In this document: in pieces, positions 1 to 64,000 of the stretch
Position numbering within the stretch: the stretch's first letter is position 1
Layout: each line of letters begins with the position of its first letter
IMG/VR virus record: IMGVR_UViG_644736323_000003
Coordinates: 1,012 to 65,011 of that record
Direction: 5' to 3' (one strand)
DNA from: a virus
Taxonomy: Duplodnaviria; Caudoviricetes
Length of the DNA stretch: 64,000 nt
Made by a program: the position numbers and the translations under genes
The notes under the pieces: generated by a model
Database searches by the model: none
What the model saw: the letters and a program-made list of their open reading frames with translations, nothing else
Told to the model about the DNA's origin: nothing

Positions 1-158
1 CCGACGTCTGCGCCCGCTGCGTCCCCGCCGCCGCCCGGCACGCCCACGAGCAGCAGACCGACGGCTCCCCCCGACCCATCCGCGTGGAGATCCCCGACCA
101 GCACGACGTGCCAGGCCTCCACACCGCCAGCACCACCGACCGCCGCAGGAGCAGCAGC

Positions 159-755
159 ATGACCACGCCCCCCATCGACCTCACCGCCACGAACAGGCTC
201 GCGCTTGCCGCCGCTGTGACCCACGTCAACGCCAAGCGGGCCAACGACGCCCACAAGGCTGCCCACAAGGCGTTCACCACGGCGATCGCCCGCGGGTCCG
301 TGAACTACGCCTCTGACCCACGCGACCCCGAGCGGCAGATCGCCCAGGTCGCGATCAGCAAGTCGACCTGGACGGCGAAGGTCGTGGACCTGTCCGCGCT
401 GGAGCAGTGGGTGCGGGCCACCTACCCGGACAAGCTCCAGCGCCGCACCCGGATCACCGGCACTGAGCAGGACGTGATCAACGTCCTCGAGCGGTTCGCC
501 CCCTACCTGCTGGACCAGGTCGTCGAAGTCCCCGTCGAAGCTGTCCGCGAGCTGGAGCTGAAGTCCCGGGAAGCCAGGGAGGCGTGCGGCTGGGGCGGGG
601 AGGTCGGGGAGCAGGCACCGCCCGGCATCGCCGTGTCCGAGTCCGCGCCTCGGCTCGTCATCACTTACCGCGACGAGGACCTGCTGGACGAGCTGATCGC
701 GTCCGGGATCGTGGACGTCACCGGCACCGTCCTGGCTGGCGGTGAGGAGCAGTGA
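159..755 (+). CDS. Phage early hypothetical protein
   Basis: AGGAG at 147-151 before ATG159; stop overlaps next start (GTGA). Confidence 0.7.
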   Translation: MTTPPIDLTATNRLALAAAVTHVNAKRANDAHKAAHKAFTTAIARGSVNYASDPRDPERQIAQVAISKSTWTAKVVDLSALEQWVRATYPDKLQRRTRITGTEQDVINVLERFAPYLLDQVVEVPVEAVRELELKSREAREACGWGGEVGEQAPPGIAVSESAPRLVITYRDEDLLDELIASGIVDVTGTVLAGGEEQ

Positions 756-1933
756 CCGCCGCGCTCAGGACCGTCGCCCCGACGGGGCGCGCCTCGTGGC
801 CGCGCATCCTGCTCTCCGGCGAAGCCGGGGCCGGGCTGGCGTGGACGGCGGCCGACTTCTCCCGGGACTCCCGGCTCGGGGGCATGTACTGGCTGTCCGT
901 GGCGGGCGAGGACGCGCACGCGCTCGGCGCGGTCGACGGTGCCAGGTACGACATCCTCGACCACGACGGCACCTGGAGCGACCTGTACGAGCAGGTGTGC
1001 GCCGCCTGGGATGTCGCGCACGCCGCCGTCGAGGCTGGCGGGCTGCCGGTCGCGCTGACCGTCGACTCCATGTCCGGGATCAGGGCGATGCTGGCCGAGC
1101 TCGCAGACACGCGGGCCCGGCGGCGAACGGCGGGCGCACTCGCCGCGCGCGGCCTGGACCCGGCGCCCGCCTACTCCTCCGAGGTGGAGGTGCTGGTCGG
1201 CGCGGACCTGTGGACGTTGGTCGGCGGCAGGCACCGCCAGCTCATGGGCAAGATTCTCACCTGGCCCGGCCCTGTGGTGATGACCGCCCGGGAGCAGGTC
1301 GGGGCCGACGGGCGCTGGTCGCTGCGCGCGCAGGACGGGCTGGAGCACGACGTGACGGCGTGGGTGCGGTGCACCCGCGACGACCTGCCGGAGATCCTGC
1401 GGCTTGATGTGCCGCGCCGCGGGCGGCTGAGTCCGGCCGCGCGCGCCGAACTGCGCCGGGAGTACAGCCTGCGCAGGCTGGTGTGGGACTGGTGCGGCTG
1501 CACCAGCGAGACCCGCGCGCCGCAGCGGCCGATGCTCGACGCGGACCAGGTGCTGCCCGGCGAGCAGCCGCTCACGCCCGTGGCCGCGCCGCCGGTCCGG
1601 ACCGCCCGCCCGGTGCGTCGGGCGCCCGTGGCCGCATTGCCGACGCCACCCGCCGTCGAGAGCGGACGCCGGGTGGCGAACCTGCTCGACCGGTTCCTCG
1701 CGCTCGGCACCCGATCCGAGATCAACGCGCTGTGGGACAGCCTGCTCGACCTCACCGACGACGAGCGCGACACCGACGTCTCCGGGCTGATCACGCCTGA
1801 CATCCGCGCTGGCCTGGGCATCCCGGACGGGCCCTGCACCCTGCACGCCCTGGCCACCGAGGCAGCCCGGCACGTCCACCGGACCGGACAGCCGCTCGTC
1901 GTGGCCGGGGCGGCCGAGACCGGCGCGGCGTGA
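752..1933 (+). CDS. Sak4/RecA-like AAA ATPase family protein, degenerate Walker A
   Basis: ILLSGEAGAGLA (Walker A position), LTVDSMS (Walker B), VVMTARE; resembles actinophage recombination ATPases. Confidence 0.65.
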   Translation: MTAALRTVAPTGRASWPRILLSGEAGAGLAWTAADFSRDSRLGGMYWLSVAGEDAHALGAVDGARYDILDHDGTWSDLYEQVCAAWDVAHAAVEAGGLPVALTVDSMSGIRAMLAELADTRARRRTAGALAARGLDPAPAYSSEVEVLVGADLWTLVGGRHRQLMGKILTWPGPVVMTAREQVGADGRWSLRAQDGLEHDVTAWVRCTRDDLPEILRLDVPRRGRLSPAARAELRREYSLRRLVWDWCGCTSETRAPQRPMLDADQVLPGEQPLTPVAAPPVRTARPVRRAPVAALPTPPAVESGRRVANLLDRFLALGTRSEINALWDSLLDLTDDERDTDVSGLITPDIRAGLGIPDGPCTLHALATEAARHVHRTGQPLVVAGAAETGAA

Positions 1934-2127
1934 GCACCGCGCCATCGCAGAGGGAGGTGGCCGGCGGCCCCGGCCACCTCCCGGCGCTGGAGGCCGCAGC
2001 GGACCGCCTAGCGCTGCTCGAACCCCGATTGCTTCGCCTCGGCCGCGCGTTCAGCACGGCCGTCGCCGTTCTCCCCCGCACTTTCCCGCCCGTGTGCGGG
2101 GACCTCAACGACCACACCGAGAGGTGA
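1930..2127 (+). CDS. Small hypothetical protein
   Basis: Translationally coupled on both sides. Confidence 0.5.
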   Translation: MSTAPSQREVAGGPGHLPALEAAADRLALLEPRLLRLGRAFSTAVAVLPRTFPPVCGDLNDHTER

Positions 2128-2867
2128 TGAACTTGACCACCAGCACGCCCGAGATGTTCGAGGGCAAGACCTGGCCCAGCACGAGCACCGGCCACACCCT
2201 GAACATCGAGCCCACCGAGAAGACCGACACCGCCGTCGACCTGCGGCTCGGCGCTCAGGGTGACGGCCCGAGCATCCGCCTCACCCCGCAACAGGCGCGT
2301 GAGCTGGCCCGCACGCTGGTCCGCCGCGCCGACCTGCTCGACCCGCCCGACCGCCGCTGGGCCGACGTGCCACGCACACCCGGCGAGATCATCCAGGCCA
2401 GCCTCCTCACCGGAAACGCCATGGCGGAGCGGGTGTGGGACGACAGCGAGCCGCCGATCATGACCTACGTCCGCAACCTCGCCGTGGTCGACAGCTTCAC
2501 GATCGTCGCGCTCATGGCCGAGCTGGCGGCGGTCGCCCCGGAGCGGGCCGCCAAGGTCGCCGAGTTGCTGGGGGACGCCTACGACGACGGTTCGACCGTG
2601 CACGAGCAGCTGTGGGAGTGGGCGCGAGACCGGGCGAGCGGCCTGCCGATCGGGTTCGACCCGCCCGCCACGCTGCCGCTCGCGGACACGCCCGCCGAAC
2701 ACCGCGTGCTGCTCCTGGACCAGCTCGGGATGCTCAGCTACGACCCGACCGCGCAAACCTGGCTGGACCTCGCGGGCAAGCCGCTGCCGGACGTGCTCCA
2801 GCGCGCGGCGGACAAGCTCGCCGAGGCCGGTCACCTGACCAAGATGACGAAGCCGGGTGCGGCGTGA
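2127..2867 (+). CDS. Hypothetical phage protein
   Basis: GAGGT RBS-like sequence, TGATG overlap with previous gene. Confidence 0.6.
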   Translation: MNLTTSTPEMFEGKTWPSTSTGHTLNIEPTEKTDTAVDLRLGAQGDGPSIRLTPQQARELARTLVRRADLLDPPDRRWADVPRTPGEIIQASLLTGNAMAERVWDDSEPPIMTYVRNLAVVDSFTIVALMAELAAVAPERAAKVAELLGDAYDDGSTVHEQLWEWARDRASGLPIGFDPPATLPLADTPAEHRVLLLDQLGMLSYDPTAQTWLDLAGKPLPDVLQRAADKLAEAGHLTKMTKPGAA

Positions 2868-3214
2868 GCACCGCCCCCATCGCCGTGCACTTCTTCGAGG
2901 AGGACGGCTTCCTCGTTCGAGGCACTCTCGACCCCCGCGAAGCCCTCCGCCTCGCCGTCGCCCACGACGAAGACTTCGAGATCGCCTACCAGACCGCCGC
3001 CGAGGCCGGACGTGACCCCGACCGCCCCGGCGCGACCCCTCTCCCCGCCACCGTCGACGAGCTCGCCGACCTCTGCCACGACCTGCTCGCCGAAGCCCGC
3101 CCCGGCCTCTACCGCATCGTCCCCGCCAGGCCGAACAACCACGGGTACAGCTGGTTCTGCCACACCGCTCGCGAGCGCGGACTCGGCGTGTTCGAAGGGG
3201 TGATGTTCCGGTGA
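2864..3214 (+). CDS. Hypothetical phage protein
   Basis: GTGA overlaps at both ends. Confidence 0.6.
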   Translation: MSTAPIAVHFFEEDGFLVRGTLDPREALRLAVAHDEDFEIAYQTAAEAGRDPDRPGATPLPATVDELADLCHDLLAEARPGLYRIVPARPNNHGYSWFCHTARERGLGVFEGVMFR

Positions 3215-3720
3215 AGCGCAACGCGCCGTTGCGCCGTGGCGCACCGCTCAAGCGGACGTTGTTGCAGCGCAAGAAGCCCTTGCTGGTGCGCTACGACGCT
3301 GCTGCTCGGCAGCGTCGTGGCCTGCCCGCTCGGCCGCGCCCGGGCAGCCCTTCCCGTGCGGCACGGGAGGCGGTGCTGGAGCGGGACGGCTGGTGCTGCC
3401 AGCGCTGCGGTCGGGCGCTCGCTGGTGCCGCGTACTCGCTGCAGCACCGGCTGCCGCGCGGCCGGGCGGGCGGGAACGCCCCGGCGAACCTGGTGCTGGT
3501 GTGCGGAAGCGCGACCACACCGGGCGGCTGCCACAACTGGATAGAGCACCAGGACCGCCGTGCGGCGACGCGCGAGGGCTGGCTGGTGCCGTCCGGGATC
3601 GCACCGGAAGACTGGCCGGTCCGGCGACACGACGACTGGGCGCTGCCCGGCGAGACCAGGTGGGCGCCGTGCTTGCCGCACCCACTGCAGGTCGACCCGG
3701 AGTCGAGGTGGGCGGCATGA
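3211..3720 (+). CDS. HNH endonuclease
   Basis: CQRC...QHRLPRGRAGGNAPANLVLVCG...CHNWIEH. Confidence 0.85.
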   Translation: MKRNAPLRRGAPLKRTLLQRKKPLLVRYDAAARQRRGLPARPRPGSPSRAAREAVLERDGWCCQRCGRALAGAAYSLQHRLPRGRAGGNAPANLVLVCGSATTPGGCHNWIEHQDRRAATREGWLVPSGIAPEDWPVRRHDDWALPGETRWAPCLPHPLQVDPESRWAA

Positions 3721-4226
3721 GCGGGCTCTTCGAGCACGGCCACGACGGGCGCTGGGTCCGCAGCCAGCGCCACTACGTCGACCAGCTCGTCCACCTCGCC
3801 GCCCGCCTGGCGGCCTCTGTCCACGACCGGGACGAGAACGAGATTCGCGCCACGCTGGCCACCTGCCGCAGCCTCGTCCCGCCGCGCGGCGTGGACGGCG
3901 AAGACGCGCTCCTCATCGCCTTGGCCGCCATGGTCGATCCTGCCCAGTCGATCCGGGAGCTCGTGGCCTGGACTGCTGCGGACGGCGGGCTGCTGGCTCT
4001 TCTACCAGCACGGCCGGTGAGCTACCCGATCAACCCGGCCGCGGTGGAGATGGCCGTGCAGGGTGAGCTGCCCGCTGCCGCGCTCAACCCGGTCGAACTC
4101 GCCGAGGTGGTGCTGACGCTGACCAGGGACGGCAGGACGGTCGAGCAGATCGCGCACCTGCTCGACACCGAACCGCGCGAAATCCGCCGCTGGGCGCCGG
4201 ACACCTCGGAACTCCACGCAGCCTGA
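3717..4226 (+). CDS. Hypothetical protein with C-terminal helix-turn-helix
   Basis: GRTVEQIAHLLDTEPREIRRW. Confidence 0.6.
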   Translation: MSGLFEHGHDGRWVRSQRHYVDQLVHLAARLAASVHDRDENEIRATLATCRSLVPPRGVDGEDALLIALAAMVDPAQSIRELVAWTAADGGLLALLPARPVSYPINPAAVEMAVQGELPAAALNPVELAEVVLTLTRDGRTVEQIAHLLDTEPREIRRWAPDTSELHAA

Positions 4227-4256
4227 GCTGCGCTTCTCGACTACCAGGAGGCTCAC

Positions 4257-5117
4257 GTGGGGAAAACGAGTCCCCGCAAGGGTGTTGAGGCCTCGACTGC
4301 GTCAGGGTCCGTCTACGCCCCGTTCGACTGGGCGAAGGGTGTGCCGACGCTGCTGCTGGGCAACAAGACGCCCGACACGACGGCGCACCTGGTGCTGCTG
4401 ACGATGGCCACGTTCGCCGACCCCGACGGCACCAACATCCGCCCCTCGCTGCCCACGCTGACGGCGGCCAGCCACCTCGCCAAGACACGCACCTGCGCGG
4501 ACGCGATCAAGCGCCTGGAGGCGGCAAAGCTGATCGTCCGCAGCGGTGAGATGAACGGCGGCATCGTCGTGTGGGCCCTGAACTACGCGGTCGAGATGGC
4601 TCCTCGTACCGCCGCTGTCGAGGCTGGTCGGGACCAGGCGCTGTCCAAGCAGGCCGAGCGGAATCGGAGGTACCGCGAGCGGCAGCGTGACGCCGCACAG
4701 GGGCGTCACGTGACGCCGGACAGCGGCGTCACAAACGCCGCACAGGGGCGTCACGTGACGCCGGAGGTAGCGTCACAACCGCAGGTCAGCACGGGGACAC
4801 CAGCCCTTGACCAGCCCTTGACCAGCCAAGGGACCTTCGGGGGCACGCTGCCCCCGGACCCCCTGCGCAGCGACCCCGCTCCGCGAGGTCGCAACGACTG
4901 CTCTACCGCAGCCGAACAGCTCCAAGATCCACCGGCTCAAGTCGAGCGGAAAAGTCCGGTTCCCCGCGTGCGCGAGCGGCGCGGGCGCGAGGTCGTCGTG
5001 CCCGAGGTATGGAGTCGGCAGCGGTCGCGGTGCAGTCACCGCCTCGACGGGAGCCTTGCCCCGGACGGAACCCCGCGCTGTGTCATCTGCCGTCGCGAAC
5101 AACAGGCCGCCTCGTGA
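4257..5117 (+). CDS. Phage replication initiator-like HTH protein
   Basis: N-terminal LVLLTMATFADPDGTNIRPSLPTL...DAIKRLEAAKLI winged-HTH pattern; internal iteron-like repeats. Confidence 0.7.
   Translation: MGKTSPRKGVEASTASGSVYAPFDWAKGVPTLLLGNKTPDTTAHLVLLTMATFADPDGTNIRPSLPTLTAASHLAKTRTCADAIKRLEAAKLIVRSGEMNGGIVVWALNYAVEMAPRTAAVEAGRDQALSKQAERNRRYRERQRDAAQGRHVTPDSGVTNAAQGRHVTPEVASQPQVSTGTPALDQPLTSQGTFGGTLPPDPLRSDPAPRGRNDCSTAAEQLQDPPAQVERKSPVPRVRERRGREVVVPEVWSRQRSRCSHRLDGSLAPDGTPRCVICRREQQAAS
4687..4776. repeat. Four tandem 22-23 bp palindromic units GTGACGCC-N7-GGCGTCAC (candidate origin iterons)
   Basis: Units at 4687-4709, 4710-4732, 4732-4754, 4755-4776. Confidence 0.75.
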
Positions 5118-5392
5118 GCGCCGCCCCGATCCCCCTCGGCCGCTACCGGGCCGCCAGGAACGCCGAGGAGGAGCTGCCGATGCCCGACCGCTACGGCGAC
5201 CAGGACGAGCCGGAGCCGCACGCGTGCAACGAGGGCTGGCTCGACAGGGACGCGGACCACCCGCGGCCGTGCCTGGTCTGCAAGCCCCACCTCGCGCCCG
5301 GCGCCCGGCGAGCGCGGTTCGCGGCGGAGACCACCCCACACGGCCACCCGGTCGACTGGACCGGCCGCCGCGCCCGCAGGCGCCAGCAGTGA
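5114..5392 (+). CDS. Hypothetical protein with Cys/His motif
   Basis: GTGA overlap; HACNEGW...CLVCKPH. Confidence 0.5.
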   Translation: MSAAPIPLGRYRAARNAEEELPMPDRYGDQDEPEPHACNEGWLDRDADHPRPCLVCKPHLAPGARRARFAAETTPHGHPVDWTGRRARRRQQ

Positions 5393-5558
5393 ACACCTCG
5401 CCCAGGCCGCCGTGTGCGCGTTGCGGCAGGCCCCGCATCCCGATCCCCGGCTGGCCGCCGGTCCACCCCGAGTGCCGGTCCGGCACCGCCTGGGTGTGGA
5501 CGCCCGAGCAGATGGACACCTGGCTGGCCCGCCAGCCAACAACCACGAGGAGCCCTCG

Positions 5559-5861
5559 ATGATCGACTTCGGCACCTACGCCCTGCACCCGGACAGCACG
5601 TGCTGGGCGCCGCACTGCCACCGCCCGACCCCGGCCGATCAGCACGGCCTGATTCCCCGGCTGTGCTCCGAGCCCTGCCGTGCCGACTGGGTCGCCTCCT
5701 ACGGCCTCTCCAGCGCGGATACCCCGGCCACGCACGTGGTGGAGGGGCAGGGCTGGGTGCCGTTCGTTCAGGCGATGGGAGTTGTGCCTCGGCAGCCGGA
5801 AGCAGTGGCCCGCCCGATCACCGAGATCGCTCCTGCTCGGGAGCCTTTCAGCTCGCGCTGA
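5559..5861 (+). CDS. Hypothetical Cys-containing protein
   Basis: GAGGAG RBS; CWAPHC...CSEPC. Confidence 0.5.
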   Translation: MIDFGTYALHPDSTCWAPHCHRPTPADQHGLIPRLCSEPCRADWVASYGLSSADTPATHVVEGQGWVPFVQAMGVVPRQPEAVARPITEIAPAREPFSSR

Positions 5862-5907
5862 CACTCCTCAAAGGCACGTAAAACAGCCCGGCTGCGCAAA
5901 ATCCCTC

Positions 5908-5987
5908 TTGCTTGTTAGTCACAGTTAGTCGTAGATTAGTCACCACTCACCGCTAAACCCCAGCACAGTGAGGTTCATGTGACTAAC
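5908..5987 (+). promoter_or_regulatory. Sigma70-like promoter with repeated operator half-sites
   Basis: TTGCTT(5908-13)-18 nt-TAGATT(5932-37); TTAGTC at 5915, 5925, 5936; inverted GTGACTAAC at 5979-87. Confidence 0.7.
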
Positions 5988-6440
5988 ACACTGACTACTG
6001 CTCCGATCCGCATCATTGGCTCGGCAGCCGCCGACATCGCCCGCCACGTCACGACCTACGTCCGCCCGAACCGGGGGTGGGCCGAGGTCCAGGTGATGCG
6101 CGACGAGTGCCGCTACGGCTGCAAGCTCTACGTCCGCCGCCGCGGCTGCGTCCTCCAGTACGCCCTGATCCACAGCTGCACCTACGGCTGCCCCCTCGGG
6201 TGCGACCCGGCCACCCGCGTCGTCCCGGTCTCCGTAGCCCCCGCGGCGGAGAACAGCGACCGGCGGCTCGACGCCCTCGGCGGCCGGGACAACGACCGGC
6301 CTGCCGAGCTCGCCGACGACCAGCTCGACGCGCTGCTGCTGGCCTGGAGGGACGAGGCCGACAGCGTCCCGGTGGCCGAACTGGTGTCCACGGACGCCGC
6401 CCTGGCCGTCATCGCGGGCGCCCGCGACGGCTCGGCGTGA
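5979..6440 (+). CDS. Hypothetical phage protein
   Basis: First ORF after the promoter; GAGG RBS. Confidence 0.65.
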   Translation: MTNTLTTAPIRIIGSAAADIARHVTTYVRPNRGWAEVQVMRDECRYGCKLYVRRRGCVLQYALIHSCTYGCPLGCDPATRVVPVSVAPAAENSDRRLDALGGRDNDRPAELADDQLDALLLAWRDEADSVPVAELVSTDAALAVIAGARDGSA

Positions 6441-6603
6441 CCAGCCCGACCGCCACACCCCGAACCGCTGGACGCGCTACTCCCTCGAGCCGTGCGCCCA
6501 GCGCAGCCGGGGGGTGGTCCTGCCCTTGGTGTGGCAAGCCGGCCGACTCCGTGCACTGGAACTGCGGCCGTGCAGCCACCTTCTCCCAAATCGAGGAGTC
6601 CGC

Positions 6604-7008
6604 ATGATCACGAACGCCGAGTACGCCGCCGCGCTCGCCGCGCTCGCCGACCACCTCCAGGTCCACCCGCACCTCGCCGCCGTGAACATCGAACGCGGCT
6701 CCCAGGGCGGCCTGTACCTCCAGGTGGCCAGCCACACCAGCCTCGGCGAGCCCGCGCGCACCCCCGCCCTGATCGACTGGGCCGACTCCCTGCGCGCGAC
6801 CAACGTCACCGCGACCGCGTTCAGCACGCCCACCCCCAGCGGCTCGGTCCACGTCCACATCACCGGCAGCCTCGCCGACGGCACCCCGATCAAGGTCTGG
6901 TCCGCCATCGACGAGCTGACGGCAGTCACCAACACGGACGGGCACCCGATCGCCCCGCCGGTGGACCTGGACGTGCTGCGCGTGCTGGCCGCCCCGGTCG
7001 CCGCGTGA
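6604..7008 (+). CDS. Hypothetical phage protein
   Basis: GAGGAG RBS before ATG6604. Confidence 0.65.
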   Translation: MITNAEYAAALAALADHLQVHPHLAAVNIERGSQGGLYLQVASHTSLGEPARTPALIDWADSLRATNVTATAFSTPTPSGSVHVHITGSLADGTPIKVWSAIDELTAVTNTDGHPIAPPVDLDVLRVLAAPVAA

Positions 7009-7709
7009 CGCTGCTGGACGGCCGCTCCACCGCGCTGGTGGAGCGGCCCGACCACTGGCCCGAGCCCATCGAGGACCCGGACGACTGCTGGCAGGCGCGC
7101 CGCGACCACTACGCGCCGATCTGCGCCGCCTCTCCCGGCGACCACACCACTTGCGGCTGCTGCCCCACCGGCCACCGCACGAACTGCACCGAGGAGTCCA
7201 AGGTGGACAGCACCATCCGCGCCGACTGGCGTCCGCTCGTCCTGGCCAGCCCGACCGTGAGCGACGCGGCCGTCGAGGCCGCAGCCGTCGCCATGCGCAA
7301 CCAGCTCGGCCTCCTCGGGGACGGCAGCAGCGCATGGGCCAGCCTCTTCCCCGAGGAGCAGGACCACTGGCGCGAACAGGCCCGCGTCGTCCTGACCGCC
7401 GCCCTGCCCCACCTCGGCGGTGCCGAGCAGCCCGCCTCGAGCACCACGCTCCAACCCGAGAAACTGCGCTTCTTGGAGCCCTACTCCGAGCGTCCGGCCA
7501 TCCTGCCGACGACGCTGGAGGCCCAGCAGACCGGGCAGACCTGGAGCCTCATCGACGGGGTCCTGGGCACCTACTGCGCCCGCAAGGCGACCCGCACCGC
7601 CCTCAAGGTGGCCCCCGAGGGGCTGATCCGCGCGCTCGAGGACCTGCTGATCGAGTTCGGCACCTGCCTCGACATCTCCAGTCAGCACGCCGCCGAGCAG
7701 CCCGCGTGA
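7005..7709 (+). CDS. Hypothetical phage protein (possible internal start near 7203)
   Basis: GTGA overlap; internal GAGGAG before an in-frame GTG. Confidence 0.55.
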   Translation: MTLLDGRSTALVERPDHWPEPIEDPDDCWQARRDHYAPICAASPGDHTTCGCCPTGHRTNCTEESKVDSTIRADWRPLVLASPTVSDAAVEAAAVAMRNQLGLLGDGSSAWASLFPEEQDHWREQARVVLTAALPHLGGAEQPASSTTLQPEKLRFLEPYSERPAILPTTLEAQQTGQTWSLIDGVLGTYCARKATRTALKVAPEGLIRALEDLLIEFGTCLDISSQHAAEQPA

Positions 7710-8164
7710 TCACCCCGCCGCCCTCGGCATCGCCCTCCAGCCCCACGGCGCACCCAGCAAGCACGTCGACGCCGCCCTCGCGCCCTGGACCGCCGCCACC
7801 GCCTGACCCGGCCGCCCCTCCCCGCCCCCGCGGGGGAGCCCGGCGCAACCCCGCGCCGCACAACCCCAAGGAACTGGACCACATGCCCAAGCCAACCCCA
7901 CAGCCGACGAGCTCCCGCTGCCACACCTGCAAACGCCCCCTGAGCTCCTGCAAGTGCACGGTCGGGCACAGCCCCGCCACCTGAGGCCCCGATCCCCGCA
8001 CTAGCGGGGGAGCCCCCGACCACCGGGGGACACGAGGGAGGCCCCACATGCAGCACGACCCCATCCGCTGGCCCGACGAGGACCCCGACGAGTGGTCCAC
8101 CAAGGACCGCGACCAGTAGCCCGCCCGGCGCCCACCAGCGCCGGGCCCCCGCCCAGGAGGCGCC

Positions 8165-8359
8165 ATGTTCCGGATCACCATCACCATCACCGACCCCCAG
8201 ACCGGCGAGCAGCACGTCGAGCACGTCGGCAACGTCTCCTCCGCGTCCGTGGCCGAGGTCAAGGAGGACCTCCCGCTCGTCGCCGAGATGATCCGCGAGC
8301 ACGTCCGCGGCTGGACCGGGCTGGACGCCGACCGCGAGCTGCCGAGGGCGACATCGTGA
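8165..8359 (+). CDS. Small hypothetical protein
   Basis: AGGAGG RBS. Confidence 0.65.
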   Translation: MFRITITITDPQTGEQHVEHVGNVSSASVAEVKEDLPLVAEMIREHVRGWTGLDADRELPRATS

Positions 8360-8748
8360 CCCGGCAGCTCCGCGAGCCGGACCACGGCACCTACCGCGGC
8401 TACCAGCTCCACGCCTACCGGGGCCACCCGAAGCTGTGGCGCAGCGGTGAGCTGGAGCGCTGCGAGCCCTGCGTCCAGGCCCGCCGTCAGCACGACCGGG
8501 AGCGGTACGCGCGCCGGTGCGCCAGCCGCACCCCGGCGCAGGTGGAGGAGCGCGAGCAGCGGGCGCTGGAGAGCGCCTACCGCCGCACGGCCGTCTCGGT
8601 CGTGCCCAACCAGGTGCTCGGACTGCTGCTCCAGCACCTGCCGGAGGAGCTGTTCGACCTCGCCGCGGCCCGGCTCGGCGACCACGTGGTGGACCGCGCC
8701 CTGTGGTGGGCCGAGCAGGAGTCCACCCAACTCGTCACTGCCTCCTAG
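8356..8748 (+). CDS. Hypothetical protein with His/Cys metal-binding motif
   Basis: HGTYRGYQLH...CEPC. Confidence 0.6.
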   Translation: MTRQLREPDHGTYRGYQLHAYRGHPKLWRSGELERCEPCVQARRQHDRERYARRCASRTPAQVEEREQRALESAYRRTAVSVVPNQVLGLLLQHLPEELFDLAAARLGDHVVDRALWWAEQESTQLVTAS

Positions 8749-8757
8749 GAGACCCCC

Positions 8758-9825
8758 ATGTCCACACAGGACCCCACGCCCGCCCCGCTGCCCGGCCCGA
8801 GCGAGTTCGCCGGGTTCTTCCTGACCGACTCCGACGAGGGCTTGGAGCTGCGCTACTCCACCTCCGACGACTCCAACGACCCCGGCGATCAGGTGTGCCG
8901 CGTCGAACTGGACATGACGCTGGACGAGTTGATCCGGGAAGCGCGCGCACACCTGCCCCAGCCCATGCCCGCCCCGGTGGCGGACACGACCAGCCTGCGC
9001 GAGCGCGACGAAGCCCGCGCCGAGCGGGACGCGCTCGCCGCCGAGGCTGAGCGGCTGCGCGTGCACAGCGCTGCGCTCGACCACATCAGCACCGACCTCG
9101 GTCAGGCGCTCGCCGAGGTCGAGCGGCTGCGCGCCGAGGTCAAGCACCTGACCGGCCTGCACGACGAGCGTGACCAGCGCGAGCGAGAGCACGCTCGGAC
9201 GCTGGAGGAGCAGAAGCGCGCCGTCGTGAACGCCGAGCGGCAGATCGCGGTGATCAAGAGGCACTTCCACAAGCGCTGCGAGAACCTGACCGCCGCGCGC
9301 GACCTGCTCCGGGACCAGCTGGCGGTGTCGCAGGCCAGCGACCGGGACAACGCCACCGACCTCGCGCGAGCGCTGGACGACATCGAGCGCCTGACCGGCG
9401 AGGCGCTGATGACGCCCCGCGCGTCCGACGCGCTGCTGCACGCAATGGTCGAGGCCGCCCAGCAGCCAGGCCCAGGCGAGGACGGGTACGACGCGGCCCG
9501 CCGCGTGTTCCGGGAGTGGCCGCACGCCGTGCTGTCGCCGGGCGGCCGGATGGCGTCGTGCGGGGTGCACACCGAGGACGAGGCGCAACGCTCAGTCCGA
9601 CACGAGCTGTGCGAGCCCGCCGAGGTGAAGTGCGGGTTCTGCAAGGCGTGCCACCCGGTCGTCGGGCTGCACCAGCCGATGTACCTGTGCCCGAAGTGCG
9701 GGAACAAGCGGTGCCCCGGCGCGGCCGACCACCGCCGCGAGTGCAGCGGCAGCAACGCGCCCGGCCAGCCCGGCAGCCTCTACGAGCGCGCCAGCCAGCC
9801 CGCCGAGCCGCCGGTGGAGGGCTGA
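8758..9825 (+). CDS. Coiled-coil phage protein with C-terminal Cys cluster
   Basis: AGGAG RBS; heptad region; CGFC, CPKCGNKRCP. Confidence 0.7.
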   Translation: MSTQDPTPAPLPGPSEFAGFFLTDSDEGLELRYSTSDDSNDPGDQVCRVELDMTLDELIREARAHLPQPMPAPVADTTSLRERDEARAERDALAAEAERLRVHSAALDHISTDLGQALAEVERLRAEVKHLTGLHDERDQREREHARTLEEQKRAVVNAERQIAVIKRHFHKRCENLTAARDLLRDQLAVSQASDRDNATDLARALDDIERLTGEALMTPRASDALLHAMVEAAQQPGPGEDGYDAARRVFREWPHAVLSPGGRMASCGVHTEDEAQRSVRHELCEPAEVKCGFCKACHPVVGLHQPMYLCPKCGNKRCPGAADHRRECSGSNAPGQPGSLYERASQPAEPPVEG

Positions 9826-9828
9826 CCG

Positions 9829-10314
9829 TTGGCCACCCTCACTGCTCTGGTTGGGCCACCCGGTGCGGGCAAGACCACGGCGCGTTCCTGGTGGCCAGCC
9901 GCCCAGGTGATCAGCTTGGACGACCTGCGCGGTGCCCTGTCCCGCTGCGGCTGCCCCAACGACCAGGACACCACGCCGATCGCGGTGGCTGCGGCGTTCG
10001 CCGCAGCCCGCCACGCCCTGACCGCCGGACAGGACGTGCTGTGGGACGCCACCAACGCCACCACCGGCCGCCGCGATGCGCTGCTGCGCCTAGCCGCCGA
10101 GACCGGCAGCGGCACCGCCGCGGTCGTGCTGCTGCCGCCGCTGCAGGTCGCTCTGGCTCGCAACGCCGCCCGCTCGGACAGCCCGTGCTCGTGCGGTTGG
10201 CCGCGTCGCGTCCCCGCCGACGTCGTCACCTCGATGCACGCCGCCATCACCGCCGACCTGCCGGGTCTGCCCGCCGAGGGCTGGGGCCGCACCGAGATCT
10301 ACCGGGAGCACTGA
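9829..10314 (+). CDS. P-loop kinase (polynucleotide kinase-like, AAA_33)
   Basis: GPPGAGKTT, VISLDDLR, VLWDATN. Confidence 0.8.
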   Translation: MATLTALVGPPGAGKTTARSWWPAAQVISLDDLRGALSRCGCPNDQDTTPIAVAAAFAAARHALTAGQDVLWDATNATTGRRDALLRLAAETGSGTAAVVLLPPLQVALARNAARSDSPCSCGWPRRVPADVVTSMHAAITADLPGLPAEGWGRTEIYREH

Positions 10315-10316
10315 GC

Positions 10317-11807
10317 ATGCTGACCGCGACCGACCTGTTCTGTGGTGCCGGAGGATCCGGGCTGGGCGCGACCGCCGTGCCCGGCATCCAGCTGGTGATG
10401 GCCGCCAACCACTCCCCGCGGGCAATCGAGACCCACGCCACCAACTTCCCCCACTGCCAGCACGACTGCGCGGACATCTCCCAGGTCGTGCCGCGCCGCT
10501 ACCGCCGCACGAACATCCTGTGGGCCTCCCCGGAGTGCACCAACCACACCACGGCCAAGGGCCGCAAGCGCCGCGAGCACAGCCAGGAAGGGCTGTTCGC
10601 CGAGCCGCTGCCCGACCACGTCGCCGAGCGCAGCCGCGCGACGATGTGGGACGTCATCCGGTTCGCCGAGGCGCACCTGTACGACGCGGTGATCGTGGAG
10701 AACGTCGTCGAGGCCGCCCTCTGGGCGCCGTTCCAGTCGTGGCTGCTGGCCATGGACGCCCTCGGCTACCAGCACCACGTCGTCTACCTCAACTCCATGC
10801 ACGCACCGGCGATCCGCGCGCCGCGCGCGCCGCAGTCCCGCGACCGGATGTACGTGGTGTTCTGGCGGCGCGGCAACCGCACGCCGGACCTGGAGGTCAG
10901 GCCGCACGGCCGGTGCTCCGGCTGCGACCGCGAGGTGGAGTGCCGCCAGGTGTTCAAGCGGCGCGGCACCGGCTGGCCCGCCGCGCGCTGGGGCCGCTAC
11001 CGCGCCCAGTACACCTACGTGTGCGCCACGCCCGGCTGCGGACGCCCGGTGGAGCCGTACGCGATGCCCGCCTCGGCGGTGCTCGACTGGTCCGTGCTCG
11101 GGCAGCGCATCGGCGACCGCGCGCGCCCGCTGTCCGAGAAGACGTTGGGCCGCATCCGCGCCGGGCTGGCCCGCTACGCCACCGCCCCGCAGCTGGTGCC
11201 CTCCGGTGGCACCTGGAACGAGACCGCCCAGCCTGCGAGCGAGCCGTTCCGTGCGCGCACCACCCGCGAGACCGAGGGCCTGGTCGTGCCGGTGGAAGGC
11301 CGGGTCGGGAACGCCGCCGCGCCGACCTGGCAGCCGATCCGGACCCAGACCACCCGGCACGAGTCCGCGCTCGTCGTCCCCTACTACAGCACCAGCGAGT
11401 CCGCGTTCCCCGCCGACCGGCCGCTGGGCGCCCTGACCACCGTCGACCGGTACGGCCTGACGACCCTGCCCGACACTCCTGCCGACCGGGCGATGGTGAT
11501 GCGCAACAACTCCGCCCCGAGCGGCACCGGCGCGCACCTGTCGACCCCGGCTCGCGAACCGCTGCGCACCCTCACCACCGCCGGGCACCAGTCCCTCGTG
11601 GCCTGGCCCGAGGCCATCCCCGCCGTCGAGGACTGCACCTTCCGAATGCTAAGCGTGCAGGAAATCCAGGCCGCGATGGCGTTCCGCCCCGACTACACGA
11701 TCACCGGCTCCAAGCGGGAGCAGGTCCACCAGCTCGGCAACGGCGTCACCCCGCCCGCCGCCGAGTTCCTGTTCCGCGCCGTCGCCGACTCGCTCGGCGC
11801 GAACTGA
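10317..11807 (+). CDS. Orphan DNA (cytosine-5) methyltransferase
   Basis: DLFCGAGG (motif I), SPEC (IV), ENV (VI), QSRDRMY (VIII), QLGNGV (X); no cognate restriction enzyme seen. Confidence 0.92.
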   Translation: MLTATDLFCGAGGSGLGATAVPGIQLVMAANHSPRAIETHATNFPHCQHDCADISQVVPRRYRRTNILWASPECTNHTTAKGRKRREHSQEGLFAEPLPDHVAERSRATMWDVIRFAEAHLYDAVIVENVVEAALWAPFQSWLLAMDALGYQHHVVYLNSMHAPAIRAPRAPQSRDRMYVVFWRRGNRTPDLEVRPHGRCSGCDREVECRQVFKRRGTGWPAARWGRYRAQYTYVCATPGCGRPVEPYAMPASAVLDWSVLGQRIGDRARPLSEKTLGRIRAGLARYATAPQLVPSGGTWNETAQPASEPFRARTTRETEGLVVPVEGRVGNAAAPTWQPIRTQTTRHESALVVPYYSTSESAFPADRPLGALTTVDRYGLTTLPDTPADRAMVMRNNSAPSGTGAHLSTPAREPLRTLTTAGHQSLVAWPEAIPAVEDCTFRMLSVQEIQAAMAFRPDYTITGSKREQVHQLGNGVTPPAAEFLFRAVADSLGAN

Positions 11808-11833
11808 CCACCGCACTGCGACCCAGGAGAACC

Positions 11834-12511
11834 ATGAACGCCTCCAAGCCGACTGACCCGCCGATCACCGACGCAGCCATCGAGGCAGCGCGCGACGCGT
11901 TCGAGGAGAAGTTCAACGTCGGCATCAGCGACGACTACCTGCCCTCTCTCCGGAAGGTGATTGAGACCGGGGCAGCCGGAGTGCTGGCCGAGCGGGACGC
12001 GCTGCGGGCCGACCAGGACATCCGGCACGCTGCGCTCCGCAACGTCCTCGGCCTGCCCATCGGCGAGACCGCACCGACCTCCTACTACAAGGCGGTGCAG
12101 GTCGCCGAGGACGTTCGGCGGGAGCGGGACATGCTCGCCGCCGAGGTCGAGCGGCTGCGCCGTGACCTGTCGATCAGCGAGGAAGTGGCCGCCACTACCA
12201 AGTCGCACCTCCAGCGGCGCTGCGAGCGCCTGACCGCCGTGCGCGACCGGCTGCGCGCGGACCTGGCGGTGTCGCAGGCCAGCGACCGGGATAACGCCGC
12301 CGACCTCGCGCGGCTGACCGGCAAGCAGGTCACCGAGTGGGGCGTCCGGATCGTGCACCCCGAGGACATCGACTACGTGCAGCCCCGCCCCTCCGAGGAC
12401 CACGCCCGCCAAGCGCACGGCGACTACGAGCCGCCGTACACCACCACCGTGGTGTCCCGCACCGTCACGCGCGGCCCCTGGCAGCCCGCCAAACCGCCAA
12501 CGGAGGGCTGA
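11834..12511 (+). CDS. Coiled-coil phage protein sharing a module with 8758-9825
   Basis: AGGAG RBS; shared RCE.LTA.RD.L...LAVSQASDRDNA.DLAR. Confidence 0.65.
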   Translation: MNASKPTDPPITDAAIEAARDAFEEKFNVGISDDYLPSLRKVIETGAAGVLAERDALRADQDIRHAALRNVLGLPIGETAPTSYYKAVQVAEDVRRERDMLAAEVERLRRDLSISEEVAATTKSHLQRRCERLTAVRDRLRADLAVSQASDRDNAADLARLTGKQVTEWGVRIVHPEDIDYVQPRPSEDHARQAHGDYEPPYTTTVVSRTVTRGPWQPAKPPTEG

Positions 12512-12514
12512 CCG

Positions 12515-12709
12515 GTGCCGGACACCACCGACGCGATCCTCAGCGGTGCGGGCGGCACCGCCCTCGGCCCGGTCACCGAGCTCAGCGTCGAAGAGCAGCA
12601 GCGCGGGCGGCAGGCCGCCGCGAACTACGCCGCCCGCCACGACCTCGGCACGGACGGGCTGCGCGAACTGCTCGCAGCGCTCGGCCTGCTCCCCGACCAG
12701 CAGCCCTGA
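12515..12709 (+). CDS. Small hypothetical protein
   Basis: GGAGG RBS; followed by a hairpin. Confidence 0.5.
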   Translation: MPDTTDAILSGAGGTALGPVTELSVEEQQRGRQAAANYAARHDLGTDGLRELLAALGLLPDQQP

Positions 12710-12715
12710 ACGGGC

Positions 12716-12748
12716 GGGCCCCGCCGAGCTGATCCCTCGGCGGGGCCC
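12716..12748 (+). terminator. GC-rich hairpin
   Basis: 13-bp inverted repeat GGGCCCCGCCGAG / CTCGGCGGGGCCC. Confidence 0.55.
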
Positions 12749-12785
12749 CGAACCACCACCCAGCACCAGCCAGGAGGCACTACCG

Positions 12786-13100
12786 ATGATCCACCAGCAC
12801 ACCCGCAGCCCGCTCATCACCCCCGACCCGCCCAGCCCCACGAACTGGCGGCGCCGCGCGGCCTGCCGCTACTCGGACCCCGAACTGTTCTTCCCGCGGG
12901 GCCGCAACCAGCACGCCCGGCACCAGACCGAGGCGGCGCGGGCGGTCTGCCACACCTGCCCGGTCGTCGACCAGTGCCGCGAGGAGGCCCTCACGATGCA
13001 GCGGGACGACGGGGTGTGGGGCGCGATGGCCGCTGACGAGCGCCGCACCCTGAAGCAGCAGCGCACCCAGGCCGCCCACCGCGCCACCCGGAGGCCGTGA
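12786..13100 (+). CDS. whiB: WhiB-family Fe-S transcription factor
   Basis: WRRRAACRYSDPELFFP...CHTCPVVDQC...GVWG. Confidence 0.92.
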   Translation: MIHQHTRSPLITPDPPSPTNWRRRAACRYSDPELFFPRGRNQHARHQTEAARAVCHTCPVVDQCREEALTMQRDDGVWGAMAADERRTLKQQRTQAAHRATRRP

Positions 13101-13594
13101 TGGACGAGACGCGCGCGATCGCCCGCATGTCCGAGGTCCACGACCACGCCCGCGCCGACATGCTCCGCCAGGACGCCACCGCCCTCGGGTACATCGTGGC
13201 GGTGCTCGCCACCGCCGGTGTGGTCTCCCAGGTCGCCGCCGACCTGCCCGGCCCGGTGCTCTACGCGATCCTGCTCGACGCGGTCCCCGCGGTGCGCACC
13301 GCTGTGGCGGCGGCCGGGGTGCTGCGCGCCCGGTTCGGGAGCGGAGTGGCTGCGGCCGGGTCGTGGCCGCACGCCGCCGAGGCGGCGAGCGCCAGCGAGT
13401 TGGCGGAGGCGTACCGGGACGCCGACGAAGCGCTGCTGGTGGCGCGGCAGGCTCGCGCGGTGTCCCGGATCGCCGCCGACCGGGCCCGCGCTCTGGAGGT
13501 GCCGCGCCGGTGGCTGGTGCGCACGCTGGTGGCGCTGCCCGTGCTCGGTGCGCTCGGCGGGATCGTCGAGCTCGTGCTGGCGGTGGCCCGGTGA
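13097..13594 (+). CDS. Hypothetical membrane protein
   Basis: Two to three hydrophobic segments. Confidence 0.55.
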   Translation: MMDETRAIARMSEVHDHARADMLRQDATALGYIVAVLATAGVVSQVAADLPGPVLYAILLDAVPAVRTAVAAAGVLRARFGSGVAAAGSWPHAAEAASASELAEAYRDADEALLVARQARAVSRIAADRARALEVPRRWLVRTLVALPVLGALGGIVELVLAVAR

Positions 13595-14181
13595 CCGCCA
13601 CGGATTACCGCCAGGCCGCTCGTGCTGCCGGGGCGTGGGCTGTCCGGCTGACTCCCGATCGGCCGACCGCCGCGGTGGGCGCCAGCGCGCTGCTGGAGCA
13701 CCTCGCCTCCGCGCGCCTGCCGCTCACCGGCTACGTGGAGCGGCGCGGGGACCTGCTCGGCGAGGTGCTCCTGGCGCGGGACCCATCGGTCACGCACGGC
13801 ACCCCGTCCGTCGGGGCGTGCAAGCGGGTGGTGTCCGGGCTGCGCGGCTGGCACATCCGCCCGCTGGAGCAGGGCGTCCTGGTTGCCTTCGGGCTGCGCG
13901 AGGGCTACGACGAGGACGGCCGCGTGCACCGCGCCACCGAGGTGGCCGAGCTGCTGGCCCCGCCCACCGAGGTCGAGGAGCGCTGGCTGGTGTCGGCCCG
14001 CCTCGTGCCCGGCACCGCGTCGATCCGCTGGTGGCACGAGCCGTGCGCGGTCGTCACCGCACCCGAACAGGCCGTCGACCGGCTCGACGCGGTCGCCGCC
14101 GCGCTGGGCCAGCACCGCTACACGATCACCGACTGGACGCGCGGGCACACCACCGCCCGCGCCACCGGGGTCGCCAGGTGA
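13591..14181 (+). CDS. Hypothetical phage protein
   Basis: GTGA overlaps; host-like codon usage. Confidence 0.6.
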   Translation: MTATDYRQAARAAGAWAVRLTPDRPTAAVGASALLEHLASARLPLTGYVERRGDLLGEVLLARDPSVTHGTPSVGACKRVVSGLRGWHIRPLEQGVLVAFGLREGYDEDGRVHRATEVAELLAPPTEVEERWLVSARLVPGTASIRWWHEPCAVVTAPEQAVDRLDAVAAALGQHRYTITDWTRGHTTARATGVAR

Positions 14182-14276
14182 CCGCCCCCGAGCCCGACCC
14201 CGGCGAGATCGCCGAGGCCCGCCAGATTGCGGAGGAGCGAGCGCTCCTCGGCGAGATCATCGACGAGACCTGAGGA

Positions 14277-14480
14277 GTGGTCGTGAGCGCGATGGACGAG
14301 ATCCGCAAGGGCGTGGCCGCCCTGGGGGCTACCACCACCGATGACGAGCGCGCCGTCGTCCGTGCCGCGCTGCTGCACCTGGGCGGCCAGGCGCTGCGCA
14401 TGACCCGCGACCCCGCCGAGCGCAAGGAGATCGCCGCGGTGGTCGACCGGGCGCGCGGCACCGAGCGCCCCGCCAGCTGA
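14277..14480 (+). CDS. Small hypothetical protein
   Basis: GAGGAG RBS. Confidence 0.5.
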   Translation: MVVSAMDEIRKGVAALGATTTDDERAVVRAALLHLGGQALRMTRDPAERKEIAAVVDRARGTERPAS

Positions 14481-14487
14481 CCGGCAC

Positions 14488-14796
14488 GTGGTAGGGGTGG
14501 CGCGCACGACCGCGCCGCCCCTACCGGAGGACCACGTGGACCACGACCACCCCGCCCCGCCCGCCCTGGACATCAGTCCCGGCGACCACCCGCCCACCCT
14601 GGGCGAGATCCGCGACACCGCCGAGGCCCTGGCCGTCGAGTACCGCGACGCGCTGCTTGCCGAGGCCGAGGCAGGCGCCACCGGTTCCCGGCTGGTCGGC
14701 GTGCTGCTGGCGATGCTGCGCGAGGCCCACTGCGACTGCGGGCCACCGGACACCGGGCACCGCGCCCCCGTGATCCCCCTCCCGCCCCGCAACTGA
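14488..14796 (+). CDS. Hypothetical protein (true start may be the GTG near 14536)
   Basis: In operon orientation; GGAGG upstream of an internal GTG. Confidence 0.45.
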   Translation: MVGVARTTAPPLPEDHVDHDHPAPPALDISPGDHPPTLGEIRDTAEALAVEYRDALLAEAEAGATGSRLVGVLLAMLREAHCDCGPPDTGHRAPVIPLPPRN

Positions 14797-14832
14797 CCGG
14801 AACCCCTTGAACACCAACGGAAGGCGTGACAC

Positions 14833-15735
14833 ATGCCCGAGAAGACGAAGAAGCCCAAGGCGAAGACTTACGGCCCGCTCCAGCTCGCCGACCGCGTCGG
14901 CCTGGAGCGCTGGCAGGCCGAGGACGCCAGGGAACGAGGGCTGCTACCGGACCCGGACCTATCCAGCGGGCGGTGGTCCGAGGACGCCGCCCGGCAGCTG
15001 GAGCAGGACGTGGCCAGGATCGTCGAGGTCGTGGGCGCCGAGCACCCCATCGGGGCCGCGCGCGCCGCCACACGGCTGACCGCGCCCACCGGGCTGGAGC
15101 TGGACTGGTCCGACATCCGCGCGATCGCGGACACGCGGCCGGACCTGCTGCCGGTGGCCAAGGAGTACGAGAAGGGGGACCGGACCTACCCGCTGTACGC
15201 GGTGGCCGACCTGGACCGGCTGGCCGCCGAGCACGCCGCGCTGCTGGCCGGGGTCGTGGCGGACCGGCTGCGCTGGACCGCCGCCAGCCAGACCCCCGAG
15301 GACGCTGCCGCCGCGCTCGGCGTGAGCGTGCGCGAGCTGCACAAGGTGCCCGGCCTGGAGCGCGGGCCGCTCGGCCGCTACGACACCGGACAGGTCCGCG
15401 TGCTGGCCGCGGACGAGGACGCGGCGGCCGAGGTGATCGCCGACCGCCGCCTCGGCCCGGACCAGGCCGCCGCCCGGCTGGAGATCCGCAGGGTGGACTG
15501 GGACTACGCGGTCGCGGCCGGGTGGATCGCCCCGGTGGAGACGGTGTGGATGTCGGTGTCCCGGCGCCGCGAGGTGCCGGTGCCGCTCTACCGCACCGGC
15601 GACGTCGACGCGCTGCTGGAGATCCCCGGCGTGCCGTGGGAGCAGGTCCGGGCCTGCCGCCCCGGCGAGCCGTCGCTGTTGCGCGAGCTGCCAGCCTCGC
15701 CGCCGCGCAGGCGCCGCAAGCCCCTGAGCCGCTGA
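14833..15735 (+). CDS. Protein with several tandem HTH-like repeats
   Basis: YGPLQLADRVGL; IGAARAATRL...YAVADLD; TPEDAAAALGVS...YDTGQV; LGPDQAAARLEI...YRTGDVD. Confidence 0.6.
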   Translation: MPEKTKKPKAKTYGPLQLADRVGLERWQAEDARERGLLPDPDLSSGRWSEDAARQLEQDVARIVEVVGAEHPIGAARAATRLTAPTGLELDWSDIRAIADTRPDLLPVAKEYEKGDRTYPLYAVADLDRLAAEHAALLAGVVADRLRWTAASQTPEDAAAALGVSVRELHKVPGLERGPLGRYDTGQVRVLAADEDAAAEVIADRRLGPDQAAARLEIRRVDWDYAVAAGWIAPVETVWMSVSRRREVPVPLYRTGDVDALLEIPGVPWEQVRACRPGEPSLLRELPASPPRRRRKPLSR

Positions 15736-15749
15736 CCGCGAGGAGAACC

Positions 15750-16118
15750 ATGTCCCGTTTGCTGCCTGCCGTGCTCGCTGCGGCCCATCTCGCCGAGCGG
15801 ACCGGCTTGGAGGTCGAGCAGGAGGACGTCGAGTTCTACGCCAGCGTGTACCCCCGTTCGCTTCCCAGGAGCGCAACCGGCGAGTACTCCGTGGAGGACC
15901 TGGACTACGTGGCGTCCCACCGCTTGCCAGCGCTGACCGAGGTCTTCGAGGTTCGACGAGTGCGCAAATCCGTGCCCCAGAACGTCAGCGATCCTGCGGG
16001 CGAACGCACCACCGGTCGATCCGAGGGCGGCGGCTGCTCTCACCGGGAGTACCGCGCGGGTCAGGGGATGGGGAAGTGTCCGTCCTGCAAGCGCCGGATG
16101 ACCCAGTACGGCCGGTGA
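15750..16118 (+). CDS. Hypothetical HTH / Zn-ribbon protein
   Basis: AGGAG RBS; CSH...CPSC at C-terminus. Confidence 0.6.
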   Translation: MSRLLPAVLAAAHLAERTGLEVEQEDVEFYASVYPRSLPRSATGEYSVEDLDYVASHRLPALTEVFEVRRVRKSVPQNVSDPAGERTTGRSEGGGCSHREYRAGQGMGKCPSCKRRMTQYGR

Positions 16119-16123
16119 CCTGC

Positions 16124-16188
16124 GCACGCTGAACACCATGAGGGCCCCGCACCAGCACGGTGCGGGGCCTTCGCCCGGTTCAGCGTGC
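16124..16188. terminator. Long two-part hairpin ending the early operon
   Basis: GCACGCTGAAC/GTTCAGCGTGC outer stem; GGCCCCGCACC/GGTGCGGGGCC inner stem. Confidence 0.65.
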
Positions 16189-16362
16189 TTCGGCGTGACG
16201 GGTAGCGGCACTCGAACGGGGAGCGCACCCTCAAGAAGTGCCTGCAAACGCCGATGAGGTGGTGGTGACCTGCCGTCACCCCTCCGAGTCAAAGTGCGGT
16301 GTCGACCACCCGGTCGTGTCATTTTTGGTCGGCATGTGGTGCAATAACGAGAGACAACGCAT

Positions 16363-16378
16363 TCGAACAGACGTTCGA
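16363..16378. promoter_or_regulatory. LexA (SOS) box
   Basis: TCGAAC-AGAC-GTTCGA, exact match to the actinobacterial consensus TCGAAC-N4-GTTCGA. Confidence 0.85.
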
Positions 16379-16388
16379 TTGGAGTAGA

Positions 16389-17333
16389 ATGCGCCCCACG
16401 GAAGAGCAGCTCAGACTGCTCGCACTGTGCAAGGTCAAGGACGTCAACTGGTACCTCATCGCCCGCGAAGCGCAGCGCCCCGGCGGGGTGGACCGCCTGT
16501 GGAAAGCCCTCCCTCTGGAAGCCTCTGCTGACGCGACCAAGGCGATCAAGGCACTAAAGCCGCTCAACGGGGCTACCGATGAGTACATCGCGATGGCGCA
16601 AGCCGAGGTCGACAAGGTCCGCGAGGACGATGTCCGCCTGGTCACCGTGCTCGACGACGAGTTCCCTCCGAACCTGCGCTTGATCCCCAACGCGCCCCCG
16701 TTCCTGTTCGTGCGCGGGACCATGACCGACGCGGATCTGCGCAGCGTCGCAGTCGTGGGCACCCGCGATGCCAGCGAAGCCGGGCGCCAGCGCGCCGGAC
16801 GCATGGCGCGCGAACTGGTGGAGCGAGGGGTGACAGTCGTGTCGGGCTTGGCCCGCGGCATCGACACCGCAGCGCATACCGCCACCCTGAAGGCCGGTGG
16901 ACGGACGATCGCAGTGATCGGTACCGGAATCAACCGCTACTTCCCTGCCGAGAACCGGGTACTCACCGACAAGATCGCCACCGACGGACAAGGCGCGGTC
17001 GTATCGCAGTTCTGGCCCGACGCCAGCGGCGCTACCTGGACGTTCCCTCGCCGCAACATCACCATGTCAGGGATCGCTCAGGGGACGGTCGTCATCGAGG
17101 CTGGCAGCACCTCCGGCGCCAAGATGCAGGCGCGCGTCGCCTTGGAGCACGGCAAGAAGGTCTTCCTGATCAAGAGCCTGACCGAGCAGCAGGAGTGGGC
17201 ACGCAAGTACGTCGAGACACGAGGCGCGGTCCAGGTGGAGGACGTCAAGGCCGTGGCCGACGCACTCACCTCGCCTGAACGCATCCAGGCCGCCGATACC
17301 CTGAGGTCTCAACTAGTGATGGACTTCATCTGA
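16389..17333 (+). CDS. dprA: DprA/Smf-family protein (ShosA-like)
   Basis: FPPNLRLIPNAPPFLFVRG, SVAVVGTR, VVSGLARGID, IAVIGTG, FPRRN, VIEAGSTSGAKMQA; no C-terminal wHTH. Confidence 0.93.
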   Translation: MRPTEEQLRLLALCKVKDVNWYLIAREAQRPGGVDRLWKALPLEASADATKAIKALKPLNGATDEYIAMAQAEVDKVREDDVRLVTVLDDEFPPNLRLIPNAPPFLFVRGTMTDADLRSVAVVGTRDASEAGRQRAGRMARELVERGVTVVSGLARGIDTAAHTATLKAGGRTIAVIGTGINRYFPAENRVLTDKIATDGQGAVVSQFWPDASGATWTFPRRNITMSGIAQGTVVIEAGSTSGAKMQARVALEHGKKVFLIKSLTEQQEWARKYVETRGAVQVEDVKAVADALTSPERIQAADTLRSQLVMDFI

Positions 17334-17349
17334 CCGAGGGGGTGCGCAG

Positions 17350-18093
17350 GTGAACTACCAGCTCCCCCCACCGGCAGGTTTCGGCAACTGCAACGGGTGC
17401 GCCTACTTCGCCTCAGGGCCACCTCAGATCTGCCAGCAGTGTGCCTCGGAAACACTCGAACCGGCCGCACCGTGGTACTGCAGAGTGTGCGGCCAGCGTG
17501 TTGTCACGGAGCAGGACCGGTGCACCAACCGACTGTGCTCCGACCCTGGACGCCAGTTCGAGTTCAACCAGGCCATAGCCATGAAGACCGGCGCCCTTGA
17601 CACGGCAATCAAAGCGCACAAGTACTCCGGGCAGTGGGGATGGGGGATCATCTTCGCTCGTGTGCTCCTCGGGTACCTTGCGCGTGATCCTCGGGCAGCA
17701 GGCGCGGACTTGATCATCCCCATGCCGTCACGCCCGCTGCCGCCCGGCATCACCACCCGCAAAGGACACGACCACGCTGGCTGGATCATTGAATCAGCAG
17801 CGACCCAGGACGACAGGTACCCGTTCCGCTTCGCACCACCGGTGCTAATCAAGACACGGGACACCGAGCGCATGGTCTCCACCCGCGGCTACGCAGAACG
17901 CTGCACTCTGTCCAACGACATCTACAACGCGCTCCAAGTGCTCGACCCAGCCGCCGTGCACGGAGCCACGGTGGCAGTGGTCGACGACGTGTTCACCACG
18001 GGCAACACCCTCAATGCCGTGGCGCGTCGACTCCGCGAAGCCGGAGCCCGTGCCGTACGGGGCTTGACGCTCGCACGTGCCCCCTACCGCTAA
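17350..18093 (+). CDS. ComF-like phosphoribosyltransferase with N-terminal zinc ribbons (ShosT-like)
   Basis: CNGC, CQQC, CRVC, CTNRLC; PRPP loop VAVVDDVFTTGNT; C-terminal VRGLTLAR. Confidence 0.88.
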   Translation: MNYQLPPPAGFGNCNGCAYFASGPPQICQQCASETLEPAAPWYCRVCGQRVVTEQDRCTNRLCSDPGRQFEFNQAIAMKTGALDTAIKAHKYSGQWGWGIIFARVLLGYLARDPRAAGADLIIPMPSRPLPPGITTRKGHDHAGWIIESAATQDDRYPFRFAPPVLIKTRDTERMVSTRGYAERCTLSNDIYNALQVLDPAAVHGATVAVVDDVFTTGNTLNAVARRLREAGARAVRGLTLARAPYR

Positions 18094-18140
18094 GCGTCGA
18101 GCCTGATGCAGTCGGGCAGACAGCACCGACGAGCAGCACT

Positions 18141-18170
18141 GCGGCCCGGCATTGTGAGGTGCCGGGCCGC
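18141..18170. terminator. Hairpin between convergent operons
   Basis: GCGGCCCGGCA / TGCCGGGCCGC. Confidence 0.6.
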
Positions 18171-18194
18171 TTGATCGGACTGCGGTGAGTTGGG

Positions 18195-18389
18195 CTACCG
18201 GTCCATCGTCGGGTTGGGGTCGACGACGTCGCAGGAGGACGGGCTGCTGTCCGGCCACGACAGGTCGCCGTGCCGGTGGTGCCCAGCGTGCTCGCTGGTG
18301 AGCAAGCACCGCAGGGTGGGGCCGTCAGGCACGAGGTAGCAGGTCTGGCAGGTACCGCGTGGAGCCATCCAGGGGATGATGCTGGGCAT
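18195..18389 (-). CDS. Small Cys/His hypothetical protein
   Basis: TGATG coupling to the upstream gene. Confidence 0.4.
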   Translation of the reverse strand: MPSIIPWMAPRGTCQTCYLVPDGPTLRCLLTSEHAGHHRHGDLSWPDSSPSSCDVVDPNPTMDR

Positions 18390-19144
18390 CAGCTGTCCTC
18401 TCCGTAGGTGATCGCGAGGACGACCGCGGCGGCGTCGTCCACGGCGCGGTCTGGATCGTCGAGCGGCGCCGCCTGCCCGGCCGCCACCAGCTCTTCGGCC
18501 AGCGCCTGCGGCTCACCGCCGAGCTGCGTCCCCCGTTTCTCCAGCTCGGCACCGCCGAGCCGGACGCCGTTGCTGGTGAGCACCAGCGCGGCCGGGCTGG
18601 CGTCCTGCCCGCGCAAAGCCGTCCACGCGATCGTGGAGACCGAGGCGTGGGCTAAGCCGAGCAGCACGTAGGAGTCGAGCGCGGTCATGACGGGCAGCGC
18701 CTCCAGCGCGGCCCGGCTGGTGGCGGTGATGGTCGACCCGGCCAGCGCGTGTCGCACCCACTGGCCAACCACTTGGGCGGGCGTCAGCCGCAGCAGCTCG
18801 CCGCGCTCGGGGTACCAAGCGTGCGCGGCGACCTGCCCGGCGGTCGCTACCTCCACCCGTCCGTCCAGCCCCACGGACACCACCGCCGCCGTGGCGTTCG
18901 GCGAGCCGGGGTAGGCCGGGACGGTGTCCGCTGCGGCGAGCAGACCGGCCTGAGCGTCCCGGTGCGCGGCCACGATCGCCGCGACCTCGGCCGCGCGCTG
19001 CGCGGTGCGCACCACCGCCGCGCTGTGGCCGATCCCGTCGACCAGCGCGGCGCCCGCGCCGAGCGGGGTCACCTCGACGTGCACGGCGTCGGCCAGCGGA
19101 CCGGCCTTCCCCTCGGCGAGGGCGGTCCCGTACGTGATCTTCAC
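18389..19144 (-). CDS. PP2C/SpoIIE-fold phosphatase-like protein with altered metal ligands
   Basis: AALVDGIGH, NATA, TAGQ (usually AGD), LTSNG (usually SDG), DDAAAV. Confidence 0.7.
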   Translation of the reverse strand: MKITYGTALAEGKAGPLADAVHVEVTPLGAGAALVDGIGHSAAVVRTAQRAAEVAAIVAAHRDAQAGLLAAADTVPAYPGSPNATAAVVSVGLDGRVEVATAGQVAAHAWYPERGELLRLTPAQVVGQWVRHALAGSTITATSRAALEALPVMTALDSYVLLGLAHASVSTIAWTALRGQDASPAALVLTSNGVRLGGAELEKRGTQLGGEPQALAEELVAAGQAAPLDDPDRAVDDAAAVVLAITYGEDS

Positions 19145-19249
19145 GGTGTTCTCCTTCTCGATTCGGTGCGGTCGTGGACCAGCGTCGCGGCCGGTTGTTG
19201 GACCGGCGTTGGACCGGCGTTGGATGGGCGCGCGCCCGCTCCAGCGCGG

Positions 19250-19462
19250 TCAGGCGTCCAGGCTGTCCGGGGCGAGCTCGTCCGCCGCGTCGACCAGCGT
19301 CTGCGCGCACTGCTCCAGCAGTCCGCCGCCGAACCGGGCGACCAGGCTCGGCCGGGCCGCGTCGAGGCTGATGCCGCTCTCGACCAGGGTCTGGCGGAGC
19401 TGCTGCTCGGTGTCGAAGTACGCGCAGTCGTCGACGTTGCTGTAGTGGGTGGGGCAGGACAT
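19250..19462 (-). CDS. Small hypothetical protein
   Basis: AGGAGG RBS. Confidence 0.6.
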   Translation of the reverse strand: MSCPTHYSNVDDCAYFDTEQQLRQTLVESGISLDAARPSLVARFGGGLLEQCAQTLVDAADELAPDSLDA

Positions 19463-19507
19463 GGTGGTTCCTCCTGTGGTTGAGGGCGTGCGCGTGGTGG
19501 CGGTCGG

Positions 19508-20236
19508 TCAGGCGACGGGGACGCCGAGGCTGAGCAGCACGGCGAGGACGACGAACGCGGGGAACACGAGGCGCTGCTCGACCGGGCCGCCGGTGCGGAA
19601 CCGGAGCGGACGGGGCGGGCGGATCTCGTACCAGGTCTCCCCGGCGATGGGGATCGGCCAGAGGACGGGGCAGCCGGACAGGGTCAGGGCGTCCCCAAGG
19701 CAGTGCACCAGGCACCCGGTCCCCGCGGCGATCCCCAGCGGCCAGCCGATCCCCGCCAGGTCCCCAGGGAGATCCCCACCGCTGGTTCCCCAGAGGGCGA
19801 TCCCCGCGATCCCCGCGAGCGGGAGTACCCAGTCCCCAAGGGCGTCCCCGGCCAGTGCGATCCCCAGCAGCACGGTCCCCACCACGAACGGCGTTCCCCA
19901 CGCAGCGCTCCCCGCGCCGACCCCGATCCCCACGAGCACCGCGAACACGAGGGTGTGGGTGGCGTGACGGTGTTCCCCACGGTGCCGCTCGTCGCGGGGA
20001 CCTCGCGTGCGGGCGTAGAGCCAGCGGCTCCCCGCGCGCAGCGCCTGGGACAGCAGGCCGGTGACGGGGCCGAGGAGGCGGGAGGCGCGGGCGCCGGGGT
20101 GGTCGAGGTCGGGGACGAGGGCGAACCCGGCGGTGACCAGCGCCAGGACCACGGCCTGCGCGGTGGTGGTGGCGGTGAGCGGGGCGAGGGCGAGCCCGGC
20201 GCACAGGCCGGTGAGGGCGTGGGTGCGGCCCATCAT
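19508..20236 (-). CDS. Membrane-bound metal-dependent hydrolase (YdjM/YbcI-like)
   Basis: MMGRTHALTG, VPDLDHPG, HRHATH, HCLGDALT.SGCP.LWP; several TM segments. Confidence 0.85.
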   Translation of the reverse strand: MMGRTHALTGLCAGLALAPLTATTTAQAVVLALVTAGFALVPDLDHPGARASRLLGPVTGLLSQALRAGSRWLYARTRGPRDERHRGEHRHATHTLVFAVLVGIGVGAGSAAWGTPFVVGTVLLGIALAGDALGDWVLPLAGIAGIALWGTSGGDLPGDLAGIGWPLGIAAGTGCLVHCLGDALTLSGCPVLWPIPIAGETWYEIRPPRPLRFRTGGPVEQRLVFPAFVVLAVLLSLGVPVA

Positions 20237-20677
20237 GGGGATCGCCTCCAAGGGGATCGGGTGGGGGCGGGCGGCCCCAGGGCTGGGGTGGGGACTGGGG
20301 ATGGGTGCGAGGTGGGGAACCCGTGGGGATGCGCTCCCCGGCCAGCGGTGGGGACGGGGACTGGGGATCAGCGCCAGCGGCGGGAGCGGGTCCCCGCGCA
20401 GTAGGGGCACACCAGCCGGTCGTGGGGATCGGAGCGCCATCCCCGCTCGCGCAGCAGACCGAAGCTCCAGTCGACGTCCCCAGGGTCGGCGATCCGGAGT
20501 TCGATCGGGGTGCCGCATCCCCAGCCGCACTCGACGTGCCCGATCCCCAGCCGGTCCCCGTCGGGGTTGTGGTGGCGGCAGCGGGTCGCGTGCTCGTCCG
20601 ATCCCCACCCGTTCTTGTGGACCTGGATGATGTCGATCCCCGCGGTGCGTCCCCGGCGGATGGTGGCGGTGGGGATG
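19638..20677. repeat. Dense GGGGA/TCCCC motif array (core GGGGATC); candidate clt locus
   Basis: About 43 pentamers and 15 exact GATCCCC/GGGGATC heptamers in ~1 kb (hand count). Confidence 0.8.
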
Positions 20678-21102
20678 TGCTCGGGGTGGTGGTCGAGGTG
20701 GGTGCAGCGGAGGGTGAACACGTCGGCCTCGCGCAGCTCGGGTTCCGGCGGCTCCGCCGCGGCGGGCGGGGCGGCGGGTGCCGGAGACGGGGTGGACGGG
20801 GCCTGCGGAACCGGCGGCGGCGCGGGGGACTGCGGCGCGGGGTCCGGCACGACGGGGGCTGCGGGCTGCTGCACGACCGGCGGGTCGGGCACGACGCTGG
20901 GCGGCGCGGCGGGTGCCGAGGGGGCCTCGGGCGCGGCGCCGCGCTGCGGGGGTGCGGCTGCCGCGCTCTGCGGGGACGCGCTGGTCGGGGGCGGAGCGTC
21001 GCCGGGTGCCGGCTGCTGCGGGTCCGCGGGGTTGGGCTGCATCGCGTGCCAGATCAGGTAGCCGAACCCGGCCAGGACCAGGATGCCGAACAAGGTGCTC
21101 AC
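20368..21102 (-). CDS. Membrane-anchored Pro-rich protein with C-terminal Cys/His domain
   Basis: N-terminal TM LFGILVLAGFGYLIW; Pro/Ala linker; CGWGC, CPYC. Confidence 0.65.
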   Translation of the reverse strand: MSTLFGILVLAGFGYLIWHAMQPNPADPQQPAPGDAPPPTSASPQSAAAAPPQRGAAPEAPSAPAAPPSVVPDPPVVQQPAAPVVPDPAPQSPAPPPVPQAPSTPSPAPAAPPAAAEPPEPELREADVFTLRCTHLDHHPEHIPTATIRRGRTAGIDIIQVHKNGWGSDEHATRCRHHNPDGDRLGIGHVECGWGCGTPIELRIADPGDVDWSFGLLRERGWRSDPHDRLVCPYCAGTRSRRWR

Positions 21103-21365
21103 GTCTGCGGTCTCCGTAACTCTGTGTGCATGTTCGTCCGGTGAGATGCATGGGGGCCTGCATGGGCGGGCCCCGCAGTAGTGCGGGTGACATTTAGGCT
21201 GGTCAGAGCGGCGAAGCAGTCTGCCAGGCGACGCTGATACAGCTCATACATCTGATACATTTCCGCAGGTCGAGCGGCGTTTCTCATGCACAGCCCCATG
21301 CATCCGGCAGCCCCCGCCGTGTATGGGCGGCCTGCATGAAGTGCATGAGGGTCGACTACTCAGGG
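21103..21365. promoter_or_regulatory. Structured intergenic region directly downstream of traB
   Basis: Seven TGCATG/CATGCA-type hexamers, three 9-bp-period ATACA repeats, inverted arms. Confidence 0.55.
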
Positions 21366-23624
21366 TTACGACAAGGCGGTGCGGATGTCGGCCACGGTGG
21401 CGGACATCCCCTGCGCGCGGCGCACGGTCGGGAGCGTCCGGCCTGCGGCGCCCAGCTCGCCGGACAGCGCCCGCGCGCGCCGCCGCACCAGCTCGGTGTC
21501 GGCGCCCTCGGGCACGTACCCGGCCAGCCGGGCGAGGTCGCCCAGGGTCAGCCACTCGTCGTCCGGGCGCCCGGCCAGCTGCGCCAGCAGGACCGCGGCG
21601 ACCGGCTGGTCCAGGCGCGTCCTGCGGACCAGCCCCGCGACGGGGGCGGGAGGTGCAGCTGGCGGCGTAGGGGCGGGTGCTGCGGGGGTGACGGCGGACG
21701 GGAACTGCATCCGCGAATGGGTCGGCGCGTCCGGGCGTTCGGGTGCGCCGACGGAGGCGGGCGTGGGGGGTGCTTCACCGCGCATCAGCAGCGCCAGGCG
21801 CTCCAGCGACTCGGCGCGCGAGGCGGCGGCGGCGTCCTCACCGGCGTGCGGGAGCAGCCGCTCGGCGGCGGCGGCGGTAGGGCGCCAGCCCTCGATCCGG
21901 GGCAGGCCGACGTACAGGTCCTCGGCGTAGGGCGCGGGCTGGCTCGCGTGGTCCTCCCGGCGGGGCATGAAGTCGAGCTGCACCTGCATCTGGCGGGACT
22001 CCACGCCGCACATCAGCCCGCGGCCCTTGGTGTTGGGCAGCAGGTACGGGCTGTAGGGCAGGCCGGGGATCAGGTTCGCCGACGACTTGGAGTTGACCCG
22101 CATGGCCAGGAAGTTCCGGGTCGTCAGGCTGGAGCGGAGCATCTCGCTGCCGCCGAAGACCTCCTGGCCGGGGATCTGGCTGGCGGCGATGATGCCCATG
22201 TTGAGCTTGTTGATGCGCTTGGCCAGCGCGCCGAAGACGCCGCCGAGCGCGGCGAAGACCTGGTCGCACTCGTCGATGAAGGTCATGATCCCCGGCGGGA
22301 CGACGCCGCCGCACGGGCAGGCGGGGTCCGGGTGGGCGCCGTCGGGCAGGCACGGCGCGGTCGTCCAGGGGTTGATCTTGCCGAGGCGGTGGCTCTCCAT
22401 CCAGGTCTGCCGGTGGTCGGCCTCGACCGTGAGCCATCCGGCGAGGTCGGCGACGTGGTCGGCGGAGAGCACCGGGTAGTCGGCGTGCTCGGCCAGCACT
22501 GGGCTGGACGCGCCGCGCTGCGGGTCCATGAACGCGATCAGGTAGCCGAGCTGGCGGCACCGGTAGGCCAGCCCGTCGAACAGCGAGGACTTGCCCATGC
22601 GGGTGCCCGCGAGGACGAACCCGTTGTGCGCGCCGTCCGCCGAGGCGATGTCCCAGAACGCCGAGGTGCCGTCGTCGATATAGCCGCCGATGCGCACCGA
22701 GCAGGCGTTGTCCGGCGCGGAGACCAACTCGGGGGTGAAGCGGGCGCTGCTCATGGTGTGGGCCGCGCGCCGGATGATCTGCATGTGCAGCTGCCCGGTG
22801 TCCTCCAGCACCGGGTTGTCCTGGTCGAACACCAGCTCCTGCCCGCCGTTCTCGTCGGTGGGCAGCTTCAGCTTCAGGGCGCCGACCAGCTTGCCCAGCG
22901 CGAGGTTGGCGGCGTCGAGGGTGGTGCCGCTGTCCCCGGACTGGACCACGAACGACAACCGCCCCTGCCCGAGGTCCCTGGGGTTGACCAGTCGGGTGTC
23001 GGGCAGGTGCTTGACCGCGCCCGCCGCCCAGCGCTCGACGTAGACCTGGAGGTCCGCGGCCACGTCCACGACCTCCCCCTCGATGGCATCCTCGGCCGCC
23101 GTGGTCTCGCTCTCCTCGGCGGCGGTCAGTGCGGCGCGGGCGGCGCGGACCTGCCGCAGCAGCGCGCGCCGCGAGCGCCAGCGGGCCAGCTGCCAGCGGC
23201 CGGTGGAGACCACCACGGCCACCAGGTAGCCGCCCAGCACGATCGGCTCGCCGCCGAACAGGCCCAGCCCGGCGCCCGCCGTCGCCGCGCCGCCGAGCAC
23301 CTTGCGGACCGGCGGCAGGCCCTCGTGCAGCTCGGTGCCGTGCGCGGCGGCCAGCGCGAACCCGCTGGTGGCCAGGGAGGTGATCGCGCTGCCGCCGATG
23401 CCGATCAGCAGCATCGCGGCCCCGCCCTGCCCGAGGCTGGACATCATGTTCGCGTGCCACAGCAGCGGTCCGGTGGTGGCGGTGATGCCGACGGCGGCGA
23501 CGGGCATCGCGGCCACGCGCCGCTCGACGCGCAGTGCGCGGGCGACCTGCTCGGGGGTGAGGGGCTTGACGTCGTCGGGCTTGGCGGGCGGGGGCGCGGT
23601 GGGCCGCTGCTCCAGCTCGGTCAT
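21366..23624 (-). CDS. traB: TraB/TraSA-type FtsK/SpoIIIE conjugative DNA translocase
   Basis: GAGGAG RBS; N-terminal TM helices; Walker A LAGTRMGKSS; Walker B MTFIDECD; IAASQ; C-terminal wHTH-like domain. Confidence 0.85.
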   Translation of the reverse strand: MTELEQRPTAPPPAKPDDVKPLTPEQVARALRVERRVAAMPVAAVGITATTGPLLWHANMMSSLGQGGAAMLLIGIGGSAITSLATSGFALAAAHGTELHEGLPPVRKVLGGAATAGAGLGLFGGEPIVLGGYLVAVVVSTGRWQLARWRSRRALLRQVRAARAALTAAEESETTAAEDAIEGEVVDVAADLQVYVERWAAGAVKHLPDTRLVNPRDLGQGRLSFVVQSGDSGTTLDAANLALGKLVGALKLKLPTDENGGQELVFDQDNPVLEDTGQLHMQIIRRAAHTMSSARFTPELVSAPDNACSVRIGGYIDDGTSAFWDIASADGAHNGFVLAGTRMGKSSLFDGLAYRCRQLGYLIAFMDPQRGASSPVLAEHADYPVLSADHVADLAGWLTVEADHRQTWMESHRLGKINPWTTAPCLPDGAHPDPACPCGGVVPPGIMTFIDECDQVFAALGGVFGALAKRINKLNMGIIAASQIPGQEVFGGSEMLRSSLTTRNFLAMRVNSKSSANLIPGLPYSPYLLPNTKGRGLMCGVESRQMQVQLDFMPRREDHASQPAPYAEDLYVGLPRIEGWRPTAAAAERLLPHAGEDAAAASRAESLERLALLMRGEAPPTPASVGAPERPDAPTHSRMQFPSAVTPAAPAPTPPAAPPAPVAGLVRRTRLDQPVAAVLLAQLAGRPDDEWLTLGDLARLAGYVPEGADTELVRRRARALSGELGAAGRTLPTVRRAQGMSATVADIRTALS

Positions 23625-23686
23625 GGCGGTGCTCCTCGAACGGGCGGCCGGGACGGGCGGTGGCGTCCCGGCCGCGTGGATCGGGG

Positions 23687-24757
23687 TCAGAGGTTGGTGA
23701 CGGAGGACTTGCTGCCGGTGCCGGGGTTGGAGGCGTAGCCGTCGGCGACGTTGACCGACCCCTCCAGCGCGGACAGCCCGGTGGAGGTCGCGGCCTTCGC
23801 CGCGTCCAGGGCGGCCATCGCCGCGTCCAGGGCGGCAGCCGCTTCGCCCAGCGCGCTGCTGGCGGCGCCGAAGCGGTCGCGGGCGGAGCCGAGGAGGTCG
23901 GCGGCCTGCTCGAACGGCGCGACGCGGGGGCCGGACCAGTCCTGGCGGCGCATGTCGGCCACGGTGCCCTCGATCGCGATGATGCCTGCGGCGCAGTCGC
24001 TGGCCAGTCCGCCGACCTGGCTCTGGGTCTGCTCGGCCTCTCCTCGGTTCTGCTCCGCGGCCCTGACGCCGTTGCCGAGCGCGTTCAGGAGACCGCGGGC
24101 GAACTCCATGTACGAGCCGAGGCCGCCTTCGCCGCTGGCGACGGTGCCGCTGCTGCTGGAGCGGATGGCGGGGGTGGGCATGGGTCCTCCTGGTGGTGTG
24201 GTGCGGCGCGGGGGCGGAGTGCCCAGCGCGGTGGGCGGGACCGGCGGGATGCCGGGCGTCGGATCGGGGGGCGGGTCGCGGTCCAGGCGGGTGCTGGTGG
24301 CGCGGATCGGGGCGTGCGGTTCGTCGTGGCCGGGCCACGTCCACCAGCCGGTGGGCCAGCGGAAGAACTGGTCGAAGTAGCGCCGCCAGCCGTGGTCGCG
24401 CAGGGAGCGGCGCGGGCGGCGGCGGGCGTTGCGGGCGGCGCCGACCGCGTCGACGCCGGTCAGCCACAGCCACCGCAGCAGCGCCCGCGCCCGGCGCGCG
24501 CCTGCCGCCGCGTGCGGGCGGCGCAGGTAGTCCTGGCCGTCGCTGGTGCGCGGTTCGCCGGGCGGGGTGCGGCCTCCCATGCGGACGGAGACCGCGACCA
24601 GCACCTCGGCCGCGCGCGGGTGGCCGACCGCCGTGGCGAGGGTGGCGGTCCTGGTGGCGAACCACGCGCAGCAGGCGCACAGCACGGTGCGGGTGTCGCC
24701 CCAGAGCCGGTAGACCACGAACCAGGCGACGAGGAAGGCGAACAGGAACGGGCCCAT
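23687..24757 (-). CDS. Transfer-associated protein: N-terminal TM, Pro-rich linker, C-terminal coiled coil (internal start at 24181)
   Basis: One open frame; AGGAGG RBS before in-frame ATG24181. Confidence 0.55.
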   Translation of the reverse strand: MGPFLFAFLVAWFVVYRLWGDTRTVLCACCAWFATRTATLATAVGHPRAAEVLVAVSVRMGGRTPPGEPRTSDGQDYLRRPHAAAGARRARALLRWLWLTGVDAVGAARNARRRPRRSLRDHGWRRYFDQFFRWPTGWWTWPGHDEPHAPIRATSTRLDRDPPPDPTPGIPPVPPTALGTPPPRRTTPPGGPMPTPAIRSSSSGTVASGEGGLGSYMEFARGLLNALGNGVRAAEQNRGEAEQTQSQVGGLASDCAAGIIAIEGTVADMRRQDWSGPRVAPFEQAADLLGSARDRFGAASSALGEAAAALDAAMAALDAAKAATSTGLSALEGSVNVADGYASNPGTGSKSSVTNL

Positions 24758-25200
24758 CAGCCGGTCGCCCCGAAGAAGACGGCAAGCGGCTCGGCCAGCT
24801 CGCCCAGACTGGTCCTCAGCGAGGCCAGCCAGCCGGGCAGGACACCGGCGGTGGCGGCGCCGATCAGGATCGGGGCCGCCACGCCGAGGCCCATCGTGTA
24901 GTTCTTGATGCCGCCCTTGCCCTTGCGCGGGTCGGCCTCGATCACGAACGCGCCGAACAGGGCGAGACCGATCGTGCAGAGCACGACGTTGGCGTGGACG
25001 CCGAAGACGCTGCCGGTCGCGCCGCCCGCCTTGCGGAGCACCTCGTGCAGCGTGGCGATCAGCCCTCCGGTCAGGCAGACCGAGGCGACGCACGCCAACC
25101 AGCACTTGATCTTGGGGAGCTTCTTCTTCCAGTGCAGGACCGCGACCAGGACGATGCAGCTGAAGCCGAGCACTCCGGCACCGATAGCGCCAGCGGGCAT
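24757..25200 (-). CDS. Four-TM membrane protein (Spd-like)
   Basis: AAGG RBS; hydrophobic helices; ATGA overlap. Confidence 0.65.
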   Translation of the reverse strand: MPAGAIGAGVLGFSCIVLVAVLHWKKKLPKIKCWLACVASVCLTGGLIATLHEVLRKAGGATGSVFGVHANVVLCTIGLALFGAFVIEADPRKGKGGIKNYTMGLGVAAPILIGAATAGVLPGWLASLRTSLGELAEPLAVFFGATG

Positions 25201-25211
25201 GATCGTTTTCC

Positions 25212-26582
25212 TTACTCGTTGACGGCGTCGGAGCCGGGGGCGGGCGGGTTCTCGCGCACGTAGCGCGCCTTGAACTCGGTGAGCTTCTTCTTCAGGTGCG
25301 TCACCCCGAACTGCTTGTCGATCTGGGGGCCGGTCACGGACGCCGGGTCGCCGCCGCGCGCGCGGACCTGCTCCGCGTACCACTGGTAGGCGCGCTCGCG
25401 CAGGGAGTCCTCCCGGCGGAAGGCGGTGACGTTCGAGCGCTCCGGCGCGGTCTGCGCTCGGGCGGGCTCGGCCTCCTCGGCGGCGACCACGGGGGCGGCG
25501 GGGAGAGCAGGGCGCTCGGCCGGGGCCGGGATGCTCGACTGCTCCGGGGCGGGAGGCAGTTGGTCGGCGGACTTCTCCGCCGCAGCGGACTGCCGCTCGA
25601 CGCGCTCCGGCTTCCGCTTTCGCTCGGCGCGGGCCTGCGCGCGCTCGGCGTCCTCGGCGGTGATCACCTCGGTGGCCCGGTCCAGCGCGGTGGCCGCGTC
25701 CGGGATGCGGTCGGTGACCGCCGTGCGCCAGGCCGTCCAGGTGTGCCGGGGCGCGACCAGCCAGCGCGCTACGCCCAGCTCGGGCCGAGGCGGGATCGGC
25801 GTGGGCGCCCAGCCCAAGCGGGCGATCTCGGCGGCACGCCGGTCCCGGTCGGCCCGGTGCTCGCGCAGCTCCCAGCCCAGCACGGAGGCCACCGACAGCG
25901 CCGCGAAGATCACCCCCAATGTGGAGGGGGTCGACCAGCTCGGGGACCACTCGCGGTAGTTCACGGCCGAGGCGAACGCGACGATCGCCCACATCACGCC
26001 CCGGTAGAGCGCCGGGGAGTCCCCCCGCAACCGCGCCTTGTGCGCCAAGCGGGCCATGAACAGCCCCAGCGTCTCCAGGGTCAGGCCGATCGCGAACGCG
26101 ATGGCGAACGCCAGCGCGCTGACGTGCTCGGCGTCGACCCGCAGCTCCTGCTCCACGAATGGCACGAAGCGCGGGTGCAGGGCAGCGATCTGGCCGAACA
26201 TCGCGGCGGTGGTCCCGGACAGCAGTGGGATGGCCAGCACCGCCGCCCACAGCCGGTCGCCACGGTCGGTGGCCGTCACCTCCGGCGCCGGGACGTCGGG
26301 CCCCTCAGCCGGGACAGGCGGCGCGGTCAGGGCCTCGGTCTGCGCGCGCAGCAGCTCCACCCGCGCCTCGGCCTCGGCGCGCTCCAGCTCGCGCAGCCGC
26401 TTGTTGTGCTCGGCGGCGCGCGCGGCCTCGGCGCGGGCGACGTCGGCGATGGCGGCCTGGGCGCGGGTCACCTCGGCCTCGGCGGCGGCGCGCGTGCGGA
26501 TCGCGTCGGCCTGCGCGCGGGCCAGCAGGCGCCGGGCGTACCGGGTGGTCGGCTCGGGCGTCGGCGGGGGCGCGGTGTCCAC
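25212..26582 (-). CDS. SpdB2/DUF2637-like spread protein
   Basis: N-terminal coiled coil, four TM helices (...FASAVNYREW...), Pro-rich segment, basic C-terminal domain. Confidence 0.7.
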   Translation of the reverse strand: MDTAPPPTPEPTTRYARRLLARAQADAIRTRAAAEAEVTRAQAAIADVARAEAARAAEHNKRLRELERAEAEARVELLRAQTEALTAPPVPAEGPDVPAPEVTATDRGDRLWAAVLAIPLLSGTTAAMFGQIAALHPRFVPFVEQELRVDAEHVSALAFAIAFAIGLTLETLGLFMARLAHKARLRGDSPALYRGVMWAIVAFASAVNYREWSPSWSTPSTLGVIFAALSVASVLGWELREHRADRDRRAAEIARLGWAPTPIPPRPELGVARWLVAPRHTWTAWRTAVTDRIPDAATALDRATEVITAEDAERAQARAERKRKPERVERQSAAAEKSADQLPPAPEQSSIPAPAERPALPAAPVVAAEEAEPARAQTAPERSNVTAFRREDSLRERAYQWYAEQVRARGGDPASVTGPQIDKQFGVTHLKKKLTEFKARYVRENPPAPGSDAVNE

Positions 26583-26642
26583 AGGGGTTTCCTCTCTGGG
26601 CGGTGGGCCCGGCGCACGAGGCGCCGGGCCGGGTGGGGAAGG

Positions 26643-27311
26643 TCAGAGGCGGCGCAGCCGCAGGAACAGCCAGGCACCGACCAGGCCCTTGACGATCAGC
26701 TCCCCGTCGAGGGCGTAGGTCGGCACGACGAGGGCGTGCCAGACGGCCTGCCCGCACACGTAGGCCGCCATCCCGAGTAGGAGCACGTCCAGGAACCCGA
26801 CCAGCTCGCGCCCGGTCCACCGCAGCGCGGTGGCGGCCCGGCTCTTGAGCGACGGGGCGCAGGACGGGGTGCAGACGTGGGTCGAGGACTTCAGCCCTGC
26901 CACCGTGAGCGCCTCGTCCAGCAGGTCGGGGTCGCCGGGGTTGTCGGGGTGCCAGGCGGGCAGCCGGTCCAGCGGGAACCACTCGGCGTGCCCGCCCTCT
27001 GCCGGGGTCAGCTCGGGCAGCGCGCCCCGGTCGAGCACGCTCCACGACAGGGCGTCGGACTCCGGGCCGCGCAGCAGGACCGGGTTGAGGCGGTCGGCGC
27101 TGCTGTAGGTCAGGTGCAGGCCGGTGGTCTCGCGCAGCCGATCGGTCAGGTAGGACAGCGGCTGGACATCCAGCTCGCCGACGCCGGGCTTGTCGCCGGG
27201 CAGTCGCCATCCCTGCCCCGGCTCGTCCGTGATCAGCAGGACGTACAGGCGCTGGTGCCGGTCGTAGGCGAGCACGACCGCGGTGGCGGGGGGATTGATC
27301 ATCATGGTCAC
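26643..27311 (-). CDS. Degenerate NUDIX-fold protein with C-terminal TM segments
   Basis: VLLITDEPGQGWRLPGD...RLRETTGL; AEWFPLDRLP; two TM helices at the end. Confidence 0.55.
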   Translation of the reverse strand: MTMMINPPATAVVLAYDRHQRLYVLLITDEPGQGWRLPGDKPGVGELDVQPLSYLTDRLRETTGLHLTYSSADRLNPVLLRGPESDALSWSVLDRGALPELTPAEGGHAEWFPLDRLPAWHPDNPGDPDLLDEALTVAGLKSSTHVCTPSCAPSLKSRAATALRWTGRELVGFLDVLLLGMAAYVCGQAVWHALVVPTYALDGELIVKGLVGAWLFLRLRRL

Positions 27312-27379
27312 GGGAGGGCTCCTCTGTCAGTCGCGGCGCAGGACGCCGACGGCGTCGGCCAGGGCCTCGATCTCGTCGT

Positions 27380-27898
27380 TCACAGGCCCTCCGCCCCGAC
27401 CAGGAGCAGCTCCTCGCCGGCGGTCTTCGCGTAGCGGCGCCTGTCCTGGAGGCTGGAGAAGGACTGGGCCTCGCGGATGTCCTTGCAGGCGCCGACGGCG
27501 TTCTGGATCTCCATGCGCACGGCGTACGACGACAGCATGATCAGCCGGGCCTGCGGTGCCGAGAGCGCCGACCGAGCAGCGTGCGAGGCGGCTCGCGCCT
27601 CCGCGATCTGCTCGGCGGTGGGGTCGAGGTGGTCCACCCGGACGCCGTGGGCGTCCAGCTCGGCGCGCACGACCGCCGGGTCCTGGCCGCGGTCGAGCGC
27701 GGCCCGCACCAGCCGCAGGGACACCAGCACGAACATGCAGCGCCGGTAGTCCTCCAGCGCCCCGTGCAGCGCGGTGAACGCCAGCAGGCGCTCCTCGCGG
27801 CGGGCGCGGCGGTCCTGCACGCGGCCGGTGACGCGGACGGCGAGCAGGGTGCCCGCGACCGTGAGCATCTGGGTGGCGATGGCCTGCACGGTGTTCAC
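27380..27898 (-). CDS. Hypothetical protein with N-terminal TM
   Basis: GGAGG RBS; GTGA overlap. Confidence 0.55.
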   Translation of the reverse strand: MNTVQAIATQMLTVAGTLLAVRVTGRVQDRRARREERLLAFTALHGALEDYRRCMFVLVSLRLVRAALDRGQDPAVVRAELDAHGVRVDHLDPTAEQIAEARAASHAARSALSAPQARLIMLSSYAVRMEIQNAVGACKDIREAQSFSSLQDRRRYAKTAGEELLLVGAEGL

Positions 27899-28392
27899 GA
27901 CGCCTCCAGCGGGCCACGCACGTGCGGCGGGTGGAGCAGCGCGTCGGCGTCGAGCGCGATCCGCTCGTGGTCGAACGCCCACCGCAGCTCGGCGTCGCGC
28001 AGCTCGGCGCCGCTGAACCAGCGCGCCTCGGCGGCGTCGTCGCCGCCGATGACCGGCGGGCAGTCGGGCAGCACGATCCCGTAGGCGGCGGAGACGTAGC
28101 GGCCCCGCGGGTCGCGGCCGACCTGGTCGTAGACGCCGACCAGGCTCAGCGTGGCGTCCTCGCGCAGGTCGAGGTTGAGGCCGGTCTCCTCGGCCAGCTC
28201 GCGCACCGCGGCGTCGCGGGCGGTCTCGTCCCGGTCGACGTGGCCGCCGGGCAGCGCCCAGCAGCCGGGGTAGGCGTCGCAGTCGTCGGCGCGGCGGACC
28301 AGCAGCAGTCGCGGCTGGCCCTCGTCGGTGCCGAACACCACGGTGTCGGCGGTGTAGCGGATGGTGGGCTCGCGGCCCTCGGTGTCGGTCAT
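27895..28392 (-). CDS. NUDIX hydrolase (MutT-like; pSAM2 Pif/Nud-type context)
   Basis: WALPGGHVDRDETARDAAVRELAEETGL; RDPRGRYVS; GDDAAEARWF. Confidence 0.92.
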   Translation of the reverse strand: MTDTEGREPTIRYTADTVVFGTDEGQPRLLLVRRADDCDAYPGCWALPGGHVDRDETARDAAVRELAEETGLNLDLREDATLSLVGVYDQVGRDPRGRYVSAAYGIVLPDCPPVIGGDDAAEARWFSGAELRDAELRWAFDHERIALDADALLHPPHVRGPLEAS

Positions 28393-28483
28393 GCTCTCGG
28401 TCCCCTGTCCGACCTGGCTGGGTTGGTGGATCACGTGCCCCGGCGGGGCCACCCCCGCGTGGGCGGGGAAACGCAGTGCCAGG

Positions 28484-28750
28484 TCAGAAGTCGCGGCCCC
28501 GCTTGCAGGCACCGGTGGCGATCTCGACGACGAACATCTCGTCCTCGGGGTAGTCGGCGAGCTGGATCTGCGCGTCCTCACGGTCGCGGGCCGGGCTGCC
28601 GTGGGCGACGCCCCACGCCTCCTTGTTGAGCGCGGTGTCGAGCTGGTCGCCCTTGGCGAAGCCGACCCCGTACCGGTAGTCCTCGCCGTGCTGGCGGGAC
28701 TCCTTGGTGATGGCGGCGGTGACCTTGGCGATGTCGTTCGCGTTCAGCAC
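28484..28750 (-). CDS. Small hypothetical protein
   Basis: GAGGAG RBS. Confidence 0.6.
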   Translation of the reverse strand: MLNANDIAKVTAAITKESRQHGEDYRYGVGFAKGDQLDTALNKEAWGVAHGSPARDREDAQIQLADYPEDEMFVVEIATGACKRGRDF

Positions 28751-28825
28751 GGTGTTCTCCTCGGGTTGGGGTTGCTGGTGCCCTCGGGATCGGAGCGCCC
28801 CCGCACAGGGCGGGGACGGGGTGCG

Positions 28826-29089
28826 CTAGTCGGCGTCGATCGCCATGAGGTGCTTGTCCTCGCCGCCGATGTGGATCGCGGCGGCGTGGTCGGCGTCGGT
28901 GAGGACCTTGCGGTTGGAGTCCGGGGCCAGGTGGATCTGGCCGGTGCGCAGCAGTCCGCGCAGGACCGCGTCCTGCTCGTCGCGGCTGCCGGGCAGCAGA
29001 GGGCGCAGGGTGCGCAGCGGCACCCAGTCCTGGATCTTGACGGAGAGCTTCTGGTAGGCGTCCCGGACGGCGTTCTCGATGGCGGACAT
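28826..29089 (-). CDS. Small hypothetical protein, possibly winged helix
   Basis: GAGAGGA RBS; WVPLRTLRPLL...LLRTGQIHL. Confidence 0.6.
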   Translation of the reverse strand: MSAIENAVRDAYQKLSVKIQDWVPLRTLRPLLPGSRDEQDAVLRGLLRTGQIHLAPDSNRKVLTDADHAAAIHIGGEDKHLMAIDAD

Positions 29090-29301
29090 CGACGGTCGGT
29101 TCCTCTCGTGGTCAGGCGTTGCAGGTGGCGATGAACCCGTCGATGCCGCCGTCGTGGTGGCGGGCGACGGCACGGGTGATCTCTGCGTCGGTCATGGCGT
29201 CGAAGTCGAGCTCGGCCGAGTTGGGGTCCAAGTCCTCGGCCCACGAGCAGTCGGCCAGCCAGGCGCGGTCGGCGGCGAGCTCCTCGTCGGTGAGTAGGGG
29301 T

Positions 29302-30243
29302 TCACCGGGTGTCGTTCTGGGGCAGCAGGTTGGCGTCGGCGGGCATGGTGTGGGCGTCGACCTGGCCGAGGGTCATGCAGCGCAGGTCGGCGTCCTGCTG
29401 CATGACCGGGGCGGTGTCGAGCAGCCACGCACCCACGGCGACGAGGAACACGCGGGTGACGGCGTCGCTGCCCTTCTTCATGTGCGGGGCCTGGAAGAGC
29501 AAGAACCTGCTGGTGCGCCAGGCGGCGAGCCGGTCGGCGTGACCGCCGGTTGCGGCGGCGTCGGCGAGGGTCTGCAGGGCGGCCTCGCGCATGGTGTCGC
29601 GGTCCGCGTGGTCGGCGGTGATCGCGTAGACCGGGTCGGAGTCCTGGCCGGTGTCGAACCTGCTGGTGTCCAGGCCGCGCGAGCGGAGGCGCTCGATCAG
29701 CTCAGCGGCGAGTTCGCGGGCGCGCTCGCCACGCACGAGGCTGTTGCCGACGACGCGGCGCCCGTCGGGCAGCCGGACCTCGGTGTGAAGCTCGTCGACC
29801 CCGGCCGCCTGGAGGCGGGCGCGGGCGATCGCCCCGTAGTGCTCCATGATCCGGCTGGCCGGGGTGGGCTCGCCGTCTACGTAGGAGTGGGAGGCCTCGT
29901 CCCAGCGGGGGTTGACTGGCATCCGGCCGATCGCGCCGAGCCGGTCGTAGTTCGCGCCCGCGCTGCTGATGGTGGTCATGAACCGGGCGGCGTCGCCGTC
30001 GACACCGTGGCCGCCGCGCGGGTCGCCGTGCCCCTTGGCCAGTCGCCACCTCCAGGCGTGCAGTTCGTCGAGGAGGTCACCGAGCGTCCGGGCGGTGACT
30101 GTGTTCAGGCGCAGGTAGCGGCGGGGGATGGTGTTCGCGGCGTGGGCCTGGTGCTCGGCGAACTCGCTCACGGCGGCGGTCTGGGCGGGGTCGTTGGACC
30201 GGAGCGCGAGGTGCGGCGTCGGGAACGAAGCGGCGGTGATCAA
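29302..30243 (-). CDS. Hypothetical protein with a Fido/AvrB-like C-terminal motif
   Basis: GAGGAG RBS before TTG; LLFQAPHMKKGSDAVTRVFL. Confidence 0.5.
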   Translation of the reverse strand: MITAASFPTPHLALRSNDPAQTAAVSEFAEHQAHAANTIPRRYLRLNTVTARTLGDLLDELHAWRWRLAKGHGDPRGGHGVDGDAARFMTTISSAGANYDRLGAIGRMPVNPRWDEASHSYVDGEPTPASRIMEHYGAIARARLQAAGVDELHTEVRLPDGRRVVGNSLVRGERARELAAELIERLRSRGLDTSRFDTGQDSDPVYAITADHADRDTMREAALQTLADAAATGGHADRLAAWRTSRFLLFQAPHMKKGSDAVTRVFLVAVGAWLLDTAPVMQQDADLRCMTLGQVDAHTMPADANLLPQNDTR

Positions 30244-30319
30244 GCGGTGCTCCTCGGGATGGTTGGAACCCGGCCGGGACGGGGAGGTCGGGGGTGCTCG
30301 ACCCGTCCCGGCCGGGAGA

Positions 30320-30478
30320 TCAGCGGGAGCATCCGGCGTTGAAGCAGGGCGCGCAGTAGGGCTCCTGCTCCTTCCGGATGCTTGCGCCGCAGGCGTAGCA
30401 GGAGCCCTGGGGTGCGGTGGTGCAGTCGAAGCACCTGGTGCCCTCGCACGGCTTGTTGCAGGCCTCGCAGTTCTTCAT
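30320..30478 (-). CDS. 52-aa protein with 10 Cys (absent from the ORF track)
   Basis: AAGGAAG RBS; MKNCEACNKPCEGTRCFDC...CYACG...CAPCFNAGCSR. Confidence 0.6.
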   Translation of the reverse strand: MKNCEACNKPCEGTRCFDCTTAPQGSCYACGASIRKEQEPYCAPCFNAGCSR

Positions 30479-30522
30479 CTGACGACTTCCTTAGTGCGGG
30501 CGCTCTGCCCGCTTCGCGGAAT

Positions 30523-30729
30523 TCAGGTGCGGACGGCGTCGCGGCAGCGGGCGATGTACCGGTCGGCCTCCGAGCGGGTTATCCGGTAGGTGCCCCGGCC
30601 CTTGCCAACACGGATGGCGTCGATCTCGCCCCGCTGGATGGCACGGCAGATCGTGCTGCTCACCACCCCCGCCTCGCGGGCCAGCTGGACCGACGAGATC
30701 CGCATCTCGTGTTCGTCAGGGGGTGACAT
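30523..30729 (-). CDS. Excisionase-family HTH protein
   Basis: SSVQLAREAGVVSSTICRAIQRGEIDAIRVGKGRGTYRITRSEADRYI. Confidence 0.8.
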   Translation of the reverse strand: MSPPDEHEMRISSVQLAREAGVVSSTICRAIQRGEIDAIRVGKGRGTYRITRSEADRYIARCRDAVRT

Positions 30730-30743
30730 CTGCGCTCCGTTCG

Positions 30744-30825
30744 AGTGCCCTAGGGCAATTGCCCTAGGGCACTGTAGCCGGCAGATGCAGGAGATGCCAC
30801 AGATGCAGGGAAGTGCTCTAGAGAG
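30744..30825. promoter_or_regulatory. Operator region between xis-like and gntR genes
   Basis: Perfect 30-bp palindrome 30744-30773 made of two TGCCCTAGGGCA; weaker TGCTCTAGAGAG at 30814-25. Confidence 0.8.
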
Positions 30826-30845
30826 ATCACTCATATGCTGTAGCC

Positions 30846-31646
30846 GTGGCAGCAGACACCAGCGGAAACTCGGCACAGCGCATCGCCCAGGACCTACTGG
30901 CGGCGATCGAGCGTGGTGAGTACGCGCCAGGCCACCAACTGCCCAGCCAGAACGTCATCAAGGCCCGGTACGGGGTGGCAGCCCAGACGGTGCAGAACGC
31001 CTTCGCGCTGCTGCATCAGCAGGGCGTGACCGAGGGGCGTCACGGCGCGGGCACGTTCGTGCGCGAGCACCGCCCGACCGTCGTCATCCCCATCGACCAC
31101 TCGGTGTACCGCGACGACCGCGGCTACTACTTCGGTCGTGCCACCCAGTCCTATGACCTGATCGGGAAGCCGAGCGTCACGGTCGGCCGCGCGCCGCAGC
31201 AGGTTGCCCAGCGCCTGAGCGTGCCTTCGGGCAGTTCGGTCGTGGTGCGCCACCGGGTGCTCGGCACCGCCGGGGAGGGCGGGCAGCCGGGGCAGATCGC
31301 CACCTCGTACCTGCCCGGCTGGCTGGCCGAGGAGTTGCCGGTGGTCGGCGAGGCGTCGACGGGGTCCGGCGGGATCTACGACCGGATCGAGGAGTGGGCG
31401 GGCGGCCCGTTGTCGTGGCCCACGCCCAGGTACGGGGCGGTGCCTGCCTCGGCGGAGGACGGGACGAGCCTGCGGGTCGCGCCGGGCACTCCGTTGCTGA
31501 CGCGGTACCGCGTCGCGGTCCTGCCCGACGGCCGCCCGGTGGAGCTGAACGTCACCCGTTGGCCGGGCAGCCGCTACGAGTTCGAGGCTGGTGACGTTGT
31601 CCGTGATGAGTCGGCCGCGTGGCCGACCGCACCTTTGCGGCCGTAG
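30846..31646 (+). CDS. GntR-family repressor (KorA/KorSA/TraR-like, UTRA domain)
   Basis: IAQDLLAAIERGEYAPGHQLPSQ...YGVAAQTVQNAF.LL...G.GTFVR; HutC-type C-terminal domain. Confidence 0.92.
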   Translation: MAADTSGNSAQRIAQDLLAAIERGEYAPGHQLPSQNVIKARYGVAAQTVQNAFALLHQQGVTEGRHGAGTFVREHRPTVVIPIDHSVYRDDRGYYFGRATQSYDLIGKPSVTVGRAPQQVAQRLSVPSGSSVVVRHRVLGTAGEGGQPGQIATSYLPGWLAEELPVVGEASTGSGGIYDRIEEWAGGPLSWPTPRYGAVPASAEDGTSLRVAPGTPLLTRYRVAVLPDGRPVELNVTRWPGSRYEFEAGDVVRDESAAWPTAPLRP

Positions 31647-31786
31647 TTCGTCAGCGCGGACGAACCCGCGCTGAGCGGCGCTGCGAGCACAGCTCCGTCA
31701 CAGGCAGTCCTCATCAGGTGGATACCCGACACGGCTGGCCTAGCCTCCGGTCAGCCGATCCCCATCCGCCCTGGGAGGCAACCCCG

Positions 31787-31969
31787 ATGCAGCCTGCTCT
31801 CACCCCCGCTGTCGCCGCCGCCGTCGAGGCACGCCTCGACGCGCGCGCCAAGGAGATCCGCCTGGTCGCGATCAGCGACGCCGCCGCCTGGCTCGAGAGC
31901 GAAGGCTTCGCCGCCGCCGCCACGCACCTGGCGCGGCACCGCGAGCGCGTTCCCGTCGCCGCCCGGTAG
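31787..31969 (+). CDS. Small hypothetical protein
   Basis: GGAGG RBS. Confidence 0.5.
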   Translation: MQPALTPAVAAAVEARLDARAKEIRLVAISDAAAWLESEGFAAAATHLARHRERVPVAAR

Positions 31970-31975
31970 CCCGCC

Positions 31976-32617
31976 GTGCTGCCCGAGGAGTGGGCACCGT
32001 GCGCCACCCCGCCCTGCGCCGAGCGACCGGTTCCCCCGGCCGCCGCCGAGGGGATGCGGGTGTGCGCGCGGTGCGCGACGAGGCTGGGTGAGGACTGCAC
32101 GGCGATCCCCGACCTGTGGGCGCCGTGGTGTGGGTCGCAGGCGCTGCTGCCGCGCCGCTCCGCCGGCGGTGGTGGGCGGCGTGGGCCGGGGTTCGCGTCG
32201 GCCCCGCCGGTGGACCTGGCGCTGGTGGCGATGCGGGACGTGCGCACCTCGTGGTCCGAGCCGGGGGATCTGCTGCACCCGCAGCGGGCGCTGGCGGAGG
32301 TGGCGGCCAAGGTGCTCGCCGAGGGCGCGGGCACCGTGCGGGCGCTGGCATCGCTGGGGGTGGCGGAGTCCTGCGAGGTGATCGGCCGGGGCCGCCTGCA
32401 CCGGTGGGCGCTGGCCCAGAACTGGGCCGGGGCGGCGTGCCTGACGGTCCGGCTGGTGCGGCAGCAGCTCGGCGCGCTCGACCACGAGCCCCGCCCGCGC
32501 CCGGTGGGCTTCTGCGACTGCGGGGGCGCGCTGTGGCTGACCGGGGCGACCGTGACGTGCCGGACGTGCCGGACCGAGCGCTCGGGGTTCGGACTGCTCG
32601 GGCTGGCGACGTCATGA
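31976..32617 (+). CDS. Zn-binding phage protein typical of the pre-packaging region
   Basis: CATPPC, CARC, GFCDCGG, CRTC. Confidence 0.6.
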   Translation: MLPEEWAPCATPPCAERPVPPAAAEGMRVCARCATRLGEDCTAIPDLWAPWCGSQALLPRRSAGGGGRRGPGFASAPPVDLALVAMRDVRTSWSEPGDLLHPQRALAEVAAKVLAEGAGTVRALASLGVAESCEVIGRGRLHRWALAQNWAGAACLTVRLVRQQLGALDHEPRPRPVGFCDCGGALWLTGATVTCRTCRTERSGFGLLGLATS

Positions 32618-33069
32618 GGCTGCGCGTGGACCTTCTCAGCGACCTCGCCGACATCCTGGGCCTCCACGGCTGCCACCACTGCGGCAACTCCCTGGAGGGC
32701 AGCGTCAGCAACTCGTTCTGCGGGGAGTCCTGCCAGCGCGCGTGGGCAGCACGCCGGAACGCCTTCGGCGCGGCGCTCGGCAAGATAAACGCGGAGCGCG
32801 TGAGGGCAGTAGGACTGGGCCAGATACTGGCGGGCGAGGTGTTCATCGCCCCCGCCGGTACCAGTCTGGACGTCGTCGGGTGGGAGCCGTTCGGCACCAT
32901 CACCACGCCGCCTGTCGAGTCCTCCGACTGGTTCCCCGCCCTAGCGGCTGACGCGGTGCGCGCCAACGCGCTGGAGGCCCGCCGGACCCGCAACACTGGC
33001 CCTGCTGGTTCCGCCCGCCAGCGGCGCGCACCGCGCGCCATCAGCCCTAGGAGGCACCGCCATGGATGA
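32614..33069 (+). CDS. Hypothetical protein with Cys motif
   Basis: CHHCG...FCGESCQ. Confidence 0.55.
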   Translation: MRLRVDLLSDLADILGLHGCHHCGNSLEGSVSNSFCGESCQRAWAARRNAFGAALGKINAERVRAVGLGQILAGEVFIAPAGTSLDVVGWEPFGTITTPPVESSDWFPALAADAVRANALEARRTRNTGPAGSARQRRAPRAISPRRHRHG

Positions 33070-33349
33070 GCTTCAGCGACGTCTGCACGCAGCAATCGAC
33101 GCTCTGGAAGATGCCAGTGGAGGTGGTCAAGACGCACGTCAGCGTCACGCCGATGATCGGGCGACGGTCGATCTGCACCACCCCGGCATGGCGTACAAGA
33201 GGGACCGCACCGCCAGCTCCCCGACCTACGAACTTTCGCCGAGCTCTACATGCGACTCCTGCAGGGAGCCCCTGCCGTGCGACACGCTCCGCACGCTCGC
33301 CAAGCGCTATGGCGTGGAGGTGATGCCCGGTGACCATCCCGCAGGGTGA
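33062..33349 (+). CDS. Hypothetical protein
   Basis: AGGAGG RBS; CDSCREPLPCDT. Confidence 0.55.
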   Translation: MDELQRRLHAAIDALEDASGGGQDARQRHADDRATVDLHHPGMAYKRDRTASSPTYELSPSSTCDSCREPLPCDTLRTLAKRYGVEVMPGDHPAG

Positions 33350-33510
33350 CCGCGTTCCCCGACAACTCTCGCCACCTCGTGAGGGGGCGATCATGGACGA
33401 TTGGGAATTTGACATGTTGATGGATGACATCTTCGACATGTTGATCATCCTTGGTTCGTCCGCTCTGATGGCCGCCCTCATCTGGTGGGTACTCTCCCTG
33501 GAGGGCAACT

Positions 33511-33840
33511 GTGAATGATCTGGTGCCGTGGCCTCAAGGAGTGGCGGCCATGAGCGGCTCTCACCCGTACCTCGATGCCCTGCACCGCCAGGCCAGCCTG
33601 CGCGGGGACACCCACGCAGTCGCGCACGCGGTGGACTGCTGGCTGCTGCGCGAACACGGCATCAGCTCAGGCAGCCGGGGCGGTGCCGCGCTCATGGTGC
33701 TACTCGCCGATGAGGGCTGGCGGGTGGAGCGGGAACCGGTGGAGGCCGCGCTGGACGGCATCGGCGAATGGTGCCTGTCCCCGGAGGACCGGGAAGCGAT
33801 CGACCGGGTGCGCCGGATGACCAGACGGTGGCGCAGGTGA
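33511..33840 (+). CDS. Hypothetical protein
   Basis: In operon; GTGA overlap. Confidence 0.5.
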   Translation: MNDLVPWPQGVAAMSGSHPYLDALHRQASLRGDTHAVAHAVDCWLLREHGISSGSRGGAALMVLLADEGWRVEREPVEAALDGIGEWCLSPEDREAIDRVRRMTRRWRR

Positions 33841-34130
33841 GCGCCCCCCGTGAGCTGTGGCTTCCGGCTGCCGAGACGCTGGCGCTGCTGCGGCTGGAGG
33901 CGGCTCGCCGAGGCGACAAGCGGTTGATCATCACCTCGGCGACCCTGCGCAGCTGGAGCCACCGCCGACACATCCGCTTCGACCGCGCGCGCGGCGGCTA
34001 CGACGTGGCGGGGGTCGTCGCCTACGTAACCCAGCGGGGGCGACGCGGCCACCGCCCGGTTGACCAGCACGAACGCGATGTGCAACCATCCGTGCCAGCG
34101 CCACCCGTGTGCCCAGAGCAGACCGGGTGA
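33837..34130 (+). CDS. HTH protein, candidate late-gene regulator
   Basis: ATLRSWSHRRHIR...GYDVAGVVAY; position ahead of late genes. Confidence 0.5.
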   Translation: MSAPRELWLPAAETLALLRLEAARRGDKRLIITSATLRSWSHRRHIRFDRARGGYDVAGVVAYVTQRGRRGHRPVDQHERDVQPSVPAPPVCPEQTG

Positions 34131-34301
34131 CCGCCCGAACCTCCCCCGCAGGCCCGCCACACCCCCCGGTGGCGGGCCTGCTTCGTCTCCTCGACCAGGT
34201 CGGGCGGCCGTGTCGAGGACGGCCGGGGCAGCGCGCAGGGCTTCCCCCTCTCGCAGCGCGCCCCGGCCCCACCCACTCCACCCCTTGGCAGGAGGCCCCG
34301 C

Positions 34302-36071
34302 GTGTCCGATGCACCTCCGAGCCTGTGGGCCTGGCACCAGGCGCGCACCGCGCACCGCCTGCGGCCGGTGCGGATCGTCTGCGTCGGCTCCAGCACCACG
34401 GCAGGGCTGAACGCCACCCAGCCAGACCGCCGGTACGCGAGCGCGCTGGGCCATGCGATCCGGGGCTACCTCGGCACGGTCGGTGGCTGGCACCTGCGCG
34501 GCATCGACCCGGCCTGGTCCACCACGGGCACCACCAGCGACGTGGGGCGCGGGCTGGGCCTGCACTCGCGGTCGCTGGCGGCCGGGGCGACCATGACCAC
34601 CCCGAGCGTGCAGGCAACCGGGTTCACGATCCTGTTCGAGCAGGGTGCCGGTGCGGGCGCGTTCACGTGGGCGGTCGACGGCGGCAGCACCACCACGGTC
34701 ACCCCGGACACCGGCAACTCCCAGGTCCGGCACGACGGCTCGGTGTACGTCTCCGCCGGGTCGCTCGGCGCGCACACCCTGACGATCACGGCGACGGCCG
34801 CCACGGTGATCTCCGGCGTCTACGTCCACAACGGCGACCAGACCGCCGGTGTGCAGGTGTTCAACGCCGGGTCCTCCGGCACCGGCTCGGCGGACTGGAC
34901 CGGCACGGGCGCGCCGATGCTGACCCACCTGTCCCGGATCGCCGCGCTGGACCCGTCTCTGGTGATCGTCATGATCGGCAGCAACGACTCCGGCGGCAGC
35001 GTCGACCCGCGCGGCGCGTACCGCGCGAACGTGCGCCAGCAGGTCGCGCAGATCCGCGCCGCCTGCCCGCGCCGCGTCTCGATCCTGCTCGTGCACTCCT
35101 ACGGCCGCTACGACCTTCCCAACGCCACCTACCGCTGGTCGCAGTACGGGGCGGCGCTCGCCGAGATCGCCGCGTCGACGCCAGACGTCGACGTGCTTGA
35201 CCTGTCCCCGTACTACCCGACCAGCCAGGCTGCGGACGTCACGGACCTGATCAGCGCGGACGGCATCCACCAGGGCGACGAGGGCCACGCGCTCATGGCG
35301 GACCTGATCGCCCGCTACCTCACCGCCCCGGCGGAGCTGGCCTCGGTGCCGTCGTCGCTCGGCGCGCCGGTCGGCGCGCCCCCGGCGACCCTGCCGGGTC
35401 TGATCGCCGCTTGGCGCTCCACCGACCTCGGGAACAGCGCGCAGGCGACGCTGCCGTCGTGGGCGCCGTACGCCGGGTCGCAGTCCGCGCCGCTGGCGCA
35501 GGCCACCGGCAGCAAGCAGCCGAGCGTGGTGGCGGACGCGCTCGGCGCGGGCAGCGGCGTCCCTGCTGTGCGGTTCTCTGGGACGGCCGCGCAGGTCATG
35601 CAGACCGCCGCCTGGTCCGCGACGTACCCGGTGCCGCTGACCGTGCTCCTCGTCGCCCGGCCGGACTCGACCAACTACACCCTCTTCTCCGGCGCGTCCG
35701 GCTCGTACGTGTACCTCGGCCAGTCCGCCAGCCCCGGCCTGATGGCGCTCGGCGCGGGCGCCGCCAGCGAGGCCTACGCGTACACCGGTGCCGGGCGCGC
35801 GCGGGTCTACGGCGTGGTGTTCGCCGGAGCGGGGTCGCGGGTGCTTACCCACGACGGGGACCTGACCGCCCTGACCACCGGCACCGGTGCCGCCGCGAAG
35901 CTCGACCGCTGGACCCTGAACGGCAACTCCACGGCGTCGCTGAACGGCAACTGCGACGTCTACGAGGCGCTGCTGTTCAGCCGGGCCCTCAGCGACCAGG
36001 AGCTGGCGGAGTCGGTGACGTGGCTGGCCCGCCGCTACGGCCTGGACGGCGTGGGCCGCACCAGCCTCTAG
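34302..36071 (+). CDS. SGNH/GDSL hydrolase with C-terminal lectin/LamG-like domain
   Basis: CVGSSTT, NAGSSG, MIGSND, DGIHQ; C-terminal YEALLFSRALSDQE. Confidence 0.8.
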   Translation: MSDAPPSLWAWHQARTAHRLRPVRIVCVGSSTTAGLNATQPDRRYASALGHAIRGYLGTVGGWHLRGIDPAWSTTGTTSDVGRGLGLHSRSLAAGATMTTPSVQATGFTILFEQGAGAGAFTWAVDGGSTTTVTPDTGNSQVRHDGSVYVSAGSLGAHTLTITATAATVISGVYVHNGDQTAGVQVFNAGSSGTGSADWTGTGAPMLTHLSRIAALDPSLVIVMIGSNDSGGSVDPRGAYRANVRQQVAQIRAACPRRVSILLVHSYGRYDLPNATYRWSQYGAALAEIAASTPDVDVLDLSPYYPTSQAADVTDLISADGIHQGDEGHALMADLIARYLTAPAELASVPSSLGAPVGAPPATLPGLIAAWRSTDLGNSAQATLPSWAPYAGSQSAPLAQATGSKQPSVVADALGAGSGVPAVRFSGTAAQVMQTAAWSATYPVPLTVLLVARPDSTNYTLFSGASGSYVYLGQSASPGLMALGAGAASEAYAYTGAGRARVYGVVFAGAGSRVLTHDGDLTALTTGTGAAAKLDRWTLNGNSTASLNGNCDVYEALLFSRALSDQELAESVTWLARRYGLDGVGRTSL

Positions 36072-36087
36072 CGAGAGGGGGCGGCTC

Positions 36088-36474
36088 GTGTCCCGCGCTC
36101 TCCACCCCTGCCCCGGCTGCGGCACCCCGACGAAGGGCACCGGCCGCTGCACGTCCTGCCGCGGCGCGGCCGAGCAGCGCCGCGGCAGCTTCCGGCAGCG
36201 CGGCTACGGCGCCCGCCACGACGGCCGGTTCCGGCTCGGCGTGCTCACCCGTGACCCGCACTGCGTGTGCGCCGAACCCGACCACGGCCACCCGGCGCCG
36301 TGCGGCCAGCCCGCCCGGCACGCCGATCACCACCCGCTCGACCGCCGTGCCCTTGTCGCCCAAGGGCTCGACCCGGACGACCCGGCGCGGGGCCGCGGGC
36401 TCTGCCCCTCCTGCCACTCCCGGCACACCGCCCAGCACCAGCCGGGCGGCTGGAACAACCGCCTCACCCAGTAG
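36088..36474 (+). CDS. Packaging-associated HNH endonuclease
   Basis: CPGC...C; RDPHCVC...HADHHP...RGLCPSCHSRHT. Confidence 0.85.
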   Translation: MSRALHPCPGCGTPTKGTGRCTSCRGAAEQRRGSFRQRGYGARHDGRFRLGVLTRDPHCVCAEPDHGHPAPCGQPARHADHHPLDRRALVAQGLDPDDPARGRGLCPSCHSRHTAQHQPGGWNNRLTQ

Positions 36475-36484
36475 GGAGCACCTG

Positions 36485-36760
36485 ATGGACGAGACCCCGC
36501 ACCCCCGGTCCGCGACCTCGATCGAGGCCCGCTGCCCGGACTGCACCGCGTCCCTGCGCATCCCGGTCCTGCTGTCCGGCCTGCGTCGGGGCGAGAGCGG
36601 CGACCGCCAGCTGGTGCTCACGGTGCAGGACCCGGTGTTCGAGCCGTACATCCGCCAGCACCTCCAGCTCTCGGCGCACCCGCGCCTGGCCGAGGAGCTG
36701 GGTGAGGACTGGCGGTACGACGACCGCGAGCAGGTGACAGAGCAGGCGGACAAGCGGTGA
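36485..36760 (+). CDS. Hypothetical protein
   Basis: GGGAG RBS; CPDC. Confidence 0.55.
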   Translation: MDETPHPRSATSIEARCPDCTASLRIPVLLSGLRRGESGDRQLVLTVQDPVFEPYIRQHLQLSAHPRLAEELGEDWRYDDREQVTEQADKR

Positions 36761-37176
36761 TCGCACCCCAGAACTTCCGGGTCATCGGGGAGATGACCAC
36801 GGAGACCGAGATGTACATTCCGGTCTCCGGTCCGCGCCACCGCGCTGCGCTAGAGGCTGTTTTCAACCCGCAGCCGCCCACCGCAGAGCAGGTGCAGGCG
36901 GCCGAGCGGGCGTCCGAGGAGCGCGAGCAGGCGCGCCTCGCCGAGATGGCCGAGTACGAAGCCCAGCACGCCGACCTGCTCACCATCCACTCGGGCTCCT
37001 CGATCATCACCGCGCTGCTGAACGCCCACGCCCCACAGGCCGAGACTCTCGGCCCCCAGCAGGTGATCCAGGAGTGTGGCGGCTGCCCCGAGCAGTGGGA
37101 CCGGGACTACAGCGGCTCCCTGCGCCAACCGTGGCCGTGTCCGACGTGGCTGACCATCTCCGAGGGGAGTCAGTGA
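36757..37176 (+). CDS. Hypothetical protein
   Basis: Coupled ORF; CGGC...WPCPT. Confidence 0.55.
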   Translation: MIAPQNFRVIGEMTTETEMYIPVSGPRHRAALEAVFNPQPPTAEQVQAAERASEEREQARLAEMAEYEAQHADLLTIHSGSSIITALLNAHAPQAETLGPQQVIQECGGCPEQWDRDYSGSLRQPWPCPTWLTISEGSQ

Positions 37177-37769
37177 CCACCGCGTGCTCTCAGGGGCACT
37201 CCGTCAGGCCCTGCCCGTGCAGGTGGGAGGCCAGGCCCACCGACTACGGCGCTGTGGTCCTCCCGCTGGGGGACAGCGTGGTCCACTCCGAGACCGACGA
37301 CTGCGTGTGCGGCCCGACCTCCGAGCTGGTGCCCAACCCTCACGGTCCCGACGGGTGGCTGGTCGTCCACCACAGCCTCGACGGCCGCGAGCGCACCGAG
37401 AAGCCGAAAGGGGGAAGGCACGTGCTGATGCCTGCCCACTACCGCAAGCGCCCGGTCGTGATCGAAGCCATGCAGTGGACCGGCACGAACGAGGCCGACC
37501 TGCAGGCGTGGACGGGCGCAGGACGCTTCCACGCCATCGCCCCTGAGGACCGCAGCGACGACCCGGACCAGACCGCCGCGCTGTTCGTAGACGCCAACAG
37601 CGCGTGGCTGGGGATCACCACCGGCGAGTGGGTGCTGCGGGACAGCGCGGGCTTCTACCCGTGCAAGGCCGAGGTGTTCGCGGCGACGTACGAGGCAGTC
37701 GCCCCCGTGGCGGACCAGCGCGTCGACGTGCTGCGCCGGGTGGCCGACGGCCTGACCAGGCTGGAGTAG
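37173..37769 (+). CDS. Hypothetical protein, apparent fusion of two common phage ORFs
   Basis: CVCGP...HHSLDGRE followed in frame by YRKRPVVIEAMQWTG. Confidence 0.6.
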   Translation: MTTACSQGHSVRPCPCRWEARPTDYGAVVLPLGDSVVHSETDDCVCGPTSELVPNPHGPDGWLVVHHSLDGRERTEKPKGGRHVLMPAHYRKRPVVIEAMQWTGTNEADLQAWTGAGRFHAIAPEDRSDDPDQTAALFVDANSAWLGITTGEWVLRDSAGFYPCKAEVFAATYEAVAPVADQRVDVLRRVADGLTRLE

Positions 37770-37772
37770 GAC

Positions 37773-38039
37773 GTGCGGGACCGCATCACGATCCGCCGCA
37801 CCGCGCCCCGGCAGTGGACGGTCCGAGTGCCCGCCTTCGGGTTCGGCCGGGGCGAGACGCTTCAGCATGCGACGCACGGCGCAGCGGTCAGGGCTGCGGA
37901 CCGGCTCATCCACCGGGTGGCGAGCAACGTCGTGTCGGCCGAGTCGGTGTGGCAGCCCACGGACGCGGTGGGCGCGGTGCCCGCGTGGTCCCCGCTGGCG
38001 CAGGCCGGGCGGGAAGGAGGCGGGTATGCGGGTGGGTGA
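37773..38039 (+). CDS. Hypothetical protein
   Basis: Operon position; RBS-like sequence. Confidence 0.45.
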   Translation: MRDRITIRRTAPRQWTVRVPAFGFGRGETLQHATHGAAVRAADRLIHRVASNVVSAESVWQPTDAVGAVPAWSPLAQAGREGGGYAGG

Positions 38040-38299
38040 CGTGCTGGCCGTGCCGGTCCAGCCTGCGATTGGTAGCCAGCTGCGCGTGCTCGGTGGTCGG
38101 CTCGACGGCTTGCTGTTCGAGCGGGTCGGGGACACGTGGTGGTCGCCCCCTGAGGTGTGCTCGTGGCACGACCTGCTGCTGGCGGCTGGCACTGCCGGGC
38201 TGGAGGTGCGTCGTGTGGGGCATGACGCGGACGGGTGATGGGGCGTGCCCCTTGGGTACCCGGTCGCGGTTGCGACACATGATGGGGTCGGAACGGATC

Positions 38300-38440
38300 G
38301 GTATCGGTACGGACCGGTTTCAATTGATCAGAGTTGATCACCCTGAGTGATCAAATTCTACCCCCCAGGGGGGACATCCCAACCGCCCACCAGGCCCCGT
38401 GCCGCGGGTGAGGACGTTTTTCCTCTGTACGGAACCCAGA
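38300..38440. other. Candidate cos/packaging region
   Basis: Non-coding and A/T-richer; three TGATCA; CCCCCCAGGGGGG; between HNH and terminase small subunit. Confidence 0.4.
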
Positions 38441-38496
38441 GTCCGCCGGGCGGCGACACGCGGCCCGGCCCATCCCGACACGGGAGGGTGACCAGC

Positions 38497-38697
38497 ATGA
38501 ACATCCAGATCAGTCCGCTCCTGCTCCCCGAGAACGGCGACGCGTTCCTCGTGGACGTCGAGAAAGGACTGCTCTACCGCGCCGACGCCATCGTCCCGAT
38601 CAAGCAGGTCGGCGAGACCTGGGGACGCGACAGCAGCCGCCCGATCCACCGCAGCACCACCCCGGCGATTCCGGTTGTGCCCGCGGCGGTGCCGTGA
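38497..38697 (+). CDS. Small hypothetical protein
   Basis: GGGAGG RBS. Confidence 0.55.
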   Translation: MNIQISPLLLPENGDAFLVDVEKGLLYRADAIVPIKQVGETWGRDSSRPIHRSTTPAIPVVPAAVP

Positions 38698-39146
38698 TGC
38701 CGCCGATGCCGAAGGCCAGCCCTGCGCGGCGGAACAAGTCGACGACGCGTGCCACGCTGACCCGCGACCACGCTGTCGTCGCCCCGGACCTGCCCGACCG
38801 CGAAGAGGGCTGGCACTACCTGACCGAGCGCTGGTGGGCCGACACCTGGGCCTCCCCGATGGCCCCCGAGTACGACGGCTCCGACCAGCACGGCCTGTAC
38901 ATGCTGGCCGACCTGGTCGACGCCTACTGGCGCGAGCCCTCCCCGCGTGCCCGCGCCGCGCTCGCAGGCGAGATCAGGCTGCAGCGGCAGTGCTACGGGC
39001 TCACCCCGATCGACCGGCGCCGCCTGCAGTGGGAGATCGAGCGCACGGATGAGGCGCAGGACCGTGGGGCGCAGCGGCGCGCGGAGCGGGCCAAGAAGGC
39101 CGCCGAGCCCGGCGCTGATCCCCGGTCGGTGCTGCGGCTGGCGTGA
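38694..39146 (+). CDS. Terminase small subunit
   Basis: WWADTWASPMA...EIRLQRQCYGLTPIDRRRLQWEI; precedes the large subunit. Confidence 0.88.
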   Translation: MMPPMPKASPARRNKSTTRATLTRDHAVVAPDLPDREEGWHYLTERWWADTWASPMAPEYDGSDQHGLYMLADLVDAYWREPSPRARAALAGEIRLQRQCYGLTPIDRRRLQWEIERTDEAQDRGAQRRAERAKKAAEPGADPRSVLRLA

Positions 39147-40756
39147 CCGGGCTGATCGTCCCGCCCTACGACGAGGAGCCGTGGCCGACGCTCGGACCGC
39201 AGGTCGTAGACCTGATCGAGGCCGCGGCGACGTTCGGGCCGGGCGACCTGCGCGGCGAGCCCGCGGTGATCGACGACGAGAAGCGAGCGTTGATCTACCG
39301 GGCGTACGAGGTCTACCCGAAGGGGCACCCGCGCGCGGGGAAGCGTCGGTTCAAGCGGGTCGCGGTCTCGACGCGCAAGGGCACGGCGAAGACCGAGCTG
39401 GCCGCGTGGATCGGGTTCGCTGAGCTGCACCCCGACGGGCCGGTGAGGTGCGACGGGTTCGACGCGCACGGTGAGCCGGTCGGGCGCCCGGTGCGGGACC
39501 CGTACATCCCGATGGTCGCCTACACCGAGGAGCAGACCGAGGAGCTGGCGTACGCGGCGCTGCTGGTGATGTGCCAGGAGGGCGCGGACGGCGACCTGTT
39601 CGACGCGGGTCTGGAGCGGATCACCCGGATCAACGGCGACGGCAAGGCCGTCGCGCTGGCCGGGTCACCGAACGCTCGCGACGGCGCACGCACGAGCTTC
39701 CAGCACTTCGACGAGCCGCACCGGATGACCAGTCCGCGGCTGCTGGGCGCGCACCAGACGATGCTGCAGAACATCCCGAAGCGGCCGATGGCCGACCCGT
39801 GGTCGTTGTCCACCACCACCGCCGGCGTGCCCGGCGAGGGCTCGGTGGCGGAGGTGGAGAAGGGGTACGCGGAGAAGATCGCCGAGGGGCGCACGAAGGA
39901 CGCCACGTTCTTCTTCTTCCACCGCGAGGCCTCGCCCTCCCACGACCTGGACACCGAGGGCGGCCTGCGAGCGGCGATCGTGGAGGCCTCCGGCCCGGCG
40001 GTCGCGGCCTGGTCCGACATCGACTCGATCATGTCGCTGTTCCACCAGGACGACACCGACCGCAGTTACTTCGAGCGGGTGTGGCTGAACAGGTGGGTGG
40101 CGTCGAGCAGGCAGGCGTTCGACCCGGTGCGCTGGGCAGACCTCGAGATCAGCGAGGTCATCCCGCACGGGGAGCCGATCACGCTGGGCTTCGACGGCGC
40201 CCGCTGGCGAGACGCCTGCGGGCTGATGGCCACGCACATCGAGACCGGCTTCCAGTGGCCGCTCGCCTGGTGGGAAAACGTCGACGGGGACGAGGACTGG
40301 GAAGTCTCCGACGAGCAGGTCGACGGCGCGTTCGCCGAGGCGATGGAGCTCTACCAGGTGCGGATGGCGTACAACGACCCGCCGCGGTTCGAGGCGAACG
40401 TCGCGCGGTGGGCAGGCCGGTGGGGTGAAAAGCGGGTGCTGGAGTGGTACACCAACCGCCCGGTGCAGATCGGCAAGGCCATGAGGGCGTTCGCAACCGC
40501 CCAACGGACCGGCGCGCTCACCCACGACGGGAACGAGGCGTACGCCCGGCACATCGCCAACGCGCGCAAGGGCGACCTGCGCGTGCGCGACGACGACGAG
40601 ACCCCGCTATGGACGATCTACAAGGAGCGTCCGGACAGCGTGAAGTTCATCGACTTGGCCATGGCGGGCTGCCTGTCCTGGCAGGCGCGACTGGATGTGC
40701 TGGCCAAGGGCTCCTGGGAGAAGAAGCCTAAGAGCACGATGATCATCCTGCGGTGA
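39143..40756 (+). CDS. Terminase large subunit
   Basis: RKGTAKTE (Walker A), QHFDEPH (Walker B), TLGFDGA...D, KFIDLAMA. Confidence 0.93.
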   Translation: MTGLIVPPYDEEPWPTLGPQVVDLIEAAATFGPGDLRGEPAVIDDEKRALIYRAYEVYPKGHPRAGKRRFKRVAVSTRKGTAKTELAAWIGFAELHPDGPVRCDGFDAHGEPVGRPVRDPYIPMVAYTEEQTEELAYAALLVMCQEGADGDLFDAGLERITRINGDGKAVALAGSPNARDGARTSFQHFDEPHRMTSPRLLGAHQTMLQNIPKRPMADPWSLSTTTAGVPGEGSVAEVEKGYAEKIAEGRTKDATFFFFHREASPSHDLDTEGGLRAAIVEASGPAVAAWSDIDSIMSLFHQDDTDRSYFERVWLNRWVASSRQAFDPVRWADLEISEVIPHGEPITLGFDGARWRDACGLMATHIETGFQWPLAWWENVDGDEDWEVSDEQVDGAFAEAMELYQVRMAYNDPPRFEANVARWAGRWGEKRVLEWYTNRPVQIGKAMRAFATAQRTGALTHDGNEAYARHIANARKGDLRVRDDDETPLWTIYKERPDSVKFIDLAMAGCLSWQARLDVLAKGSWEKKPKSTMIILR

Positions 40757-40766
40757 GGAGGCGTTC

Positions 40767-42191
40767 GTGGACCTCGCCGACGAGGATTGGCTCAAGAGGC
40801 TCATCGCCGCGCACGATGACGAACTGCCCGAGCTGCAGACCCTGAACTCGCACTACGAGGGCACCCAGCCGCTGAACTACCTGCACCCCGAACTACTCAA
40901 CGAGCTGGACGGCCGCCTCCAACAGGTAGTGATCAACTGGCCGCAGTTGGTCGTGGACTGCCTGGATGAACGCCTGGACCTCGTGGGGTTCAGGCTCTCC
41001 GGGTCGGCCGAGGCCGACGCTGGTCTGGAAGAGATCTGGCAGCACAACGACCTGGACTCCCTGTCCCAGCAGGCGCACGTCGACGCGCTGGTGATGCGGC
41101 GCGCCTACTCCGTGATCGGGTCGTCGTCCGAGGAGGGGAACGACCTGCCGCTGGTGACGATGGAGTCGCCGCTGGAGGTGTACGCCGAACGGGACCCGCG
41201 CACGCGCGAGATCGCCGCCGCCGTGAAGCGGTGGGAAGAGGAACTGCCGACCGGGAAGGTCCAGCACGCCACCCTCTACCTGCCGGACAAGACGAAGTGG
41301 TACGTGCGCAAGAACGGCAAGTGGGAGCTGGACAGCGACTACGACGCCGACGAGCACGAGCTCGGTGTGGTGCCGGTGGTGCCGCTGGTGAACCGCCCGC
41401 GGCTGCAGTCCCCGAACGGCAAGAGCGAGCTGGCGGCGATCATCCCGGTGTCCGACGCCGCGAACAAGGTCGCGACCGACATGATGGTCTCCGCCGAGTT
41501 CCACGCCATGCCGAGGCGCTGGGCGTTGGGGTTCGGGCCGGAGGACTTCACGGATGAGAACGGCCGCCGAGTCTCCATGTGGTCGAAGATCGCAGGCCGG
41601 ATCTGGGCAACGCGGAAGACCAAGCAGGACGGCGCCGAGGTCGGCCAGTTCCCCGAGGCGTCGCTGGAGAACTTCCACAAGACCATCCACCTCCTAGCCA
41701 GCATCGTCGGCTCCCTCGGCGCACTCACCCCACAGACGATGGGGCAGCAGAACGCGGCGAACCCCGCCACCGCCGACGCCATCCGGGCAGCGGAGACCAG
41801 GCTGATCAAGCGCGCCGAGCGGCGAATGCTCTCGTTCGGGGACAGCCACGAGCGCACAATGCGGATCGCCGACCGCATCCGCACCGGAGTCTGGCGGCCT
41901 GAGCTGAAACGGCTGGAAGCGCGCTGGAGGGACGCGGCAACGCCCACCATCGCCCAGGCGGCCGACGCGACCGTGAAGCTGCACGAGTCCGGCATCCTGC
42001 CGCTGCCCTTCGCCCGCGAGCGGCTGAACTACCTGCCCGAGGAGATCAGGCTGATGGAGCAGGCGGACGAGAAGGCCGCCCGCACGGAACAGGACAGGGT
42101 GTTCGGCCCGCTCAAGCCCCCGCCGCCGCCCCCTCAGCCTCCTCGCGAGCAGCCGACTGACCCGCAGGTCGCAGCCGAGCAGGCGGCATGA
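40767..42191 (+). CDS. Portal protein (SPP1 gp6-like)
   Basis: HYEGTQPL, VINWPQLVVD, VVPVVPLVNRP, SADAIRAAE-type segment, WRDAATPT. Confidence 0.92.
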   Translation: MDLADEDWLKRLIAAHDDELPELQTLNSHYEGTQPLNYLHPELLNELDGRLQQVVINWPQLVVDCLDERLDLVGFRLSGSAEADAGLEEIWQHNDLDSLSQQAHVDALVMRRAYSVIGSSSEEGNDLPLVTMESPLEVYAERDPRTREIAAAVKRWEEELPTGKVQHATLYLPDKTKWYVRKNGKWELDSDYDADEHELGVVPVVPLVNRPRLQSPNGKSELAAIIPVSDAANKVATDMMVSAEFHAMPRRWALGFGPEDFTDENGRRVSMWSKIAGRIWATRKTKQDGAEVGQFPEASLENFHKTIHLLASIVGSLGALTPQTMGQQNAANPATADAIRAAETRLIKRAERRMLSFGDSHERTMRIADRIRTGVWRPELKRLEARWRDAATPTIAQAADATVKLHESGILPLPFARERLNYLPEEIRLMEQADEKAARTEQDRVFGPLKPPPPPPQPPREQPTDPQVAAEQAA

Positions 42192-43231
42192 CCAGCGCGG
42201 GCACCGCCTTCTACGACGAGTCGGCCGTGCTGGAGCGCCAGGCGATCGCGATGATCCTGGCGCTGTGGGGCCGCGTCGACGCCGCGAACCCGTCCGCGTC
42301 GTGGGTGGGGCTGCTACCCGAGGCGGTGGCGATCCTGGTGGCGGCGCAGACCGTCGCCGCCGAGATGGCCGACCCCTACCTGCTCGACACGCTCGGCGGC
42401 AGCATCGACACCCCGGTCGACCCCGGCGGGATGGTGTCGACCGGGCTGGACGCTCTGCTCTACCTGCCTGCGGCGAACGCCCAGCAGGCACTGTGGACCG
42501 GGATGCCCGCTGCCGCCGCGCTGGGGCGCGCGCGGGCGACGCTGGCGTCGTACGTGCGCACCGCGTCCGGCGACACCGGGCGCCTCGCCTCGGCGGCCGG
42601 GATCGCCGGACGCTCGGACGTCGCGGGCTACTACCGGCGGCTCCGGCTGCCCTCGTGCTCGCGGTGCATCGTGCTGGCTGGGCGGTTCTACCGCTGGTCC
42701 AGCGGGTTCAGGCGGCACAAGAACTGCGACTGCAAGCACGACCCGGTCCAACGACGCGACGACGCGGAGCCACTCGATGTACGCGGAGCCATCGCCTCCG
42801 GCCAGGTGCACGGCCTGTCCAAGGCTGCGACGGCCGCGATCGTGGAGCACGGCGCCGACCCCGCACAGGTGATCAACGCCCAGCGCGGCATGTACATGAT
42901 CGGCGACCTGCAGGCCAGCGCGGTCGGCATCACCCGCCGCGCGGTCGCCGGGGCCCGCATCCTCGCCCGCGACGTCGACCGCGCCCTCGGCCTCGACGTC
43001 CGCAACCGGACTTACACGAACATGACCTTCGACCGCGCCGCCGCGGCCCGTTACGCGGAGCTGTTCCGGCGCGGCAAGACCTACGTGCGCACGACCGCCG
43101 ACGGGCGCCAGCAGGGCTACGCCTACCGGTACGTGCGCACCCCGCGGCCCACACCGCAGCAGATCGTGACCTCGGCGAGTAGCCGCGCCGAGGCCGTGCG
43201 CCAGCTCACCAACTACGGCTACATCCTCTGA
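42188..43231 (+). CDS. Minor capsid / head maturation protein
   Basis: CSRCIVLAGR...FRRHKNCDC; follows the portal gene. Confidence 0.75.
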   Translation: MTSAGTAFYDESAVLERQAIAMILALWGRVDAANPSASWVGLLPEAVAILVAAQTVAAEMADPYLLDTLGGSIDTPVDPGGMVSTGLDALLYLPAANAQQALWTGMPAAAALGRARATLASYVRTASGDTGRLASAAGIAGRSDVAGYYRRLRLPSCSRCIVLAGRFYRWSSGFRRHKNCDCKHDPVQRRDDAEPLDVRGAIASGQVHGLSKAATAAIVEHGADPAQVINAQRGMYMIGDLQASAVGITRRAVAGARILARDVDRALGLDVRNRTYTNMTFDRAAAARYAELFRRGKTYVRTTADGRQQGYAYRYVRTPRPTPQQIVTSASSRAEAVRQLTNYGYIL

Positions 43232-43277
43232 CCTGCGCCGACACGGCGCGGTCGCTCACCCGACACGGGAGATCAGC

Positions 43278-43943
43278 ATGATCCAGCCCGGCTGGAAGTT
43301 CGACCTCGCGCGCCACGACGACGACCCGGCCGCCCCGGCCGAGGACCCGAACGGCAGCACGGAGGACCCGGCTGACCCGCAGGAGCCCTCCACCGAACCC
43401 GACAAGGGCCAGGAAGGCGAGCAGGGGAAGACCGAGAAGAAGGACGGCTCCGCTGACGCCGCCAAGTGGAAGGCCTTGGCGCGCAAGCACGAGGCGGCGG
43501 CCAAGACCAACGCGGCAGCAGCCAAGCGGCTCGCGGAGATCGAGGAAGAGCAGAAGACCGCCGAGCAGAAGCTTGCCGAGCGTGCCGAGGCCGCCGAGCA
43601 GCGCGCCGTGGCGGCCGTCCAGCGCGCCGTGCGCGCCGAGGTCAAGGCGCTCGCCGCCGCCGACTTCGCCGACCCGAGCGACGCTGTCGACGCCCTCAAG
43701 GCCGAGGACTACGTCACCGACGACGGGGACGTCGACACCGGGGCCATCAAGATGCGGCTCAGCGAGCTGCTGGACGCCAAGCCGCACTGGCGCAAGGCCG
43801 AGTCGAAGGGCCCGGCCAAGCCCAAGCCCGACCCGTCACAGGGCGCCCGTGGCGGTGGCACGAAGCCCGCCAACTTCAAGGACGCCTCCCCCGAGGAGGT
43901 CCGGGCGGAGCTGGCCCGACTCGGAGTCAAGACGCGCTCGTGA
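43278..43943 (+). CDS. Capsid scaffolding protein
   Basis: Acidic N-terminus, KWKALARKHE coiled coil, PKPDPSQG; leader WKFDLARHD. Confidence 0.85.
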   Translation: MIQPGWKFDLARHDDDPAAPAEDPNGSTEDPADPQEPSTEPDKGQEGEQGKTEKKDGSADAAKWKALARKHEAAAKTNAAAAKRLAEIEEEQKTAEQKLAERAEAAEQRAVAAVQRAVRAEVKALAAADFADPSDAVDALKAEDYVTDDGDVDTGAIKMRLSELLDAKPHWRKAESKGPAKPKPDPSQGARGGGTKPANFKDASPEEVRAELARLGVKTRS

Positions 43944-44131
43944 TCCACATCGCTGCTCGCCTCGGCGACGGCTCCACCTCCATCGAGGTGACCGGACACG
44001 AGGGCCACGTCCTGGAAGGGCGGGTCTGCGCGGCGGTTTCCGCGATCACCCAGACCGCCGTGCTCGGTCTCCAGCAGATCGCCCTTCAGCACCCGGACAT
44101 CGTGTCCATCGAGATCACTGAGGAGAGTTGA
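43940..44131 (+). CDS. prp: Prp-family (DUF464) cysteine protease
   Basis: IEVTGH(20)E...VC(30)AAVSAITQTAVLGL; sits between scaffold and capsid genes. Confidence 0.8.
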   Translation: MIHIAARLGDGSTSIEVTGHEGHVLEGRVCAAVSAITQTAVLGLQQIALQHPDIVSIEITEES

Positions 44132-45486
44132 TGTTCACCTCGACCGTTGCCCGGTCCTGCGCGGGCGTCCCGGCCAGGCCGGTCAACCCGCTGCTCACGC
44201 AGTGGTTCCGGCTCGGCCGCCACGACGTGTGGTCGACCCTGCCCGCCGCCATCCGCTCCCTCATGCAGAACGGGCTGCTCGAGCGGGCCTTCGAGGACGC
44301 CCTGCTGCCCGAGTTCCAGTTCGCCGCCATCGCGGACAACGAGCCGTGGGCGGCGAACCTGGGCGACACCAGCACCCGCACCCGCACCGGCCTGCTCGCC
44401 CCCAAGACCACGCCGGTCACCGGATCCGACCCCTCGGCCTCGACCTACGCCGTCGAGCAGTGGTCGGTGACGATGGACCAGTACGGCGACAGCATCGATA
44501 CGAACATGATGCAGTCGGCCATGACCATCGCCAGCAAGTACCTGCGGGACGTGCAGACCCTCGCGATCGGCGCCGGTCAGTCCCTGAACCAGATCGCCCG
44601 CAACAAGCTCTACCGGGCCTACTCCGGCGGCCGGACCTGGGCGACAGCCGGCGGTTCCTCGGACACCAGCATCACCGTGGCCAGTGTGGACGGCTTCACC
44701 CACGTCGGCGTCAACGGCGTGCCGACGCCGGTGTCCGCCTCCACCCCGCTCACCGTCAGCATCGAGGGCGTCGCGAACACCGTCACCGGCGTGTCCGCGC
44801 AGACCGGCCCCGGCACCCTCACCCTCGGCACCGCGCGCGCCGACACCACCGGTGACTCCGTGGTCGCGGCCAACGCCCCGGTGTCCTACCGCCCGGCCGC
44901 CAAGTCCAGCGCCAACGCCCTGACCTCCTCGGACACGGCCACCCTGGCGCTGTTCCGCAACGCCGTGGTGCGGCTGCGCAAGCAGAACGTGCCCACGGTC
45001 GGCGGCTTCTACGTGGCGCACATCCCGCCGGACACCGAAGGTCAGCTGTTCGCGGACCCGGACTTCAAGCAGGCCGCGCAGGGAGCGGTGGAGTCCCCGA
45101 TCTACCGCAACCTCAGCCTCGGCCGCTTCGCGGGCATCGACTGGGTCCGCAACAACGAGACCCCCACCGTGACCTCGGCGACCGGAGTCACGGTGCAGCG
45201 CCCGCTCGTCGTCGGCGAAGGCGCGCTCACCGCGAACCCCTTCGAGGGCAACGGGAACCTGCTGGACGGCACCGGCGTGGAGAACAACCCGAACATCCGC
45301 ATCATCGGGCCCGCGACCGGCGTGCAGGTCGCCCTGATCACCCGCCCCCCGCAGGACAGGTTCCAGCAGAACCTCTCCACCACGTGGAGCTGGGTGGGTG
45401 ACTTCGGCGTGCCGTCCGACGCGACGGCGGCCAGCGGCGACCCCGCTCGCTACAAGCGGGCCGTGATGATCGAGCACGCCTCCTGA
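44131..45486 (+). CDS. Major capsid protein
   Basis: AGGAG RBS; 451 aa after scaffold; leader ending WFRLGRHD. Confidence 0.85.
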   Translation: MFTSTVARSCAGVPARPVNPLLTQWFRLGRHDVWSTLPAAIRSLMQNGLLERAFEDALLPEFQFAAIADNEPWAANLGDTSTRTRTGLLAPKTTPVTGSDPSASTYAVEQWSVTMDQYGDSIDTNMMQSAMTIASKYLRDVQTLAIGAGQSLNQIARNKLYRAYSGGRTWATAGGSSDTSITVASVDGFTHVGVNGVPTPVSASTPLTVSIEGVANTVTGVSAQTGPGTLTLGTARADTTGDSVVAANAPVSYRPAAKSSANALTSSDTATLALFRNAVVRLRKQNVPTVGGFYVAHIPPDTEGQLFADPDFKQAAQGAVESPIYRNLSLGRFAGIDWVRNNETPTVTSATGVTVQRPLVVGEGALTANPFEGNGNLLDGTGVENNPNIRIIGPATGVQVALITRPPQDRFQQNLSTTWSWVGDFGVPSDATAASGDPARYKRAVMIEHAS

Positions 45487-45950
45487 TGGCCACCGTGCGG
45501 GCCGTCGCGGACAAGAGCTGCATGGTCGTCATCCAGGGCGGGCAGACGCTGGACATCGTGGTGGGGCAGGAGTTCACCGGCGACGTGGCCGCCTACCTGC
45601 TCCGGACCGGAGCTCCGGTCCGGAGCGTGCTGGGGGAAGGCGACATCGAGCCCGTTGCCCCCGCGCACCCGAGCGGCAGGGCTTCCGAGCGCCAGGGCGA
45701 CCAGGGCGACCAGGGCGACCAGGGCGACCAGGGCGACGGTGCCACGCCGGAACAGCAGGTACCGCCGCCCCCGCCAGCGGCGCCCGAGCAGGACGGCGAG
45801 CCGGAGCCCGGCAGCAAGATCGACCTGATCATGCAGTGGGTCGGCACCGACCCCGAACGGGCCCAGCGGGCGCTCGACGCCGAACAGGCCCGCGGGTCCC
45901 AGCAGCGGGCCCGGCTGGTCGAGAAGCTCACCGGCATCATCGGCGGCTGA
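45486..45950 (+). CDS. Head-associated protein with (QGD)5 repeat
   Basis: CCAGGGCGA x5 at 45692-45736; WVGTDPERAQRALDAE...R..L. Confidence 0.65.
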   Translation: MATVRAVADKSCMVVIQGGQTLDIVVGQEFTGDVAAYLLRTGAPVRSVLGEGDIEPVAPAHPSGRASERQGDQGDQGDQGDQGDGATPEQQVPPPPPAAPEQDGEPEPGSKIDLIMQWVGTDPERAQRALDAEQARGSQQRARLVEKLTGIIGG

Positions 45951-45954
45951 GGGG

Positions 45955-46578
45955 GTGGCCGTGGCATCCCTGGCCACCCCCACTCAGCTCGCAGCGCGCC
46001 TGCAGGCCCAGGTCGACGAGGCCTCGGCGCAGCTCGCGCTGGACAACGCCTCCGGGCTCGTGCGCGCCGTGGCCGGCAACCAGTTCGCGTTCATCTCCCA
46101 GGAGAGCATCGACCTGGTCGGCGGCCAGCAAGAGCTCGTGCTGCCGGGACGGCCAGTGGTCGTCGACCAGGACAACCCGCTCGCCGTCGTCGAGGTCACC
46201 GAGTTCGGAGGGGCGAGCACCCCGCTGGTGGCCGACCGGGACTACGTGCTCACCGGGTCACGGCTCACGCGCGGGATGCCGTGGTGGTTCACCGATCGAC
46301 TCCAGGGCTGGCCGTACCGCCGCCCGCTCGGGGTGTGGGCGCCGAGGGTGCGGGTGACCTACTCGCACGGCTACCGCGAGGTGCCCGCCGACATCGTCGC
46401 CCTCGTGCTCGACGTCGCGCAGTCCCTCTACTCCAACCCCGGCGGGCTGCGTTCGTGGCAGGTGCCCGAGTACTCGGAGACCTACGCCACCGAGATGCTC
46501 GGCGCCGCGACCGTGGCGTCGATCCGCAAGCGGCTCGACGCCCTCAACCGGCTGGGGCCGAGCGCGTTCAGCATCTGA
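45955..46578 (+). CDS. Head-to-tail adaptor
   Basis: LATPTQLAARL...VRVTYSHGY..VP.DI...SNPGGLRS. Confidence 0.75.
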   Translation: MAVASLATPTQLAARLQAQVDEASAQLALDNASGLVRAVAGNQFAFISQESIDLVGGQQELVLPGRPVVVDQDNPLAVVEVTEFGGASTPLVADRDYVLTGSRLTRGMPWWFTDRLQGWPYRRPLGVWAPRVRVTYSHGYREVPADIVALVLDVAQSLYSNPGGLRSWQVPEYSETYATEMLGAATVASIRKRLDALNRLGPSAFSI

Positions 46579-46594
46579 GAGGAGCGGTCTCCGC

Positions 46595-46852
46595 ATGACC
46601 GACATCGCGCACTTCTTCAATGCCGACGGGCGAGAAACCTGGGCCGCGCGCGAGCAGTCATGGGTCAGGGCCGGACTCGCCGACGGCACGCTACGGGAGG
46701 TGGAGCCTGATGGGCGGTCCGCCCATGCCCCGGCAGGTGAAGGTGACGACGCCGGGGATGCCGTCGGTCGACCCCGACAGCGGAAACGAGCGTCCCGGCC
46801 TGCCGATGACGAAGTTCAGCCCGGCGTGGCTGAGCCAGCGGTCGGTGGTTGA
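46595..46852 (+). CDS. Small hypothetical virion-region protein
   Basis: GAGGAG RBS. Confidence 0.4.
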   Translation: MTDIAHFFNADGRETWAAREQSWVRAGLADGTLREVEPDGRSAHAPAGEGDDAGDAVGRPRQRKRASRPADDEVQPGVAEPAVGG

Positions 46853-47078
46853 CATAAGCCGCAGCCTCACGCTGGTGGAGAAGCAGGACACCACCACTAG
46901 CCTGTGGCTCCTGCTGGTCCCGCTCGACACTCCCCTGACGCGGAAGTCGCTGGTCACCGACGAAAAAGGCGACCAGTACAAGGTCGTCAGCGAAGTCGCG
47001 AGGCGGCCGGACCACCGACCGCTGTTCTTCGCCGCCGTGCTGGCGCTCATCTCCGACATGCAGACGAACGACCCCTAG
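46710..47078 (+). CDS. Head-tail joining / closure protein
   Basis: Position in the neck module; beta-rich pattern. Confidence 0.55.
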   Translation: MGGPPMPRQVKVTTPGMPSVDPDSGNERPGLPMTKFSPAWLSQRSVVDISRSLTLVEKQDTTTSLWLLLVPLDTPLTRKSLVTDEKGDQYKVVSEVARRPDHRPLFFAAVLALISDMQTNDP

Positions 47079-47087
47079 GAGCACGTC

Positions 47088-47411
47088 ATGGCCGCGACTG
47101 CGGTGACGCTCAACCGGCTCGACCACAGGACCGCCGCCGTGAAGGCCACGCCGGTGGCGTGCGACGCCGTCAACGGCAACAAGGTCGCCAACTCCGGCAG
47201 CCTGCGGCTCGAGTTCACCTCCAGCGCCGGGGGCACCGTCACGATCAGCTTCCCGAACGCGGTGGACGGCCAGGCGGTCACGCCGCTGACCTACACGTTC
47301 ACCGGCGCGCAGACGCGCATCGCGGCGGGCTGGCCGCCCAACATCTACGGGCCCGAGCTGCAGTTCACGGCGTCGGTCAACACGATCACGGTGCTCGCCG
47401 AGGAGGTCTAG
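47088..47411 (+). CDS. Hypothetical virion protein
   Basis: AGGAG RBS. Confidence 0.6.
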   Translation: MAATAVTLNRLDHRTAAVKATPVACDAVNGNKVANSGSLRLEFTSSAGGTVTISFPNAVDGQAVTPLTYTFTGAQTRIAAGWPPNIYGPELQFTASVNTITVLAEEV

Positions 47412-47413
47412 CA

Positions 47414-47716
47414 ATGACGGTCCGCGTGTACGTGGACGCGGCGCAGGCACAGCGGGTAGCGGTGCGGGCTTCGACGCCTCGCCGCCGCGAGATCGCCGCC
47501 GAGATCGCGGCCGAGGCGCGTGTGGAGGCGCCGGTACGCACCGGTGAGTACCGGGACGGCATCGGGGTGCGCAGCGAGGGCGACCGGGTGTTCGTCGAGG
47601 ACTCCGACCCGGAGTCGATCTTCAAGGAGTACGGCACCTCCGACACTCCGGCGCACGCGGTGCTCACCGACGCCGCGCGCCAGCACGGCCGGTACACCGG
47701 GTGGAAGCCCAAGTAG
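47414..47716 (+). CDS. HK97 gp10-like neck/tail protein
   Basis: APVRTGEYRDGI...EYGT. Confidence 0.75.
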   Translation: MTVRVYVDAAQAQRVAVRASTPRRREIAAEIAAEARVEAPVRTGEYRDGIGVRSEGDRVFVEDSDPESIFKEYGTSDTPAHAVLTDAARQHGRYTGWKPK

Positions 47717-47719
47717 GAG

Positions 47720-48160
47720 GTGGCCGTGGCCGAGTCCGAGCTGCCGTGGGCGGCGGACGCGGTGCTCGCGCTGCTGCGCGCCGACACCGCGCTCGTCGCG
47801 CTCGTCGCGAACCGCATGAGCACCAGGACCGGCAGCAGCGTCGTCGCCGGGCCCTACCTGACCGTGCAGCTGCCCACCCCCCTTGGGTTGCTCGGCGGCG
47901 GCGGCTACAGGCCGATCGTGCAAGTCGACGCCTGGTGTGCGCCAGCAGCAGCTCCTGACGATCCGGAACGCGTCGTGTGGCGGGTCGCAGACCGCGTGCG
48001 GCGCGTGCTCGACGCGGCCAGGAACGTCCCCTACCGGTCGATGCACTACTCCTGCCGGGTCATCGACCTCGGCCCGCTCCCAGCGGACACCTCGCGCGGC
48101 CCGTCGGCGCCGGTTTACCGGGCGATGTGCCGGGCGGAGATGAGCATCCACAACCGCTGA
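47720..48160 (+). CDS. Tail terminator
   Basis: PIVQVDAW; precedes the major tail gene. Confidence 0.7.
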   Translation: MAVAESELPWAADAVLALLRADTALVALVANRMSTRTGSSVVAGPYLTVQLPTPLGLLGGGGYRPIVQVDAWCAPAAAPDDPERVVWRVADRVRRVLDAARNVPYRSMHYSCRVIDLGPLPADTSRGPSAPVYRAMCRAEMSIHNR

Positions 48161-48169
48161 CCACGAACT

Positions 48170-48269
48170 CCGGCCGGTCGCGTTTTCAAGCGGGGCACCT
48201 TGGCGACCGGCCGGTCCTACTCCTGTGCCTCCACAAGGCTTTTCCCCTCCTCAAGGTGCCCCCGCCTTG
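48170..48269 (+). ncRNA. Candidate structured RNA (12-bp stem whose loop can pair downstream)
   Basis: 48170-81 pairs with 48203-14; loop 48192-202 pairs with 48252-62. Confidence 0.4.
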
Positions 48270-48298
48270 CGCCCGATGACGGGCTCTCTGGAGGACGC

Positions 48299-48850
48299 AT
48301 GTCCAGCTACGCCAACCCGTCACTCGCCTTCCTGGCGCTGGACGGCGACGCCTTCCGGGCACCCGCAGGGACACCGGTCCCGCCCGACATCTTCGCCCCC
48401 TCGCTCAGCGGCTGGGTTCCCTACGGCGGCATCAAGGCCGGTTTCACCAAGCAGGTCGAGCAGCAGATCACCGACCTCTACGTCTGGAACAAGCGGGAAG
48501 CGCCCTACCGGCGCAAGAAGGACGCCAAGAAGCCGAAGATCCTGTTCCGGGCCGTCGACCAGGGCCCCGCGAGCGCACTGACCGTCCTCCGCGGCGGATC
48601 GATCAGCGCCGGGAACGGCGGCCACGAGTGGATCGAAGGCGACGAGGAGTTCTTCGCGTTCATCTTCCGCGTGGAGGACGGCGACGAGGCGAAGGCCTTC
48701 TACGCCCAGAAGGCCGAGGCAGGCCCGCCCCCCGAGGAGAAGTACGACGGCGAGGACCTGGATGGTTGGGACTTCGATCTCAGCCCTCTGATCCCCGACG
48801 ACGGCTCCAAGCCCCTGCGCCGCTGGACCAAGAGCAACCCGTTCGCCTGA
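48299..48850 (+). CDS. Major tail protein
   Basis: GGAGG RBS; WVPYGGIKAG; position before the chaperones. Confidence 0.8.
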   Translation: MSSYANPSLAFLALDGDAFRAPAGTPVPPDIFAPSLSGWVPYGGIKAGFTKQVEQQITDLYVWNKREAPYRRKKDAKKPKILFRAVDQGPASALTVLRGGSISAGNGGHEWIEGDEEFFAFIFRVEDGDEAKAFYAQKAEAGPPPEEKYDGEDLDGWDFDLSPLIPDDGSKPLRRWTKSNPFA

Positions 48851-48864
48851 CCAGAGAAGGAACC

Positions 48865-49236
48865 ATGACCAAGACCAAAGGTGCCCCCGCCTCCGACTCA
48901 CACGACGTGCTCGACCTCGACGCCCTGCTCCAGCAGCGATCCCCGCACCGCGCGCAGGTCCGCTTCGGCGGCCGGGACTGGTCGCTGCGACGCGACCTCA
49001 CCGGCGAGGAAGTCGTGCGCTTCTGGTCGCTGGCGACAACCCAGCAGGACGGCGAAGCGCTCGGCATCCTCCTCTCCGAGGGGGCCACTGCCGTCGACAA
49101 GGTGGCGGGCGAGGAGCTGAGCAAACTGCTCGAAGTGCTACCGCAGCAGGCGCGCGTTGATGTCACCCGACGCCTGTTCGTCGCGGCCGGGCTGCACACC
49201 AGCCTGGACGCCGAGGGGGACTCCTCGGCGTCCTGA
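48865..49236 (+). CDS. Tail assembly chaperone (gpG-like)
   Basis: AAGG RBS; ends ...AEGDSSAS. Confidence 0.8.
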   Translation: MTKTKGAPASDSHDVLDLDALLQQRSPHRAQVRFGGRDWSLRRDLTGEEVVRFWSLATTQQDGEALGILLSEGATAVDKVAGEELSKLLEVLPQQARVDVTRRLFVAAGLHTSLDAEGDSSAS

Positions 49237-49736
49237 CCGCGGTCGCAGGACCGTGGTGGGACGCCGTCCTCTGCGACCTCGACGAGGTCTACGGGCGGGA
49301 CCTGCGTACGGCGTGGCGGGAGATGCCAGCCGTCGACCTCGCCGCGCGCGTGCGCAGGCTCACCCGGAAACCCGAGACGGCGCTGGCAGAACTGCTCGAC
49401 CCCGGCGGCCTGCGCCACTGGGGGCCGCACCAGGAGAACACCGCGAGGTTGCTGGAGATCCAGTCCTATGGGCTGGTGCTCGACTGGCGAGACCGTACGT
49501 TCGACCCCGAGTCGGACGAGGCCCGTGAGGCGCGGCGTGCGCTGCTAAACGACCGGCGCCACGGAGTCAGGCCTCCCGCTGATCCGCCGGTTCCGCCGAT
49601 CGCGCACAGGCCCGCCCCGCTGGCGCAGCAGATGTTCGACGCCTTCGTCGAGCGGACAGCAGCGCCTGCCAGGCCCGATGCGTCAGGCCCCCAGCTGACG
49701 ACGGTCGACGAGTTCATCGCCGCCTGGGAGCTGTGA
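49215..49736 (+). CDS. Tail assembly chaperone extension (gpT-like), reached by -1 frameshift
   Basis: GGGGGA at 49215-20; -1 frame is open: GLLGVLT...WWDAVLCDLDEVYGRDL. Confidence 0.65.
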   Translation, partial: GGLLGVLTAVAGPWWDAVLCDLDEVYGRDLRTAWREMPAVDLAARVRRLTRKPETALAELLDPGGLRHWGPHQENTARLLEIQSYGLVLDWRDRTFDPESDEAREARRALLNDRRHGVRPPADPPVPPIAHRPAPLAQQMFDAFVERTAAPARPDASGPQLTTVDEFIAAWEL

Positions 49737-49752
49737 CCTGCCGGGGGGTGTC

Positions 49753-52700
49753 ATGGCCGGTGGCCGGATCGACATCGAGGTCCGCGCGGACACTTCCAAG
49801 GTCGCTGGCGATCTGGAACGAGGGCTGCGCGGTGCCGCCGGGGCTGCCAATCGGCTCAGCGCGGGGCTCGGGCTGGCGGCGGGTACCGCTGGCATCGCCG
49901 CAGGTCTCAAGTCGATCATCGAGGTCGGCAATGAGTACGCCGGGAACCTCAACGAGCTGATGGCGGTCACGCAGGCCACCGGCGCGGAGATGGCGGCAGC
50001 TGGCAGGCTCGCGCAGGACCTCGGCAGCGACCTGACCCTCCCGGCCACCAGCGCCGCCGATGCAGCCAGCGCCATGAAGGAGCTGGCCAAGGGCGGTCTC
50101 GACCTCGACGAGGCGATGACCGCCGCGCGCGGCACGCTCCAGCTCGCCGCCGCCGCGCAGGTCGACGCTGCCCAAGCGGCCGAGATCCAGAGCGACGCCC
50201 TGAACCAGTTCGGCTTGTCGGCGGACCAGGCATCGCATGTCGCTGACGTGCTGGCGAACACCGCGAACGCCGCCAGTGGCGAGATCACCGACATGGCCGG
50301 GGCCCTGAAGTATGTCGGCCCGGTGGCCAAAGCGGTGGGCGCGGACATCGACCAGGTCGCCACCGCGATCGGCCTGATCGCCACCCAGGGCATCCGGGGT
50401 GAGCAGGCTGGCACGTCGCTGCGCGGCATGATCGCCAGCCTTGCGGCGCCCAGCAAGCCCGCCGCCAAGGCGTTGGGCGAGCTCGGCGTCGAGGCGTTCG
50501 ACACCGAGGGCAAGTTCGTCGGTCTCCGCACGGTCACCGAGCAACTGGCTGCGGCCAAGGCCCGGATGACCGAAGCGACGTTCGCCTTGAACGCGGCGAC
50601 CGCGTTCGGCAACGAGGGTATGACCGTCGCGAGCGCGTTGGCGTCCACTGGCGCGCAGGCGTTCGACGAGATGGCAGAGGCGGTCGGTCGGGAAGGTGGC
50701 GCGGCCGACGTCGCCGCTGCGAAGACCGAGGGTCTCGGCGGGGCGATCGACGGGCTGCAGTCGCAGCTCGAGTCGGCGGGGATCGGGATCTACGAGGCGA
50801 TCGACGAGCCGCTGGAAGCGGTGGTCCGGTCGCTGGCGGAGGCGATCGACGAAGTCGGGCCGCAGATCGCGCGCGGCCTGGAGACCGCTGTCGCAGCCGG
50901 GCGGCTGTACGGACCGGGGCTGGCGGCGGCCATCCGCGAGCGCGGTCAGGTCGTGGTCCAGGCGGCACGCGATGTACTGATGCCGATCGCACGGGGCTCG
51001 GTCGGCCCGGTCAACACCGCGATCAACGCGGGCATCAAGCTGTTCGCCGACTTCACCGCCGGGCTGCGCCACGTGGTGGATGCCGCCCGGCCGGTGGCAC
51101 ACGGGATCGGGGAGATCGCCTCCGCCTCCGCTGATGGCGATGGGCCGGTGTCCGCGCTCGCGACCGCCATCGGACTGCTCGGCGACGGCGTTGTGGCCGT
51201 CACCAGCCTGCTCGGGCCTGCGGGCGAGGGAGTCGGCGGGCTGCTCTCCGGGGTGGCGTCCCTGCCAGGGCCGGTGCTGACTGCCGTCGCGAGTCTCGTC
51301 GCGTACCGGGTGGCCGTGGGGGCGCTCCAGCGGTCTGAGGTCGGTGGCGGGCTGCGCCAGTTCGTCGGCGAGATACAGGCGCAGCGTCAGCAGGCACGAG
51401 AGAGCGGCGAGCAGATCGGGCTTCTCAGCTCGACTGTGGCCGCCTACCAGGCGTCGCAGCTGCCTGCGATCGCGACCACAAGGCGCTTCACCGATGCGGT
51501 GGGCGAACTGCGCGGGACTGCCGCCTCGGCAGGGCGCCCGATCGGTGTCCTGTCCGCCTCCGTGGGGGCGCTGGCAGAACGCTCCCCGGCCGTCGCCGCT
51601 ATGCGCTCTACCTACCGGTCAACGTTCGACTCGATCTCCCAGTCCAGCGAGCGCGCCGGACTGGCCGTGGGCATCGCCAGCGAGTCGCTCATCCGGGGTG
51701 TCCAGTCGCTCCCCAGCCGCGTCTCAGCGGCTGTTCAGGCTGTCCCCACCGCAGTCGGGGTTGCCGCGATCGCCACGGCCGACCGAGCCCGGCAGGTCAT
51801 CTCAGCCGTGCAGGCCATCCCGACCGGGATCGGACTTGCAGCGGTCAGCATGGCCGACCGGGCGCGCTCAGTGGTCTCGGCGGTCCAGGCGATCCCCACC
51901 GGTGTCGGGCTCGCCGCCGTTGCGACGGCTGACCGGGCCCGACAGATCGTGTCAGCCATCCAGGCCATCCCCACGGGGATCGGCGTGGCGGCGGTCAACA
52001 TCGCGGACCGTGCCCGCTCGATCGGCTCCTCCATCGCCTCCGGGCTGGACCGGGTCCCGGACCTGGCGCAGCGCACCGTCACCGCCCTCGGGACCCTGGG
52101 CGCGGCGGCGGGCGCGGCGACGACCGCGCTCGGACGCGGCCTGCTCTCCGCCGCGAACGATCTCGTCGGCGCACTCGGCGGGCCGGCCGGTCTGGCGATC
52201 GCCGCAGCCTCGGTCGGGCTGTCGATTTTGGCTGGGCGACAGCAGGACGCTGCCCAGCGGGCAGCCCAGCACGAGGCGGCAACGCGCTCGCTCGCCGAGG
52301 CGCTGCGGGACAGCAACTACGCCATTACCGAAAACATTAGGCTCCAGGCCGCCAAAACTTTGCAGGACCGGGGCGCGTCGGACCTGGCCAAGGAACTGCA
52401 AATCCCCCTGTCCACGCTGACCGACGCCTACCTGGGCAACTCGGATGCACTTTCCCAGGTCAACGGGGTGTTGGACACCTACCTCGCACAGGTGGAAGGA
52501 CAGGGACAGCTAGAGGGTCAGGTCGCCGGGCAAAATCCGCTGGCCGATAAGGCTTTCGAACTCCGCAAGATCCTCGGCGAACTGATCCCCGAACTGGGCA
52601 ACAATGTCTCCAAGCAAAAGGATCTGGACGAGGCGCTCAAGAACGGTCGCGCTTCCATGTCGGAAGCCACCGAAACCGGCCGCTCCCTCGCTTCAGCACT

Positions 52701-53868
52701 CGGCGTTCTTTCGAGCAACGCGTCGAGCGCTAACGACCGGGCCCGCGCCCTGCGTACAGCCCTGGACGCGCTGGCCGGGGGGCAGGTCGACTTCCAGGCG
52801 GCGCAGGCGCGCGTCTACGAGACCCTGAGCCGGATCAGTGAGGCGTTCGGGCAGAACATCGACAAGACCCAAGGCTGGGGTCAATCGCTCCTCAACGTCG
52901 ATGGCAGCCTGAACATCACCACCAAAAACGGGCGCACGCTTCGCGAGATGCTGTCCGACCTGACCGGCCAGTCCGCCGACCTCGCATCAGCGGCGTACGA
53001 CCTGTCCATCAGCCAAGGAGAGGGTGTCAGCACCGCCCTCGACAAGGCGACAGCAGCCGCCCAAAAAGCGTTGGACGGCTTCCTCGACCTGGCGGATGAA
53101 TTCGGAATTACGCGCGAGCAGGCCCTCATCCTCGCCGAGAGCATGGGCCTGATCCCGCGCAATGTGGCCGTCGCCCTGAGCACGCCAGGCGACGAGAAGA
53201 CCAAGCAGGAGTTGCTGCTGGTCAAATCGATGGCGGATCAACTCCCGCCCGACAAGCCAATCACTGTCCGCACGCTTTCCGAAGAGGCGAAGAAGAAGCT
53301 CGAGGAGCTGGGCTACAAGGTTCAGACCACCCCGAACGGTGTGACCATCACGGCCAGTACCAAGTCTGCCGAGGAAAAGCTCAACGAGTTCCTCAACAAG
53401 CCGTCGACCAAGACAGTGACCGTCATCTACACCGGCGGGAAACCAGCCCCCAATGGGCCCATGGGGGTGAACCACGACGGAAACATCATCAAACGGTTCG
53501 CCGAAGGCGGTCTCCACAAGCTCATGCCGATGTCGGCGGGCATCGCCCAGATAGTGCCGCCGAACACATGGCGCGTCGTGGGCGACCGCCTCGTCGACGA
53601 CGAGGCCTACATCCCGATCAACCGGTCGCGCCGGTCGCAGGAACTGCTCGCGTACACGGCCTCCGAGATGGGGTACGACCTGATCCGGCGGTGGGCGGTC
53701 GGTGGTGTCGCCAGCACGACGTCGTCGATGCCGCAGAGCAGCAGCTCGTCGCCGATGGTGGCCCCGCAGATCACGAACAACATCTCGGTGCGGGACAACG
53801 AGGACGCGTACGTGACCGCGCAGGTCGTCTCGAGCACGGTCGCGTTCCAGGCGCGCACCCGGCGGTGA
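49753..53868 (+). CDS. Tape measure protein
   Basis: 1371 aa, Ala/Gly-rich helical; TP901-type core (GEQAGTSLRGM); four 25-aa repeats at 51721-52020. Confidence 0.95.
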   Translation: MAGGRIDIEVRADTSKVAGDLERGLRGAAGAANRLSAGLGLAAGTAGIAAGLKSIIEVGNEYAGNLNELMAVTQATGAEMAAAGRLAQDLGSDLTLPATSAADAASAMKELAKGGLDLDEAMTAARGTLQLAAAAQVDAAQAAEIQSDALNQFGLSADQASHVADVLANTANAASGEITDMAGALKYVGPVAKAVGADIDQVATAIGLIATQGIRGEQAGTSLRGMIASLAAPSKPAAKALGELGVEAFDTEGKFVGLRTVTEQLAAAKARMTEATFALNAATAFGNEGMTVASALASTGAQAFDEMAEAVGREGGAADVAAAKTEGLGGAIDGLQSQLESAGIGIYEAIDEPLEAVVRSLAEAIDEVGPQIARGLETAVAAGRLYGPGLAAAIRERGQVVVQAARDVLMPIARGSVGPVNTAINAGIKLFADFTAGLRHVVDAARPVAHGIGEIASASADGDGPVSALATAIGLLGDGVVAVTSLLGPAGEGVGGLLSGVASLPGPVLTAVASLVAYRVAVGALQRSEVGGGLRQFVGEIQAQRQQARESGEQIGLLSSTVAAYQASQLPAIATTRRFTDAVGELRGTAASAGRPIGVLSASVGALAERSPAVAAMRSTYRSTFDSISQSSERAGLAVGIASESLIRGVQSLPSRVSAAVQAVPTAVGVAAIATADRARQVISAVQAIPTGIGLAAVSMADRARSVVSAVQAIPTGVGLAAVATADRARQIVSAIQAIPTGIGVAAVNIADRARSIGSSIASGLDRVPDLAQRTVTALGTLGAAAGAATTALGRGLLSAANDLVGALGGPAGLAIAAASVGLSILAGRQQDAAQRAAQHEAATRSLAEALRDSNYAITENIRLQAAKTLQDRGASDLAKELQIPLSTLTDAYLGNSDALSQVNGVLDTYLAQVEGQGQLEGQVAGQNPLADKAFELRKILGELIPELGNNVSKQKDLDEALKNGRASMSEATETGRSLASALGVLSSNASSANDRARALRTALDALAGGQVDFQAAQARVYETLSRISEAFGQNIDKTQGWGQSLLNVDGSLNITTKNGRTLREMLSDLTGQSADLASAAYDLSISQGEGVSTALDKATAAAQKALDGFLDLADEFGITREQALILAESMGLIPRNVAVALSTPGDEKTKQELLLVKSMADQLPPDKPITVRTLSEEAKKKLEELGYKVQTTPNGVTITASTKSAEEKLNEFLNKPSTKTVTVIYTGGKPAPNGPMGVNHDGNIIKRFAEGGLHKLMPMSAGIAQIVPPNTWRVVGDRLVDDEAYIPINRSRRSQELLAYTASEMGYDLIRRWAVGGVASTTSSMPQSSSSSPMVAPQITNNISVRDNEDAYVTAQVVSSTVAFQARTRR

Positions 53869-53878
53869 GGAGGCGCTC

Positions 53879-55324
53879 GTGCCCACACCGCTCCTGCACC
53901 CCTCGTGGTCCGTGGACGGCTGGATGGCCAACGGCCGCGACGACGACGGCACCGAGTGGATCGTCGAGCGGGACGACGGCTGGTGGCGGGCGCCAGGCGT
54001 GCGCGGCCAGAGCAGCGACCGCGTGGGCTACCACGGGGCGTACTCCGACGTGCAGCAGTGGGCGACGCCGCGGGTGGTCACGCTGGCCGGGTGGTGCCAG
54101 GCCCGGACGGAGGAGGCCGCCGATCGGGCCGTCGACCGGTTCGGCGCGCTGTTGCGCAGCGGGGCGCGTGAACTGGTGGTCACCGAGCCGGTGCGCACGA
54201 AGCGGTCGTTGGTGCGGCGGGAGGCCGACCCGCAGCTTGTGCGTACCGGGCCCCGCCAGTTCGACTGGCAGATCGTGCTGGTCGCGGATGACCCGATCCG
54301 GTACGGGGACCCGGTGCTGGCCTCGACCGGGCTGCCGATGCCCGGCGGAGGGCTGGATTGGGAGGCGGGGCTCGGCGCGGTGATGCGCACGAACCTCGCG
54401 CGGAACACCGTCGGCGTGGCGAGCAGCGTGCCGTGGACGGCCTACAACGCGGGCTCCGCGGTCACCTCCGAGGTGTACTCCACCGTCATCCCCGGCCTGG
54501 ACGCGCGTCGTGCGCTCGCCCGCGCCACTTGCACCACGGCGGGCACGATCGGGCTGCGCCAGCCGGTGCTGCGGGTGGTGGGCGGGCAGCAGTACTCGGC
54601 TGCGCTGTGGGCGCGGTGCACGGCCGCCAGGTCGGCGCAGCTGGAGATGCGGTGGACCGACAGCGCGGGCGGGTTCGTGAGCAGCACGGCCAGCGCGCCG
54701 GTCGCGCTGGCGGCGGGGACGTGGACACGGCTGGAGCTGACCGCGCTGGCGCCCGGCACCGCGACCGGGCTGCTCGTGTGCCCGCTCGCGCTGTCCGCCG
54801 CGCCGGGCGACCTGCTCGACGCGACCGCGCTGCTGGTCGAGCGCGGCGCCACCCTGGGCGGCTACTTCGACGGCTCCAGCGCGGGCGGCTACTGGTCGGG
54901 GGAACCGTGGGGGTCCGTTTCCCACGACGCGCCGGTCGGCCTGGACTGGGAGAGCGGCGGCGGCCTGGACTGGGGCACCCCCGCCAGCAACGGCTCCATG
55001 GCTTTGATCAACATGGGGACGGCCGAGGTGTGGCCGGTATACACGATCACCGGGCCCGCCACCCAACCCCGGCTCTACCTGCCCTCCACCGGCGAGACCC
55101 TGCTCTACAGCGGCACGCTCGCCGCCGCGGACACGCTCGTCATCGACAGCCATCCGCATCGGCAGTCCGCGTGGCTCAACGGCGTCGCGGAGCGGTTCCT
55201 GCTCCAGGCCGACTGGTGGGCGGTCCCGCCCACGAGCACCGCGACCACGGTGGCGTTCGCGTCCGAGGACACCGGGCCGACCGCCGCCACCGCCACCGCC
55301 TCCGTCAGCCCCGGCTGGTGGTGA
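53879..55324 (+). CDS. Distal tail (Dit-like) protein with inserted carbohydrate-binding-like domain
   Basis: PRVVTLAG...ADDPIRYG; insertion with GGYFDGS; C-terminal INMGTAEVWP. Confidence 0.75.
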   Translation: MPTPLLHPSWSVDGWMANGRDDDGTEWIVERDDGWWRAPGVRGQSSDRVGYHGAYSDVQQWATPRVVTLAGWCQARTEEAADRAVDRFGALLRSGARELVVTEPVRTKRSLVRREADPQLVRTGPRQFDWQIVLVADDPIRYGDPVLASTGLPMPGGGLDWEAGLGAVMRTNLARNTVGVASSVPWTAYNAGSAVTSEVYSTVIPGLDARRALARATCTTAGTIGLRQPVLRVVGGQQYSAALWARCTAARSAQLEMRWTDSAGGFVSSTASAPVALAAGTWTRLELTALAPGTATGLLVCPLALSAAPGDLLDATALLVERGATLGGYFDGSSAGGYWSGEPWGSVSHDAPVGLDWESGGGLDWGTPASNGSMALINMGTAEVWPVYTITGPATQPRLYLPSTGETLLYSGTLAAADTLVIDSHPHRQSAWLNGVAERFLLQADWWAVPPTSTATTVAFASEDTGPTAATATASVSPGWW

Positions 55325-55373
55325 CCCTCACCCTGCGGCCACCCGGCTGGCCCGAGCCTCCTGGAGGTGGATC

Positions 55374-56504
55374 GTGCCGACCGGCGCCGACATGACCAGC
55401 GTGTGGAGCCTGCAGCTCCGCAACCCCGCCCGCGTCGGGCGGATGCACGACGCGGCCTTCCTGTACCCCGGGCCCGGTGGTCCGCTGGCGCACCGGGACG
55501 GCGTGCTGCCGTCCGCCACCGACGAGATCGGCGTCGTCACCGACCTGAGGATCGTCCCCGCCACCACCCCGTCGCGGGAGGTGTGGGTGCTGCCGGGCCA
55601 GTGCGTGATCACCGCGCCCGGAACCGGGCCCTACCTGTGCACGCTGGAGAGCGCCGTTCCGCTCATGGTGGATCCCGCGCACGCGACGCTGCCCAGGCTG
55701 GACGCGGTCGTCGCGCGGGTCCGGGACGACGCGGTTTCCGGCGGCGGGATCAGCAAGGGCGACCTGATCCCGATCACGGGCACCCCCGCGTCCACGCCGA
55801 CCGCGCCCGCCACCCCGGCGGGCTGCACGAAGATCGGCCACGCGCTCGTCCCGAGCCTGGCCACCATGCCCGTCACCGCGCTCGGCACTGCGCAGCTCTC
55901 GCCGCAGCGGAAGGGCGCCGCCGTGCGCGGGACGCCGCGCCACCTGCTGGAGGCCGACGACCCGAACGAGGCGGGCCCGCTGATCGGCGCGGAGCGGATC
56001 TACAGCCGGGTCAGGCAGGTGTGGACCGGCCTGGCCTGGGAGACGGTCTACCGGATCGGCGACGTGCGGCCGACGCTGTACGCCGACCTGCGCCGCGACG
56101 ACGGCCAGATGATCGTCAACGGCACCGGCGCGTACACCAACCTCGGGATTTTCAACCCCGTGACCACCGGCGGCGGGTGGACGACGAACTACGTCGCGAG
56201 GGGGGCGAGCCACCCGCGCGACGGCCTGTGGATGCTTGACATGACGCTGGCCTCCGATGTCGCCAGCGCGCGGTACACCGATGCCTTCTACACGCAGGTC
56301 ACCAACGCGGGGAGCGTGACTCTGCCGTTCCCCGCCAAGGACGTCGCGGCGACCGGCTTCGGCGGGACCGGCGGCACGCACCTGCTCCGGGTGCCGCGCG
56401 GCGAGCCGTTGAGGGTCTACTTCGACGCCTACAAGAACAACGCGCCGAACGCGACCATCCTCGCCGGGTCCTACGCGCGGCTGACCTGGCTGGGCGAGCC
56501 GTGA
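55374..56504 (+). CDS. Minor tail / baseplate protein
   Basis: GPYLCT...PAHATLPRLDAVV. Confidence 0.65.
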   Translation: MPTGADMTSVWSLQLRNPARVGRMHDAAFLYPGPGGPLAHRDGVLPSATDEIGVVTDLRIVPATTPSREVWVLPGQCVITAPGTGPYLCTLESAVPLMVDPAHATLPRLDAVVARVRDDAVSGGGISKGDLIPITGTPASTPTAPATPAGCTKIGHALVPSLATMPVTALGTAQLSPQRKGAAVRGTPRHLLEADDPNEAGPLIGAERIYSRVRQVWTGLAWETVYRIGDVRPTLYADLRRDDGQMIVNGTGAYTNLGIFNPVTTGGGWTTNYVARGASHPRDGLWMLDMTLASDVASARYTDAFYTQVTNAGSVTLPFPAKDVAATGFGGTGGTHLLRVPRGEPLRVYFDAYKNNAPNATILAGSYARLTWLGEP

Positions 56505-57640
56505 GGCAGCTGTGGCGCTGCCTGCTGGCGGACACGGTGACCGGCCGGATCATCGGCACCGCGCCCTACGAGGGCACGCCCGGCTGGCAGTATGGGGTGA
56601 ACCTGGGCGGTCAGGTGCAGATCACCGTTCCGGCCCGCAAGGTCGACCGGCTTCCGGCCGACCTGCACGCGATGTTCGAGCCGTGGCGGGTCACGCTGGC
56701 CATGGTCTACGGCCGGTTTGTGGTGCAGGCCGGGCCGATCATGACGTACCGGTGGGACGACGACGCCGGGGCATTGACCGTCGGCGCGGGCGGCCTGTGG
56801 GCGGTGCTGAACAGGCGCGTCCTCAAGAGCAGCCACCAGGGGTCGATCACGGAAGCGGAGGCCGACGTCGTGCTGGCCGGGCTGTCGCTGGGCACCATCG
56901 CCAAGCGACTCGTCCAGCACGCGGAGACCTCCGACGCGTACGGCGGGCTGCCGATCGCCTACCCCGACGACGTCACCGGCGCGCACGAGCGCACCTACTA
57001 CGGCTACGACCTGGCGATGGTCGGCGAACGGCTGACCCAGCTCACCCAGGTCGATCAGGGGCCCGACGTCGAGCTCCGGCCCCGGTTCGCCACCGCCCCC
57101 GGCTTCCTCGAGTGGGAGATGCGGATCGGCGCGCCGATGCTCGGCGTCAGCATGCCGCAGCAGAGCGTCAGGTACGGGGCCGGGCTGCGGCGGCTCGACG
57201 TCGACGGCGACGCCTCCGAGCAGGCCAGCGACGTCCGCACCCCCGGCCAGGGCATGGAGCGCGCGCTCCCGGTGGGGCGGGCGACCGACTCAACGCTGCA
57301 GCAGGTCGGGCACCCGGCGCTGCACTCCGTCGACCGCGGGCACACCTCGGTCACCGAGACCCCCACGCTGGACGGGCACGCGGCGGCGACGATCGCGCTG
57401 CGCGGACGCCCGGTGGAGACGTGGACCGGGATCATGCGCGCGGACGGGGCGCTGCCCGGCTCGGAACGGCGCGGTGTCGGGCTCGGCGCGTTCGCCGCGG
57501 GCGACGTGCTCCAGATCGGGGTCCAGCGGCACGGGTGGATCCCGACCGGGCAGTACCCGCGGCGCGCGATCACCGTCTCGTCGACCGGCAGTCCGGACGA
57601 GATCCAGGTGCAGTTCGCACCAGCGCTGGGGGTGACCTGA
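56501..57640 (+). CDS. Minor tail protein (hub-like)
   Basis: RERLTQLTQVDQGPDVELRP-type segment; tail module position. Confidence 0.7.
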   Translation: MRQLWRCLLADTVTGRIIGTAPYEGTPGWQYGVNLGGQVQITVPARKVDRLPADLHAMFEPWRVTLAMVYGRFVVQAGPIMTYRWDDDAGALTVGAGGLWAVLNRRVLKSSHQGSITEAEADVVLAGLSLGTIAKRLVQHAETSDAYGGLPIAYPDDVTGAHERTYYGYDLAMVGERLTQLTQVDQGPDVELRPRFATAPGFLEWEMRIGAPMLGVSMPQQSVRYGAGLRRLDVDGDASEQASDVRTPGQGMERALPVGRATDSTLQQVGHPALHSVDRGHTSVTETPTLDGHAAATIALRGRPVETWTGIMRADGALPGSERRGVGLGAFAAGDVLQIGVQRHGWIPTGQYPRRAITVSSTGSPDEIQVQFAPALGVT

Positions 57641-58350
57641 TGCTGACGCCCCCGTCGAACGACGACCTGCAACGGCAACTCGACCAGCTGAAGGCCCAGC
57701 TCGACGAGCTGTCACGCCGGAACCTCAGCTCCGCGCGCATCTCCAGCGGTGGACTTGTGGTTGCTGACGGCGCCGAGTTCTCCGTGCTGCACGAGGACTC
57801 ACAGATTTGGCTGCTGCACGTCGGTCGTGGTGCCGGTGATAGGTACTTCCTGACGATCCGCAGGGACGACGGCAGCGTCGCCTACGAGATCACCACCACG
57901 CCCGGCGGGGACCAGTACTGGACGATGTGGGACCGCGCGGGCAACGTCGTCGTCGCCGACGACGCCGCTGGCACAGGGCTAGCGCGGCCGTGGATTCCGA
58001 TGCCGACCACGACGGTGCTGGCGGAGTCCCTGCCGACCACCGCGAGCGCGGCGTGGATCTCCTTGCAGAGCACGGGGTGGGTGATCAGGCAGCAGGCGTA
58101 CTCGGCGCTGCAGGCGCTGCTGCTGTCGACCGGCGGTGCGGTGGGTGAGGCCCGCTACACGATCAACGGCGCGCAGGTCGGCGCGGTGATGCCGATCGCG
58201 GCGAACGACTTCGCGTGGCAGTCGATCCGGACCGCTGCTCTGCCCGGCACCCAGAACTCGTACCTGCGTGTCGAGCTGCAGGTGCGGCGCACGAACAGCG
58301 CGGGCGCGCTGGGCGGAGTCCTGATCGCCACCCAGCGCGCCACACCGTGA
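57640..58350 (+). CDS. Minor tail protein
   Basis: N-terminal coiled coil LQRQLDQLKAQLDEL; beta-rich body. Confidence 0.65.
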   Translation: MLTPPSNDDLQRQLDQLKAQLDELSRRNLSSARISSGGLVVADGAEFSVLHEDSQIWLLHVGRGAGDRYFLTIRRDDGSVAYEITTTPGGDQYWTMWDRAGNVVVADDAAGTGLARPWIPMPTTTVLAESLPTTASAAWISLQSTGWVIRQQAYSALQALLLSTGGAVGEARYTINGAQVGAVMPIAANDFAWQSIRTAALPGTQNSYLRVELQVRRTNSAGALGGVLIATQRATP

Positions 58351-58776
58351 TCAGCCCTTCGGGGTAGGCCCCGGCTCGGGCGTGACCCACGGCGGGTTGC
58401 CCTCGTCCGGCGGCGGCAGGTCGGGGGCCGGCACGCGCGGCGGCTCGGGGTCCGGGTTCGGCGCGGGCGTGGTCGGGTCGTCCGCCTGCGGGGCAGGTGC
58501 CTGCTGGACCTGCGGCTGTTGCACTTCGGGCTGGGCTTCGGTCACCGGGCCAGTATCACCGCGCTGCTGCGGTGCGGGAGCCACGACGGACACCGCCTCG
58601 GACGGCACGCTGCTCGCGCTGGCCGCGCTGCTGGCCGTCGACACCACGAGCGCCGGAGGCGTCGAAGGGGACGTCGTCCCCGGTTCACCTCCTGCCGCCA
58701 TGGCCACCGCGACCCCCACGCTCGCGAGCGCGACGGCTGCGCCGCCCGCCGCCAGTAACGCCGGTCTCCGCCTCAT
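58351..58776 (-). CDS. Antisense membrane-anchored Pro-rich protein (moron)
   Basis: GGAGG RBS; MRRRP plus hydrophobic helix, then Ser/Pro/Gln-rich tail. Confidence 0.6.
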   Translation of the reverse strand: MRRRPALLAAGGAAVALASVGVAVAMAAGGEPGTTSPSTPPALVVSTASSAASASSVPSEAVSVVAPAPQQRGDTGPVTEAQPEVQQPQVQQAPAPQADDPTTPAPNPDPEPPRVPAPDLPPPDEGNPPWVTPEPGPTPKG

Positions 58777-58862
58777 CCCTACCTCCAGCTCGAACTACGT
58801 CTCCCATCCCCATCGTGATGCGCACCGTGGGCGCTACACCACGGACACCGAACGGGGGTCTG

Positions 58863-59120
58863 ATGCGGCTGCCCAGAGCACTGTGGATCGCCCTCACCGT
58901 GCTGATCACCCTCGCCTGGACGGTGAACGTCGCGGTCGGCTTCGTGTGGCCCGACCGCATCCAGCCCGGCGTGAACCTCGTGTTCGGCGCGGTCGTCGGC
59001 AGCCTCTATCTCCCAGCCGTCAAGCCGACCGCACGACGCGTCCGGCAGCGGATGGGCAGGGCCATCGCAGGAGAGCAGAACCAGGACGACGAACCCGCCA
59101 CCGGAAACGAGGACGCATGA
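58863..59120 (+). CDS. Two-TM membrane protein (holin-like)
   Basis: Two hydrophobic helices; start of the lysis region. Confidence 0.55.
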   Translation: MRLPRALWIALTVLITLAWTVNVAVGFVWPDRIQPGVNLVFGAVVGSLYLPAVKPTARRVRQRMGRAIAGEQNQDDEPATGNEDA

Positions 59121-59497
59121 CCACGCCAGAGCAGACCCGGAAGCGCTGGACGTTCCAGCACGTGATCACGCTGGTCGTGGCCGTGCTGGTCGTGGCCTCC
59201 GTGGTGCAGGCCGTCACGTTCTACCAGCGCACCGAGCGCATCGTCGGCTGCCAGCAGGGCTACCAGCGCGGGTTCGCCGCCGCGCTGGACGCGCGCACCC
59301 AGGTCTCCGCCGAGGCGCAGCTCGCGCTCGACGAGGTGATGCGCGTCGTGAGCGTGTCGTTCAGCGCCGACGGTGCGCTCGCGCAGCGCGAGCAGGTCCG
59401 GGCCGCGATCAACGACTACCTCACCAAGCGCGAGCAGGCCCGCGAGACCCAGCGCCAGAACCCGTACCCCGCCGCGCCGGAGGAGCTGTGCCGATGA
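59117..59497 (+). CDS. Single-TM lysis-cassette protein
   Basis: TM helix then periplasmic helical domain with two Cys. Confidence 0.55.
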   Translation: MTTPEQTRKRWTFQHVITLVVAVLVVASVVQAVTFYQRTERIVGCQQGYQRGFAAALDARTQVSAEAQLALDEVMRVVSVSFSADGALAQREQVRAAINDYLTKREQARETQRQNPYPAAPEELCR

Positions 59498-60501
59498 TCT
59501 ACGGGGTCGACGCCTCCAACCACCAGCCGCACTTCGACTTCGCCGCCGCACGCCGCGACGGCATCGACTTCGCGTTCCTCAAGGCCTCCGAGGGCACCAC
59601 CTTTCGGGACCCGAACTTCGCCCGGCACCTGGCCGCCGCGCGCGCGGCCGGGATGCTCACCGCCGCCTACCACTACGTGCGCGGCGACGACGTGCGCGGG
59701 CAGCTCGCCATCATTCGCTCGGCCGTCGACACCCACACCCCGGTGATCCTGGACGTCGAGGACGGCGCCGGGCCACTGGCTTCGATCCGCGAACTGTCCG
59801 CCGCGCTGGTCGCCGCCGGGTACCGGACCCCGCTGATCTACCTGCCGCAGTGGTACTGGTCGGGCCGCATGGGCTCGCCGGACCTGTCGGGACTGCCCCC
59901 GCTGTGGCACTCGCGGTACCCGGACAACGTGGTGCGCCGCAAGGAGCAGTTCGCGCTCGGCGACGAGTACTGGCCCAGCTTCGGCGGGCTGCGCACCGAG
60001 ATCGCCCAGTTCACCTCGTCGCTCGCCGTCGCGAACTACCCGAGCGGGCGGATCGACGGCAACGCCTACCGCGGCTCGCGTGAAGAGCTGGCCGCGCTGC
60101 TGGAAGGAGAAGTCGTGCCCAGTGCGCAGGAGATCGCCAAGGCGGTGATCGCCGAGCTCAAGTCTGCGACCGCCGCCGACACCAACGGCGACGGCAAGCC
60201 CGACCGCGACCTCGTCGACCAGGTCAAGCAGAGCCTGTGGAACTCGGGCGACGCTCTGGCCGTGGTGCTCCGGCTGGAGACCAAGGTCGACGCCGCCCGC
60301 GGCGAGCTGTCCGACTTCGAGTCCGGGGTGCTGGCCGCGATGCGCCAGGACAACGCCACCATCTCCGCCGCCGTCCGCGAGCAGGTGGCCGCCAGCGTGG
60401 CCGCGACGCTGCCGCGCTCGGTGCTGGAGACCGCCTTGATCCTGCTCGACCGGCAGCGGCAGGACGCCGCCCCGGCGACCGACACGGAGGTGCAGGGATG
60501 A
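59494..60501 (+). CDS. Endolysin, GH25 muramidase
   Basis: GVDASNHQ, FAFLKASEG, AYHY, LDVED, DGNAY. Confidence 0.92.
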   Translation: MIYGVDASNHQPHFDFAAARRDGIDFAFLKASEGTTFRDPNFARHLAAARAAGMLTAAYHYVRGDDVRGQLAIIRSAVDTHTPVILDVEDGAGPLASIRELSAALVAAGYRTPLIYLPQWYWSGRMGSPDLSGLPPLWHSRYPDNVVRRKEQFALGDEYWPSFGGLRTEIAQFTSSLAVANYPSGRIDGNAYRGSREELAALLEGEVVPSAQEIAKAVIAELKSATAADTNGDGKPDRDLVDQVKQSLWNSGDALAVVLRLETKVDAARGELSDFESGVLAAMRQDNATISAAVREQVAASVAATLPRSVLETALILLDRQRQDAAPATDTEVQG

Positions 60502-61556
60502 GCAGCATCCTGGACGGGCTGAAGGTCAACGTCTACGGGAACAGCATTGCCGCCTGGGACGACCCGTGGGGCTGGGTGCCCCGGATGCGGGCCGACCACA
60601 ACTGGCAGCTGACCTGGGGCGCGGAGTGGTCGTCGCGGGCGGTGGATGCGGTCGGGCAGGCCACCGCCGTCGCGTCGCCGCACCGGATCGACCACAGCCG
60701 CAAGCCCCACGTGGTGATCGTTGACGCGGTCGCGAACGACGCCTACGGCCTCGGCGCGGGCAACCTGCCCGCGTTCACCACCGCGGTGCGGTCGCTGGCC
60801 ACGTACGCCCTGCTGGAAGGCGTCATGAACGTCGTCGACTGTGGGTTCCCTGCCGCGTCGTGGACGTTCAACCAGGGCGAGGACTTCATCGCCGGGCGAA
60901 ACGTCACCGCTGCGGCGGGAACCGAGCACCAGCTGCCCGGCTTCAACCGGGCCGGGAAGTGGGCGTTCTTTTACTACGGCCTGGCCGGTGGGAACTCCGG
61001 CTGGCAGGGCGGTTCGTGGAGCCTGGCGCGCGACGGCGTCCCGCTGGGCACCTACTCCTGCCACAACCGCACCCACAACCCGTCCACTTCGGACAGGATG
61101 TTCGGGTACGGGTCGGGCGGGCAGCGCGTGCGGCGCCAGTGGGTGCTGTGCAGCGAGGTCGTCGACGTGCCCGCCACGGCGCAGTTCACGGTGAAGGCGG
61201 GCCCTGGCGGCGGGAACCCGTACTTCGCTGGCTACGGGAAGCTCAACGAAGCGCAGGGGTCGACGTCCCGGCAGTCGCCGCTTGTCGTCCTGGTCGAGCC
61301 CGCCTACGGCTACGACGCCGCTACGAACAGCGTGCTCGACTCCTACGCCGACGCGCTGCACCAGATCGCCGCGTCCCTGCCCAACGTCGTCGTCGCCCGC
61401 ACCCGCAACGGCTGGGACACCGACCGCATGGCCCGCGTCGGCGACTTCCTGCACCCGAACGCGGTCGGCTGCCGCCACTACCAGGACGCCATCGAGGCCG
61501 CCGTGAACGGCGCCCACGCGGGCGGCTGGATCCCCAACACCCACCTCCCGGTCTAG
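60498..61556 (+). CDS. SGNH/GDSL-like hydrolase in the lysis cassette
   Basis: VYGNSIA, DAVAND, DFLHPNAVG. Confidence 0.7.
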   Translation: MSSILDGLKVNVYGNSIAAWDDPWGWVPRMRADHNWQLTWGAEWSSRAVDAVGQATAVASPHRIDHSRKPHVVIVDAVANDAYGLGAGNLPAFTTAVRSLATYALLEGVMNVVDCGFPAASWTFNQGEDFIAGRNVTAAAGTEHQLPGFNRAGKWAFFYYGLAGGNSGWQGGSWSLARDGVPLGTYSCHNRTHNPSTSDRMFGYGSGGQRVRRQWVLCSEVVDVPATAQFTVKAGPGGGNPYFAGYGKLNEAQGSTSRQSPLVVLVEPAYGYDAATNSVLDSYADALHQIAASLPNVVVARTRNGWDTDRMARVGDFLHPNAVGCRHYQDAIEAAVNGAHAGGWIPNTHLPV

Positions 61557-61568
61557 GAGAACACCGTC

Positions 61569-61961
61569 GTGAAGGTCTTCGGCCGCGAGCCCGCGTACTG
61601 GCTCGCCCTCGTCTCCAGCGTGGTTGCGTTCGTGTCGGCCGCCGTGCTGCCGCTGAGCGTCGAGCAGCAGGGCGTGCTCAACGCCGCCGCCGCCGCGTTG
61701 TTCGGCGTGCTCACCGCGTGGACGCTCGCCGGGGAACGGCTCGTCGCCGCGCTGGTCGGCCTCGGCAAGGCACTGGTCGCCGCGGGGTTGGCGTTCGGCT
61801 TGGCGCTGGCGCCCGAGGTGCAGTCCACGCTGATGGTGCTCGTCGAGCTCGTGCTGACCGGGCTGCTCGTGCGGCCCGCCGTGATCGCCCCCGTCCCCTC
61901 CAGCACCGTCCCGCCGGGCGTCGTCGAGCTCCTCGACCGCCCTCGCACCCTGAAGGAGTAG
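61569..61961 (+). CDS. Holin-like protein
   Basis: VFGREPA start; four TM helices. Confidence 0.7.
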   Translation: MKVFGREPAYWLALVSSVVAFVSAAVLPLSVEQQGVLNAAAAALFGVLTAWTLAGERLVAALVGLGKALVAAGLAFGLALAPEVQSTLMVLVELVLTGLLVRPAVIAPVPSSTVPPGVVELLDRPRTLKE

Positions 61962-61964
61962 ATC

Positions 61965-62198
61965 GTGGAGAACCAGCACCAGAAGATCACCGGCTACCGC
62001 GACCTCGACCAGAACGAGATCGACGTGATGAACGCGGTGAAGGAGGTCGAGAAGGAGTTCGCCGCGCTGTGGCGTCGGCTGGGCAACCTGCCCGACGTCG
62101 ACCGCCGCTGGCTCGCCGTCGCCCGCACCCACGTCGAGGAGGGCTGCTCGGCGGCGGCCCGCGCGGTCGCTCGCCCGGACTCGCCGTTCGACGCCTGA
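61965..62198 (+). CDS. acb2: Acb2/Tad1-family nucleotide sponge (anti-CBASS protein 2-like)
   Basis: MENQHQKITGYRDL.Q.EID.MN.VKE...RWLAVART...RAVARPDS follows the Acb2 pattern as recalled. Confidence 0.85.
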   Translation: MENQHQKITGYRDLDQNEIDVMNAVKEVEKEFAALWRRLGNLPDVDRRWLAVARTHVEEGCSAAARAVARPDSPFDA

Positions 62199-62214
62199 TC
62201 TCGCACAGCACAGT

Positions 62215-62246
62215 GCCCCCGCTCCGGCTTCGGCCGGGCGGGGGCG
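62215..62246. terminator. Bidirectional terminator between late operon and integrase
   Basis: GCCCCCGCTCCGGC-TTCG-GCCGGGCGGGGGC followed by a T-rich stretch. Confidence 0.75.
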
Positions 62247-62257
62247 CTTTCGTCGTC

Positions 62258-63490
62258 TCAGATCTGTCGCGCGCTCGGCATCGCTTTGGGTGCGGCGGGG
62301 GCAAGCAGTTTGTCGAGCGACAGGGCAAGCGCGGGGCTGGCGGTGACACGGCTCATGTAGACGTCCTGAGTCGTGGACGGGCGCGAGTGGCGGAGCTGCC
62401 CGGCGACTTCGCGCGCGGTGTGTCCGGCTGCATCTAGGGCGGTGGCGACGGTGCGGCGCCCGACGCGCAGGGTGAAGTCGCGGTACCCGATCCGGTCACG
62501 CAGCAGCCGAACGGTGCGCTGCACGTTCGATGGACCTCGCCATCCCCCGGTCGCCGACGGAAAAACCGGGGTCTCCGGTCGCGCCACGGCGGGCCGACGC
62601 TCCACCAGCATCTCCCAGAGCACGTCCGGTAGGGCGAGCACACCGACCGACGTGGCGGTTTTTCCCTCATGGCGCACCACGCCTTGGCCGGTGACGTGGA
62701 CGAGGTTCCCGTTGATCCAAGCGCTGTGCGCCGGAACGGTTTCCTGGCTGCCGTCGGCGAGCACGAGCCGAACGGGAACGTCACCGAGGTTCAGGTCACC
62801 CCAACGGATCGCAAGCACTTCACCGAAACGTGCACCCGTACCGAAGAGGACCCGCAGGAAATCTGGCATGTCGGCGCGTCGTGCGCGCGTGTCTCCGTCC
62901 ACACGTGCGAGAAAGTCGGTGAGCTGCGCAGAGTCGAAGGAGGCCTTCTTCCGGTTCCGTCGACTGGAGGCAAGACGGGCCATGTGGCGTACCGAGTTTT
63001 GGTGGACGACCTCTAGATCCACTGCCTCCTGCAGGACCCCTGATATGACCGTCCGTATACCCTGGATGGTCGCCGTCGCCATCCCTCGGTGTCGCAGCGC
63101 CTCCAAGACGCGCTTGATGCGCGCCGGTGTGCACTCCTGGATGTAGAGGTTTCCCATCGCGGGCAGGATGTGCTTGTCGAGGCGGCCTCGGTAGCGGTCG
63201 TAGGTGGTGCCGACGTTGTCCCGCTTGATGCGGTCGATCCACATCTGGGCTACTGCCGCGAACCTCACCCTCGCCTCGGCGCTGCGCGACACACCGGAAC
63301 TGCTCAGCGCCTCGCCCAGGGCTTTTTTCAGAGAGCTGATCGCTTTCCGCTCCGTGGGTCCGAAGCGGTGGAGAGGTCGGGTGACGCCGTCGCTACCTCG
63401 GTAGCGGGCGTGGGCGCGCCAGGATCCGTTGGCCTGCTGCTTGCAGGAGATGTCACCGTACGTGCCGATTTCGAGAGATGGCCTGGCCAC
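62258..63490 (-). CDS. int: Tyrosine recombinase / integrase
   Basis: GTGARFGEVLAIRW; RVGRRTVAT; QLRHS..STTQDVY. Confidence 0.93.
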   Translation of the reverse strand: MARPSLEIGTYGDISCKQQANGSWRAHARYRGSDGVTRPLHRFGPTERKAISSLKKALGEALSSSGVSRSAEARVRFAAVAQMWIDRIKRDNVGTTYDRYRGRLDKHILPAMGNLYIQECTPARIKRVLEALRHRGMATATIQGIRTVISGVLQEAVDLEVVHQNSVRHMARLASSRRNRKKASFDSAQLTDFLARVDGDTRARRADMPDFLRVLFGTGARFGEVLAIRWGDLNLGDVPVRLVLADGSQETVPAHSAWINGNLVHVTGQGVVRHEGKTATSVGVLALPDVLWEMLVERRPAVARPETPVFPSATGGWRGPSNVQRTVRLLRDRIGYRDFTLRVGRRTVATALDAAGHTAREVAGQLRHSRPSTTQDVYMSRVTASPALALSLDKLLAPAAPKAMPSARQI

Positions 63491-63580
63491 AGGTCCTCCG
63501 CATAGCGTGACGTTGCCGTGACGGGCGTCTACGGTATGCCGTCGGAGGAGTACGCTCTACCGCATCTGACCTGCGGTTTT

Positions 63581-63657
63581 TGGTGCCCCCGGTGCGACTC
63601 GAACGCACACTGGACGGATTTTGAGTCCGCTGCCTCTGCCGATTGGGCTACGGGGGC
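63581..63657 (-). tRNA. tRNA-Leu(CAA), integration target (att junction in its 3' part)
   Basis: GCCCCCG/CGGGGGC acceptor stem, anticodon loop CTCAAAA, GTTCGAGTC T-loop, CCA end facing the prophage. Confidence 0.95.
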
Positions 63658-63718
63658 CGGTGGCACGACTCTACTCGATCAGGCGAGCGCGCCGCCGCGC
63701 GGGGCGGCGTGTCGCGGG

Positions 63719-64000
63719 TCAGGAGCGGACCAGTCGGGCGATCGCCGCCGAGGCCTCCGCGATCTTCTCCTCGGCCACCTCCCCGCCCTGCGCCGCCGCC
63801 TGCGCCACGCAGTGCTTGAGGTGCTCGTCCAACAACCCCAGCGACACCGCCTGGAGCGCCTTGGTGGCGGCGGAGATCTGGGTCAGCACGTCGATGCAGT
63901 ACTCGTCGTTCTCCACCATCCGCTGCAACCCCCGGACCTGCCCCTCGATCCGCCGCAACCGCTTCAGGTAGGCGTCCTTGTCCTCCGTGTAACCGTGCAC
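63719..64000 (-). CDS. csoR: CsoR/RcnR-family metal-sensing repressor (host)
   Basis: RLRRIEGQVRGLQRMVENDEYCIDVLTQISA...HLKHCV. Confidence 0.93.
   Translation of the reverse strand: MHGYTEDKDAYLKRLRRIEGQVRGLQRMVENDEYCIDVLTQISAATKALQAVSLGLLDEHLKHCVAQAAAQGGEVAEEKIAEASAAIARLVRS

Follow-up and report, generated by a model that had tools for sequence, protein, structure and literature searches.

Does the 77-residue gene that closes the lysis operon of an actinomycete prophage encode a sponge for the signal molecules of CBASS, and if so, which signals would it hold and in which host cells? Acb2 proteins are small phage proteins that form an interlocked homohexamer and sequester CBASS signals without cleaving them. 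The family goes back to the work of Huiting et al. (2023) and Jenson et al. (2023), and it has been further described by Cao et al. (PMC10312549) and Hadary et al. 2025 (10.1101/2025.08.24.671296).

In this work we analyzed a stretch of 64,000 nucleotides from a virus record (IMG/VR IMGVR_UViG_644736323_000003, positions 1,012 to 65,011), referred to here as the window, in which an Acb2-type gene (acb2) had been predicted from the letters alone. The comparison of its product with characterized relatives, together with a structural model, makes it very probable that the gene encodes an Acb2-family sponge that would keep CBASS effectors silent by sequestering cyclic oligonucleotides.

The acb2 gene, the lysis operon and the integrated element

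The features on which the analysis is based are the following.

59488..60501, + strand: endolysin of glycoside hydrolase family 25 (PF01183, 67.7 bits; phrog_3084, E 9e-46)
60498..61556, + strand: 352-aa gene between endolysin and holin, with a coding signature
61569..61961, + strand: holin (phrog_9752, E 1e-19), immediately upstream of acb2
61952..61958, + strand: Shine-Dalgarno sequence GAAGGAG, read from the sequence, 6 nt before the acb2 GTG and within the 3' end of the holin gene
61965..62198, + strand: acb2, putative 77-aa Acb2-family cyclic-oligonucleotide sponge of the short-loop PaMx33-type (open reading frame, PF24729, PDB 8h2j, AlphaFold2/Foldseek, GC3)
62212..62248, no strand assigned: GC-rich hairpin of 37 nt between the converging acb2 and integrase genes (RNA fold)
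62258..63490, - strand: tyrosine integrase, converging on acb2 (PF22022, PF14659, PF00589)
63581..63657, - strand: tRNA-Leu(CAA) (ARAGORN)
16389-17330 and 17350-18090, + strand: ShosTA-like pair (PADLOC ShosA 230 bits, E 8e-69; ShosT 38.5 bits, E 3e-10)

The acb2 reading frame starts with a GTG at 61965 and its stop codon ends at 62198 (77 codons), exactly as the original prediction had it. The GC content at the three codon positions (GC1 0.73, GC2 0.42, GC3 0.96) follows the same coding pattern as in the neighbouring genes. The endolysin, the 352-aa gene, the holin and acb2 share one strand and are a few bases apart, and 3 nt separate the holin stop codon from the acb2 GTG; acb2 is the last gene of this rightward late operon, and its proposed location after the lysis genes was confirmed. 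From the gene order and the coupled ribosome-binding site it can be expected that acb2 is expressed late, being transcribed last in the endolysin-holin operon and translated from the ribosome-binding site inside the holin gene. The 352-aa gene has no match in Pfam or in the PHROGs and could encode a second lysis enzyme; in a related cassette (G045) the endolysin is directly followed by the holin and this gene has no counterpart.

The hairpin downstream of acb2 came from folding: the 70 nt between 62196 and 62265 fold with -42.5 kcal/mol (z -5.4), and none of 200 shuffled sequences folded as well. It is likely a bidirectional terminator. A scan for U-tract terminators between 58300 and 62500 returned nothing and left this hairpin uncalled. 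The promoter scan of the same interval, which uses a sigma-70 consensus that is not valid for actinomycetes, also returned nothing.

Farther upstream, the large terminase, portal, major head (capsid) and tape-measure genes were identified with the PHROGs. The portal matched 1551 phage records, all of them actinobacteriophages and the best being Streptomyces phage Kromp (56%), in agreement with the actinomycete-phage context that had been proposed. The 3'-terminal 41 bases of the tRNA-Leu gene (63581-63621), which constitute the att core, are repeated with 41/41 identity at positions -2366..-2326 relative to the window (blastn against its own genome). No 14-mer of the tRNA region is repeated within the window, the att partner lying outside, 2.3 kb to the left of its start. 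Given this exact 41-bp direct repeat, the integrated stretch has about 66 kb and spans nearly the whole window. It contains phage genes, a conjugation-like cassette and the ShosTA-like pair, and may represent one element or two in tandem. The members of the ShosTA-like pair also match the Pfam DprA and PRTase domains. Since this pair and acb2 are both inside the att-bounded stretch, the proposal that one element carries defence as well as anti-defence genes holds at the level of homology, and a counter-defence gene would share the prophage with a ShosTA-like defence module.

Family membership, fold and ligand pockets

The alignment to the Acb2/Tad1 hairpin profile, which had been suggested as a check, gave a significant match: against Pfam-A the acb2 product scored 65.5 bits on PF24729 (Acb2_Tad1_hairpin; cut-off 27, E 5e-18) over the entire profile (positions 1-58 of 58), and a search of the whole genome with this profile gave the same result for acb2. 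The best matches of the sequence search against the PDB were the PaMx33 Acb2 entries 8h2j (E 7e-15) and 8ixz (E 3e-14). The alignment with 8h2j begins at the first residue and covers residues 1-73 of the acb2 product with 41% identity; T4 Vs.4 (7uq2) was a marginal match (E 0.28). Among the PHROGs, the product matched phrog_717 and phrog_29522, neither of which has an assigned function, and no PADLOC model matched it, as expected of a library of defence proteins. The AlphaFold2 model, built with 22 homologs (mean pLDDT 87), has an extended segment at the N-terminus, followed by two helices (residues 16-40 and 47-69) with a six-residue turn between them, that is, a two-helix hairpin. When this model was compared with the PDB using Foldseek, ranks 1-9 were all chains of Acb2 (8h2x, 8h2j) or T4 Vs.4 (7uq2), with a probability of 1.00 and TM-scores of 0.62-0.76, and all lower ranks had E > 1. 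The model has no beta-strands and so lacks the N- and C-terminal strands of the Thoeris-inhibiting Acb2_43-type branch. The profile score, the match to 8h2j and the Foldseek result bear out the Acb2-type assignment, and by sequence and predicted fold the 77-aa product clearly reads as an ordinary member of the Acb2 family, although its group of hosts is an unusual one.

The residues of the pocket for cyclic trinucleotides are present in only a subset of the Acb2 family. In PaMx33 Acb2, cyclic dinucleotides are held by stacking of Y11 on the bases and by salt bridges to K26, and the substitutions Y11A and K26A abolish binding (PMC10312549); the adenine of cGAMP is also contacted by L14 and P90 (10.1101/2025.08.24.671296). 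The cyclic trinucleotides have a three-fold pocket of their own, made up of R67, T74, A70 and I71; cA3 binding is abolished by R67A and weakened by T74A (PMC10312549). When the acb2 product was aligned with PaMx33 Acb2 using HMMER, the dinucleotide pocket was found to be identical (Y11, L14, K26 and P71, the last equivalent to P90), and the cA3 pocket was represented by R48 (=R67), A51 (=A70), V52 (=I71) and T55 (=T74). The only change among the eight positions is thus the conservative replacement of I71 by V52. In the set of 22 homologs there is no variation at R48 and T55, and Y11, K26 and A51 are each shared by 90% or more of the sequences. The residue pattern that had suggested an Acb2 protein is completely present in the translation (Y11, K26, R48-W-L-A-V-A-R-T55 and R66-A-V-A-R-P71), and the roles ascribed to these residues in the Pseudomonas phage protein match the published mutagenesis and structures (PMC10312549).

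If the acb2 product behaves as PaMx33 Acb2 does, the helical-hairpin chains would form a hexamer, and 3'3'-cGAMP, cUA and their relatives would be sequestered in the Y11/L14/K26/P71 pockets of paired protomers; cA3 and cAAG would probably also be held in the three-fold pockets of R48, A51, V52 and T55. As a consequence, the CBASS effectors in the infected cell would stay silent, to the presumed benefit of the phage. The Acb2 proteins of T4 and CHI14 lost cA3 binding despite partial conservation of the residues (PMC10312549); because residue conservation failed to predict cA3 binding in these two proteins, the claim for trinucleotides is weaker than that for dinucleotides.

At the hairpin tip, the acb2 product is shorter than PaMx33 Acb2 by about 19 residues (77 versus 93-94 aa), as was already noticed in the original prediction as a shorter central loop. 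The 1052 clusters that a HMMER search of 1.8 billion representative proteins retrieved at E <= 1e-3 include, among the best matches, many proteins of 73-80 aa that align end to end. Similarly, of 50,697 phage records searched with tblastn, 252 were matched at E <= 1e-3. Many of these matches extend without a gap over 73-76 residues, the phages concerned infecting Pseudomonas, Salmonella, Klebsiella, Erwinia, Aeromonas and Vibrio, and Pseudomonas phage MKPT02 ranks first (58%). As these searches indicate, the shorter loop is common within the family. It was reported that among 46 assayed Acb2 homologs of 62-97 aa (Hadary et al. 2025, 10.1101/2025.08.24.671296), Acb2_26, with 74 aa, inhibits cUA and cGAMP CBASS in liquid culture and plaque assays, and that it has no inhibitory effect on Pycsar or on Thoeris of type I or II (Table S2 therein). 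This protein aligns with the acb2 product without gaps over 73 residues (44% identity); given that a short, colinear relative blocks CBASS, the hairpin tip is dispensable for CBASS inhibition. The Acb2 of JBD67, which had been considered as another tested short form from a 228 bp deletion (PMC10312549), was dropped, as it has 107 aa (Hadary et al., Table S1). The signatures RRWLAVART and EEGCSAA of the clade to which the acb2 product belongs had no match in the portion of that Table S1 that was covered.

Distribution, possible targets and competing explanations

The genome of the lysogen, a single contig of 8.25 Mb, has exactly one Acb2 gene. In its genus, Acb2 was found in 2 of 47 species genomes, and no other genome among 400 sampled from the phylum reached the PF24729 cut-off. 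The second Acb2 of the genus (G031:C2, L003 1471-1728) has 85 aa, is 47% identical, carries F in place of Y11, and is also located just after an endolysin, in this case of the GH25-LysM type. Ten other proteins of 76-80 aa with 71-82% identity form a close clade with the acb2 product; 41 of the 77 columns are invariant in the 11 members, and the position of Y11 is occupied by C in one of them (P0011) and by F in another (P0007). The stacking residue equivalent to Y11 is therefore, from these sequences, variable among natural homologs.

A search of genome contigs for related loci returned only distant matches in proteobacterial MAGs, and a search of the viral collection returned one close locus (L021, IMG/VR UViG_3300044648_000338), in which a 78% identical Acb2 (6001-6231) is encoded on a 43-kb contig of 71.6% GC. 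There the gene is placed between the minor head and the scaffold/major head genes, and the portal of this phage belongs to another family. In the related endolysin-holin cassette of another congeneric genome (G045), whose holin is 62% identical, no acb2 follows the holin. Given these other slots in high-GC phages and the cassette without acb2, the gene behaves as a movable accessory gene. A very recent import is disfavoured because of the host-like codon usage and the presence of two diverged copies in one genus. Among the matches listed for the 265 phage records retrieved at E <= 1 there was no actinophage. As a separate observation, in the Pseudomonas phage records MZ868714-17, MT104468-70, PP003914 and PQ015601 the Acb2 homologs either carry the labels 'NAD/FAD-utilizing enzyme', 'Rz-like spanin' or 'non-cytoplasmic domain protein' or fall in regions without a called gene; these are probable misannotations.

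Regarding the possible targets, the lysogen genome gave no match to SMODS (the CBASS cyclase), SAVED, Cmr2-type Cas10 or mCpol. SMODS cyclases were found in 11 of the 46 other congeneric species, and the six that were checked scored 316-534 bits on the oligonucleotide-cyclase models of PADLOC and are adjoined by 4TM effectors and a HORMA gene. As a quarter of the genus has CBASS, the system occurs among the likely hosts although it is absent from this lysogen, and the CBASS targets of the acb2 product would be, as far as these genomes suggest, other strains of the genus. The CBASS part of the counter-defence role originally proposed would then apply to those other strains. The part concerning type III CRISPR signalling is weak, considering that the ligands of PaMx33 Acb2 include cA3 but neither cA4 nor cA6 (PMC10312549) and that no match to Cmr2-type Cas10 was obtained in the genome.

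The inspection of the host for Thoeris, also suggested beforehand, had a different outcome from that for CBASS. The lysogen has four TIR-domain ORFs, one of which belongs to the following pair.

L008 516-1908 region (G000:C1 ~199371-200763), - strand: ThsB-like TIR gene, 149 aa (PADLOC ThsB 28 bits; Pfam ThsB_TIR 27 bits), and caspase-like gene, 330 aa (PADLOC caspase 68 bits)

The caspase-like gene is located directly downstream of the TIR gene, and in its arrangement the pair resembles type IV Thoeris (TIR-caspase). Two other candidate defence loci were observed in this genome, a TIR-domain ORF that adjoins a Lamassu LmuB-like gene (215 bits; L006 928-3149, - strand) and a bSEFIR-like gene (100 bits; L007 1492-2370, + strand). 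A DAC-domain gene (61 bits) is also present.

A lysogen without CBASS that nevertheless carries the TIR-caspase pair and three more TIR-domain ORFs could favour the idea that the sponge binds a TIR-derived signal instead of CBASS nucleotides, either 3'cADPR (type I Thoeris) or N7-cADPR (type IV Thoeris), all the more as 10 of the 46 assayed Acb2 homologs inhibited type I Thoeris (10.1101/2025.08.24.671296). We consider this quite unlikely. The Thoeris binder with a solved structure, Acb2_43, uses an extra N-terminal beta-strand (L6, V7, H5, T4) and gave no inhibition of CBASS, whereas the acb2 product keeps the full CBASS-type pocket of PaMx33 Acb2 described above; the colinear Acb2_26 leaves both types of Thoeris assayed with it uninhibited, and in the same study it was Tad2 proteins that inhibited type IV Thoeris (10.1101/2025.08.24.671296). 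The DAC-domain gene bears on another explanation, according to which the main target would be a housekeeping cyclic dinucleotide, c-di-AMP from the host DAC, and the gene would bring about a late change in host physiology and not a block of immunity. PaMx33 Acb2 does accept c-di-AMP in the same pocket (PMC10312549), and acb2 is tied to the lysis operon and not to early genes. Nevertheless, there is no evidence of any Acb2 acting in this manner, the family is found overwhelmingly in phages of CBASS-bearing hosts, and the presence of CBASS in a quarter of the genus suffices as an explanation, for which reasons we give this possibility very little weight.

It could also be argued from the lack of CBASS in the lysogen, and from the rarity of Acb2 in the genus and in the phylum, that acb2 is a passenger with no current function in this phage-host pair. 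This seems the least probable of all, given that the frame is intact, the codon usage is host-like (GC3 0.96), the Shine-Dalgarno sequence is strong, and the invariant columns of the 11 clade members include the pocket residues, save Y11 in P0007 and P0011; moreover, prophage genes are selected across the host range of the phage and not solely in the present lysogen. Several points speak against the reading as a sponge for CBASS signals: an expression timed with the lysis genes would be late for counter-defence, no target is visible in the strain that carries the prophage, and the central region is shorter than in the crystallised PaMx33 protein, with cA3 binding being lost in some homologs. 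By analogy, there is also a small chance that the sponge could bind host c-di-AMP in addition, or that the high-GC clade may have shifted to a TIR-derived signal, that of the TIR-caspase pair of the host. If the sponge did bind c-di-AMP, having its gene close the lysis operon might spare the lysogen a toxic effect or disturb c-di-AMP-controlled physiology shortly before lysis.

Relation to known Acb2 systems

With the sponge for CBASS signals as the preferred explanation, acb2 offers an anti-CBASS candidate amenable to testing, encoded by a temperate phage whose host is an actinomycete with a large, high-GC genome. For this group no experimental work on CBASS or its inhibitors was found in the literature searched. 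Acb2 proteins in actinobacteriophages as such are already annotated: Acb2-type 'cyclic oligonucleotide sequestering proteins' have been described in the cluster E mycobacteriophages Xandras and BigBubba (PMC11953737), and Acb2 also in Microbacterium phage Statler (PMC13348362). Judged by its sequence, acb2 adds one novel element only, namely that a protein of the PaMx33-type subfamily, keeping both pockets, is encoded by the prophage of a high-GC actinomycete. This subfamily would then not be confined to phages of Proteobacteria but include a conserved high-GC clade of few members (the 11 sequences mentioned above); the understanding of the Acb2 mechanism is unchanged by this finding.

The mycobacteriophage proteins belong to a different branch. 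Xandras gp101 (65 aa) scores 59 bits on PF24729, but it is a member of another subfamily that lacks the NQH-KI-GYRDL N-terminus and gives a weak local match of 43 residues with the acb2 product (E 0.002). In addition, the mycobacteriophage genes are located among early or replication genes, in contrast with the position of acb2 after the lysis genes. T4 Vs.4 (7uq2) has the same fold and the same dinucleotide pocket (Foldseek ranks 7-9); however, it has no equivalent of R67 and does not bind cA3 (PMC10312549), whereas the acb2 product keeps both the R and the T. Closer in architecture is Acb2_26, from an IMG/VR metagenomic phage, which has the same short loop and the same pocket residues, and differs in its low-GC-style sequence and its metagenomic source.

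The closest characterized system is the Acb2 of PaMx33 (p26; 8h2j, 8h2x, 8ixz). Both proteins share the N-terminal motif M-[ED]-NQH-x-KI-x-GYRDL-xQ-EID-MN-VKE, the residues for di- and trinucleotides (with V52 in the place of I71) and the two-helix hairpin fold, which is predicted in the case of acb2, and in both phages the gene is the last of its operon and is followed by a bidirectional terminator, a likely one in the prophage. They differ in that the PaMx33 gene closes an operon of replication genes in a phage of Pseudomonas, whereas acb2 closes the lysis operon of a temperate phage of a high-GC actinomycete.
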